NCBI GenBank assembly: GCA_002269645.1
Contig: NIVC01001896.1
Location: forward strand, 1 to 64,000
Source: Macrostomum lignano
Lineage: Eukaryota
Reading direction: 5' to 3'
Length of the DNA stretch: 64,000 bases
This document shows, in pieces, positions 1-64,000 of this stretch. Made by a program: the position numbers and the translations under genes. How positions within the stretch are numbered: the stretch's first letter is position 1; each line of letters starts with the position of its first letter. Under the pieces are notes generated by a model. The model was not told where the DNA came from. It was given only the letters and a program-made list of their open reading frames with translations, and ran no database searches.

Positions 1-2905
1 AGCCCTTTTTTTCCACTGGGTTGTCATATATGTTGTATTTGCACAACATATTAGTTATATTTATAACCACTTTAATTTGTCATATACCTTTGTCTACTCT
101 CTACAACAATGATTATTATATAATGTGATTCTAAATGCTTAGCCAACACATAGTTTATAATTTCCAAAAAGGCAGTATTAAAAATTTCTTATTATTGCAT
201 TTGGAAATTTTCTATTTTTACAATAATTATACAGTCTATACTAGGCCTAATCATTTAAAATTTGTAGTCTGTTAAAAATATTTAGTTTTAGATAACTTTA
301 GTATCAATGTTGTATTATTTGCAAAATTTAGGTGTTTTTCTAAAAAAGCAAAAGTAAAAATAGTATATAGGCCTAGGCCTAAGCACAATCTAAGTCAAGG
401 AATACTTGAAGGCAAAATGGTTTAGGGGCCATAGTCAAGAATGTGGCCTTTATGCCAGAAAATTCCAGCATATTTTGCCCTAGTTGACAATCTTGGTATA
501 CACTGGGCATATAGAATTTTCAGGTTCAACATCAAGTATACACAGTTGATATATAAAAATAGCCAAGTTCAGGTCCTATGTATATTGTATAATAAAATAT
601 CAACAAACAATCTTGAAAGCTCTAGCTTAAAATAATTGGAAACAAAAAAAATAAATGAGATGGGGCGGAGAAAGGTTTGGTAGTAGGTGGGATTGTCCGG
701 TGGTCGCTTGATTTAATGTCGAGTATGAGCAGCTCAGGCCTTTGAATTGGCGCCGTCGTTAATTTGCACAGATTAAATCCAGAAAATTTGTGTGGACAAA
801 TCCCAGTTGAAATGTCTCGTAGATACTCTGACTGCCAGGGTCCTCAATCCCAGGAGGAGGATAGTTTTAGTTGTAGGCAAGCGGTCTTTGTTGGTGCGAG
901 CATTCAGAGCATGTCCTCAGATACCGAATTTAATGTATCTCGTATGCTTGACGTAACTTGTTACTAACAGTAGAGTAGCGCTGCCACCATCGTAATTTGT
1001 GTATTATGGAACGTTGAAGCCTCAGAGCTTGCTTTGAGATGAGACTGATGGGTTATTTTATGCCCCACGGGCAAATGACTCAATATAAAACTAGGCTTCA
1101 GGTTATCAGAGAGAGATTAATGTCATATTAATTGTTTTATTAAGACTTCAGCGGCAATATACTAATTTACCTAGTAATTAAAAAATAAAAATTAGATTCA
1201 CCAAATGTATTAAATAATCAAACAGGACCGTGACCACTCTGGCAGATGATTGGCTGGTGCCGCAGTGCACAAGCTACTGAATAGATAGACTAGGTGCAAC
1301 TAAACTGGCGGACTTAAAAATATTAGAAATTAAATTAAAAGGTAGAAGGGAAACGGAAAGAAGAAAAGGGAATAAAAGGAAGGCAAGTAAGGAAAGGGGG
1401 ATAAGAAAAATTAGGTGGCTCCAGAGGGCACCAATATATCAGACAAAATATATGCAACAAGTGGTTCAAAGGGGTCAAACGCTGGTGGCAAAGGGTGGTC
1501 ACATAGATCAAGTAAGGAACAGACAGAAAATAACATGGAAAATAGGGTGATAAACAAGGTTTCCAACAGAGGGATGCAAAAGACAAAACAAACCAGCCAC
1601 TGGGGCACAAGGTGGGCACACAGGACCAAAACTGGGGACAGCGGGGAATGGGTCAAGGGTGGTTTATTATTAAGTCACAAAAAATTAAATTTCAAAATTA
1701 AAGTATTAACGTTCATTAGATTGTCAGTGGCAGCCCCTAACTGCCACATAAAAATAATGAAATTTACAAGAAAAAATTAAATTAAAACAAAGAATAGGCC
1801 CTATTTGTTTTAGCAAAAAGTTATTTTAAAGTTCAGTAAAACTCTTATATTTTTAAAAATATACATTCTCTAAAAAGTTGGCATAGGCCTTATAAGGCCT
1901 AGAATGTTTATATTCAACATACAAACTATTTGGCCTATGGCCCTATTGCCTATATTAAATAAGTTAAAATATTTTTTAAATGTTAAATAAACCAATTGCA
2001 GTTAGTTAGTAGGGCCTAGTCATTAGATTAAAAGTTAAGTAAGTCAATAAGAAAATAAGTCTGAAGCAATCACTAAATATAGAAAATACTAGACCAACCA
2101 ATGCCTACACTTTTTGTGGTTGCTACGATTTGCTACATAATTCGCTGCTAAGGCTTATTAGGCCATACCAAATTAAATGTATGATATGGCACTATATTAT
2201 ATATTTTATTTATATAATATAATTATAATATTTCTCTCTCATAGTCTAAACGAATTTGCTCTGATCAATAACGGCTGGTCTTCACCATGGGCTTTTCATA
2301 TTGCTTGTTCTGGTTCCAGAACCAGAACCAATTTGTGAAGTATAACTTTTTGTCTCCATAACTAGAGGGAGATACGTGCTATAAAGTTTTTATTATTGAA
2401 TGACAATCGCCAAGAAGAAACCGAAAAATTGTGCAAAGTAAGGCTGTTAAGGCAGACAAACATTCAACAAAATTAAATAGTTATACTGCTGTTTTTCTTG
2501 GAAGATTCAAACCGATTCTGATTCTGGAATCGGTAATATGAAAAGCCTCAATCAATCAATCCACATCCACAATTTCTAATAAAAACTTTAAAGCAAAGAA
2601 ATACATGTATTGAATACATCCGTACATATATTTTTAGTCAATAAAGCCAGCAGTAATTGTGTAATTTTGACATTACCTAGTGTGACACGAGTGCGTGGGC
2701 ATAAAATTGAAAAAAACAAGACTTTTCATTCCAGCTTACACCTGCCATGATTTAGAGTAGGCCCTATATGGTTTGAATGCAAAGCAACAGTTATCATTTA
2801 GACTGTTTCAAATAAGTGCCAAAAATTCAACTCATTTTACTGTTGCATCATTTGCCTATATTAGGAGATTTTATTATAGTTTAGAAAAATAAAGCACTAG
2901 AAGAT

Positions 2906-4579
2906 GTGTTCTTGAAGTCGAAGGTTGTTGTTATAGTCAATACCGATGACTATAACAACAAACTCCACAGTATCATCCAAGACCAAACCAAATTCCAGTG
3001 CCTGGGCACTCATGACACTGTCACCATGTCGCATCCCATCCTCAAAGCCGAACAATCTCTTCAAAATTTCCTCCGCAACCATATCAAACAACACATCGAA
3101 CCAAACATCTATCAGCATATCTTACCTAGTGGCAGTCAACCGGGACAACTCTACGGGGTTTGTAAAGTCCACAAACCTGACAATCCTCTTAGACCAATTG
3201 TCTCCATGGTCAACACCGCCGAATACGAAGTTGCCAAGTACCTGGATTCTCTTATCAAGCCCTGCATTCCTTCCAATTTCATGTCCAAATCCAACAAAGA
3301 CTTCCTCAATGACCTTCAAAAGTTCAACCCTACGCTCAACAGATCTGACTCTCTATGTAGTTTTGATGTTGTTTCTCTCTTCACCAACATCCCCCTTGAT
3401 CTGGCCATTGACTATGCCACTGAGTTAGTGTATAACACGAACCCTCCCACCATGGCCAAGTCGTCCTTTAGAAAACTCCTGGGCTTTGCTACCTCTGGAA
3501 TCTTTATGTTTGACAATAAATACTATAGGCAAGTTGATGGCTGTGCCATGGGAAGCCCCTTGGCCCCCACTCTGGCGAATGTCTACTTGGCCCATTGGGA
3601 AACCGAAAACTGGATGTCTCTCAACTGTGCCCCCAAATTCTACAGGCGCTACGTTGACGATACATTTGCCATCTTTGATCAGGAGCAAAAAATTGATCAG
3701 TTCCTCCACGCTCTCAACTCCACTCATAAGAACATAAAATTCATGGTTGAACATGCTGTTGACCAAAGACTCCCCTTCCTGGACATTGACATTGACTACA
3801 GTAAGGAAACCCTCTCCACAAAAGTCTTCCGTAAGAAAAGCTTTACCAATCTCATTCTCAACTTCTAAGCCACTTGCCCCAGACAATGGAAAACTGGGCT
3901 CGTGAGGTGTTTGCTCCATAGTCATAGAGCTTTCACTACCTGTAACACCTGGATCAACTTTGACCGGGAGGTGCAGTTCCTCACTAGACTGTTCCATCAA
4001 AATGACTACCCCGTTTGTCTAGTCCAAAAAATCGTCAACAAGTTCATCTTGGACAAAATCACCAAACAAAAACCTGAGCAATCTGTCACCACTGAAGAAT
4101 TTGAACCCATTCTGCGTCTCCCCTTCCTCGGACCTCCATCTCTAGCCTTTAAAAACAGAATGCGTAGGTTATTCTTTGCCTCTTTCAATCGTAACATCCG
4201 GGTCGTCTTCCACACGAACAAGATTGGGAACTTTGTTAGCAGATTAAAGTCGCGTGTTCCTTGTACTCTGCGTGCAGGTGTTGTCTACCAATTTAACTGC
4301 TCTGTGGACCAGAGCGTCTCCTACGTGGGGAAAACCAAAAGACACCTACACACGAGGATCAGGGAACACTGGCTCAAACCATCTGCTATACAAACTCACC
4401 TCCTTGAATGCACTAACTGCAATGACTGCAAACCAGAAGAACACTTTAAAATCATTGACCAAAGCCATACTGACGCCAAACTTAGAATTCTCGAGGCCCT
4501 GCACATAAAAGCTCAGACCCCGAATCTCAACACCCAATTACAACATAGTGGTGCAGGTCACGTTCTCCGCGTTTTCTGA
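2906..4579 (+). mobile_element. Penelope-like retroelement (PLE), 5'-truncated: reverse transcriptase + GIY-YIG endonuclease, interrupted by one in-frame TAA (3866-3868)
   Basis: ORFs 2906-3868 and 3902-4579 are in the same frame. RT motifs: LYGVCKVHK, LRPIVS, FDVVSLFT, GCAMGSPLAPTLAN, YRRYVDD, LPFLD. GIY-YIG: GVVYQFNC...SYVGKTKRHLHTRIREH, plus His/Cys residues (THLLEC) typical of Penelope endonucleases. The ORF starts at VVIVNTDDYNNK with no N-terminal domain. Confidence 0.93.
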
Positions 4580-4869
4580 ACAGTGAGTGACACAGTCGTG
4601 CACGCTGTGTACACTTAGCTTGACGTTCAATTACCTAAGCTAGCTACCGCCCCTGATTCTGCCTTTTGGCCACTGGACAAGAATTGTGTACATTTGGTTT
4701 AACTTTCATTCTCAATCTAGGCCTATAATTCTCTCTCCTACCTACTATACCTATGTATGTTGTTAAAGCCAAGTTGTAATCAATTGTTTTCAATCTTACC
4801 CTTCTTACCTGTGTACGTTGCAAAAACCAATATTTAATCAATCGCTTTCAATCTCAATTTCTCAAATCA

Positions 4870-4927
4870 TTCTAATAAAATCCTGACGATGCACCATGGC
4901 GTGCGAAACGCGTTGAAGTTGTTAGAA
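4870..4927 (+). ncRNA. Type I hammerhead ribozyme (minimal PLE type)
   Basis: CTGACGA core (4883-4889), extra T, stem II GCAC/GTGC (4891-4904), GAAA (4905-4908), palindromic mini stem III ACGCGT, cleavage triplet GUU (4912-4914). Stem I pairs TTCTAATAAAATC (4870-4882) with GAAGTTGTTAGAA (4915-4927), with a 2x2 internal loop. It lies about 300 nt after the PLE stop codon. Confidence 0.85.
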
Positions 4928-5544
4928 ATTGAAATCATATTCAAATGTTGATATTAAGCTTTCTATTTATTCTTCTTGCCAAGCGAGCGACTCTACCAGC
5001 ATAAAACATTGGAGACCTAGAAAAGTAATTTTTTAAATTGAAAAATATAGGAAGGTTTGCACTCGATTCATACATAGATCCTATTAAGAGGTTTTTAAAA
5101 ACACTTAGTTTATGAAATTGGTTCAAGAATAACAAAGTTATTACCATTTTACTGTGAAAATTTCTTTGACCTTTGTAGTAGGCCTAGGCCTATATTTTTC
5201 ATCAAGGACTATGACTTATAAATATAGGCCTATAGCCTATATAGGCCTAATAATAAAAAATGTTTGAAAATGCAAGTCAAAAATTGTATGAATGTTTTAA
5301 ATAAAAAATAACAAAGTCAAAAGTAAATAAAGAAATAGTAAATTTTGTAAAAGAAAATGTTTTTAATAAAAATATGAAAATCAAATTTCAGGATAAAAAA
5401 ATTTTTATTTTAACTTTTTATACATCTAGGCTAGGCCTATAGTATTAAATGTCATTTTAGCATATAATACCTTTTAAGTTTTATTCATGTTTGTGATTTT
5501 TTTCTTTATTTTTAGGTAGACATTTTATGGTAGGCCTAGACATA

Positions 5545-6955
5545 GTGGCAAGTCTGCAAAATAGAGCACCATGTAGGCTTCCAATGGTAGGATGCAGCCT
5601 ATAATGGCTTGGGCGCATGCCAGCTGTTGATGCTCAATGGACAGGCATGTAGCTAGTATCGTGCCAATGCCCCAAGTCCTCTAGCAATAGTTGGCAACTG
5701 CCTAGATGGTAGTTAAGTATGCTAGGTATAGGGTCACACCTCGCCTAGTCCATCCCTATACTACAATTGTTTAAGGCCACAAGTGGATGGCATTGGGCTG
5801 CCATGCAGGAATGGACATTGGCTGCATAATGTTAAAAGGTCAATTGGCTATCTAGCCAGACCCCTAGGATGATAGGTACTTCTTCAAACAAGAGCAAGGT
5901 GCCTCTAATCTAGAGATCAACCTGCTTTTTCTTGCAAGTCTCCCAGGGGTTCCCAGACCTTCCAGTTATGGCACAAGGCCTCCTCAGTGTCTAGGGCCAG
6001 CTGCAGCTAGGTGGCACAGATGTCAAGGCTCCGTACTATTGTAAGCAACATTAGTCATCTGTGTAGAGGCTAAGCATATTGTCTCTATGAGGTCATTGAT
6101 GTAAACTAGCTAGAGTATAGGTGCTAGGACACTACCTTGGGGAAGGCCTTTGTGGAACACATATTCCTGACTATTGCACTGGCCCTTTTAGATGTGGGTA
6201 TGGTGGTTGGTGATAAATCCTTGGATCTAGCATAGCATGCACTTGGAGATGGTGAAGTTTGGCAAGCAGGTCATTCTGCCACACCTTATCATAGGTGCAG
6301 CTAAAATCCTATCAAGGATTGCCTAGCAAATATGTGCTACCTGCTCCTCAGTGGAATGGCCGCATTGAAAGCCAGTCTGGGTACCACTGAGGAGCCAGTT
6401 GGACTCCAGGTGATGACAGAGCTATTAGAGTACCATCTGCTTAGCCAGCTTAGCAATGGTGCTGGTCAGTGCAACTGGCTAGTATGACTCCAGTTTGCTA
6501 CCATTTTCTCCCATTTTGGGATAGGCACTATATGGCTATGCTTCCATTGAGCAAAGCAGATGCTAGTATGCCAAGTGGCATTAATGAGTCCCAATCCCAA
6601 CAGTTATTGCCTACTAGTCATTGGCAGGTGTTTTAGCATGCTGTTGTAGACTGCATCTGGCCCAGGGACCTTGAGTGCATAGAGTGCAACCTGCAGTTCC
6701 ATTAGCAAGAACAGTGCACAAAAGCCCTGTTCACTATAGTAGCATAGTGTCCACATGGTGGCATTCGCTTAATGTGTGACTGTGCAGTCCTTTGGACATT
6801 GCAGAACCCTGGGGATAGAGCTGTATAGTTGGCAAAACAGCTCTGCCTTCTTTAGATTTATTTGCATAGGTTGCACAAAGGCCTACATGCCCATTTAGGG
6901 CCTGTGGATTGTGACACTATTCTTCTGCTTGCCATTCCTCTAATGGCAAGCAACA
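5545..6955 (-). pseudogene. Degenerate non-LTR retrotransposon (LINE) reverse transcriptase relic
   Basis: Manual minus-strand translation gives KVPGPDAVYNSMLKHLP (~6670-6620), SY*PVALTSTIAKLAKQMVL**L, GFQCGHSTEEQ, GLPQGSVLAPIL*LVYINDL (~6148-6090) and YTDD (6065-6054), with many stops and frameshifts. Confidence 0.9.
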
Positions 6956-7065
6956 GGTAAAAGAGGTCACTTTTGATGTCTATTGATGGTGGCTATTGCT
7001 GTTGCTTTGCTTGTTGCTATAGCTATTGCTGCTGTTGCTTTGGCTGCGGCTGTTACTGCGGCTAT

Positions 7066-8150
7066 TATGAGGGGTGCTTATTAAGTTCCCGAAAAGTTCA
7101 GTTCTAATTATTGCATCTGTACGGAATTTTACCTGCAGCAACTGCAGTCTATTATAACTTCTCAACATAATTTCCACGCAAATTGGAGCACTTTTGCAGG
7201 CACTGGAACCATGCATTGAAGCACCCCCTGAGATCAGCTTTGGTGAAGCTGTCCAGCTCAGCTTGTAGCGCAAAAACCAGCTCCTCCCTCGAGTCAAAGT
7301 GCTTCCCCTCCAGATTTTTCTTTATTCTGGGAAATAGGAAAAAAGTCAGCAGGCACCAGGTCCAGCAAATATGCCGGATGTGGCTGCTCAACAAGCTGGG
7401 TTGCCTGAAGGAATTCCTAGGTCACTTGTGCCCAGTGTGCAGGAGCATTGTCCTGATGGAGGAAGATGCCTTTGTCAAGCGTCTTTGGCCGCTGTTGTGC
7501 AAGCGCCTGCAGGATGCTATTGCGTCAGAAGAAAGTAGCCGCCATCACTCTCCCGAGGCTGCACTCGCGATGAAATTTGAGAGGAGCATCTTCCTCATTG
7601 GTAACGCACTGCCGACTCTACTCTTTGCTCTCTAGGTCATAAAAGTAGACCCAGGTTTCGTCGCCAATGAGGATGTTATCCACCAACTGTGAGTGGCCTC
7701 CATCAAACCTGGCTACCATGAGGTTGGCAAACTCAACTCAGGCTCGCATCTGGTCAGCGCTAAGCTGGCGGGGTACCTAGCAAGCAGACAGCTTCCTCAT
7801 GCCAAGGTGCTAGTGCAGGATCTTAATGATAGTGGAATCTGACACCCCAACAAGCTGCTCCAACCAGTGAATCATCACTCGCTGATCTTCGTCTACATGG
7901 CATGAAACAGCAGCAACAACTCCGTCAGACACAGCCAAACTTGGCTGCCCCTCGCAAGGATCGTTGTCCAGAGTGGCCGAGCCACAGCGGAAGTACGCAA
8001 ACTACTCATACACCAACTGGGATGATGCTTGATCCTGAAGAGCTTCATGCAGCATCTGGAGGCAGGTGGCTGCAGAGCTGCCCAGCCAAAACTGTACCAA
8101 GATTGCCACTCGCCTGTTGCAGTCAGTCAGCTATGGCAAGGGGGCACTTT
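7066..8150 (-). mobile_element. Mariner (Tc1/mariner) transposase relic
   Basis: Minus-strand motifs: E*FAYFRCG, KLSAC*VPRQL (WVPREL-like), IGDETWVYFYD (7665-7640), FLHQDNAPAH (7458-7435), FFLFPRIKKNLEG...GNYVEKL. A TA followed by TGAGGGGTGCTTATTAAGTTCCCG at 7066-7091 resembles a mariner TIR. The matching right TIR was not recognised. Confidence 0.88.
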
Positions 8151-8935
8151 TTCAGCCAAACTTTGGCCACTGCAGCGGATCATTGCGACCAATTAAGCTA
8201 AAATTTTACAAGCAAACATAGAACTGCTTCATTTTAAAGAAAACTTTATATGCATGCTAGTAATAAAACACAGCAGAAAAATACCTAAACTATTCACAGA
8301 TATTCAATTACAAAAATCCTTATCATGGTTTCTATGGCAGGGAAGGGCTGATAGCTACTTGACATCAGAAGATACTTACAATTGAGTGACTGCTTGCTAT
8401 TGAAGAAAGCCCAATTTCAGGGGGTGCTTGCTATTAGAAAGAAAGGCAGGGAATGCTTGCTATCAGGAGATGATTCCTATTATTGCATCTTTATTGTATG
8501 TTTGAATTAAAGTTAAGAATTCAGATAGGGTCTAATTTAGTGATAGTTCCAATTTTGTTTAGCTGACCTGCAGTTAGGGCTTATAAATATGCACAGATAC
8601 TGGTTAATAAAAGAAAATAACACAAAGGCAATGAGATGTTGATTAATATCTTGGCTAATATTCTTATATCAATTACTTCATAACATATTTCATTTCATCA
8701 CATAATAAGTTTTAAAAGTTCTGTATCTTTACTGTCATAAAATAATGCAAAAGTGAAGCAGAAATAGAATATAAAAAAGAACACCAGTACAATGGACCAT
8801 GGACGAGCAATACAAAAGATGGGGGGACATACTCAGACCTTATTCTAAGAACTAAGCTCCGAAGTTAATTATAGTTTAGTACAACTTTAGTGATAGCAAT
8901 TGAGATTTAAAGAGAAAAGTTTGGCCCATGAATAG

Positions 8936-9085
8936 ATTAGGACAGAAGGAAGAGGAAAGAAGGGAGAAAAAAAAGAGAGAAGAAAGAGAAGAGAGGGAGA
9001 TGAAAAAAGAGGAAAAGGAGAAAATAGAGGGAAAAAGAGTAGAAAAGAAAAAAGGAAAATATAGAGAAAAAAGAACTGAAGAAAG
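8936..9085. repeat. A/G-rich low-complexity tract
   Basis: Almost purely purine (GAAGAGGAAAAGAAGG...); it explains the F/S/L-rich spurious minus-strand ORFs. Confidence 0.8.
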
Positions 9086-10170
9086 ACACAAACCTTAAGC
9101 AGGCCAGATTTTTATTGTAAAGTTTCAATGGACCCAAGGGCTAGATAAAGTAAGGCTTTATAGCCATTACAAGCTATGGGGGGTGCTCCAAAAGTCCTTT
9201 CCTTTTTGAACATAGCTCTTGCAATACTGCTCCAATTTGAATGTGGTTTTTGACTATAAAAAGATGCACTTTAGCTCAAAAGTTTTGCAATTTGATCATT
9301 TTTTCTATCTATTATGGTACTTTTAGGTCTAGTTCTTACCAAAATCAAAGGGCATTGCACAATAATATTTCCACTGATTATTACATTAGACATAATTCAA
9401 ACTTGAACTATTTTTTTAATTTTGAGGTTAGCATTGATCTGTAGATAGTTCTGTATTAGCAAGGCACTCTTTCAATCATTATATAGCATTGCTCTGCTAG
9501 CATAAGCCACTAAGGCATATAGAATACTAGGTAAATGCTATCTTCCAAGTTGCTGTCTGGTGCTTGCATGAAAGGATTGCACTAAGAGGTTTACAATACT
9601 AGTTTGTCTCAGCTTATGGTTTGAAATTGTCACAAAGTAATAATAATATGTCACAATTGCATAGCATAGCAGTGCTCTGTGCACTGAGTTGAAGAGCTAA
9701 AAAGCCTTTAGTAGTACTATCTGAATTCACATTGTTCATATGCTCTGGTTAATTGAAGTCTAGTTCATATAGGTACAACACCTAGTCAATCCAATTAAGT
9801 GGCCAAGGCTATTGCAAAACTAATCAATCAAACACCAAGAAAAAAGCATGACATATTCAATAATTTAATTATATAACCATGCCCAGGTTCTGGTTTTTAA
9901 TTCTTCAGTCAAATAAACTGGATCAGTTGTGGGAAGTATGGTCTGATAGTCTTTGTGTTAGATTGTAATGAAAGTCCATGTAACCAGACTGCAAAATGTC
10001 ATAATAAGAGAACTGAGATGGAGAGGCTACCACGTCAACTGAAAACATGCAACAAATATACAAAAATTTGCTCACTTAAAAACACAAAAAGACACAAGGA
10101 GACTCAAAGAGACTATAAGATGGGTTAGAAGAGTAACAATAATGGGTTACCATGCAAAAAATGATTTCAG

Positions 10171-13005
10171 TCTGCTGCTAATAATCTGTTCAGCCGCTCG
10201 CCTGAAGTTTGCGTACGCGACGCACTTCGAGGCTTAGTTATTGCCGATCCGAGTTTGGCATTGATTGCCAGAACTGGCAGCTCTAGTAGTGAAGGCGTCG
10301 GCGGGGTGGTTATTCGTAGAGAGCCTCGCGGCTCGCCTACAGGCAATCGGGTTCGCGTGATAAGCGGCGGCGGTGCCGGGCATGAGCCTGCCTACGTCGG
10401 ATTTGTCGGAGAAGGACTTCTCGACGCTGCTGTGTCGGGTCACGTGTTTGCGTCGCCAGCTCCTAATGACATCTTGGAAGCGATTCGCCAACTGGCTTGT
10501 CCCTCTGGTCTGCTAGTATTGATTATGAACTACACAGGCGATAGATTGAACTTTGGTCTAGCCGCTGCCAGGGCTCGAACTAGCGACCTTCGCTGTCGAA
10601 TGTTTGTCTGTGACGATGATGCGTCGATTAAGGATCCGGCGCCGGCTGTTGGCCGACGTGGCATCGCTGGCAGCCTGCTGATGATGAAGCTGGCCTGCGG
10701 CCTGGCAGATTCTGGGCTGGATTTAGACTGCATAGTGGATCGGTTGGAAAGTTTAAGGACCCGAATTGCTACTGTGGGTGCCTGCAGGCTGCCGACAGGC
10801 GACTGGGAGCTCGGGCTGGGGATTCACGGTGAAGCTGGTGTCGGTCTGTTGAAAAGTCATCAAAGCTCCATGGAAGCCGTGGTTGGAGCCGTTGTTAAGA
10901 AACTACTGGCAGATGAACGCATTGAGAAATCTATGAATAAAGTTAAAAGACAAGAAAGCTCTTCGTCTGCCTCTTGTGCCATGCTAATCAATGGATTAGG
11001 CGGATTATCGAATTTGGAATTATCTGGAATAGCGTCTGTAGCTTTTGAGACAGTGACCGCCGTTTCTAACCTACCTGTGCGTCGTTTGTACATCGGCAAT
11101 TTGATGACGTCATTGTCTGCTCCGGGATTTTCCGTTAGTCTACTGTTGCTGCTAGGCCAAGATGATAAAGGCTGGATTCTGGAAACATTGGACTTGCCGG
11201 CGCGAAGGTAGAGGGTTGGAATCTAGTTTTTTTGGGTCAATATCACTATCTGTGGCATGAAAATCCTCCCTGTGAAAACGGTACCGTGACAAGAGTCGCT
11301 AGAGGAGCATACATGCGCAACTTTGGGAATCACTCGGCCGTTTCTATTGGCAACACACACATTTAAGTCGCTATTGGCTGAGAGCAGTCACGTGACTACT
11401 ATTCCGTCCAATAGCGGCTTACATGTGTATGTTGCCAATAAAAACGGCCGGGTGAATCCCTAGGTTGCGCCCAAGCATGCACTAGAGTCATTCTAAAGAA
11501 CTCACTAATGAGTGTAGCGTCTCTTGTGACTTTTTTAATGACTTGAACGACTGTATTGCGTAAAATAGTCGCGAAAAATTCGTCTAAGAGACGTTGCGTT
11601 AAGCGCTTAACTTTCTACTCATTCAAGTAGACTAAATAGAGTTGTTACTTTAAATGCGAAATGCGATTCTAATTCATAAAGTGACGCAGATGCGTTCTAA
11701 TTACGACTCTTCGCCCCAGAGTCGCAGACAATAAAACGCCTCAAATGGACTCTTCGGCGGCTCTTTGAAGACTTTTTGTCGACTTGTACTACTGGGACAT
11801 CTTGTCGTTTAAGTGTTACCTGCAACGAATCTGAAACGACTCTGGGGCGACGAAAGTCACTCTGGGCCTTGGTACCGTTTTTATCGGGCGTTTTTTGTTG
11901 CTATGGAGATTCTAATCAGCTGACTGGATTTGAAATCCCAATCTAGTTGTTATGGAAATCCTGATCAGCTGACTGGATTGAAAATTCCAATCTAGTTGCT
12001 ATGGAAATCCTGATCAGCTGACTAGATTGAAAATCCCAATCTAGTTGCTATGGGAATCCTGATCAGCTGACTGGATTGAAAATCCCAATCTATCTATATC
12101 CATAATATCTATATAGATATAGATATATCTATAAGAGTTCACAGTTTACTCAATGCAAACCCATTCGAATTTCACTCAGGTGGCCAGCCGCTTCCTCGCC
12201 AAGCGTTCTGCGGCCCGATCAACTCGAACTAGCCGCCCTTCCATCTGACCCGACCTCTGCATCGTCTGACAGCAGCATTCCCTGGCAATCAGCCGAGTCT
12301 CTGAGCTCAGCCCTAGCATCACTGAGCGCCGTGGCCGCAGCTCTCATCGATGCCAGATCGATTCTGAATCAGCTGGATTCTGTTGGCGGACTTGGAGACG
12401 GAGACTGCGGCGATACCATGTACAGGGGAGCGGTTGCTATGCAGAAGTTTGTTGAGCAGCCTAGCAACGCCATAGTAACGGTTAGTAGCGGGCCTAGGCG
12501 GTTGCTAGCTGAGTTATCCAGCCTGGCCCAGAGCGACATGGGCGGCAGTTCCGGAGCTCTGTTCGGCATCGGCCTGGCAGCTGCAGCCGCTTCGGTCTGT
12601 CAGTCACCATTTGATGCACGCAGCGCCATTGCCGCCCTGTCCACTGCGGCTGGCGCCATCTCGGAGGCTGGTCGAGCTCGGCAAGGCGATCGGACAATGC
12701 TGGACACTGTGTACGGTTTCTTAGAAGCATTCGATGCCGGCCTATCAGCTGATGAGGTTTGGCAGAGGCTGCCAAGAGCGGTCAGGCTGGCTCGTGATGG
12801 GGCTGTTGCCACGGCTCAGATGAAGCCTCGAGCTGGTCGAGCTGCCTACGTTGGCGCTGAGCTGTCCTCAACCTCTGAATCCGAAGCTCGGCCAGACCCT
12901 GGAGCATGGGCCGCTCTGATTATTTTGCGAACTGTTTGCCGAGCTGTTGGAGTCGCTGTTGAGGACACGGAAGCTGAAGATGCCGCGGTGCTTGGTTCCG
13001 GTTAA
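10171..13005 (+). CDS. TKFC: Triokinase/FMN cyclase (dihydroxyacetone kinase, DhaK+DhaL fusion); exons 10171-11207 and 12180-13005; no in-frame ATG found
   Basis: Dak1 motifs: SGGGAGHEPA, GHVFASP, NYTGDRLNFGLA, GRRGIAG, ELGLGIHGEAG. Dak2 motifs: LDSVGGLGDGDCG, GGSSGALF, GDRTMLD, AGRAAY, PDPGA. Donor AAG|GTAGAG at 11207 and acceptor CTCAG|G at 12179 keep the frame (ARR-WP). AATAAA at 13077-13082. Confidence 0.93.
11268..11888. mobile_element. Non-autonomous TIR element (MITE-like) in the TKFC intron, with an internal 156-bp palindrome
   Basis: Ends CCCTGTGAAAACGGTACC and GGTACCGTTTTTATCGGG are imperfect inverted repeats. An internal inverted repeat spans 11315-11470, and TCGCCCCAGAGTCG (~11711) is inverted relative to CGACTCTGGGGCGA (~11838). 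No target-site duplication identified. Confidence 0.55.
11898..12093. repeat. 49-bp tandem repeat x4 (TKFC intron)
   Basis: Unit TTGCTATGGAAATCCTGATCAGCTGACTGGATTGAAAATCCCAATCTAG. Confidence 0.9.
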
Positions 13006-13204
13006 ACTTCCTTATCTAAAGTTTGTTAGAACTCTGATTAAATGTCATTGATTTTTATTACCTTTACTTATCATTCAATAAATCACCACACTAATCGATA
13101 CTTTAGCTTTTGCGGTGGCAGTTTAACACTCTTATAAGATTCTTCTCCTTTATTCATTGAGAAATCGAGCATAGGTTTCTCTTCAAGTGCCCTAGAGTCC
13201 TCCA

Positions 13205-13735
13205 GTGTACACTGACAGCCTTGTCCCTCTATCCCCTAATGTACACTGACAGCCCGTCCCTCTATCCCCTAATGTACACTGACAGCCCGTCCCTCTATCC
13301 CCTAATGTACACTGACAGCCCGTCCCTCTATCCCCCAATGTACACTGACAGCCCTGCCCCTCTATCCCTCAATGTACATTGACAGCCCTGCCCCTCTATC
13401 TCTCAATGCACACTGATAGCCCTGCCCCTCTATCTCTCAATGCACACTGATAGCCCTGTCCCTCTATCTCTCAATGCACACTGATAGCCCTGTCCCTCTA
13501 TCCCCCAATGTACACTGACAGCCCTGCCCCTCTATCCCTCAATGTACATTGACAGCCCTGCCCCTCTATCTCTCAATGCACACTGATAGCCCTGTCCCTC
13601 TATCTCTCAATGCACACTGATAGCCCTGTCCCTCTATCTCTCAATGCACACTGATAGCCCTGTCCCTCTATCTCTCAATGCACACTGATAGCCCTGTCCC
13701 CCTACCCCCTAGTGTACACGGAAAGCCCCGCCACT
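13205..13735. repeat. 33-34-bp minisatellite between TKFC and SLC4A1AP
   Basis: Unit TACACTGACAGCCC(T)GTCCCTCTATCCCCTAATG, about 15 copies. Confidence 0.92.
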
Positions 13736-13818
13736 CTATACTAGTGTAAAGCTTATTCATTTCTTTCAAAACATTTCAGCTTTCACCTGCCATCAATTTA
13801 TTAATAAAAATCGAAAAA

Positions 13819-16800
13819 ATGTCATCAATTGATTCGGCTGACACAGAATCCAAGCAATCTGCAGCCGCATCAGCAGAGCCGGCAGATGCAAAAGATTCAG
13901 AAACCGCTTCAGTTGAAGAACCGAGAAAACCTGTGGTGTTTAAAATGCCGCAGATTTCTGCAGCTCCGGTGTTGAATAAGAAATTACTGAAACAGCCGCA
14001 GCAGAAGCAGCTGCCAGCAGTAGAAGCAGTCGAGACAGAAACTCAATCAGATAATTCCTCTGATGTCAATCAAACTGAACTCGAACCGAAGCAAAATAAA
14101 GTCACGCAGCAGCAGCAGCAGCAACAGGAGGGCTCGTCATATATTCAACCGCATTGGGGTGGCCGCTGTCAAGGACCCTACTCTCTGCAGGTGCTCAAAT
14201 CTGGCGTAGAAGTTCAGAATTTGGATTTGCAAGGCCGGTCCTGTCTGACTATTGGTCGCCAGAGCGACTGCGACCTGCGCCTGGAGCACCCGTCACTGTC
14301 CAGGTGGGTTGTCTGGTGGCTGGTGTATGAGAATCATCATTTGATAATCTGCTATGATAATCCATGATAATCCTTGATATGATAACGATAATCTCCATGA
14401 TTATCATAATCTATGATAATCCTTTGATAATCCAATTTGAGAATCGCCCTTTGATAATCCACTATGAGAGAATCGCCCTTTGATTATCCAATATGAGAAT
14501 TGATAATCCACTATTGAGAAATGATAATCCACTATTGAGAATTGATAATCCACTATTGAGAAATGATAATCCACTATTGAGAATTGATAATCCACTATTG
14601 AGAATTGATAATCCACTATGAGAAATGATAATCCACTATGAGAATCGATAATCCACTATTGAGAATTGATAATCCACTATGAGAATCGATAATCCACTAT
14701 TGAGAATTGATAATCCACTATGAGAAATGATAATCTACTATGAGAAATGATAATTTACTATGAGAATTGATAATCCACTATGAGAATTGATAATCCACTA
14801 TTGGGAATTGATAATCCACTATTGAGAATTGATAATCCACTATTGAGAATTGATAATCCACTATTGAGAAATGATAATCCACTATTGAGAATTGATAATC
14901 CACTATGAGAAATGATAATCCACTATTGGGAATTGATAATCCACTATTGAGAATTGATAATCCACTATTGAGAATTGATAATCCACTATTGAGAAATGAT
15001 AATCCACTATTGAGAATTGATAATCCACTATGAGAAATGATAATCTACTATGAGAATCGCCCTTCACAATGCCAAATGCAGGCACCACGCAGTGATGCAG
15101 TACAGCGGTGCGGCAGACTCAGCATCAGAGTCTGAGCAGGCAGACTCCACTCGCTATCCATCAGGCTGGTACCTGATAGACCTGGGCAGCACACACGGCA
15201 CTCTGGTTAACAAAGTTAAGCTGCCTCCGCAACAGTACAGACGATTAAGAGTTGGTCACGTGATCAGGCTGGCCGGCAGCACCCGACTGCTGGTTCTGCA
15301 AGGTCCGGAGAGCGATCAGGAGGCTGAGTCTGAGCTCACCTATACCCAGCTAAAGGAGAGGAGGGATAGGTAATGCTTTGCCAGCATTTCATTTCTAAAC
15401 TAGACGATTTTTTGTGTACGATATGCTTTTCCGTTTTTTGTTAATCTAATGGATATTTTCGGGTTTTTTTGTTTATCTAATGCAATATTTTCCGGGTTTT
15501 TGTTTACCTGATCGACTCATTTCCGGGTTTTTTGTTTATCTGATGAAATATTTTCCGGGTTTTTGTTCATCTGAATGAATATTTTCTGAGGGTTTTGTTT
15601 ATCGAATCAAATATTTTCCGGGGTTTTTGTTTATCTAATGAAATATTTTCCTGTTTTTTTGTTTATCTTATTGAATATTCTGCGGGGTTTTTGATTATCT
15701 ACTAGAATATTTTCCGGGGTTTTGGATGAAAAAATGTTCGGTTTTTATGTTTGTTAATTTAAAGAAAGATTTCCGGGTTTTTTATTTAATGACTAGTTTC
15801 CGAGTTGATTGCAAGCGTAATCAAAAAAGCCTTACAACCAGCCAGTCGATTTTATTCAACTCTAAATTCATGACTCAAATTTACGTTTGAGCCTACTGTG
15901 TAAGTAGTATAGATATGTCTTGTTTCTAATTCTAATATTATTTTTTTGTTTTCTTTTCACTTTTAGGCGGCGCATCGAACAGCAGATGAAGCAGAATGCC
16001 GAGCTGCAGTCACCCTCCGAAAGGGATGGCAACAGCGGCGGCGGTGGCGGCTGTACCTGGGGCTTCGCTGAGGATGCAGTTGATGAGGCTGAGGAGTCTG
16101 CTGAGCAGCAGCTGTCTGGCAAGGATGGGTAAGTTACTGTAGACCTCTGTGATACTGCTCAGTGCCCTGCCAGATCCTCAGTTGCTGGACCAGCCTCCCA
16201 GATCCTCAGTTGCTGGGCTAGCCTCCCAGATCCTCAGTTGCTGGGCCAGCCTCCTAGATTATCAGTTGCTGGGCCAGCCTCCCAGATCCTCAGTTGCTGG
16301 ACCAGCCTCCCAGATCCTCAATTGCTAGGCCAGCCTCCCAGATCCTCAGTTGCTGGGCCAGCCTCCCAGATCCTCAGTTGCTTGGCCAGCCTCCCAGATC
16401 CTCAGTTGCTGGGCCAGCCTCCCAGATCCTCAGTTGCTGGGCCAGCCTCCCAGATCCGCAGTTGCGCCTCGAGTGCATATACCTTGTGATGAAGCTGGCC
16501 AAAACAGGTCAGTAAATCCTTTTCTTGAAGAAAATTATCATCTCAGGTGTGACTGTTTATTCAACTCCATCGTGCAAGCGGCACATTTTATTATTCTCTT
16601 TACCTGCCGAAAGCAGCAAAACAGCCGTCTTTGACTGGAGAAAAGATTTATCCATACAAAAACATATTGAAATCCACAGCTGCTCCTGTCCTCTTTTGAT
16701 GCTGAATAGATGCAGGTTGTTTGCAGAATTTCATAAAGATGACCGGGTGTTGACAGTGCAGCTTGATGAAAATATGGGGAAAGAGTGTGATGTTAAACAG

Positions 16801-18915
16801 AGAGGCGGAACTGTTTAAATAGCGCAAATTTTCTTTCTTGCAGATGCTCCCATCTTATCGATTTGGAAATCTTTTATTCCCTAATCACTCTCAGATCCCC
16901 AGTTTGTGGGATAGAGGCACTCCCAGATCCCCAATTTGGGCGAGAGTCACTCCTTGATCCCCAATTTGGGCGAGAGTCACTCCTTGATCCCCAATTTGGG
17001 AGAGAGTCACTCCTTGATCCCCAATTTGGGCGAGAGTCACTCCTTGATCCCCAATTTGGGAGAGAGTCACTCCTTGATCCCCAATTTGGGTGAGAGTCAC
17101 TCCCTAATCCCCAATTTGGAAGAGAGTCACTCCCTAATCCCTAATTTGGAAGAGAGTCACTCCCTGATCCCCAATTTGGGAGAGAGTCACTCCCTGATCC
17201 CCAATTTGGGAGAGAGTCACTCCCTGATCCCCAATTTGTGAGAGAGTCGCTCCCTAATCCCTAATTTGTGAGAGAGTCACTCCCTGATCCCCAATTTGTG
17301 AGAGAGTCGCTCCCTAATCCCCAATTTGGGAGAGAGTCACTCCCTGATCCCCAATTTGTGTGATAAAGTGACTTCCAGATCCCCAGTTTGTGAGATAAAG
17401 ATCCCCAATTTCCAGGGATATCCCAAATCCATCCCAAATCCCATTTCCCACAGCTTAACCCTCAACCTCACCTCTCGGTTCCCCAGCTTCAACTCATTTG
17501 AGCTGTCAGCGGCAGCTCAGACTGCTCACTCGGAGGCCTACTCAGCGGACCCGCTGAAGTTCCTACGCGGCTGGTACGATCGGCAGGGACTCGAGGCGCC
17601 TAGCTTCAAAGTCGAAGCTCCAAACAGCAGCGGCGAAGTGGACGAAATCGACGTACGCGCCGGTCGACTCCTCTGCTGCCGACTTGAACTGCCCGTCGAC
17701 GGCCCCGACGGTCGGCCAGAAACCGCCGAGGCGCCGATGCCGCCAGGCACTCGAAAACGCGACGCCATCGCAGCCTGCGCTCTGGCCGCCTGCCAACTGC
17801 TGGATCGAATGGGCGAACTGGACGCCGATGCTGGCAGCGGGTCGGCCGGCAGCAGTCGGGAGCGTCGGCTTCGCCAGCTGGCCGAGAACGACTTCTACGA
17901 GGAGGACGAGGACGCCTACCTGGACCGCACTGGCCAGTTGGAGGCGAAACGGCGAGCGCGGATGGCTGCCGCCGCCGCTGCCGCTGAAGGTGCTTCGAAG
18001 GCGCCGTCGGGTTCCACGGCGGTGACCTTCGACCAGCTGACGGCTCGTTGCCAGGCGCTGGACTCGGAGATCGCCGATCTGGAAGCTCAGTTAGAAGCGG
18101 CCGCAGCTGAGTCTGCCAGCCGGAAGAAGTCGCAGCAGCAGCAACAACAGCAAGCAAATTCAACTTCCAACCAGCTGGACGAGCTGGAAGAGTACATGCG
18201 CACTATTAAATCTGGCGGGCTGGATCAGCGAACTCGAACTCAGATGCGATTAAGACTCATGGCGGCTAAGAAGGAGGCGGCGCTGGCGCACCGGATGCTG
18301 GAGAAGGCTCGCCCAGCTGATCTGTCCAGTGTCGGTGCGGCGACGAAAGCTCGAGAGCAGCGTCGGATTCCAATGACGGCGCCAACGAGTCAGGTGAAGC
18401 AGCCGGAGATGCAGGCATTCACCGGGGAGGAAGTTGAGTCGGATGAGCAGCCGGTTGTGAAAGATGATGCTGAGAATGCTGCTCAACACTCTGATTGTAA
18501 AGTTGATGAAGACATGCCGCAGGCGGAACAGCCGCTAGAAGCGCCGACTGCAACAGCAGAGTCCGGCTCAGCCAAGGTTGAGAAGTTTGCTCCGATTCGT
18601 CTGCAGGCGTCTGCAAAGACCAGCTCGTTAGCAGCAGCAACAAAGAAGCCTGGCAGTGCCGCTACAAAGATTTCCCGTCCAGCCTGGCTTGATGAGGCTG
18701 ACGAGACTCCTGCGGCTGTCGCAGAGTCGTCTTTGGCGGCAAATTCTAAGAAACGAAATCCGCCGCCACCGCCGCCGCCTCCGTCTCGGCCTCATCAACT
18801 CGATGACGTCACCGGAGGTTATGACGCAACAGATCCAGACTATGCCCTTTGGTTACCGCCCTCTGATCAAACTGGTGACGGATCCACTGCGCTCAATGAA
18901 AAACTGGGATATTAA
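13819..18915 (+). CDS. SLC4A1AP: Kanadaptin (FHA domain + dsRBD-like domain + coiled coil); exons 13819-14303, 15082-15369, 15967-16128, 17487-18915 (alternative in-frame acceptor at 17454)
   Basis: FHA domain split by intron 1 (TIGRQSDCDLRLEHPSLSR|HHAVMQY...YLIDLGSTHGT). Family motifs DPLKFLRGWYDRQG, ENDFYEEDEDAYLDRTG and C-terminal DPDYALWLPPSDQTGDGSTALNEKLGY. All three introns are GT-AG, phase 2 and frame-consistent. Confidence 0.92.
14335..15058. repeat. 20-21-bp minisatellite filling SLC4A1AP intron 1
   Basis: Unit GATAATCCACTATTGAGAATT; it occupies most of the 778-bp intron. Confidence 0.95.
15420..15790. repeat. ~34-bp degenerate minisatellite, SLC4A1AP intron 2
   Basis: Unit resembles ATATTTTCCGGGTTTTTTGTTTATCTAATGAA. 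Confidence 0.8.
16168..16460. repeat. 28-bp minisatellite (family also at 45.4 kb and 47.4 kb), SLC4A1AP intron 3
   Basis: Unit CCAGCCTCCCAGATCCTCAGTTGCTGGG, about 10 copies. Confidence 0.95.
16880..17400. repeat. 30-bp minisatellite, SLC4A1AP intron 3
   Basis: Unit TCCCCAATTTGGGAGAGAGTCACTCCCTGA; it is the source of the GESHSLIPNL repeat ORFs. Confidence 0.95.
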
Positions 18916-18939
18916 CGCTGGGATATAGCCACAGATATC

Positions 18940-19450
18940 CCTGTCTTACAAATCCTCAAATTTTCAAATCTTACAAATCCTGAAAATATCCTAATCTTGT
19001 AGATCCTCAAACATCCCAATCAATTACAAATCCTAAAAAATATCCCAATCTTGTAGATCCTCAAATACCCCAATCTTGTAGATCCTCAAATATCCCAATC
19101 TTGTAGTTCCTCAAATATCCCAATCTTGTAGATCCTCAAATATCCCAATCTTACAAATCCTCAAAATATCCCAATCTTGTAGATCCTCAAAATATCCCAA
19201 TCTTGTAGATCCTCAAAATATCCCAATATTGTAGATCCTCAAATATCCCAATCTTACAAATCCTCAAATATCCCAATCTTGTAGATCCTCAAATATCCCA
19301 ATCTTGTAGATCCTCAAATATTATAATCTTACAAATCCTCAAATATCCCAATCTTGTAGTTCCTCAAATATCCCAATCTTATAGATCCTCAAAATATCCC
19401 AATCTTATAGATCCTCAAAATATCCCAATCCTAAAGATCCTCAAATATTC
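18940..19450. repeat. ~25-bp minisatellite in the likely SLC4A1AP 3' UTR
   Basis: Unit ATCCCAATCTTGTAGATCCTCAAAT; it starts about 25 nt after the stop codon. AATAAA signals at ~19602-19616. Confidence 0.9.
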
Positions 19451-19954
19451 CATTGCCTAAGGTCCTCAGAGGGGAGTTAATATTTTGTATTTAGTAATTC
19501 TTAGTTTTACTTTAGACAGTCGTTAACTTATATTGCCTTCCTAATTTGTACTTTTAGATTTCTATTCTCGCTGTTCAACTTCAAAGTTGCTTTTTGCAGT
19601 TAATAAATATAATAAAAAATGTTGAAATTCAGCAATCTTAATTTTGTGCATTTCCTGCATAAAATGCGAGTTATATCTGATCACTTGTATTTAAATTTGG
19701 AAATCAATGAGTTTAAACTTAAAGTCTAACATTGAAAAAAATATTCTAATCGGGTATTACGTCAAATTAAGAAAACAATATATAGTATTCTGCTACATAT
19801 CTAGTACTTGGTTAGTAGTTATTGCCAGCGATTTATTGTGATGAAAGGGTCTGACATTGCATTAATTATAGATTATAAATGATTTAATAATCATTTTATG
19901 ATTTAAGAAGATCAGGCTGATGTTCAAGCAATACTGGCTTTTGTAAGACGCACC

Positions 19955-20850
19955 CACTCAAATGAAATGGTGCAACCTCAATTCAACTGGCGCCCCCTCA
20001 AATAAAATGGCGTCCCTCCCTCTACTAAAAATGGCGCCTCATTCAAATAAAATAGCGCCCTTACTCAAATGAAATGGCGCCCCCACTCAAATGAAATGGC
20101 GCCCCCACTCAAATAAAATGGCGCCCCCACTCAAATGAAATGGCGCCCCCACTTAAATGAAATGGCGTCCCTCCCTCTACTAAAAATGGCGCCCCCTCTC
20201 AAATAAAATGGCGTCCATCCCTCCACCAAAAATGGCGCCCATACTCAAATAAAATGGCGTCCCTCCCTCTACTAAAAATGGCGCCCCTCTCAAATAAAAT
20301 GGCGCCCCCACTTAAATAAAATGGCGCCCCCTCTTAAATAAAATGGCGTCCCTCCCTCTACTAAAAATAGCGCCCCATTCAAATAAAATGGCGCCCCCAC
20401 TCAAATAAAATGGCGTCCCTCCCTCTACTAAAAATGGCGCCCCTCTCAAATAAAATGGCGCCCCCACTTAAATAAAATGGCGCCCCCTCTTAAATAAAAT
20501 GGCGTCCCTCCCTCTACTAAAAATAGCGCCCCATTCAAATAAAATGGCGCCCCCACTCAAATAAAATGGCGCCCCCACTCAAATAAAATAGCGCCCCCTC
20601 TCAAAAATAATGGCGCCCCCACTTAAAAAAAGGCGCCCCCTCTCAAATTAAATGGCGTCCCTCCCTCCACCAAAAATGGCGCCCATACTCAAAAAAATGG
20701 CGTCCCTCCCTCTACTAAAAATGGCGCCCCCACTCAAATAAAATGGCGCCCCCACTTAAATAAAATGGCGCCCCTTCAATTTAAATGGTGCCCCCTTAAA
20801 TGAAATGGCGCCCCCACGCTAAAAAGGCGCCACCTCAAATGAAGTGGCGC
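19955..20850. repeat. ~22-25-bp minisatellite with AAAATGGCGCC core
   Basis: Units such as CACTCAAATAAAATGGCGCCCC; more than 20 copies of AAATGGCG. Confidence 0.92.
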
Positions 20851-20856
20851 ATAAAA

Positions 20857-22453
20857 CTAGGAACAAAATTGGTAATAATTCCGCAGCTTCGTCACTGTCT
20901 GCAGTTTGTGCCGGCTAGCCAGATGCTGCACTATGCCACCCAGTGTGCCCCTGTAGCCATTGTGGAAAAGCTGGCATTGCACCTCCCGCTCTGGGCAACT
21001 GTTCAGATGGTTGCGACGGTCTCGCCTGAGACACTCCAGGCCGCAGTGGGGGCACTGGAATGGCGATTGAGAGATTATCTGCTCCAGAGTGCGGCTGCGG
21101 TGGCACCAGAACACGCGGGATTGGCAGCTTCTCACTGGGCACCTGCATTTGGATTGAGTGGCTGAGTCTTGTAGTGATGGGACTGTTCACCTCCTACAGA
21201 TCCTCGAGGTCTTGAAAGCCAGGTCATAGACTTGTTTAGGAGGATTCTAGATCCTATAGGGGAGATTCTACATGTAGATTTCTATAGGGGAGATTCTAGA
21301 TTTCTATAGGGGAGATTCTAGATTTTATAGGGCATATTCTAGATTTCTATAGGGGAGATTCTAGATTTCTATAGGGGAGATTCTAGATTCCTATAGGGCA
21401 TATTCTAGATTTCTATAGGGGAGATTCTAGATTTCTATAGGGGAGATTCTAGATTTCTATAGGGGAGATTCTAGATTTTATAGGGCATATTCTAGATTTC
21501 TATAGGGGAGATTCTAGATTTCTATAGGGGAGATTCTAGATTCCTATAGGGCATATTCTAGATTTCTATAGGGGAGATTCTAGATTTCTATAGGGGAGAT
21601 TCTAGATTCCTATAGGGCATATTCTAGATTTCTATAGGGGAGATTCTAAATTCCTATAGGGGAGATTCTACATGTAGATTTCTATAGGGGAGATTCTAGA
21701 TTCCTATAGGGCATATTCTAGATTTCTATAGGGGAGATTCTAGATTCCTATAGGGCATATTCTAGATTTCTATAGGGGAGATTCTAAATCTTATTGGGGA
21801 GATTTTAGATTCTATCGCGGGGATTCTAGATCCTATAGGGGAGATTCTAAATCCTGTAGGGGAGATTCTAGATCCTATAGGGGAGATTCTAGATTCTATA
21901 GCGGGGATTCTAGATCCTATAGGGGAGATTCTAAATCCTGTAGGGGAGATTCTAGATCCTATAGGGGACATTCTAGATCCTATAGGTGAGATTCTAGATC
22001 CTTTAGGCGAGATTCTAGATCCTTCATAGGGAAATTTTAGATTCCATAGGAGATTCTACATGTAGATCCTCTAGGGAGATTCTAGCTCCTATAGGGGAGA
22101 TTCTAGATCCTTCATGGGGAGATTTTAGATTTTATAGCGGGGATTCTAGATCCTCTAGGGGATCGAGATTCTAGATTATATAGAGGAGATTCTAGCTTCT
22201 ATAAGAGAGATTCTAGATGCTATAGTAGGATTCTAAATTCTTAACAAAAGAAACAATTATAAATCTCAGGTAAGGAGTTAAGATCCCTCCCGTCTCAGCA
22301 GTACCTTCGCAACAGGCCGCGACCATTCGGGTTCCTCACACAGGTGCCGCACAAAACCCTGTGGCAGCAGTCGGTTTCGAATACCGCCTTGCTAGGCAGC
22401 TGGTCGCAACAGGCGCACTTTAACAATTTGTTGTCAATTGTCGTTAAGGCCAT
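20857..22453 (-). CDS. Small RING-finger + Sina/TRAF-like zinc-finger protein (~144 aa, putative E3 ligase); exons 22453-22305 and 21142-20857
   Basis: Exon 1 reads MALTTIDNKLLKCACCDQLPSKAVFETDCCHRVLCGTCVRNPNGRGLLR, then AG|GTAC. It joins in frame at TGCAG|G to R-CPVRSC...CPHCGLECLRRDRRNHLNSCPEREVQC...QHLASRH, completing the RING across the intron. Confidence 0.75.
21245..22225. repeat. 22-bp minisatellite filling the RING-gene intron
   Basis: Unit ATTCTAGATTTCTATAGGGGAG, about 40 copies. Confidence 0.95.
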
Positions 22454-22882
22454 TTTTCAAGATATGGCAGCTAAATGCTGGAGTTTAAGATTGCTTGCTG
22501 TTTGCCTGGGCTAAATTTGCGTTTGCATTTTTATGCTGGCTGCATTGGATGAGCCTGCTTGAAGACATTTTATTCTCTCTCTGTGTACCCTTTTCTACAA
22601 ACACAGGCTGAGTGTGTGAGCACAAGCCTACGAATAGCACTTAGTGAGCATAAATGTTCAGTGTTTAAGTGTACAGCCGCTAGCTTATTTGAATGGCTCT
22701 CTTTCTTAGAATTTAATTCTCCAGCTCTATCTTAGTTAATCACATGTTGCTGCATTAGCAGTCTCCGTTTACGGTGAATTGTGAATTGTGACACATCACG
22801 GGCTCACAGGTTAAAAGATAAACATGGAGAGGTGGACAGATAGACATTGGGAGGGAGGGCCGGATGCGAAGGCATAGTCATC

Positions 22883-23060
22883 AAGACAGACAAACAGACA
22901 GACAGACAGACAACAGGACAGACAGACAGACAGACAGCAGGACAGACAGCAGGACAGACAGCAGGACAGACAGACAGACAGACAGACAGCAGGACAGACA
23001 GCAGGACAGACAGACAGACAGACAGACAGCAGGACAGACAGACAGACAGACAGACAGCAG

Positions 23061-23100
<40 letters not shown>

Positions 23101-23104
23101 GCAG

Positions 23105-23140
<36 letters not shown>

Positions 23141-23144
23141 GCAG

Positions 23145-23187
<43 letters not shown>

Positions 23188-23188
23188 G

Positions 23189-23227
<39 letters not shown>

Positions 23228-23228
23228 G

Positions 23229-23299
<71 letters not shown>

Positions 23300-23308
23300 G
23301 GACAGACG

Positions 23309-23346
<38 letters not shown>
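22883..23346. repeat. (GACA)n microsatellite
   Basis: About 115 GACA units interrupted by GCAG/CGGA; the TDRQ and CLSV ORFs are artefacts. Confidence 0.98.
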
Positions 23347-24967
23347 TGCATTAAGTTTCAAACTAAAGTAACAAAGCACTGCAAACGCCCTTCGGAATGG
23401 ATCTGCACAAGCCGGCAGGCCGCTTAACCAGAGAGGCCGAGTCTCAAAAGGGAATAAATTTTATTTATTCAATCAAAGCTTTGTTGAAACGACAAAGACA
23501 GCAAAAAGCACATTCATTTTTTTTAAAAACTCTACAATTTGTGTTTCAGTCGAATAATAGGAAAAACAAGGACTAAAAAACTTCTGCAGTGCACTCTGTA
23601 CTTTAGCCAGTGGTATTAACAATAAACATTCTTGTATCTCTGAACGGGTTACAATTAAGGTAAGTTAAGTACTTTTTATTCACTTTTATAACGTACAAAA
23701 CTGAGCAGCAAGCTTTGACCTATATAACTAAAACAAAAGCAGTGAAAAAAATTAACAAGAACAATATTAACATTTAAAGCAACACTAAAGGTTTATGTTC
23801 AAAAAATGTTTTGTTTGTTAAACTGAATAAGGAACAGGGTGGATATTTTTTAATTACAATCATTCGAACTTATTTTACAATTAATACAGATGAGCGTTAT
23901 ACTACTCGTAGCCAAGACCGCTACAAGTAGTAAAGGTGATTTTTTCTGCAAAAGTTCATCCACAGTTATGAATGGTCTAATTGGTTTTATTGTGCAAACA
24001 ACAAGCTAATTTTATTCAAACTGTACAACACAACTGACAAAAAAAATTACCGAAGGAATGATATTCTAAGAAAACAATAAAAAACGAATTTTTTGGCTTT
24101 AAAACAGATGCTATTCAATAGACGAAGACAGCTAACAAAACAAAACAAATTAACAATAACAACATATAAGAAATATTAATCAAATTTTATGTAAGCCTCA
24201 TAAAGGTACAGAGAAATGCTCCTTTGTTGAAAGCAAACTGCCAAGTGGAAAATTTTTATGTTGGGTTCAGGTCTCAGCGTCTCACTCCATAGAAATTGAT
24301 TGTACTTTTAAAGCCTCAGTTTATTGAGAATGAATGAATGACAATTTGATCGTTAATCTTCGTTAAGTACTTTTGAAATTCACTTCTACGAATCGATTTG
24401 ACTTTAACAGTAAATTTTTGCTTAAATTTTAAACTACTTTTATTTAACAAACTTTATTTTTTTGCAAGTGATAATCAACTGTAACTTAACTTAATCTCTT
24501 TTTAGAATAGACTGTGTACTTTTATTCAATGGCCAACTTCTTACATTAATTAGACTTTTTTATTTGAATTGCTCTTCTAAAAATCAGCGTCCTCTTTTAA
24601 AGTGCAATCGGGTCACTTCGAGTCTCTCCCGAAAAAATGTGTTGTACTTTTATGATGTCACTATTAATATTCAATTGTATTTTTAGATTATTATGATTTT
24701 AGTATATTGGATTATATGCTTTAAATTGATTGCAATTTCATAGGGTCTAAAGAGTGAATTATATTGAAGTATTACTTCAAGCTATAATTGAAGTCTAAAG
24801 AGTGAAGCTATGAAATTGCAATGTACTTTTAGACTCTTAACCAACCTTTGAATTGGTTGTACTTTTTTGAGTCTAAAAATCTATCAACCAATTGGTACAT
24901 TTCTGAGTCGGGAAAATATTTCCTACCGCGCTATGAAAATATTTTTAGGTTGATAATATAATTTCTG

Positions 24968-26137
24968 TCAGTACTCCCCGCCGCTGCTGAAATCTCCCTC
25001 ATCCTCTGCGTCGATCAGCATGGCGCCGCCGCCAGCATCAGAGTCGGCTTCGTCTTCGACGTCAATTTGGATTTGCCGTTCCTGATCGGCGGCTGTCGCG
25101 TCGCGTTGGACGTCACGAATTCCTGCAAACTGCCGCTGATGCTGCTCGAGGTGACTCAATGTGACGTTTGAGTCCTCTGGGATGGTAACAAACGGAGTGA
25201 TAGATCAACGCTCAGATCACTGAGCCTCATCAGCTGTTTGTGATCTCACTAAAATCAACTAACTGCGCATCGTTGTGATTGACACTCGCAAGGTCGCTCT
25301 TTTCTATCTGCTAACTTCATTTGTTCATTATATGGCTTTTATATTGCTCATTGTCATTCTCTCTTCACTCTCTCTGTCACTCTTCGGTCAGCACTCTGTC
25401 ACTCTTCCACGCACTCTTTTTGTCCCTCTGCCTATCACTGTCTCTACCTATCACTCTATCTGTCACTCTGCTTATCACTTTGTCACTCTGCCTATCACTC
25501 TATCTGTCACTCTGCCTGTCACTTTATCTGTCACTCTGCCTATCACTCTATTTTTCTTAATTTATTTATGTCACACTCCCCCGTCACTCACCCGCTGTTC
25601 CACCCGAGCCGGTCACTCCGGTCATCGAACCCACAGTCGACGCCGCCATCCACAGCTGCTGCTGCTGCTGCTGCTGTTTCTGCTGCAGCTTGAGTCCCAG
25701 GCCAGCCACCGCCGAAGAAGGCGCGGCTGTCGCGGCCGGCGCCGCTGCTGCAGCACTGGGGGAGCTCTTGCCCCGACCTTTCACCAGGTCTTTGTACTCG
25801 GACACGCGCAGCTTTCGGCCGTCCAATATGCAGGTGCGCTTCGGCCTGGGTCGGTAGCGATAATCCGGATGCTGCTCCATGTGCACCCGCGACAACCGCG
25901 ACTGCTCCTCGTAGAATGGCTGCTTCTCCTCGGCTGTCATGGCCTTCCACTTGGCCCCGAGAATCTTCGAGATGCTGGAGTTGTGCATGTCCGGGCAGGC
26001 CTTGAGAATCTTGCGCCGCTCCTCCCGGGCCCACACCATGAAGGCGTTCATCGGGCGCTTGACGTGATGGCTGCCGCGGCTCGACTGGGACTGCTGGTTG
26101 CCGGGCTTGCTTGATGCCAGCTTGCGGGGAGTCTGTG

Positions 26138-26179
<42 letters not shown>

Positions 26180-29100
26180 TCTGTTGCTTCTGCTGCTGCT
26201 GTGGCGGCTTGGGAGACGATTTCGAATGCGTCGATGGCGGCGGATGAGGCGACAGACTCTGCGATGCGTCAGCTTCCGACAAGGAAATGTCCGGCATGTC
26301 GCCCAGAATGGCGGATGGATTCTGGTGATGATGACTGAGCAGTGAGTGATGATGTTGCTGCTGCTGCTGCTGCTGCTGCTGGATGAGCTGCAAATTTGGT
26401 ATCGATAGAGTTTAGGTTGCCATGCCAAACTAGATTCGTATAAGCTTTATAACAGTAGCTATTTCTTAGAAAATTTTAATCCTCACCTGCACAGTGGGCT
26501 GTTGGTTGTAGAGGCCCAGACTTCCAGGAGGCAGCGACAGACCGTGAGCTGCCGCTGCGGCTAGCAGAAACTCTTGCTGCTGCTGTTGCTGCTGCTGCTG
26601 CCCGGCAGTGACTGCAGGCAGACTAAAATTTGTTTAAATTTGTTTCAAAATATTTTGTTGACTTCGTTGACTTTGTCCAAACTAGTTTCCTTTCCAAGCT
26701 TAAATAATTTATTTGAAATGAAATCTGTTTTTTAAATCACCGCCTTTCCGCAACTTACTAAAGTGCAAATATCCCAATTCCAAATCTTCACTTTTCAAAT
26801 ATCCCTTTCCAAATCTCCTTATTCCAAATCTCCTTATTCCAAATCTCCTTATTCCAAATCTCCTTTTTCCAAATCTCCCATTCCAAATCTCCCATTCCAA
26901 ATCTTCCCATTCCAAATCTCCCCTTTCCAAATCTCCCCTTTCCAAATCTCCCCTTTCCAAATCTCCCCTTTCAAAATCTTCCCTTTCCAAATCTCCCCTT
27001 TCCAAATCTTCCCTTTCCAAATCTCCCCTTTCCAAATCTCCCCTTTCCAAATCTACCCAATACCGAATCTTCCCATTCCAAATCTCCTATTCCAAATCTC
27101 CCTTTTCCAAAACTCCCCAAATCTCTCCATTCCAAATCTCCCCTTTCCAAATCTCCTTAAATCTCCCCTTTTTAAATATCGTTAATAATTTTTCAAATTC
27201 TTAAACATCCGAAGAATCCCAAACTATATAACTTTATTATCACACCTTTAAAAATATGTAAAAATTCCGCAAAAGGGTCTACAGGCAAAGAAAGAGACAA
27301 GAACGGCCACTTTGTAATCGCTAAGCTGATGACTCACCTCAGCTGACTAAAGGCTGCCTGCTGCTGTTGCTGCTGCTGCTGCTGCAGAGGTGGCGCAGGC
27401 AGCGTCAGCCCAGCTGCAGCCAGCAGGCTTGCCACCTGTTGCTCCTGCTGGCTGGCCAACGAAATCTTGCCGCCCGTAGTCAAGGCGACCGACTCGTCGC
27501 CCCCCTGACAGCAGCGGGTGGTGGCCGTCCGAAGACCCAGCCGGGGCTTCTTGGACAAATCCTGTTGGCAATTGGAGATGAGAGTTGGGCAGAATTTCCC
27601 GTTATCAGCTTAGTCACAAAGGGGTCGAGCCAACCCCCCCCCATCCCCCAAGTAGTGATTGCGCAACTTTCCAAACCGAAAGGAAGAATCGAAAGAGGAA
27701 AGAAGGGAAACTCGAGAAGACGCGTCGCGTCAGGGAGCTCTGCATTCGCTACAGCACAATGGTGTGCTACGTAGGAACTTCGTGGCGAATTTTAAAGAAA
27801 TTTTTGGTTGGTTGTATGTACCTGTTGTGGATGCCAAGAGGCTAGAGCCGTTCTGCGAATATATTGTTTATTAAACGTCATCATATCTAACTCAGGATTT
27901 TATTTTCACCGATTTTAGTCGCATGAATTCCTGGAGTTCCTGGTCCCGCTGTTAGTTAATAAACCCCACTGATTCAGCCACTGATGATGCTAACAGCCTA
28001 GCTAAGCAGCTGGGTTACTAAAAGCCCGTTGGTTACCAAGCCAGCGCGCATGTTCCCTTGAATCCCGCGGGCCAGTCTGCCCTGTCATACACACTGGCTG
28101 ACCAGAATTCTCCCCCAGGACAGGACAGGCTCAAAAAGGTAAACAGATGATGTAATAGACAGCATGATTGCCTTCATGCTGGGGGGAGAGAAGGGAAAAG
28201 ATGAAAATTGGAAAATTGGACGGGCAGAAAAAGACAAAGAAAGAAAACATTGCGAATTTCAAAGACTGGAAATTTGTCCCATCCTCCCAGTCGGTTGCTA
28301 TGCCGAGGCGGGGGACCCTAATAGCCTAAAATGGCCCTTTATAGCTAATCCACTTTCCAGGAAACAATTATAAGTCTGTCTGTTAATCCAGTTTCTAGGA
28401 AACAATTATAAGTCTGTCTGTTCATCCAGTTTCCAAGAAACAATTATAAGTCTGTCTGTCTTCCTGACTAATCGGTCGGGACTCGAGCATGGGACCTAAC
28501 CGGCTCAGGACTTGAAAGCAGCATCAAGATTTATCGGGAAGAAAAATTCTAACAAAAAATTTCCAAATGCAAAAATTATGAATTTGTCTGCCTTAGAATT
28601 CGTCTTTTCTCTAGGAAAGAAGAATTCAAAGATAAATAATTGCTACAAGCATCAGGTGTAGCGAGAGATTGTTTTTTTCTTTCTATAAGCCTCTGGTGCC
28701 CCAGGTGGATTTTTTGGTATTCAAAACAACACAAAAGGCTAGCAAAACAAGAATCGTTTTGTTTAAAAAAGGCCGCCTTTGACGAATTGGAACAGGGTGA
28801 GACGCGTGATCAATTTGTCTCCGTGTTGAGGCAATCGGTTATTTTGCATCGCGAAATCAGAAATTGGAAAAATTAGGATAATTGGGAAAGCATAGTTTGG
28901 AAATCTAGCGTTATTTCAGGGGATTTTCAACTCTTGGGAAATTTTGAACTCTAGAGGGAATTTTAAACTATGGGGAATTTAAAACGGGGGAATTTTTAAA
29001 CTGTGGTGAGTTTTGAACCATGGGGAAATTTAAATTTTTTAAAATAAAGCCTGGGGGATTTTAAGCTGAATTTCGAAGAAAAGTACTTTCTCGCCATACC

Positions 29101-32100
29101 TGCAGTTCGCTTAACGGACTGTCTGGCGGCATCTCTTTGATCTTGATTGGTTTCGGCCGCGACAGATTCAGCGGCGTCGCAGGGTCCCGGTTGTCGTCGT
29201 CAAGTTTTATACTGTCGGTTGCTAGGCAACTGTTGCTAAGATCACAAATTTGCTGCTGAGGACTCTGCAAGAGGTGGGTTAAGTTGAGTAGAATTATTAA
29301 TAACTATATTTTTATGTACACTCTCTGTGACTTGGTGGGCTGGCATGAACCGCACGACAACCATTCAGCCAATTTTCGTGCACAACAAGCCCCAAAGGGG
29401 TCGCGCGTTTACCGCTGCCTCATCCGCGGTTCCCACGCAAATCAGAGCCGCTCTTCCAATAGACTCTGCCCAATAGCGAAATGCTTTCAAAGTCCCGTTG
29501 CCGATACTCCTGGTATGTTGGGCCTCTCTAATGTGTGTCCCCCCCCCCAGTTCGCCTGGCGGCACCCGAGAGTCAACCATCTGCTCCGAGTCCCTGAGGC
29601 TTTTAGTAGGAGAAAGAAGAAAAACTCCCAGATGAAGCGAAGATTCTTTCCGTCCGTGCCTCTATTTCTAAAAACTCCAAGCCACCCTCTTTCTTCTTCT
29701 TATTTCACAATTGAGGAAAGAGCAGCACGGGAGTTGGGTTCGGTCCGAAGTAAAGCTACTTCTCGATAATCGACACAGCTGCTCTATAATCCGAGGCTCT
29801 AAGCGTCATCAGCGAAGCTGGAGGGGAGGGAGGGGGCGGCGAGCCGAAACGAAGAAGAACAAAGGGGCTGAGCTGAGAGAACGGGGCTGGGCTTTTAAAT
29901 CTCGGCCGGGGGAAAATGAATTGGATGGAGAATTACGACGGCGGCTGCTGCTCGAGCGATGACGTCATAACATACGGCTCGATGGGGCAATCCAGCTATG
30001 GAGGGCCAGACAGGGCCTGGGGACATCTGCGCTAGCAGGCAGGGCCGACACGCACATGTATTGAGAGAGAGAGAGTTCGGTATTGTAAAAATCGAATGAA
30101 AAACTTCGAGGCCACAATGGACGGGACTGTGGGAATAAAGCGAAACGTTGATGGGAAAAGAGGGGAGGCGCGCGCGCGCACATGCAGATTCCGGAAAGGC
30201 TGGAGTATAATTAGGCTGGGAATTAGGCTGCAGCCTCTCTGCACGAATGGGCTTCTGCTTTGATTCTCCAAAGGTTCCGCCGTGTTGCGAGTTCGGTTTT
30301 ATCAATTTCTATGCGAGATATCGCTGACATTCGCGAGTTCAATTCTTTGTAATATTCCCTTAACTATGAAACAATTTTTTGTCTTATAGAAGAAACTCCT
30401 AATTCCGACTAATTAACTATTAATTACGAGCTAGAAGCATCGCTGTTGATTTTACCAACTGAGTCTGGCTGAGACAGAATGGATACCCAAGTTTGGTAAA
30501 TTGTTTTTTCTGCAATACAGACCCAACATGGGCTCCGTGAGTTTTTTATCCGGATTTCATGGTATAGCTAAACAAAAAATCCACTCACCAACCGAGTAAA
30601 GAAAGACAAGGAAACGAGGACTCGAGGATAATGAGAATGATAAAAAAGTGAGCAAGCAGACGGCGCACATCGACTCAAAGCGCGAATTTTGTGAGGCTGT
30701 GAATTTATCTAGAAAACAGCCGGGCCCAAGTGGGTGAAGCTCGCAGGTGGCTGAGGAGACACGCTGGTTGCCCCCTGTGCTTCTGGTTCAGCCTAATTCT
30801 TTGCCTAGGAAATTTCCACGAGAAAACACTTTGGCTCAGACTGCAGGTTGTCGGTTTGAGTTGTCAGCTACTTCTTAAGTTTATGCTAAGACTTTAACCG
30901 AATCATGAATTGTGCTCAAGTAGAAAGACGCTTGTACATTTAATTTTCTTAGAAAGGTCTTCTTTTGGAGGCCGTTTTGTTTAGAGTTCTTGTACTAATT
31001 TTGTTAAGATAAATATACGTTCCTGACCGGCCTACAAAAGAAGGCCTTTCCAAGAAAATCAAGTGAAATTGTCTAACAATCGAAAAATACCAAAAAATAA
31101 TAACGTAAACTAGGGGTCTATTTATTGTAAGGCCCATAGTTTGAAGTTTTCCACGGTTTGGATTGTGTAGGCGAAGCATGAGGGGAACAAAGATCCAGAC
31201 AGTTGGCAGTATAAATGGTGAATTGGAAGATCGAGGATTAATCAATCTCCATCCCTGGGGGATGTAAATAAAAGCATTAGAAACAAGGAGACAAAGGGAA
31301 GGGGCCGGGGCTGTAACAGGCCCTGGGGCGAATTCGATTCTGCTGATGGACCAGGCGGGCAGCCATAAGACTATTAATATAGATGGACAAGCTGGGCCGG
31401 CCCTGGGTCACAGCGCAAGGACGCCTAAAGCTAACGAACTTTGGACTGGAAATGAAATTTGCCTTCACAGATGAGTTTTATTTAAAATTGCCTTCAATTT
31501 TACTGTATGGTGTGTTTTAGTCAGGACATCATATATTTTGTTCAAATGTAGAAAAAGTTTGAAGGAGGCCTTCATACAAAGGACAGTGCCCCCTCCAAGG
31601 ACAGTGCCCCCTCTAAGGACAGTGCCCCTTCCAAGGATACTGTCCACTCCATTGACAGTGCCCCCTCCAAGGATATTGTCCACTCCAAGGACAGTGCCCC
31701 ATCCAAGGATAGTGCCCCCTCCAAGGATATTGTCCACTCCAAGGATAGTGCCCCCTCCAAGGATATTGTCCACTCCAAGGATATTGTCCACTCCAAGGAC
31801 AGTGCCCCATCCAAGGATATTGTCCACTCCAAGGACAGTGCCCCCTCCAAGGACAGTGCCCCCTCCAAGGACAGTGCCCCCTCCAAGGATATTGTCCACT
31901 CCAAGGACAGTGCCCCATCCAAGGACAGTGCCCCCTCCAAGGATATTTTCCACTCCAAGGACAGTGCCCCATCCAAGGACAGTAGCCCCTCCAAGGATAT
32001 TGTCCACTCCAAGGACAGTGCCCCATCCAAGGACAGTAGCCCCTCCAAGGACAGTGCCCCCTTCGAGGAAAGAGCCCCCTCCGAGGACAGTGTAAACTCC

Positions 32101-35100
32101 AAGGACATCCAAAGAAGGCATGGACTCCAGAAACTTGCATTTAGATTGGAAATTTTCAATTTTTTCTACCGCTAAATATCCTTCCCCAGTCCAAGTGATT
32201 GCTTCAAGGCGTCCCTGGTGCGAGGCTCGCGTGGGAGGTTTCCAGCCACATGTGTGGGGAATCAAACCTCTGCCTCCTGGCTCTCTAGGGCTACACTTTT
32301 ATGTATTTTGCTCTCTCCCTACAGCTCGAGCAGCCCAGCGCAGAGTGATTGACTGCATAAACAGAACGCCTTGAGCGGGGGCAGCCAGTCTACAAGGCAG
32401 AGATCAGACCCCATGCAGCCCTCTCTAACCCTCCAGTTAGCTGATCCCTATTTGCTCGGCCCCTGGGGATCTGCAGGCAACAGTTTGGGAATTAATTATG
32501 CATCAGGTAGACACTGGGCGAGCTACACACGGAAACTGGAGAATAAAAATTGAAATTGGAAGAGAAGAATGACTCGCTCGGAGCAGTCTGCTGCATGGGC
32601 TGTCGTTAACCGCAAGCAACAGACGGATGCGCATCAGGCTTTGTCTTGGCAGGCATCGCAATTGACAGATTCGAATCCCCAAAGGGTTTTGAAGCGATCT
32701 TCCCAGCAATGGACTGTCTGCCCAGGGTCCTATTCAGTCTCCCCGTATAGACAAAGGCGACCACCGCCACAGCTGGAGGGGAAAAGTCAAGACGGATATT
32801 CAAACTAAAAGCAAGATCATTTTTAAGAGAGAGCTTTGTTCCGGCTCCTCCACCGCCGCCCGATCGCAATCGCTTCTGTTGTTCGACTTTGGCGAGAACG
32901 ACAAGAGCCTCGCCCAAGCCACATCGCATCTCAGGAACAAGAATTGAAATTCGATCTCCCGTTTGGGAGCGAAGGCAAAGCGAAATTGAGATTGCACAAC
33001 CCAATTCCCTCTCCCTCCTCCGCGATGCAGTTCGGCCTTCAATTCCATCCTCGAGAGCCGGGGCTCTTTGTGTCCGGAACCGGCCGCTAAACTCGTCGAG
33101 AGGGAAAGGGGAACCGCGCGCCCAACTACGGGTTCTTGGAGAAGTTTGCAGAGCCGACTGGCGCGAGCTAAAATTATAGTCCGGGGCCTCCTGCAGTTTC
33201 GGAATTTCGGCTGAAGCTTTCCTGCCACCACAGATCAGGAAGGAAATGAAACGGGATTAAATTACCACGCAGTTCGGGGTAATAATACTAATAATAATAT
33301 TATTATTATGAATTCTAAAGTCTATAATTACGGCCACGCGAAGTTGCATTGTGGTAAACAAGGAACAAAGAGTTATAAAGACAAAGACACGCTGCCAGCA
33401 AAAGAAGAATAATGGCCGGTGTTTTCTTATAGCAGAAGAAGAAAGAGAGCAGGAGAAAGTGTCAGAGACTGGAGAATCGTAAACAAGATCTGAGCAGTTT
33501 GGGATGCAGAAATGGCAATATGAAATATTATATTACGCGAAATGGCCTGGGCCATATGCCGTCTTATTATATAATGGGGTGAGACTTGAGGCTTATCCAG
33601 AGTTTGAGCTCGAAAATTGAGCAACCAACCCCACCAAAGAGGCATCCACGAGCCTGCCTTTAGTATAAGCAGCATCACACATACAGGGACTCAAAGATTC
33701 CCGAGAGATGGGAACTAAAACCCCTCACCCCACCCTAAACTCCCCGAGCAGTCAATTGAAAAGCACTCAGTTATAGGGAGGGTCCATTATTACCACGCTC
33801 GTACTCCAAAAACGATTTTATATTTATTATATATAGTATTTGTGAGCCTGAACGCCGTAAAAATGAGTTACGAATCTCGGAGCTTGATTTTTGTTAGAGC
33901 ATATGGTCGGTCACAGATCTATTGCTCATTCTTATCTTTAGCTGAATACGCTCGTATATATCGTCTGAAAAGGTTGAGTCACAGAGTATCTCAATGTATA
34001 GACGATAAGTTTGTCATTGTCTGTGTCTGTCTATCGCTAAGTCCTCATTGTCTGTCTATGGCTCAGTGTCTCACTGTCTATGGCTCAGTGTGTCTCACTG
34101 TCTATGGCTCAGTGTCTCACTGTCTATGGCTCAGTGTGTCTCACTGTCTATGGCTCAGTGTGTCTCACTGTCTATGGCTCAGTGTGTCTCACTGTCTATG
34201 ACTCAGTGTGTCTCACTGTCTATGGCTCAGTGTGTCTCACTGTCTATGGCTCAGTGTGTCTCACTGTCTATGGCTCAGTGTGTCTCACTGTCTATGGCTC
34301 AGTGTGTCTCACTGTCTATGACTCAGTGTGTCTCACTGTCTATGGCTCAGTGTGTCTCACTGTCTATGGCTCAGTGTGTCTCACTGTCTATGACTCAGTG
34401 TGTCTCACTGTCTATGGCTCAGTGTGTCTCACTGTCTATGCCTCAGTGTGTCTCACTGTCTATGGCTCAGTGTGTCTCACTGTCTATGCCTCAGTGTGTC
34501 TCACTGTCTATGGCTCAGTGTGTCTCACTGTCTATGGCTCAGTGTCTCACTGTCTATGGCTCAGTGTGTCTCACTGTCTATGACTCAGTGTGTCTCACTG
34601 TCTATGGCTCAGTGTGTCTCACTGTCTATGGCTCAGTGTGTCTCACTGTCTATGACTCAGTGTGTCTCACTGTCTATGGCTCAGTGTGTCTCACTGTCTA
34701 TGCCTCAGTGTGTCTCACTGTCTATGGCTCAGTGTGTCTCACTGTCTATGGCTCAGTGTCTCACTGTCTATGGCTCAGTGTGTCTCACTGTCTATGGCTC
34801 AGTGTGTCTCACTGTCTATGGCTCAGTGTCTCACTGTCTATGGCTCAGTGGTGTCTCACTGTCTATGCCTCAGTGTGTCTCACTGTCTATTGCTCAGTGT
34901 GTCTCACTGTCTATGGCTCAGTGTGTCTCACTGTCTATGGCTCAGTGTCTGACTGTCTGTCTTTAGCTTAAGCGTCTCATTGTCTTCAAATACAATATAA
35001 GCGCAAAAAACTTTCCAATGCAATTTGCTGCACCAACCTGCACGGAAACTTCTATATTAGTCACTCGATATGTCAGAGTCAAGTTATTATAAACGCGCAA

Positions 35101-36435
35101 GTTTAAAACTTTATGTACAAGACTGACTATATATACTATATGAAACAAGTATGCAAACTGCTTAATATATAATCATACTTAACTTAAAAGCTTTCTGAAG
35201 CAAACAGTAGCTGCGGATAGATTCAAATTTGATACAGCAGTGTATCCGGACCGCGCCTTCCTTCTGCCTTTACATGGCCATTGCACAATTCGAACAGAGC
35301 CTCTTGTGCGGTTAACAAAAACAAGCCTAGACCCACCTACAGACCTGCCTTCACCCTAGCCAGTATAACTAAATTCGAAAGTTCCTCGATTGCCCTGCCG
35401 CACAAGCTATTGCAGGCTATCGTTTATGCAAAATCTTGTCAGCACAGCCCCCCTCACCTGTTGTTTCCTAACTCGATCACATTCGCTAAGCTTGCACAAC
35501 ACACTACACTGCACAGCGTAGGTACAGCACAGGTAAGACAGGTAACCTGAGAATTCAAATTCAAATTCTGGAAATCGGATGCTAAGATCTTGCAGTTCCT
35601 TGGGATCAACTTTTGTACTGTTTGATCCTTCCTTACAAAGAATTTTAAGAGTCCTTACATCGGCGAGACTTGAACACTTTGGCTGAGACAAATCAAATCA
35701 TAATTATCGAGCCAGGCCAAACTAAACCAAGAGAGTTCATTTAGAAAGTTTCAGGGACCAGCGAGCGCTTATCTAATTGTTAATTGATATTTATAGCATC
35801 CACCGGGGGTTTCACACCTGTGCTTAACCTATCCTCCCTCCCCACGGCCTAACCTCCGCCTCACCTGAGCAATTTGGCAATTTCAGCTTCTAATTACTCT
35901 TAGCATCGTAAATTAGCCTTCCTTGCACATTCGCACGGAGTCATAAAGTCCCACTAATATCTGGATAGATAAGCTCAAGGCAGTAAAAATGATCAAGCGA
36001 TGCTGATAATGTTACAAAAATAGATTAGCTCACCGCCGCTCGGCAGGTCACGTGACTTCGCAAGTTGCCCAACTGAACCAGCAGCTCGTCCAGGTAAGCC
36101 AGCTGATCGGTGGGCGCCAATTCAGCGAAGCAGGAGTCGCGCAGCCACTGCACCACCTGGCTCGGCGTGGCTGAACTTGGCAGCAGCTCACCTGAGCAGC
36201 TCGAACCGTGAGCTGTAGGCGGAGACATCGACACTCGCAGCTCGGTGACGGCAGTTTCGGCGTCAGAGGAACTATCCGAAGATGAGGGCACCTGAGGCGG
36301 CTGATGCGGAGGCAGCAGAGCCACCTGCTGGTAGGTAGCAGAATGAGCTGCTACAGGAGTTTTTGCTGTCCCGTTCGGCTTGGCAACGGTTCGGTAGAAC
36401 TTGCTGGGAGCGGACGCTTTCCGTTTAGAAGTCAT
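24968..36435 (-). CDS. SoxD: SoxD-group HMG-box transcription factor (Sox5/6/13-like); exons 36435-36034, 29264-29100, 27561-27338, 26622-26487, 26387-25592, 25176-24968
   Basis: HMG box [37 protein letters not shown]...[22 protein letters not shown] is diagnostic of Sox[11 protein letters not shown] motif is in the 29.2-kb exon and MTSKRKAS is the likely N-terminus. All junctions are GT-AG with consistent phases (0,0,2,0,1). The 36-kb first exon is less certain and further exons may exist. Confidence 0.88.
25355..25550. repeat. Degenerate 12-bp repeat, SoxD last intron
   Basis: CTCTGCCTATCA / CTCTATCTGTCA units. Confidence 0.75.
26765..27170. repeat. 15-bp minisatellite, SoxD intron
   Basis: Unit TCCAAATCTCCCCTT; it produces the QISPF and RGDLE artefact ORFs. 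Confidence 0.92.
28345..28460. repeat. ~41-bp tandem repeat x3, SoxD intron
   Basis: TAATCCAGTTTCTAGGAAACAATTATAAGTCTGTCTG repeated. Confidence 0.8.
31578..32105. repeat. 18-bp minisatellite, SoxD intron 1
   Basis: CCAAGGACAGTGCCCCCT alternating with CCAAGGATATTGTCCACT. Confidence 0.93.
34045..34955. repeat. 22-24-bp minisatellite, SoxD intron 1
   Basis: Unit TGTCTCACTGTCTATGGCTCAGTG, about 38 copies. Confidence 0.96.
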
Positions 36436-36959
36436 CACAGGGCAGCAGGCCTGCATGGCAGATTGTGGGCCAGGTAATCAGTTTACTGTTCGAATCTGCA
36501 GCGCTGGAAATTGTCTTATCAAGCTAAGAAAGCCTTCTATTCTCGGATACTTGTAAGACTAAAAAGAGCCTGACAAAGAGGGGCCAGGGCTGGTGGGGGT
36601 GGGGGTGTCACGCGGATGGACGGAGCCAGACGACCGAACTCTTTTTATAGTAGAAGCAGATGATTCGAAACAGTTCGAGAATTTTGCAGCCAATGAGAGG
36701 CCGGCGTCGAAAAAATGGTGCGAGGAGAGACGGGGGGAGGAGGGGGGAGAGAGGAGATGAGGAAAACTGCAACCCCACCCACCCGAACCACCCGGCAGGC
36801 GCTTGTGAATAAGGAACTAAATGTAATTAGCAAGATTTTCGCTTTGTGCGCTTTTTATTACTCCATTTCAATTTGTTTTCTTTTCTGACAAATTCAAAAT
36901 AAGGCATTAATATATAACTCTGCTGTGCAGTGCAGACAAAATGCCTAAAATTTAGCATT

Positions 36960-37500
36960 GAGGAGCGAAAATGACCTAAGGCGCCAAAATGAGCACCTGA
37001 GGCGCCAAAATGAGGATCTAAGGCGCCAAAATGAGCACCTAAGGCGCCAAAATGAGCACCTAAGGCGCCAAAATTAGTATATAAGGCGCCAAGATGCGGA
37101 TCTAAGGCGCCAAAATGAGCACCTGAGGCGCCAAAATGAGCACCTGAGGCGCCAAAATGAGCACCTGAGGCGCCAAAATGAGCACCTGAGGCGCCAAAAT
37201 GAGCATCTAAGGCGCCAAAATGAGCATCGAAGCGCCGAAATGAGAATGAGCACCTGAGGCGCCAAAATGAGGATCTAAGGCGTCAAAATGAGCACCTAAG
37301 GCGCCAAAATGAGCACCTGAGGTGCCAAAATGAGCACCTCAGGCGCCAAAATGAGCACCTAAGGCGCCAAAATGAGCATCTAAGGCGCCAAAATGAGCAC
37401 CTGAGGTGCCCAAATGAGCACCTAAGGCGCCAAACTGAGCACCGAAGGCGCCAAAATGAGCACCTGAAGCGCTAAAGTTAGATTTTACGAAGTGCCAAGG
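36960..37500. repeat. 21-bp minisatellite
   Basis: Unit GGCGCCAAAATGAGCACCTAA/GA; the 7-aa repeat ORF (LRCSFWR) confirms the period. Confidence 0.93.
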
Positions 37501-38134
37501 CGCCAAAATTGAGGCACAAAAACAGCGCGTGGCGCCACAATGAGCATCGTGGCTCGCAATCTAAAAAAGTCTTACGACAAAGACAACAACAGGGACAAAT
37601 CCCACAATTTCAATAACACCCCCGTATCTATCGAGTTCCTCTTCTTGTCAAACACGGCATTTCTTATCAAGTCACGAGGATCTCATCGGGCTTATTCTTA
37701 TCCGCATCTCTCCGGGCTTGAGCACACCCAGTCCTCAGAGAAGCCAAGAGGTCTGTCTGTCTATAACCGTCTGATCCTTCCCATTTTTCTAGCGCGTGCC
37801 TCATCAGCGCCACAAAAAATAAGAATCCAAACTAGCTACGCTAAACGCGAGGCTTTAAACACACACACCACACACACAAGGTACGGAAAAGGAAGGAAAA
37901 AGATAAGGAGTGAGCATATCGCAGGTAGGTAAATAAGTAAAGGCGGGGGGCAGCTGGAGCCCCAGCAGATTGAGTGGCCCAGCTCGCAAAAACACCAACT
38001 GCAGCTCATGAGGCTTCTCTTTGTTGTTACATTTCCTTGACCCAGTATTCGTACTGAACTACTAGCTTTCATTGTGCCGCTTTAGATGAAAAATCATTTC
38101 TACGGGCGTATAGTTTGGTGCTTTGAACACAGCC

Positions 38135-38450
38135 TGGCATTCAAAACTTGGCGCTTATGAAACCCAACCCAAACAGGTGCCTATTAAACACAAAATGGCG
38201 CTTTTGAAACCCAAAATAGCGCCTTTTAAACACAAAATGACACATGAATACCAAAATGGCGCTTATGAAATCGATTGTGACGCTTATGAAACAAACAATG
38301 GCGCCTATTAAACCCAAACTGGTGCCTATTAAACCCAAGATGGCGCTTTTGAAACTCATAGTGGCGCTTATGAAACCCATTTTGGCGCTTATTAAATACA
38401 TAGTGGCGCTTATGGAACCCATTTTGGCGCTTATAAAACCCGTTGTGGCG
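38135..38450. repeat. Degenerate 21-bp minisatellite
   Basis: Recurring (AAAA)TGGCGCTTATGAAACCC-like units. Confidence 0.8.
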
Positions 38451-38943
38451 CATACAGTATGACACCCAAAATAGGTTTCAAAACCCAAAAAAATATTCTC
38501 TCCCAGAGTTGCGTTAACCATGGGTTCAATCAATTAAACAAATATGAACGGTAAAAACACCTTAAACTCAAGTGGAAACGTGACATTTATAAGTTACGAA
38601 CTCCTTTACAGTAATAAGTCGTATGCCCGTCGTTTTTTATTCCAACAGACGCTCGTACAGGGCCTGTCGTTTCGTTTCTGGGGTATCTTCATCATCGCTA
38701 AATCGGTACCAGAACGCACTGCTGATTTGAAAACGTGTTTCTAACTTTGGCACAGCTGTGATATGCATTGTCCCCCCGTGTATAGCCTGCCCACCCACAG
38801 CTCGGGTGCATGCGACCCCCCCCCCCATAGCTTCAGCTTATCTATAAAAACATCTCTTATCAGTTTTTGCCCATTTCGCTTTGTTATAACGAAGTTAGTT
38901 CTATTTGATAAAAAGCCTGCTAGGTTAGTTAGTAAGAATTTTT

Positions 38944-39003
38944 CAAAAAAAGGACTCGAACCTGGAACTTCTTGTATTTAACATTAGCCAACTGAAACTG
39001 AAG
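38944..39003 (-). other. tRNA-like Pol III relic (possible SINE head or tRNA pseudogene)
   Basis: The minus strand has an A-box-like AGTTTCAGTTGGCTAA, a B-box GGTTCGAGTCC (plus 38952-38962) and then a T6 run. It does not fold as a full cloverleaf. Confidence 0.3.
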
Positions 39004-39029
39004 TGATGCCGCTAACATTGACTGGGTCT

Positions 39030-39405
39030 TCAGAGAGGGCACCAATTACCCTCCTAACTGGATTCTTCAGAGGGCACCCATTTACCCTCCTTACTGATTT
39101 TTCAATGAGGGCACCATTTACCCTCCTTAATGATTCTTCAATGAGGGCACCATTTACCCTCCTTACTGATTCTTCAGAGAGGGCACCATTTACCCTCCTT
39201 ACTGATTCTTCAATGAGGGCACCATTTACCCTCCTTACTGATTCTTCAGAGAGGGCACCATTTACCCTCCTTACTGATTCTTCAGAAAAGGCACCACTTA
39301 CCCTCCTAACTGGATTCTTCAGAGAGGGCAACATTTACCCTCCTAACTGGATTCTTCAGAGAGGGCAACATTTACCCTCCTTACTGATTCTTCAATGAGG
39401 GCACC
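39030..39405. repeat. 36-bp minisatellite
   Basis: Unit AGGGCACCATTTACCCTCCTTACTGATTCTTCAGAG/ATG. Confidence 0.92.
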
Positions 39406-40085
39406 GGTAACCACCCAAGCAGCCGAAGTTTGCCAGATTACACAGATCACAGATCACAAATCAGTAAACAGCTTACCAAAGATTTTCTGACAAAAAACAA
39501 AAACTACGTTAGGAACTTCTCCGCCCCGAAGACGATGTCACAGGTGACGAGAGTGTAAAAAATACTAGAACTGTAGCAAATTTTAGCCAGGTAAAACCTA
39601 CTAAACAAAACGCTCACAGGAAAATGCACTGCACGCAAACTTACAGTATAAATTCAAGCGTACACACGCGTGTAGATATAAGTCAATTCTATACCTCTAT
39701 AAACACCCAAGCGAAGGCCTATACAATCGGATACAGCCTGAAGCAACAATAGACAACAATTTTTTCGACTTTGTGCCTCCGCGGCTGCTACAGCCTGTGC
39801 GTGTGTACGTACTGTACATTGCACAGGCCCAGCCATGACTGCGTAGCGTCTCTGCATGTGGTGGAACTTTCTTATCTGCGCGCGCTGCTTTGAACGAAGC
39901 TCAGCAGGCTACTAAGCTGCACGTGGTGCGTTCGGTGGGGGACGGGGCGAAATTAAGAGTTTCAATTTCGAACAACAATGCTTGAAATTGGTAGATAATT
40001 TAGCGTCTTACTTTGGTTTATAAAGGTATCAAGAGTTGTGTCAGGTGACAGGAGTTGTGCGATGTGTCAGGAGTTGTGCCATGTG

Positions 40086-42747
40086 TCAGGGATCGGGATC
40101 AGGGATCGGGATCAGGGATCGGGATCAGGGATCGGGATCAGGGATCGGGATCAGGGATCGGGATCAGGGATCGGGATCAGGGATCGGGATCAGGGATCGG
40201 GATCAGGGATCGGGATCAGGGATCGGGATCAGGGATCGGGATCAGGGATCGGGATCGGGATCAGGGATCGGGATCAGGGATCGGGATCAGGGATCGGGAT
40301 CAGGGATCGGGATCAGGGATCGGGATCAGGGATCGGGATCAGGGATCGGGATCAGGGATCGGGATCAGGGATCGGGATCAGGGATCGGGATCAGGGATCG
40401 GGATCAGGGATCGGGATCAGGGATCGGGATCAGGGATCGGGATCAGGGATCGGGATCAGGGATCGGGATCAGGGATCGGGATCAGGGATCGGGATCAGGG
40501 ATCGGGATCAGGGATCGGGATCAGGGATCGGGATCAGGGATCGGGATCAGGGATCGGGATCAGGGATCGGGATCGGGATCAGGGATCGGGATCAGGGATC
40601 GGGATCAGGGATCGGGATCAGGGATCGGGATCAGGGATCGGGATCAGGGATCGGGATCAGGGATCGGGATCAGGGATCGGGATCAGGGATCGGGATCAGG
40701 GATCGGGATCAGGGATCGGGATCAGGGATCGGGATCAGGGATCGGGATCAGGGATCGGGATCAGGGATCGGGATCAGGGATCGGGATCAGGGATCGGGAT
40801 CAGGGATCGGGATCAGGGATCGGGATCAGGGATCGGGATCAGGGATCGGGATCAGGGATCGGGATCAGGGATCGGGATCGGGATCAGGGATCGGGATCAG
40901 GGATCGGGATCAGGGATCGGGATCAGGGATCGGGATCAGGGATCGGGATCAGGGATCGGGATCAGGGATCGGGATCAGGGATCGGGATCAGGGATCGGGA
41001 TCAGGGATCGGGATCAGGGATCGGGATCAGGGATCGGGATCAGGGATCGGGATCAGGGATCGGGATCAGGGATCGGGATCGGGATCGGGATCAGGGATCG
41101 GGATCAGGGATCGGGATCAGGGATCGGGATCAGGGATCGGGATCAGGGATCGGGATCAGGGATCGGGATCAGGGATCGGGATCAGGGATCGGGATCAGGG
41201 ATCGGGATCAGGGATCGGGATCAGGGATCGGGATCAGGGATCGGGATCAGGGATCGGGATCAGGGATCGGGATCAGGGATCGGGATCAGGGATCGGGATC
41301 AGGGATCGGGATCAGGGATCGGGATCAGGGATCGGGATCAGGGATCGGGATCAGGGATCGGGATCAGGGATCGGGATCAGGGATCGGGATCAGGGATCGG
41401 GATCAGGGATCGGGATCAGGGATCGGGATCAGGGATCGGGATCAGGGATCGGGATCAGGGATCGGGATCAGGGATCGGGATCAGGGATCGGGATCAGGGA
41501 TCGGGATCAGGGATCGGGATCAGGGATCGGGATCAGGGATCGGGATCAGGGATCGGGATCAGGGATCGGGATCAGGGATCGGGATCAGGGATCGGGATCA
41601 GGGATCGGGATCAGGGATCGGGATCAGGGATCGGGATCAGGGATCGGGATCAGGGATCGGGATCAGGGATCGGGATCAGGGATCGGGATCAGGGATCGGG
41701 ATCAGGGATCGGGATCAGGGATCGGGATCAGGGATCGGGATCAGGGATCGGGATCAGGGATCGGGATCAGGGATCGGGATCAGGGATCGGGATCAGGGAT
41801 CGGGATCAGGGATCGGGATCAGGGATCGGGATCAGGGATCGGGATCAGGGATCGGGATCAGGGATCGGGATCAGGGATCGGGATCAGGGATCGGGATCAG
41901 GGATCGGGATCAGGGATCGGGATCAGGGATCGGGATCAGGGATCGGGATCAGGGATCGGGATCAGGGATCGGGATCAGGGATCGGGATCAGGGATCGGGA
42001 TCAGGGATCGGGATCAGGGATCGGGATCAGGGATCGGGATCAGGGATCGGGATCAGGGATCGGGATCAGGGATCGGGATCAGGGATCGGGATCAGGGATC
42101 GGGATCAGGGATCGGGATCAGGGATCGGGATCAGGGATCGGGATCAGGGATCGGGATCAGGGATCGGGATCAGGGATCGGGATCAGGGATCGGGATCAGG
42201 GATCGGGATCAGGGATCGGGATCAGGGATCGGGATCAGGGATCGGGATCAGGGATCGGGATCAGGGATCGGGATCAGGGATCGGGATCAGGGATCGGGAT
42301 CAGGGATCGGGATCAGGGATCGGGATCAGGGATCGGGATCAGGGATCGGGATCAGGGATCGGGATCAGGGATCGGGATCAGGGATCGGGATCAGGGATCG
42401 GGATCAGGGATCGGGATCAGGGATCGGGATCAGGGATCGGGATCAGGGATCGGGATCAGGGATCGGGATCAGGGATCGGGATCAGGGATCGGGATCAGGG
42501 ATCGGGATCAGGGATCGGGATCAGGGATCGGGATCAGGGATCGGGATCAGGGATCGGGATCAGGGATCGGGATCAGGGATCGGGATCAGGGATCGGGATC
42601 AGGGATCGGGATCAGGGATCGGGATCAGGGATCGGGATCAGGGATCGGGATCAGGGATCGGGATCAGGGATCGGGATCAGGGATCGGGATCAGGGATCGG
42701 GATCAGGGATCGGGATCAGGGATCGGGATCAGGGATCGGGATCAGGG
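40086..42747. repeat. Near-perfect 13-bp tandem array (GGGATCAGGGATC)n, about 200 copies
   Basis: Period 13 with occasional extra GGGATC hexamers. The three >900-aa ORFs (GSGSGIGIRDRDQ)n arise because the plus-strand unit contains no stop codon. Confidence 0.99.
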
Positions 42748-43249
42748 GAAATCTGTGCCCCAGTTCAGGCCTGGGAACCCAGAAAAGAGCCAAGCAACAA
42801 AACATTCTATCGCCAGATGGCGGTAAGGAAGTGGCGCTCAAAGTCAGTAACAATATCGACTCAGAGAAGCAGGCTGCAGGATGGGGAGACGTGAGCTGGC
42901 TTAGGATTTCGGGGGGAGGGGGCAGAACGTGCTGAGGTGCCATTTTCCCCAACTGTGCGTACAGAAGTGAGAAAGGAAAGAGGGGAGATGAAACTGGCTT
43001 GGGATAAAATCGGGTCTTCTGTGCCCCGCCAAATTTTGATGAGGCTCCCGATAAATAAAAAGGCGGTAGTTTTAGTGGCCGCAGTCAGGAGATCCGGGGA
43101 CATTGCTGTGCGAGATTTCACTCAGCTGATCTTTCTCTTGATAATTTTCAAAGCAGAAGATTTTTCAACAAAAAATGAAAACATTTCAAAATGCTAAAGA
43201 AAAAATTATTTTGTGATGGATGGATGAAATCACAGAAGGGATTTTATAA

Positions 43250-43530
43250 AGGATCATTTTTGGGTCGTTTTGGGGATCATATTGGGGATTATTGGGACAA
43301 TAGCAAGTATCATTTCAAGGATTTTGGGGATCATTTTGGGGATCACTTTGGGGGTCATTTTGGGGTCATTTGGGGGATCATTTTGAGAATCATTTTGAGA
43401 ATCATTTTGGGGATCGTTTTGGGATCATTTTGGGATCATTTTGGAACAATATCAGGGATCGTTTTATAGATCGTTTCGTGCATCATTCTGGAGGATCATT
43501 TTGGGGATCTTTTGGGGATCATATTTGAGA
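43250..43530. repeat. Degenerate 12-bp array (GGGGATCATTTT)
   Basis: About 20 GGGATC-containing units, 500 bp downstream of the 13-mer array. Confidence 0.8.
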
Positions 43531-44409
43531 TCAGAAATGATCCAGTTCAGTTTTTAACCACGCAAAAAGACACAAGAAGCTGCAGCTGACCAACAGTCGA
43601 TCTCAACTTCGAATTTGTTCAGAGAGCGGCACAAAAATCGGGGACTTTGAGGAGAGGGAGGGACGGAGAACAAATTGTCTTCTGCCAAAAGTCTTCCTTT
43701 TTGTACCGCTAATTTTCTCCGAATCAAGGCATTGCGCTTGATGAAGGAGCAACTCGCAATGAAAGGAAGGAAGCTGGGCCACTGATGACGCGGCGGTTTG
43801 CCGCAGCCAAAAGACGCGCCCGGCCTAAGGAGAACTCGAACAAGAATACGGACTGAGCACCTCTTCCCAGATAAATCCCAGTTTTAAATACGATGATTAG
43901 GCCGGCGATTCAGAAAGTTTTCATCTTGTAACCAACAACAATGCCAAAGCAAATATTTATGAATCGTTTTGAAAAGAAACGGACTGTCAAATCGTTCAGA
44001 AAAACTTGGCCAAAGCGAAATTAGGACGATTCTAGAAAAATGCTTTTAGGCAGCAAAGTCGTCCAGTATGTAATCAGTCAGCCTCATCATGTATGAAGCT
44101 GAGGGTTTGAGAGATCTCCTTGGCTTTCGGCCATCCCCCATCCCCTCTGCGGAACCACTGATTGACTGCGACCCTTTCATCTAAGATTTCTTTTGTTGTT
44201 TTTCGGGACAAGACAAACCTTACCATTTCGCTACAGCCGATCATGCTGTAGGGCGAGACTGCACCTACTGCACGCTGCCCAAGCCAAAAATAGCTACTTG
44301 TAAGCATAATTAATATTCACTCCGTGCTAGAATAAGCGAACACAAAAACAGTTTATTCAAAGCGACGGTTTAGTTTGCAGGTACACTGGTACATGAGCGC
44401 TAAGGTGAA

Positions 44410-44740
44410 CAAACAGTCACTGAAACTGTACCAAACAGTCACTGAAACTTTACCAAACAGTCACTGAAACTGTACCAAACAGTCACTGAAACTGTACCAA
44501 ACAGTCACTGAAACTGTACCAAACAGTCACTGAAACTGTACCAAACAGTCACTGAAACTGTACCAAACAGTCACTGAAACTGTACCAAACAGTCACTGAA
44601 ACTTTACCAAACAGTCACTGAAACTGTACCAAACAGTCACTGAAACTGTACCAAACAGTCACTGAAACTTTACCAAACAGTCACTGAAACTGTACCAAAC
44701 AGTCACTGAAACTGTACCAAACAGTCACTGAAACTTTACT
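44410..44740. repeat. 22-bp minisatellite
   Basis: Unit AAACAGTCACTGAAACTGTACC, about 15 copies. Confidence 0.95.
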
Positions 44741-45439
44741 GAAACACGAAATCCTGATGCATGGATTTTTAAGTTTAAATCAACGTACATGTATTGGACA
44801 AATGACGATGAAATATTTCACTCAGGAACACTTCAAAGCAAATATTTTCATTGAAATAAAGGAGCTTAGTGGAACTTGACGCTGAGAGAGGTGGTGATGC
44901 AGCGAGTTCAAGTGGCTCATGGTGATAAAGATAAAGAAGCGGCTAATGCCAACCACAAGAAAAGCTTTCAAAGTGGAATTTTTGCCAACTCTCAAAAATC
45001 TGTCACCTCTCGCCTACATGTATATCGCACCTCGGCACTGCAGAGATTTTCGCCGAACTATCTTAAGAAAATAAACTCTGCGCAAAAGACTGCGCACTTA
45101 CGGAATTCCTGTCGAAAATTCCACTCGATCATTTAAAACGACATGGGCCGAGCCCACAGAAAGTCTTCACTCGTTTAAACAAATTTGGTTGCTCCTGGCA
45201 AGATTGAGAGCTTTTTAACTGTTTTTTTTGTCATCGCCCAATTCACTTAACCCTGAATACGAGTAGTCGACGACAAGATGTTCCGAAAAAATGTTTTTGA
45301 CATTTCCGGAATAAAATTTACTATACCGACGCAAACTGGCTTGACTCTAGGTTGTTTATTTTACCTAAAACCAATCATCAGAATAGGCCACTATAACCGT
45401 GTGAGATGATCGACCCGAGGCTGAGGATTTGGCATGGTG

Positions 45440-45665
45440 GTGGCCTAGCAACTGAGGATCTGGGAGGCTGGCCTAGCAACTGAGGATCTGGGAGGCTGGC
45501 CCAGCAACTGAGGATCTGGGAGGCTGGTCCAGCAACTGAGCATCTGGGAGGCTGGCCAAGCAACTGAGGATCTGGGAGGCTGGCCCAGCAACTGAGGATC
45601 TGGGAGGCTGGCCCAGCAACTGAGGATCTGGGAGGCTGGTCCAGCAACTGAGGATCTGGGAGACT
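45440..45665. repeat. 28-bp minisatellite (reverse complement of the 16.2-kb family)
   Basis: Unit CAGCAACTGAGGATCTGGGAGGCTGGCC. Confidence 0.95.
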
Positions 45666-47359
45666 GGCTGCACAGTCTTGATTTTAATCTATTAACCATA
45701 CAATCATTGAGCTGATCGGGTCATGTTCGTTAAGTGGGAAACTAGACAAGCTTCTCAAAAACAAAAACTAGGAGTAAAATACCTTGAAATAAAAATTGTA
45801 AATCTAAAGCAAGCGATGGTAGCACATGCAGATATACACGCAATTACCCATGATTGTAGCTGATGTAGGCGCACCACTGCCGTGAGATGATGGATGTAAA
45901 AGAATTGCTGTTTTGAAGCTGGGGCAGAGACACCGCGAAGACGAAGCCGGGCAAAGAGAATGGTTTAAGGGGTTTATTGTTTGAGAAGAGCTGGAAAATA
46001 CAGCCTTTATTATACGGTAAGTTCAGGTTTTGAATTCAGCTCCACGGGCAGACCCCAACCCCGCAGAGAAGGGCTCGGAAGGAATGCTGAGTAACCAAAC
46101 TGCGCACTGCATGGGCGCGCGCTTGCGGCAAACCCCAGTTCAAATATCAACAATGCTTAGCAGTCCAACAATGCCCCATTGTTGCTGGCTATTCCCATTG
46201 TCTCTCTATAGCTCCACCCCACTCACTCTCCGCTGTACCATTGAGCTGTCTTAATATTCTCCTCCCCTGGCTCACTGCGCGCCCAGAACTGAGTATGCAG
46301 CATTGCTGAGGTACCTATAAGACAAGTCTACAACGCCCCCTCCCACTCCAGCTCTATTTCTTCTCTCACCTCTTTACAGCTCAATTCATTTCTCCTCATG
46401 CATTGTAATAAGTTCGATTGAAGACAATTAAAAAAAGAAGTAATTTCCAGTGCTACTGAGAGTTATAGGCTGAGTGTGAGCGATCCTACTCTCTCAGACT
46501 GTCTTGCTAAAAATTGCCCGGGCACAATAGGCAGTCTCTACAGTAGGAAACTTCTATTTTTGAAATGGACAAAAACATTTCACGCTTACTTTGAAGGCCG
46601 AGGACAGGGAGTCCGAGCGCGAGGCAGAGAATTCTGTGTGGTGCACAGTTGCGCTTGAGATTGCGAGTGAGAAAGATTGAGAGCCTGACAATAGAGCTCT
46701 CAAATGTAAGGTCTGAATATAAGGCGACCCGATTAAAATGAGATTAACCTATTAACAATGTGCAAATAAGTATTCAATGAATTGGGGAAATGTCACCACT
46801 TGCTATTCAATTCCGACCTAATAAAGTCTTCAACAACAAAGTCAAAGGTTGTGTAAATTTCTGTAAACCAACTTAAAGTTCGGCTTTCCCCAACTCAAAA
46901 TTTAAAATTGGCTATAATTAGTGACTAGTAGGAGCGCATGATCTTTCGACAGCGTGACATTTCGAACTTAAGAAACTCCCGTCCCAAATCCAACCCAGAT
47001 ATCTAGGGCCATGAAGTGCAGGGCACAGTGAAGATGAATCAAGGGGGGGGGGTCAGAGAGAGCCCCCAAGACGGGGGACACGAAAGACAATGAATGAGCA
47101 TTCACAACTCAAATCTCTAGAGCTGTGCTCACACATAATAGTGGACACTGCGAGTCCAAGTAGCCGAACACAATGCCGCTGCAATCAAAAGCAGGTAGCT
47201 CGAATAATCCATTTTCAAACTTCCAAAGAAAATAAAATTACTGCAGCAAAGTTGAAAGAATGGGGTGAGGAAAGCACAGGCCACAGCAGCAGCCGCAATT
47301 CTCAGGTTAAAATATAATAATGGCCTGGAATTATGAGAAATGGCAGTATATTTTAACTC

Positions 47360-48020
47360 TCTGGGAGGCTGGCCCAGAAACTGAGGATCTGGGAGGCTTG
47401 CCCAGCAACTGAGGATCTGGGAGGCTGGCCCAGCAACTGACACTCTGGGAGGCTGGTGGCCCAGAAAATGAGGATTTAGGGGGCTGGCCCAGCAACTGAC
47501 ACTCTGGGAGGCTGGTGGCCCAGAAAATGAGGATTTAGGGGGCTGGCCCAGCAACTGACACTCTGGGAGGCTGGTGGCCAAGAAAATGAGGATCTAGGGG
47601 GCTGGCCCAGCAACTGACACTCTGGGAGGCTGGCCAACCCACTGAAGATCTGGGAAGCTGGCCCAGCAACTGAGGATCTGGGAGGCTGGCAGCCCAGCAA
47701 CTGAGGATCTGGGAGGCTGGCAGCCCAGCAACTGAGGATCTGGGAGGCTGGCAGCCCAGCAACTGAGGATCTGGGAGGCTGGCAGCCCAGCAACTGACGA
47801 TCTGGGAGGCTGGCAGCCCAGCAACTGAGGATCTGGGAGGCTGGCAGCCCAGCAACTGAGGATCTGGGAGGCTGGCAGCCCAGCAACTGAGGATCTGGGA
47901 GGCTGGCAGCCCAGCAACTGAGGATCTGGGAGGCTGGCAGCCCAGCAACTGAGGATCTGGGAGGCTGGCAGCCCAGCAACTGAGGATCTGGGAGGCTGGC
48001 AGCCTAGCAACTGAGGATCT
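47360..48020. repeat. 28-32-bp minisatellite (same family, with GCA/GGT insertion variants)
   Basis: Unit CAGCAACTGAGGATCTGGGAGGCTGG(CAG)CC. Confidence 0.95.
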
Positions 48021-48611
48021 GAAAAAGTCACCCATCTAACGCATGGCATGACATGGCATGTGCAAAGCTCTCGGTATTTTGACATGCCAGATTTATGTAA
48101 TAATCCGAGGTAAAATTAAGAAAAAATAATAATAAACACAGGAATAATCACATCAAAAGATGCAAAGGGTTCCAAAGAATCTTTTGTCCATATTAAACCA
48201 AAGAAAGACGGCAATTTTGAGGGCGTATAAAAAAACGCAGCAGAATGAAGCAAGAAAAAGCATCAGAGGCTTGGGAGCAGTTTTGCAAAGCAAGCCGATG
48301 TATTGAATATTCTACTTGCGCAGGTGGTCGAGATGCATCAAGCATTCGAGGGTGCCAGATTTCAGCAGCAACAATATTCTATGGCTATTGAATATGAAAA
48401 TTAACTACATGTACCTCAACACATTTCAACGCCTTCGAGCCAGAAAGTCAGGCCATCTGAGGTCTTGGAAGCATCAATCTTCGTTTCTTGTGCAACAAAA
48501 TTCTGCCAAATTTAGAAACAAGATAAATATCCACATATCTATAATAGGCTAGTGGCCGCAAAGGGTAAAGCATACCTAAAGACAGGAATGGTATACCCAA
48601 TCCAATACACA

Positions 48612-49230
48612 AAGACAGGAGGTATACCCAGAGACAGCAGGGTATACCTAGAGACAGGAGGGTATACCCAGAGACAGGAGGGTACACCCAGAGACAGCAG
48701 GGTATACCTAGAGACAGGAGGGTATACCCAGAGACAGGAGGGTATACCCAGAGACAGCAGGGTATACCCAGAGACACGAGAGTATACCCAGAGACAGGAG
48801 GGTATACCCAGAGACACGAGAGTATACCCAGAGACAGGAGGGTATACCCAGAGACATCAGGGTATACCTAGAGACAGGAGGGTATACCCAGAGACAGGAG
48901 GGTATACCCAAAGACAGGAGGGTATACCCAGAGACAAGAGAGTATACCAAGAGACAGGAGGGTATACCCAGAGACATCAGGGTATACCTAGAGACAGGAG
49001 GGTATACCCAGAGACAGGAGGGTATACCCAAAGACAGGAGGGTATACCCAGAGACAGGAGGGTATACCCAGAGACAGGAGGGTATACCCAGAGACAGCAG
49101 GGTATACCCAGAGACAGCAGGGTATACCCAAAGACAGGAGGGTATACCCAGAGACAGCAGGGTATACCCAGAGACAGCAGGGTATACCCAGAGACAGGAG
49201 GGTATATCTAGAGACGGAATGGTATACCCA
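48612..49230. repeat. 20-bp minisatellite containing the palindrome GGGTATACCC
   Basis: Unit GGTATACCCAGAGACAGGAG, about 30 copies. Confidence 0.96.
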
Positions 49231-49606
49231 ATACTTAAAGACAAACAATAAGCACATTCAAATGTATCCCAGCCAGTTCTGATCAGAAAAAATTGGAGGT
49301 CAAAAAAAAGAATTGTCAACAAAAACATTTTGGAAATTTGGAATCGCTGAAATAACTTTTGCAACTTTGTTTAAAGCAATATTGCAACAATGAAATATTA
49401 AGATTTATATTTAGATAAATATGCACTCATAAATGTGCAAATTTTATTGCAGAACACCAATCTGTATGTCTAGTCAGTTGTTGTTGCTGTCCATAAGATA
49501 CTACTGAATAGCAATTGCCACGAAAATCTGTCTTTCTCAAAAATTACGGAAGGAAGACAGACAGAAACAAACTAACTATTAGGGTCACTTCAATGCAGTT
49601 TTCCGC

Positions 49607-50903
49607 TCATTTAAGCAGGGCCCACTTGAATTGCTGAGTGGCCTGTTGCAGTACCTGAAAATAAATTTGTTGTCAATAAAAAGTTTTTTAAATGACAGCT
49701 TTTTTGCTATACTGTCTATAGCATAGCTTTTTGAATATTTTTTGCACAAGGTTTTAATTCATTGTTGAGAGGAGTCAAGAGAGGTCACGTGAGGGCTGTA
49801 AGGGAGAGAGAGGGGTCACGTGAGTGCAAAGAGGGGTCCCGTGAGCACATAGAGTCAAGTGAGTGCAGAGAGGGTCCCGTGGGCACATAGGGTCAAGTGA
49901 GTGCAGAGAGGGTCCCGTGAGCACATAGGGTCAAGTGAGTGCAGAGAGGGGTCACGTCAGTGCAGAGAGGGGTCAAGTGAGTGCAGAGAGGGGTCACGTC
50001 AGTGCAGAGAGGGGTCAAGTGATTGCAGACAGAGAGGATCCCGTGAGCACATAGGGGTCAAGTGAGTGCAGAGAAGGTCATGTGAGTGCAGAGAGAGGTC
50101 ACATGAGTGCAGAGAGGGTCCCGAGAGCACATAGGGTCAAGTGAGTGCTGAGTGCAGAGAGAGGTCACAGTCACATGAGTCCAGATGTGTCACGTGAGTG
50201 CAGAGAGGGTCACGTGAGTGCAGAGAGGGTCACGTGAGTACACACGGGTCATTTGAGTGCAGGAGTTACGTGAGTGCAGGGAGGGTCACGTGAGTCCAGA
50301 GAGGATTTAGTAGCATAAAGAGTTTAATAAGCTATAAAGACAAAATAAATCATAAGTAAAGTTCTGCAATATAAATAATTATAACAAATCGCTAAGACCT
50401 ACCTGAGTAACGGAGCCCTCCATCGGAGATGACTCATCAATAACCCTAGTGCCAACCCTGGCAACAAGGTGGTGAGCGTCAGTCTCCAAGACAATGCCAT
50501 TGTCGCACAATTCGTCAACAACAAGAAACATCACATCCAAGTAGTCCAACAGGGCCCGTTTTTCAACGTTCTTTCTTAGAATAATCGACACAGCGTCAAA
50601 CAGAGTGCAGAGAACGGTATTAAGAATCAGCTCGTTTTCGTTCGAATCTCCAAGAACGCAAAACAGCAAATCAACATTGGATCGAAATAGGCAGGTTAAG
50701 CCTTCAAACATGAGCACATCGGTTGATGGGTTCTTAGCAGTCTTGGCTAATAATCGGCGCTCGAAAAGCCGCTGGTCTTTGGCTGAAGCCAGGCCTACAG
50801 TGACAGTGCTTGAGCCGGCACCTGTGTAGTACTTAGCCACAATACGACGGCCATCATTGTCAAGAATGAGGATTGCCCTCACTGTGTGCAATGAGATATC
50901 CAT
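49607..50903 (-). CDS. COPZ1: Coatomer subunit zeta; exons 50903-50403 and 49654-49607
   Basis: Motifs AILILDNDGRRIVAKYY, ENELIL, LRKNVEKRALLD, VDELCDNGIVLETD. Donor CAG|GTAGGT and acceptor TTTCAG|GTA (phase 0) add the C-terminus VLQQATQQFKWALLK*, matching the zeta-COP end. Confidence 0.95.
49780..50305. repeat. Degenerate ~20-bp minisatellite in the COPZ intron
   Basis: Recurring GTGAGTGCAGAGAGGGGTCAC units. Confidence 0.88.
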
Positions 50904-52654
50904 GCATTTCAGTTATTTGTTACATTTTTAGAGTTAAACGTTTTTCTCAAATCAAAACATTTTTAGTATATAGGACTAGCTGTCTGCGCCCCCCATCGGG
51001 GAAGCAACAAAGCAATAAAGCATTGAAGCTTTGAAAGTCAGTAATCTAGCCTCTAGCCTAAGATATAAGCATTCCCTTGTGAGCTTTGGCAATGGCATAA
51101 CCCTAACTCTCTCTTTGATCTACCTGTGGCTTGGCAAATTTCCAACTGACCCTTGGCAACTCAGGGCTACATGAGCCACCGCATTTCAGCAATCCCCTCA
51201 TGAGTCTTGACATCTTGGCTATTCCCTTATTAGCTTTAGCATCCCAGAAATTACCCTAAGAGCTGCAGCATTTTAACAACCCCCATATGCTTTAACATCT
51301 CAGCAATTCACCCTATAAAACTTAATATCTCAGCAATTCTCCTAAGAGTCATAGCATTATAGCAATAGGGGCAGATCAAGAAAGTTTTTTTAGGGGGGGG
51401 GGGAGGGGTGAGGGCTATACCAAGCAACTGTAACGGAACATTAGAAAATAGACTTTATAAAGTTACAGCCCAAAAAGTATGGCCAATTTTTGGGCAATGG
51501 CTTCCTTGCCCTCTTGATCTACCACTATATAGCAATACCCCAAAGATTTGACTTATCAAAAATGGCTAAATAGAAAATATGGTAAAAATGATACTCAATT
51601 AAGCTACCAACAGTAGACTAATTATGTGCATAAGAAACAAATATTAAAATTTCTACTTTAAATGCTAAAATAACAGTTTGAAAATTGTTTTGAAACTTTG
51701 TACCTTGTCAAGTCTTTTCCTAAGTAACTTAGCATATCTAAGACAATTTAAGGCACTATTTTTTTCAAACTTTTTCTGTTTTTCCTATATTCTCTGCATA
51801 GATTTAGCAAACCTAGTTATTAGTCTATTTAATATCTACTATCTAGAGCACTTAATTCCTTACTTGCTTTTATATTTACTCATTATTTTTATCTTGGCAT
51901 AACTAGGACATATTTGTAGCAATTTTTGCTTATGTTTTCCTGTGGTTAATAAAAATCAATAACATATAAAACAATTTCATAACTATAATTATGTAATTCC
52001 TATTTGAACTTTGAGACCCTTAATATCAAAGAGCATAGTATCTCAATGTAGATAGATAATAAAATAGATATAAAAAAGTTTATAATTAATCAAAATTCAA
52101 AAAGAGGTGATTAGCAAGGGTAACAACCACATTGAAATAGTAAAGTGCCTTATAGTCTTTCCATTATTATAATCTAAGATTTCTAGCTAGTCAGCCATGA
52201 TTTTATTTTTTACTAGCTTATACATTTTTAAATATGATTCCCCTATATATAAATTGGTACCCTTGACTGCAATTTAGTTATCTATTATTGCAATTTTTTT
52301 CACACTTTAGCTTAGTTTGTTTTCCTTATTTGCTTTTTCCTAGTCTCCCTTTTCTTTGCTTTCATTTTTTAATCTAATTATTTGTTAAACAGCTATTAAT
52401 ATTGTGACTTTGACTTACCTTGCTTAGCCTCTTATCTCCTAGCTTACTTAAATAGATTAGCTAGATATTTCCTAATTATGATCAAGAAATATTTCTAATA
52501 AACAAAATTATATTGATTATTTGGCAAGAATAGGTATCAAGCTAACTTATATAAGTATATATCATAAGATTTAATTGTGGTTTAACCTTGTTACATTTTT
52601 AGTATATAATAACACTAGATATTACATGCATGATATAAAACAGGGTTTCCAGGG

Positions 52655-53045
52655 GGTGCTTCATAAGACCTAAATTTCATAACACCTAAAACCAAATTAA
52701 AACTGCAGCCTCCTTCACTTCACATTGCCTACTACATTTCATATTGCGGCATTGCCTAAATTTCCTAATGCCAAAAACCAATAATGCAGCCTCCTTCAGG
52801 TCGCCTAAATTTCACAACACCGAAAATCTCCGCATGCTCCTTCCCATTCAGTTTTAGTTGTAGTGAACTTTAGGCTAGGGGATATGAAATTTAATTTAGT
52901 CAATATGAAGGAGGCTGCATGCCTGCATTTTCTGTTTTAGAGGAGTTATGAAATTTAGGCGATGTGAAAGAGCATGCAGATATTTTAGGCTAGGCGTTGT
53001 GAAATTTAGTCGATATGAAATTTAGGCGTTGTGAAGTATGGTGGT
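52655..53045. mobile_element. Foldback/MITE-like inverted-repeat element built of subrepeats
   Basis: The left arm has repeated (CG)CCTAAATTTCA(T/C)AAC and TGCAGCCTCCTTCA. The right arm has the reverse complements GTT(A/G)TGAAATTTAGG(CG) and TGAAGGAGGCTGCA. Confidence 0.6.
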
Positions 53046-53425
53046 TCTAAGTGTTGATTGCACAAGTAAATACGTTGCAAAAATATAGTAAAGAGTTAAA
53101 CAGTGTCAGTACACATATGACAGTATCAATAAAACTGAACTGTTTCGCGGAAAAGACTGTCTTTAGATAATCCACGCTGTAAGCAATACAACAAAGTAAA
53201 AATTTAGTACTTTAAATTTTTTTGTAATGTCCATAGTAATGCGCACTTATTATGAATTAAAAAACAATTTTAGTCCGATCGATTATTTTCTTTTGGTACT
53301 TTTTATCTTCTGTTTTTGATTACAATTCTTTTTAGTTCACCGCAATCATCTTATTTTACTTAGACATAAATTCGATTAGTGCGTGCAGGCCATACAAGAA
53401 TAGTTTTATTCATGTTTATTTGATA

Positions 53426-56400
53426 ATGACGGAAGTAATATCAGAAAAGTATGTTTTATCCGACTCCATGGCCAAAACTAGGCCTGGAACCGAAGTTTTT
53501 TATCGTACAGATGCCAACGCCGGGCTGAATGATATTCGTAGATTTCAACAAGAGAGATTTCGTCGCATTCATAGATTTCCTCCTTATCGAGGCTCAGCGG
53601 ATGCAAAAAGCTTCGGAAAAGAATCGTCGCCGGAGTTTAAAAAGTTTGAAGACAGCGGGCTGCAGCGCTGCGCAGCACCGTATCGCGATTACGAAAGCAT
53701 CGTTGATCCCATCTCCGGTAGCATCGGCGCTGGAGCTGCTTTTGTACGAGGACTGCCTGGCCGTCCTATTGGAGTTTACGCGCACAATGACGGGCCTCAG
53801 TACAACCGACCGCAGGTAATTAATAAGGACAGGGGCGGGCGTACACCCCCAGTACATGTAAAAGATATATGGCGGGGCGACATGCCAATGCTTTGTCTCC
53901 CCCACCCCACCTTGTGACCCGTTATGGAAATCAATAATTTTGCTGCAGGGTGCCAAAATGAGTGCCTGTGGCGCTAAAATGAGTGCCCGCGGCGCCAAAA
54001 TGAGTGTGCCTGCGGCGCTAGAATGAGTGCCTCCGGTGCTAAAATGAGTGCCCACAGCGATAAAATGAGTTCGTGCGGCGCCAAATGACTGCCTGCGGAG
54101 CCAAAATAAGTGCTGACAACACTGATTAGTCATGTATACATGCACATGTATAATTGCTGGCTTTGTCCCCAACCATAAAATCCATGGCGACGCCCCTTAA
54201 TAAGGAATAAAGAATAAATGGATGTCAACTTAGCCTGAAAGTAGAAATCGCTAATTTACTGTGGAGATGGTCAACTAACTTATAACAGTATTGGTCCGTA
54301 CCGACTCAGAATTTGAGCTGTTTATCGTTCCGCTGAATAATTAGTTTAGGTAAGTAACATCTAGGTTTTTTTCCCGTTAGTATCCTGCATTAGTTGGTAT
54401 TCAGACTAGCGTTAAGTGAACGAGATTCGACACTCGTAGCCGATCGAATCATATGAAGGCCCTCCGCGCCTCCGTATTTCTATCTTCAACGCGCGTTTTC
54501 CTAACAATCTGACCCAAATCTAAATCCTATCCCCCAGACGATCCACTCCATTCGCAAAGGCATGCCGGGTGCCTACCCGGAAATCGATCGGGCCAGCGAG
54601 ACCGAACCGCCCGGCCTGCCGGCCCACCAGAAACTGGTCGGTCCCGGCTACACCCGCGCCGTGCAGGGCGGCTGGACAAGCGGCACGGATCAAACTCCGG
54701 AATCGGCCAAGTTGACTCTGCTCTGCCATCTGCCCAAGGCGCGGCCGGACATGTCCGAGAGGGACCGGCTGGCCTATAAGTACATCTACACGTCCACTAC
54801 TCAGTCGTGAGTGAATTTTAAATCTCTAAAGGGTCGTACTATAAAGCTGTCGTAGCGTAAGTTCGATCGTACGTCGGAACTTTTACACTGCGGAGAGAGG
54901 AGCTAAGAACGCTCGTATCTTACGATGGCTTTATAGAACGGGACCTATATATCCGCAATGTAAAATAAATAAATACACACTAAAACTAAGTAGTTTACAA
55001 GTAGTATAACGACTATTTATTTTAAACACAGTTATTTAAAGGAAACTTTATTTATGATGCAACGCATTCAACGGAAAATCAGCATTTTTGCTTGTTTATT
55101 TCCGGCCCTGTGTGATGACGCACAAGAACATTTTTGTTCAACACGCTTAGGTCATTTAGACAGAAGATACTATTTAAATTTCGCATTACCTACCCGATAC
55201 ACACTACTATTAGTGCGTACGAGGCTGTGCCAGCCGAGGACATGCCAAGAGGCGGCTACAAGCGCTTCCCGCCAACCCACACGTTGGAGGCCCACGCTGA
55301 CCCGGTGTCGCTGACCAACAATTCAAAAAAGACGCTGCCACCAGCTCAGACTTGGTGCTCTCAGGTGAGATTTGGGTAGTTTCGCTGAGATTGGGATTTG
55401 GTATTTTCTCTGTCTATTGGGTATCTTTTATGCAGATTGGGTATCTTCTCTGTCTACTGGGTATTTTTTCTGTCTATTGGGTCTCTTTTCTGTCTATTGG
55501 GTATCTTTTCTGTCTATTGGGTATCTTCTCTGTCTATTGGGTATCTTCTCCGTCTATTGGGTATCTTTTCTGTCTATTGGGTATCTTTTCTGTCTATTGG
55601 GTATCTTTTCTGTCTATTGGGTATCTTTTCTGTCTATTGGGTATCTTCATTCTCTGTCTATTGGGTATCTTTTCTGTCTATTGGGTATCTTCTCTGTCTA
55701 TTGGGTATCTTATCCGTCTACTGGGTATCTTCTCCGGCTATTAGATATCATTTCCGCCTATCCTGTATCTACCTTAACTATCCGGCATCTTTCATTAGCT
55801 ATCGGGTACCTTTCAAAGAAACCAATTTACTCGTTAATACTCTTCTTTACACACAGGAGCGCGGTCTAACCTGGGACTTCAAGCAACTGAGGCCCGACTA
55901 TTACAATCGGCAGCGGCCATACACCTAGTAAGTACCCAAAGACACCCCACATATCGTTGCCTTCATTGTAACAGCCAAAAAGATATTAAACAACGATCCA
56001 AAATCTTTTTATTTAAAACTGCAGCTGCAGCGTGGCCCGTCGCACCGACCATCTGCCCACCTACTCGGGCTGCGTTGGCGCCGACAATCCGCAAGAAATT
56101 GACAACCCGTACGAGCCGCTCCGGCCCTACACTGTGCTGCGCAATCCGCAGCCTAAGTTTGGCGTCAGCGGAGCGTAAGCTGGATTTAGTTTTATTGCTT
56201 CACTGGCACAGTGGGTCCATTCGCCTCGCCTCTATCCGCCTCGATATTTCCGTCACACACCCAACCATATTCTAGACCAACCCAAATCAACCCCTATCGC
56301 GCCTAGCTAAGTGCCGTCACACACCCACCCCATTTGAAAAAACCCCTCCGAATCAACCCCCATCGCACCTAGCTAGGTGCCGCCACACACCCACCCCATT

Positions 56401-56845
56401 TTAAACTTCTCCAAATCAACCCCCATCGCGCCTAGCTAAGTGCCGCCACACACCCACCCCATTTCAAACTCCTCCAAATCAACCCCCTTCATTTCGTATG
56501 CTTGTAGCCGAAACACCCTCAAAGTATTCAGAAAATAAGTTTGAACCAGACCATATTCCTAGCAAATCTTTCTTTCGAATCACTGCTCGCTGCAGTCCAA
56601 CCGACATCCCCGGCTACACGGGACGTCGAGCTGCGGTGCAGTCCAGCGTCGGGCCTCGAACAAGTCAGCAGCAGCAGCAGCAGTCGGTGAGCAGCGTCGC
56701 TCATCCGGCGATGCCAGCGAGACTCGCATCGACTTCATCAACGTGCCACGGTCGCTTCGGCAATCTGTCCAGCGTGGTGACCACTGTGGAGCCGAAGAAT
56801 CCGTTCGGAGGTGCTGCCACCCGGACAACGTCACCGCCTCAGTAG
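53426..56845 (+). CDS. SPATA48: SPATA48-like protein; exons 53426(or 53468)-53815, 54538-54806, 55214-55364, 55857-55927, 56031-56174, 56596-56845
   Basis: Six frame-consistent GT-AG exons (phases 0,2,0,2,2). Motifs recalled from the family: IVDPISG, GGWTS, YTSTTQSAYE, TLEAHADPVS, LPTYSGCV...DNP, IPGYTG, LSSVVTTVEPKNPF. The exon structure is solid; the name relies on motif recall. Confidence 0.7.
53945..54110. repeat. 21-bp minisatellite related to the 37-kb family, SPATA48-like intron 1
   Basis: GGCGC(C/T)AAAATGAGTGCC units. Confidence 0.8.
55400..55745. repeat. 20-bp minisatellite, SPATA48-like intron 3
   Basis: Unit CTATTGGGTATCTTTTCTGT; it produces hydrophobic artefact ORFs. Confidence 0.94.
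56280..56485. repeat. ~62-bp tandem repeat x3, SPATA48-like intron 5
   Basis: CCAAATCAACCCCCATCGCGCCTAGCTAAGTGCCGCCACACACCCACCCCATT units. Confidence 0.85.
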
Positions 56846-58613
56846 CAGCAACAGTAGAGTTTTGTAAAACAACTTTTTTAGCGGCAGTTTCGGCTTCAAT
56901 AAATGTTCGATTTTAGATTTTCGCAAATTCTAACAAATCTACATATACATATTTGGGATAGCTTCAGAAAGACTTGTATCGTTTCTAGGTCGAATCCTTT
57001 TTTGAACTAAAAAACACTCATAAATTACATGTAGAATTCTGGAAAAGTTTTCGGTGTTAACTACGACCACACTTCAATAAGTTCCTAGAAAATGCAGAAA
57101 TATACAATTGAAGAGAGAATTAGTAGCACACACCAAAAGTTCCTGACTATAAATTTGTTTACTTGATTTTTGGGTGATGAGATGCCTCAAAGAGATTTTT
57201 TCTGAGTATTTTCAACAGCTGATAGCTAATATTCATATTCAATGACGCTGAGCTTTCTCGGATCTCAAAATAACATCTTATACTAATTAAATTACTCTAA
57301 TATTGATTTTCATACCACGTGTACATGTACTTTAATATCACAGACTAACTTTGTGCTTAACTTACAGGTCACGCCAGGTTCAGGAAGATGGCCTTATATT
57401 TTTAGCTTGTACTTTCGTTGGTGTATTTTTTGTTTTAAGTTCAAATATTGCTTGTAAGAGATATGCCTTTAGTTTTTCCTAGACAAGTGCCTGTTTTTAA
57501 TTTATATCTATAAGAGTCCGTTTGCACTACTGAACAGTTTTAAGTAGCATAGCGCGATGGCGAATTGAAATAAAAGCGTTGAAATCATTGTAAGACTATC
57601 GTTTTTAGCTTGTTTTACTCTGCTATGAAAGATACTTAATTGAATTCTTCCAAGAAAGCTTATCGATCCCAAGATTGTTTGTTTAACTAATATATGAAAT
57701 GCTATCTGTCGTTTTAATCAGGCGATTTAAACCAATATTTATATCACCATTGTTTATGAAATATGTTTAATTTTTTGGTAGCAACCCGGACATTAAATCG
57801 AATTTTATCAATTTAGAAACCAACGAATCTGTCAAAGTTTTTGCACCGCTCTTTCGCTGACAATATTTGAATAAAATGTCTTAATAATTTGAATAAAATA
57901 ATTCCAACCTAACGCATTTGTATTCTCGTGAGACTTTCTGTGTGTTTTTTATTTGCTGATTATTAGGACTTCATGCTAATTTGAATGTCAATCGTTACAA
58001 ATTATCGTTGTCAAAACATCCGAATTTCTAGAAACATTTTTGAAAATATCGACAGTCTGAAGGGCAAGGGACATAGTTAACTGGTGGTCTTGCATTCTGT
58101 GCTTAAGGTTAGGACTGATCTCACCGTATCGTCTGTCTGACTTTCCCCGCATCGTCTATCGGTCCCTCACCGCATTGTCTATCGGACTCTCACCGCTGGA
58201 CTCTCTCATTTTATTTTGTGGGGCAGATATGTAAGCCGCAGAAAATCATCATATCTTCTATTCCGTGGCTGTCAGCCAACCCAAGACACTGAGTCAGCAG
58301 TACACAGCGCCTTAGGCGGGTATCGGCATCAAGTAAGAGGAGAGGCAGAGAGATGAAGAACCGTCACCGCAGTGCACGTCTCGTCTCGCTCGCTATGTGA
58401 ACCCTTCTGCCACAAAATACATTCACCCACTGGGATCTGCTATCCTCGGGTCCTTGTTTCCTTTTTCCTACGACCGCCACTTGTTAGTTGCATTTGACAC
58501 CTTATATAAATCGTAACATTTATAAACAGTGTGAATGCCATCACTACTGATAGGGATGATAATCGACTGTCATTTAGGAACTATCGTAAGAACTATTACA
58601 AATAAGACTTCGC

Positions 58614-58642
58614 TTTTAGGTTTTAGGTTTTAGGTTTTAGGG
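58614..58642. repeat. Telomere-like (TTTTAGG)4
   Basis: Four exact TTTTAGG units followed by G. Confidence 0.7.
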
Positions 58643-60469
58643 AATTATTAGGGAATTGCACTGTTATCAGAGTGTGGTGGAGCGTAGCAGTTGAGGACAG
58701 CTGCACTCTTACAAAATGCCACAAGCGCTCGAGGACGGCAGTGCAAAGGGCGAGTGCAGGCCGCCCTAAAAGTCTGCTTCCACTTTAAAGGGTTGCATGC
58801 CTTTATGTGGGGGTGGGGGGGTTAATTACATTCTGAACACTGAGACACTCCAGACGTCGCAAGAGTGAGGGAGACCATGGGAATCGGCCGGAATTGCGAC
58901 GATGTCTGGAAGGCGTGAGAAGTTGCTAACGCGGACAGTTTTGCAGTGACTGCATCGGGAAATTTCACTATAAATAAGCGAGGAATTAAATGCCTAATCT
59001 TTACTCGCTTTACTAACTTCTGACTTGCTTGAAAAACTCGTTTGCACATCGTTGTTGTGATCTAAGCGTACCTATTGCTTCTGCAGACACCTGTGAATGG
59101 TGGGTAAGACTGAGCACTGCCATGGCTATTGATATATGAATATTAGCGTATTGGTCTCAGACCAAGTAGATAGGCGTAAGCTATATACAATACGAGATAG
59201 ATTATTGGAGTAGCTTAGTTATACCGTAGTGTCTCGGACTTATTCTCTCTGCCTGTAGCTCGCTTATCTGTTTACCTACTTACTTATTCAAACCGTAAAA
59301 CGAAGTTATCAAATTTACTATTTGGTTAATCGGAAACTACCGTCTACCTCGTTTGTTTTAGCGGAGTTATTATTACTCATATGTAGGCTCGTAAGTTTCT
59401 AGTTAGCGGCCGGCTAGAGCCTTATACTCTGTCTCCGACATCAGCATCTTTTTTGCTATATTTTTCCGCTAGCAGTATGAATCTCAGAGCCTACTCTTCT
59501 CCCCAGCCGTAATGTCGGCAGCTTTACAACCAAGATCGCGATTCGCTGTGTTTTATTATATAGTTAAATTGATTTTAATGTTTACTTATAACCTAGCTTG
59601 GAGTCTCCGTCCATATATACTCAGCAACAGCTAAAACCCCCCCACTCACGCTGTCACACGGCCTAAAAGTTTTGTATGCTGTGACGTTGCTAGTTTAAGT
59701 GGTCCCGCAAAAGGGCCGATGGACTATAGTTTCCCTTGCAATTTCTCATTTTAATTTCTCCAATAGTTTATTTTAACGTTTATTTGTAGTAGCGTGCAAA
59801 TAATCTGTATCAACTGCTAATTCACTGTGTATTTGGTAGTCCTTGCGCTCGTCTGTGAATTTTGGCACGATCGATAATTTCAAGTTCTCTCGCCAGCCAA
59901 TGAAAAATCTCCGCGTGTATTTTGCTAGCCCTCTGCGCTCTTTATTAACCCCCGCCTGGCGGCGGGCCCCTCACCTTCTTCTCCTTCGCTCCTTCTCCTG
60001 CCTTCTGTCTGGTTTCGGGCTGCCTCGAGCCCCCTTTATCTCTCGCCACGGCTCCTCTGACTGGGCCAGCCTGTTTACACTACCTGCCACTGTCTGCCAC
60101 GGCTAACGCCAATCTCACCACTACGCATCTGCCTCTTCTGTGCTCATCGCCGTTACTCACCACGTTGCATCGCCTTGCATCACTCGCCTGCCACTTGACT
60201 GCAATTTCTAACTCACCTTCAATTCAAAACCATTGTTGCAGCCGCCAGTGTCCCAAAGCGCAATAAGTTCTATATTGACATTAACCAATTCGAATATTGA
60301 TCTCAACAATAAATCAGTTACGGCAGTTCCCTGCCTTGTACGCCAAGTGCTCCGCTACACAATCCGCTTCTCAAGACTTGACTCGATTCATTTTGGGACT
60401 ACGACTTACGACAACTCTCGTAAAACGGCCCTTCTAAGGGTCATAGCCTCTACGCCAATAACGTGACAA

Positions 60470-60790
60470 TGCCATCGGTGACTCAGAAATGTGTGAAGGC
60501 TGCCGCCGCCAGACGCAAGCGCAAAGTGCGGCATGGGGGATTTGGGGAGGGGGTGGCGCAACTCAACCGACTGGTGGCTGCATTGCGCAATGGTAAACCA
60601 TCAGTAGTTAAAGAGGAGGGTGCCCCACAGAGGAGTTCAGCAGGATGCCCCACAGAATGCTGAACAGTTGCGACTGGCGGTGCTGAATGCCTGGCAGCAG
60701 CTGCCCCAAGAGTTCATCAACCGGCTGGTGATCAGGATGCCACGACGAGTCACGGCACTTTTGCATGCTCTCACAAATAAATATTGGGGT
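60470..60790 (+). mobile_element. Tc1-like transposase remnant (C-terminus, probably internally deleted)
   Basis: PQNAEQLRLAVLNAWQQLPQEFINRLVIRMPRRVTALL matches the Tc1 C-terminal pattern; no DDE core is visible upstream. Confidence 0.6.
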
Positions 60791-61489
60791 TTGATTATGC
60801 AACTGTAGCAAGAAATTTCAGGAAGCTACGGATAACGGCGAGTTGTACCGCTCAGAACTGAGGCCTCATCTATTTCATAGGCATTTGGATTTTCCATCCC
60901 CTGCCGCCAATGTCGTGATCAGAAATGGCAGGGGCTTAAAAAACAATTATATCAAGATTTTCTCTGGTTCAAAACATTAAACTTGTGTGTTTCGACGGGG
61001 CGAGGGTAGATTAGCTGGTGTTGAGCGTTTTTTCTTTGCTTGAGTTGGAGCAATTAGAGGAGGTCATTATTTGAGCATTTTGTGACTCGGTTCGCAGGTC
61101 CACCCCTCGGTTGCTGCGCTTCTCTGGGTCCGCCGCCGGTCTTGGGTGCGCTCGCTCCTCCTCACCCTCCGGCGGACTCCGGCCCGGCCACGTGCTGCGC
61201 TCATTAATCTTCTGCTGCTGGCTGGCCTCGCCTGTCAACCGCCTCGTCCAAACTCGCCGTCTCGCCTTTTCTTCTGTCTGGAATGGATGGCGGCTGCTGT
61301 AGTCTTGTCACACTCCAGTTGCCTTCCACTGTGGGCCTCTATTGTCTCATTTATTGGCTCTATCTTTCTCATTGTGCCACTATTATACTTGAGCTGGCCT
61401 CGCCTCACTCTGCGCAATTCTTGGCTTGGCTCGTTTTCTGCGTGGCTCTTTCATATGAATTTGTGAACACCATACAGTGATATACGGAA

Positions 61490-61600
61490 AGACGGATATA
61501 CGGATATATTGGCATATGGATAATACGGATATGCAGATGCATGGACATCTGGATAATACGAATATGCAGATACATGGATATCTGGATAATACGGATATGC
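61490..61600. repeat. Short degenerate GGATA(T/A)ACGGAT repeat
   Basis: Recurring GGATAATACG(G/A)ATATGC units upstream of the FReD gene. Confidence 0.7.
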
Positions 61601-61714
61601 GAATCCTCTCAGCGCAGTGTCAATCGGGTATATATATTCCTAGTCTTGCCGCGGCCCTCATCGCCTTGGTCAGAACTCAGTCAAGCACTCTAACAAGCTC
61701 AACTTGCAGCCAAA

Positions 61715-63120
61715 ATGCAGTCCTGGACTCTGCTCACCGCCCTTCTGCTGGGTCTCGCCTGCTGCACGGTTTCTGCAGATGCCAACGGACAGTCGGGTTA
61801 CATGGACGTGAGCAGCTTCGCTCGAGTCGGCACCACCACATTCAAAGGATCGAAGTTGGGCGTCTTTGAAATCGATGGCGTTCGCGTTGCCGAGCCGAGA
61901 GTCTCGTTCCAGTCCTCATGCAGTGCCGTGGAGTTCAGTCGGATGTACATGAAGTACCAACTGACTCTGTCGATTTGCATCGATCCCAATACGCTCCGAT
62001 CGCGCAAGGGCTCGTCGAAGAAAGTCGGCCGCGTGTCGATCATCGGGCTGAATGTGAAGGCGGACCGAGGCTTGTCCAGCCGACAATCTGGAGTTTCCGT
62101 GATGGCGAATGTGAAAAAATCGGGCAGGAGTGCCGACCTCGTCTTCCTGTGCAGCTCGTTCCGCAGGTGCCGGTACCTCAGAGACGAGCTCGTGAGCAAC
62201 CGGCGGAACTTCGGCCGAACGCTGCAGTTCGAAGCTCTCGGCAGAGTCGGCAGCATTCCGGTGAGGTTCGGCTTCAGAAAGAGCGCCAACCTGCCGAGGC
62301 TGAGGTGCAACCGGAACCGCTGGATCGTGTTCCAGAGGCGGGTCGACGGCAGCCTCTCGTTCGCTCAGAACTGGGACTCCTATGTGAAGGGATTCGGAAA
62401 TCCCAGCTCCAACTACTGGATGGGTGAGTTAAGCAGTAGCGGAGATAAAATGCAACATGAAAGCCCTCATTCCGGGGCTCTTCTTAGTTGATGTCTGTGC
62501 TCGTTCAGTACCTAAAATTCCTTTCATGCTTCGGTAATTAGTCTATGGAGAACTACAGGTACCTTGTCGAATTACCTTGTCGAATTAATGTCGAGTCACT
62601 TTGAATAAAGTTGCAAACCTTGCAAACATTGCGCAAATGCCTAAAAATATCATAGTTGGTTCTCTATTCCCAACCCACAGGCTTGGCGCGTCTGTCCGAG
62701 ATGACGAAAACCGGTTCAGAGCGGCTGACTTCCCGGTGCCGGTTGAGAATCGAGGCCCAGAGCTTCAGAGGCAGGAAGTACAGAGCCGAGTTCAGAATGT
62801 TTCAAGTGCTCGGTCCTGAGCAGCAGTACCGCCTGCGCGTCGGACTGCAGGTCGGCCGGTCGGCACTGGGCAACGCGTTTCAGGCGCACAACGATCTGAG
62901 GTTCAGCACATTCGACAGAGATCACGACACCTGGAAGCATTCGTGCTCTCAAATATACGGCTACGGTGGTTGGTGGTTTAGCAGGTGCCACAGCGTGAAC
63001 CTGAACGGAGCCTACACCACCAACAGGGAGATCACTAACGATCCAACGTACATGAGCTTCCACTTGCGTGGGAAATACGTTCCAATGAGGCGCAGTCTGA
63101 TGAAATTCAGGTGCTATTGA
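61715..63120 (+). CDS. Secreted fibrinogen-related domain (FReD) protein; exons 61715-62423 and 62681-63120
   Basis: Signal peptide MQSWTLLTALLLGLACCTVSA. FReD motifs WIVFQRRVDGS, NWDSYVKGFG, NYWMG|L, LRIE, FSTFDRDHD, GGWWFSRCHSVNLNG. Donor ATGG|GTGAGT and acceptor CCACAG|GC are phase 1 and consistent. Confidence 0.92.
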
Positions 63121-64000
63121 TCTTCCGCTCGTGCTGTTCAGCAGACAGTTCTGACTCATGACTGCTTATTTTTTATTCAAGATTTCTTGGTACACGGTGC
63201 TTTTCTGAATTCGGGTTTTAAAATCAATACAATTACTATCTTTTAGCTTTCTCACGTGAGAACAGACTCAAAGTTTCTACAAATATGACAAGAGGAAAAC
63301 GAAAAATAGATATCATTTATTCTTGTGGATTTTACAATAGCCACACGGTGTTTTCGTGAAGTTTTTATTCATGATTGTGAGATGCGATCAATGTTAAATA
63401 TACAGTAAAAAGTGTTTCTTTAAAATATCAAAAATCCGATCTTTGTTTGCTTTTTACTTTGCTCTCCAAACAGTGAAATCGGCCTGTCCTAACGCAAAGA
63501 ATATTAAGATGCATTCATTCATACAAATTAAGCAAGGGGCTTTCGAGCACCGGCCTTCTCCGCATTTTAAGAACACAAAAACAGTCTGAATGTGTCTGTG
63601 AGTTCTGGTAGAAGCCAAGCTTGGAATGGATAAGAGAATATTCGATGGAGAGTATTTTACTGCTATTCTTCAGTAGGCAAAAGAGCTTGTAGAGAGTTAA
63701 AGAGACAAAGGCTCCGCTTGTTTTAGCAAGTGTAGCTTAGCAATCGCTGATTGCTTACAAGCATTCTAAGAGCTGGCAGAAACCTGCACAAGTACAAACA
63801 TCGATAAGTACATTTGCTGAGGTTTGTCGAGTTTCGGTCTTTTATTGCAAGATTGTTGCTATGTGCAAGACTCTAGTTGCCTTCATAGATACTATATAAC
63901 TAGATAGGTCACTCGGTTAATTTAATCTCACACTACTCTTAGGACCAACTATCAGTAGTGAAAAGTAGCCAAAATAAAAAATCAATTTTGCGATTTTCCG

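Follow-up and report, generated by a model that had tools for sequence, protein, structure and literature searches.

The Macrostomum lignano gene for triokinase/FMN cyclase (TKFC) appears to encode every residue of its protein but the initiator methionine, and the missing AUG would be supplied by the spliced leader (SL), trans-spliced at position 10171. We put the probability of this reading at roughly 0.85, in which we infer both the addition of the SL and translation from its AUG. The gene lies on the forward strand of a window of 64,000 nt, positions 1–64000 of contig NIVC01001896.1. That TKFC may depend on trans-splicing had been suggested by the first-pass annotation, and the sequence, the public annotation and the literature all support the suggestion, with SL addition suggested by the method by which the annotation was made.

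A TKFC gene that lacks its own start codon

The two-exon product (10171–11207 and 12180–13005) comprises 620 aa and is identical to the NCBI protein PAA62824.1, which is labelled "BOX15_Mlig026051g5, partial [Macrostomum lignano]" and has the N-terminus S-A-A-N-N. All five database models of TKFC begin with S-A-A-N; a Met-bearing form of 621 aa was not found in a collection of 15 billion proteins, and none of the matches of the protein search was an RNA-derived (Logan) protein near-identical to the query. Nor did the collections searched contain an M. lignano RNA contig that encodes this protein. Exon 1 matches Pfam PF02733 (Dak1, E = 2.9e-74) and exon 2 matches PF02734 (Dak2, E = 1.3e-34), which is the architecture of TKFC and dihydroxyacetone kinase (DAK), with an N-terminal Dak1 (DhaK) and a C-terminal Dak2 (DhaL) domain on one chain. 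Judged by its sequence, the gene is TKFC, a sugar kinase with Dak1 and Dak2. It resembles the Citrobacter freundii DAK (PDB 1UN8/1UN9) in this order of domains, in an end-to-end alignment (query 13–598 versus 1UN9 chain 11–546) and in the presence of the GGGAGHEP and NYTGD motifs. Identity to the best non-Macrostomum homologues amounts to 37–41%, the enzyme assignment being one by sequence, and in the M. lignano protein a short stretch, RTGSSSSEGVGG, is inserted following residue 35. The TKFC gene IDs were not found in the paper full texts searched, nor were the gene IDs or TKFC in the supplements of PMC5816591 and PMC5730564.

The TKFC frame stays open from 10165 to 11208, and from 10171 the bases read TCT GCT GCT AAT AAT CTG TTC. 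The first-pass annotation had described a TGA closing the frame, a TTTCAG acceptor with its AG at 10169–10170 and an exon beginning in phase 0 (Table 1), all of which proved correct to the base by direct reading. It had also described TKFC as devoid of a start codon of its own, and the earliest in-frame ATG is indeed codon 119, at 10525, within the segment LIMNYTGD; between the TGA at 10162 and this codon, the locus encodes no in-frame AUG that would give the conserved N-terminus. The 400 nt upstream contain 12 ATGs, whose ORFs do not exceed 36 codons and in no case (0/12) run on into the TKFC frame. The interval 10080–10330 holds 23 AG dinucleotides, of which the one at 10169–10170 is the sole site with the SL acceptor motif and also the only one (1/23) where joining an ATG opens the complete ORF; a point against the SL reading is that the polypyrimidine tract 5′ of it is weak (aaaaaatgatttcag). 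An SL AUG joined to 10171 would, as had been proposed, share the frame of the ORF and be followed by no premature stop, giving an open frame of 347 codons in exon 1 and of 621 codons after cis-splicing.

A single Met had been added in the first-pass annotation, giving MSAANNLFSRSPEVCVRDALRGLV, and the animal, fungal and plant homologues that we compared agree that only the Met is absent. In most Met-starting full-length homologues that have the V.D.L.GL motif near the N-terminus, the motif begins 12–20 residues from the Met, and it begins at 16 in M. lignano TKFC once the Met is added; residue 11 of the Citrobacter DAK structure 1UN9 aligns with query residue 13. Together, the Met distances of the homologues and the 1UN9 alignment therefore indicate that TKFC is short of its initiator Met only, and the N-terminal homology leaves room for just ~1–3 extra residues. 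The N-terminus of human TKFC, as quoted in the first-pass annotation, is presumably of the same length as the Met-added M. lignano sequence.

TKFC is present in three genomic copies, in which the junction is identical and free of indels. The 620-codon ORF and the splice sites are intact in 3/3 copies and a start ATG is found in 0/3. Divergence between copies is 0.86% in the exons, 5.1% in the intron (~6 times the exon value) and 3.9% upstream, and the coding differences between two copies, 11 non-synonymous versus 5 synonymous, are not strongly purifying. The copies are 97–99% identical to one another (~1–5% diverged), so what they share is a poor guide to conservation over longer times.

Table 1 Features at the TKFC locus and its surroundings (positions in the 64,000-nt window).
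Feature	Position	Strand	Remarks
51-codon ORF	6332..6487	+	Corresponds to the paralogue's 51-aa product PAA53361.1 (BOX15_Mlig021613g1), annotated at the paralogous locus as g1 of one transcriptional unit with TKFC
In-frame TGA	10162..10164	+	Closes the TKFC frame two codons 5′ of the exon; direct reading; kept in 3/3 genomic copies
TTTCAG 3′ splice acceptor (AG 10169–10170)	10165..10170	+	Putative SL trans-splice acceptor; fits [T/C]TNCAG
TKFC coding exon 1 (Dak1 domain)	10171..11207	+	Phase 0, first residue Ser; annotated CDS start of PAA62824.1
TKFC intron	11208..12179	+	Donor GTAGAG, acceptor CTCAG; joining these sites gives the 620 aa of NCBI exactly
TKFC coding exon 2 (Dak2 domain)	12180..13005	+	Stop TAA 13003–13005
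AATAAA, likely TKFC poly(A) signal	13077..13082	+	Read directly; use putative
34-nt tandem repeat, 15.8 copies	13206..13739	.	Fills most of the TKFC–FHA spacer
Second TTTCAG acceptor	13774..13779	+	Downstream FHA-domain gene: annotated CDS from 13780, own ATG 13819

Spliced leader and transcriptional unit

M. lignano has a single SL of 35 nt, CGGTCTCTTACTGCGAAGACTCAATTTATTGCATG, which ends in ...TTGCATG (PMC8629364; PMC10468722), with its 3′ end given as ...CAATTTATTGCATG (PMC8629364), so that the earlier statement that the flatworm leader ends in AUG holds for this species. About 30% of its genes are trans-spliced, and [T/C]TNCAG is the top motif at SL acceptors (PMC8629364). For Macrostomum, the SL-terminal ATG has been noted as a start codon (PMC10468722), and in flatworms initiation at the SL AUG is established (Cheng et al. 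2006, J Biol Chem 281:733, as related in PMC9851317, PMC12582326, PMC5832876 and PMC7653826). The literature searched contained no demonstration of SL-AUG translation for an M. lignano gene, and a search allowing up to five errors found no SL RNA gene within the 64-kb window.

The Mlig_3_7 annotation was produced with the TBONE pipeline, which places gene boundaries inside transcriptional units wherever SL-trimmed reads peak, followed by TransDecoder (PMC5730564). In this public, RNA-seq-based annotation the TKFC CDS starts at 10171 and is flagged as 5′-partial; with the TGA at 10162 closing the frame, a 5′-partial CDS from 10171 implies that the mRNA model itself begins at 10171. At the paralogous locus TKFC is Mlig021613.g2, situated between g1 and g3, and hence the second of three genes in its unit and internal to it. 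The 51-codon ORF that corresponds to g1 is probably a spurious one on the 5′ (outron) side of the primary transcript. The downstream FHA-domain gene is on the same strand and shares the unit prefix with TKFC (Mlig026051 g5/g6 and Mlig021613 g2/g3), and its CDS, like that of TKFC, is annotated from the first base past a TTTCAG. Its product PAA62825.1 starts with LSPAINLLIKIEKMSS and is labelled 'partial'; the annotated CDS start suggests SL use at 13780 as well. The spacer between the two genes measures 774 nt, including 534 nt of tandem repeat, and falls below the published repeat-adjusted threshold of 1 kb. No CDS of the FHA gene could be assembled with two introns bounded by strong splice sites. 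Upstream of TKFC, the product of a minus-strand ORF (7152–7394) may resemble the C-terminus of a mariner transposase; Pfam returned no match for it.

According to the explanation that we propose, the primary transcript would begin somewhere 5′ of the gene, probably at a distance of kilobases, as part of a unit of several genes, and the 35-nt SL would be trans-spliced onto the TTTCAG acceptor. The final AUG of the SL would then abut the TCT at 10171, with a junction reading ...GCATG joined to TCTGCTGCTAAT, and translation from it would give 621 aa, MSAANNLFSR.... Transcripts that escape trans-splicing would give no TKFC, because the TGA shuts the frame and none of the 12 upstream ATGs enters it, and a start at the internal AUG (codon 119) would cost the Dak1 domain its GGGAGHEP segment.

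Other explanations for the missing start codon

A cis-spliced upstream exon missed by the annotation, maybe the tiny coding tip of a 5′-UTR exon, could instead bring an ATG to the acceptor at 10170 and render the SL unneeded or an alternative only. Flatworm acceptors are often common to cis- and trans-splicing (PMC12582326), and the mean M. lignano intron of ~1.1 kb would accommodate a distant cis exon. Scanning 5.5 kb upstream for a phase-0 ATG plus a donor yielded weak ATG...GT candidates at 9879–9935 (GAAGTATGG), 9968–9979 (CATGTAACC) and 6332–6481 (CTAGTATGA), an ATG directly followed by GTAGG at 5527 and again at 5584, and one candidate with a GTAAG donor at 6020–6040. However, the last of these, 4.1 kb away, is the only one with the preferred donor GT[G/A]AG, and no phase-0 ATG followed by GT[AG]AG occurs within 4 kb upstream. 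The candidate at 6332–6481 is not spliced there, since the annotated g1 product reads past the donor to its stop (WLV, then stop). The N-terminal homology, which allows only the ~1–3 additional residues, and the RNA-seq-guided annotation, which for two annotated copies has 10171 as the first base of the mRNA/CDS, also speak against such an exon, which we consider improbable; with its one preferred donor so far off and the other candidates weak, it was dropped as the main explanation and kept as a rival. As acceptors are so often shared between both kinds of splicing, a minor cis-spliced TKFC isoform may nevertheless exist beside the trans-spliced mRNA.

Less probable still are two further explanations. 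Translation could start inside the genomic exon, with or without an SL, at the near-cognate CUG of codon 6 (CTG at 10186) or at the AUG of codon 119, and initiation at codons other than AUG has been described in further taxa that use an SL (PMC9851317). Nothing stands out in the CTG context (aataatCTGt), however, and the codon-119 start would forfeit a conserved segment of Dak1. A joined SL would moreover place its own AUG first and in frame, so that scanning ribosomes would meet it before either in-exon start, and an untrimmed leader would confront them with the 12 upstream ATGs. Similarly remote is the idea of a recent duplicate that has no function or is not translated, the absent ATG reflecting decay or an artefact of annotation or assembly. 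The polyploidy of M. lignano is recent and partial and many of its genes are duplicated, and the excess of non-synonymous over synonymous differences would fit this idea; against it stand the ORF and splice sites preserved in every copy, the exon divergence far below that of the intron and the upstream region, the strong Dak1 and Dak2 scores and the fact that the gene models come from expressed transcripts. The ATG is missing from every copy, which argues that its absence is the normal state of the gene and not the decay of one copy.

Relation to known systems and consequences

Initiation at an SL AUG has been well described in flatworms since Cheng et al. (2006), and TKFC would be a new example that leaves knowledge of the mechanism unchanged. 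In common with the flatworm SL-AUG genes of Cheng, Cohen, Ndegwa and Davis (2006), as far as these are portrayed in later papers (the 'slORFs' of PMC9851317), it would combine an SL that ends in AUG with an AUG that is in frame and abuts the conserved N-terminus, and with the lack of a genome-encoded AUG. It differs from what is related of that work in its organism, a free-living macrostomorph and not Schistosoma, in the gene, TKFC, and in the kind of evidence, which was cDNA cloning and reporter assays there, whereas for M. lignano TKFC both SL addition and translation are deduced from annotation. The arrangement may also be akin to the operon-like SL units described for M. lignano by Wudarski et al. 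(2017, PMC5730564) and by Ustyantsev and Berezikov (2021, PMC8629364), in view of the common prefix of TKFC and the FHA gene, their annotated 5′ ends that both follow TTTCAG and their short spacer. No listing of M. lignano genes without an AUG of their own was found in the literature searched (PMC5730564, PMC8629364).

The public M. lignano TKFC proteins, namely PAA62824.1, PAA53362.1 and four entries in UniProt, either bear the label partial or have no Met, and with the Met of the SL in place the 'partial' database protein is probably complete. Pipelines that trim the SL, and the ATG along with it, will systematically yield "5′-partial" models in the M. lignano genome. TKFC would add a metabolic enzyme of a free-living, transgenesis-ready flatworm to the genes with SL-dependent translation, and M. 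lignano would suit in vivo tests of SL-AUG initiation. A wider reading, to which we would give about even odds, is that TKFC is gated wholly at trans-splicing, since without an SL there would be no start codon and hence no protein, and that it is at the same time one of a large hidden class of SL-Met genes. If this is true, many 'partial' M. lignano proteins that start right after [T/C]TNCAG would be complete SL-Met proteins, and selection would fix the acceptor-to-codon junction of such genes, whereas genes that encode an AUG would show drifting leaders. In the three genomic copies the TKFC junction is invariant, versus a leader 5′ of the FHA gene's own AUG that measures 39, 41 and 40 nt.

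The 5′ junction of TKFC and its product

The reading frame of TKFC (triokinase/FMN cyclase) begins directly behind a TTTCAG acceptor with TCT GCT GCT AAT AAT CTG TTC and remains open through position 11208 of the window. The first-pass annotation had placed the in-frame TGA, the acceptor and the exon start exactly, and its claim that the exon start bears no ATG is borne out, the earliest in-frame ATG being codon 119 at 10525. Counting all frames, 12 ATGs are found in the 400 nt upstream, whose ORFs do not exceed 36 codons or run on into the TKFC frame. An ATG joined at 10171 is in frame, as had been proposed, and yields a full-length TKFC ORF.

Features of the TKFC-FHA locus and its paralogous copies (window positions unless L002, NIVC01003099.1, or L003, NIVC01000211.1, is given)
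Feature	Position	Strand	Remark
51-codon ORF	6332-6487; L002 6008-6163	+ (window)	L002 copy annotated as BOX15_Mlig021613g1, PAA53361.1
In-frame stop TGA	10162-10164	+	direct sequence reading
TTTCAG acceptor	10165-10170	+	direct sequence reading
TKFC exon 1	10171-11207	+	donor AG/GTAGAG
TKFC intron	11208-12179	+	CTCAG at 3′ end
TKFC exon 2	12180-13005	+	stop TAA 13003-13005
AATAAA after TKFC stop	13077-13082	+	direct reading
FHA acceptor/leader region	13774-13830; L002 13480-13560; L003 9930-10010
Third TKFC copy	L003 6335-7371 + 8390-9215		intact 620-codon ORF, ATG-less junction

The spliced CDS of 1863 nt encodes 620 residues with an N-terminus without Met, and this product exactly matches NCBI PAA62824.1, which is recorded at NIVC01001896.1 10171-13005 in assembly Mlig_3_7 (GCA_002269645.1). 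The contig agrees with the window at every base of this locus, which makes the window its first 64 kb. Since Pfam detects both Dak1 (PF02733, E = 2.9e-74, in the exon 1 frame) and Dak2 and the protein matches Citrobacter DAK (1UN9) over its full length, it is, judged by homology, a bona fide TKFC/dihydroxyacetone kinase. All five database models of M. lignano TKFC (P0001, P0121-P0124) start with S-A-A-N, and a Met-bearing version was not found in the protein collection searched. One of them, P0001 (UniProt A0A1I8J344, 591 aa), lacks PSGLLVLIMNYTG and has ~30 residues swapped around KKLLADERIEK... relative to window 10171-11207, which accounts for its 89% identity to the query; it appears to be a copy modelled wrongly, not a genuine isoform.

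The N-termini of homologues follow the pattern M-x(1-4)-KKLIN....V.D.L.GLV (for example, Ostrea MSSKKLINSVDRCVDEALEGLV and Capitella MASKMLINTPSDCVDECLRGLV), and the window TKFC with one added Met reads MSAANNLFSRSPEVCVRDALRGLV. In this Met-added form the V.D.L.GL motif lies at offset 16, and at 12-20 in most full-length homologues having the motif near the N-terminus, while in the 1UN9 alignment query residue 13 stands opposite chain residue 11. The N-terminal length that the first-pass annotation asserted by comparison with human TKFC is supported by the motif offset in other homologues and by 1UN9. From these alignments, only the Met is missing.

The spliced leader as probable source of the start codon

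M. lignano has a single spliced leader (SL) of 35 nt, CGGTCTCTTACTGCGAAGACTCAATTTATTGCATG, and [T/C]TNCAG is the commonest motif at its trans-splice acceptors (PMC8629364); the terminal ATG of the SL is a translation start codon according to the Macrostomum genome paper (PMC10468722). Among the 23 AG sites in 10080-10330, the TKFC acceptor alone matches this motif, and it is also the only one at which a joined ATG gives the full-length ORF. Because the motif is common (~2.4 per kb, both strands), the match is supportive, not decisive.

The public annotation carries further information. Mlig_3_7 models were built by RNA-seq assembly of transcriptional units, which TBONE splits into genes at SL-trimmed read peaks and poly(A) sites, followed by ORF calling with TransDecoder (PMC5730564). 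The recorded gene ranges are CDS ranges, because TKFC and the downstream FHA-domain gene both end exactly at the stop codon. A 5′-partial CDS from 10171 preceded by the in-frame TGA at 10162 therefore means that the mRNA model must begin at 10169-10171, directly abutting the acceptor. At the paralogous locus L002, three consecutive genes are named BOX15_Mlig021613 g1, g2 (TKFC, "partial") and g3 (FHA). By the authors' naming convention a common prefix marks genes cut from one transcriptional unit (PMC5730564), so TKFC sits inside a unit of several genes, and in this pipeline a gene so placed takes its 5′ boundary from an SL signal (PMC5730564). These boundaries are strong documentary evidence, short of reads, for SL addition at the TKFC start. 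The g1 model, a 51-aa ORF 3.8 kb upstream with no Pfam match on record, may not be a real gene: it could have arisen by chance in the portion of the primary transcript that precedes the probable TKFC trans-splice site.

That a missed upstream cis exon carries the ATG is unlikely: a search of the 5.5 kb upstream for ATGs followed by whole codons and a GT donor yielded 104 raw candidates, but the species-preferred GT[G/A]AG donor occurs in just one, 4.1 kb off, the nearby candidates at 9879-9935 and 9968-9979 have poor donors, and the one at 6332-6481 is read through to a stop in the annotated g1 product. Less probable still is initiation at a near-cognate or internal codon, which the SL AUG would pre-empt or which would delete the GGGAGHEP region, and we give equally little credence to a pseudogene or artefact, against which three intact copies and exon conservation argue.

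Cheng et al. 2006 (J Biol Chem 281:733) are reported to have established the 3′-terminal AUG of flatworm SLs as an initiator Met, and the M. lignano TKFC locus fits this class on every feature that sequence and annotation can test. The ATG-less start is real and the first-pass interpretation, an SL AUG supplying the start codon in frame, is very probably correct, with SL addition and SL-AUG translation inferred by us. For S. mansoni, 28% of trans-spliced transcripts have the SL AUG in frame, and over 40 cDNAs depend on it (PMC9851317); SL-AUG initiation in flatworms is also restated elsewhere (PMC12582326, PMC5832876, PMC7653826). A literature search found no published list of SL-AUG-dependent M. 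lignano genes. TKFC, already labelled "partial" in public annotation, is most probably a further example of an already known mechanism.

Paralogous copies and the downstream FHA gene

The TKFC-FHA pair is present in three copies in Mlig_3_7 (window, L002 and L003), with the 620-codon TKFC ORF intact and the junction aaaaaaTGAtttcag/TCTGC identical, without indel, in all three. L003 has no TKFC protein on record; its adjoining FHA gene is Mlig019762g2. In the window, TKFC and FHA lie on the same strand under a common Mlig026051 prefix (g5/g6), with a spacer of 774 nt between them (13006-13779), 534 nt of which are a 34-nt tandem repeat (15.8 copies, 13206-13739); the two genes look like an operon-type pair.

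The FHA-domain product PAA62825.1 (800 aa, "partial") begins LSPAINLLIKIEKMSS, which puts its CDS start at 13780, the first base past a second TTTCAG and 39 nt before the FHA ATG at 13819. The acceptor-to-AUG leader measures 39 nt in the window, 41 nt in L002 and 40 nt in L003, so no two copies would place the SL AUG in the same frame. It is in frame with the FHA ORF in the window copy only, where the annotation carries a 13-residue extension, LSPAINLLIKIEK, flagged partial; in L002 it would open a 66-codon out-of-frame ORF that extends beyond the real FHA AUG, and in L003 an 18-codon ORF. A fixed TKFC junction versus a drifting FHA leader would be expected if selection acted on a start supplied by the SL, though the sample is tiny and its copies are young.

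Between the window and L002, divergence is 0.86% in exons, 5.1% in the intron and 3.9% in the 2 kb upstream. The TKFC coding differences comprise 11 non-synonymous versus 5 synonymous changes, although intron divergence exceeds that of the exons about sixfold; gene conversion, or a relaxation of constraint once the gene had been duplicated, may lie behind this.

Elsewhere in the window, two adjacent ORFs at 2885-4576 (+) match reverse transcriptase (RVT_1, E = 2e-11) and, weakly, GIY-YIG (E = 2e-4, just under the Pfam cutoff), a domain pair typical of Penelope-like retroelements. The stretch 40086-42747 carries ~206 copies of the 13-nt unit TCAGGGATCGGGA (98% identity), which explains why the composition profile shows a block rich in GC (0.61) and strongly skewed (GC skew +0.5).
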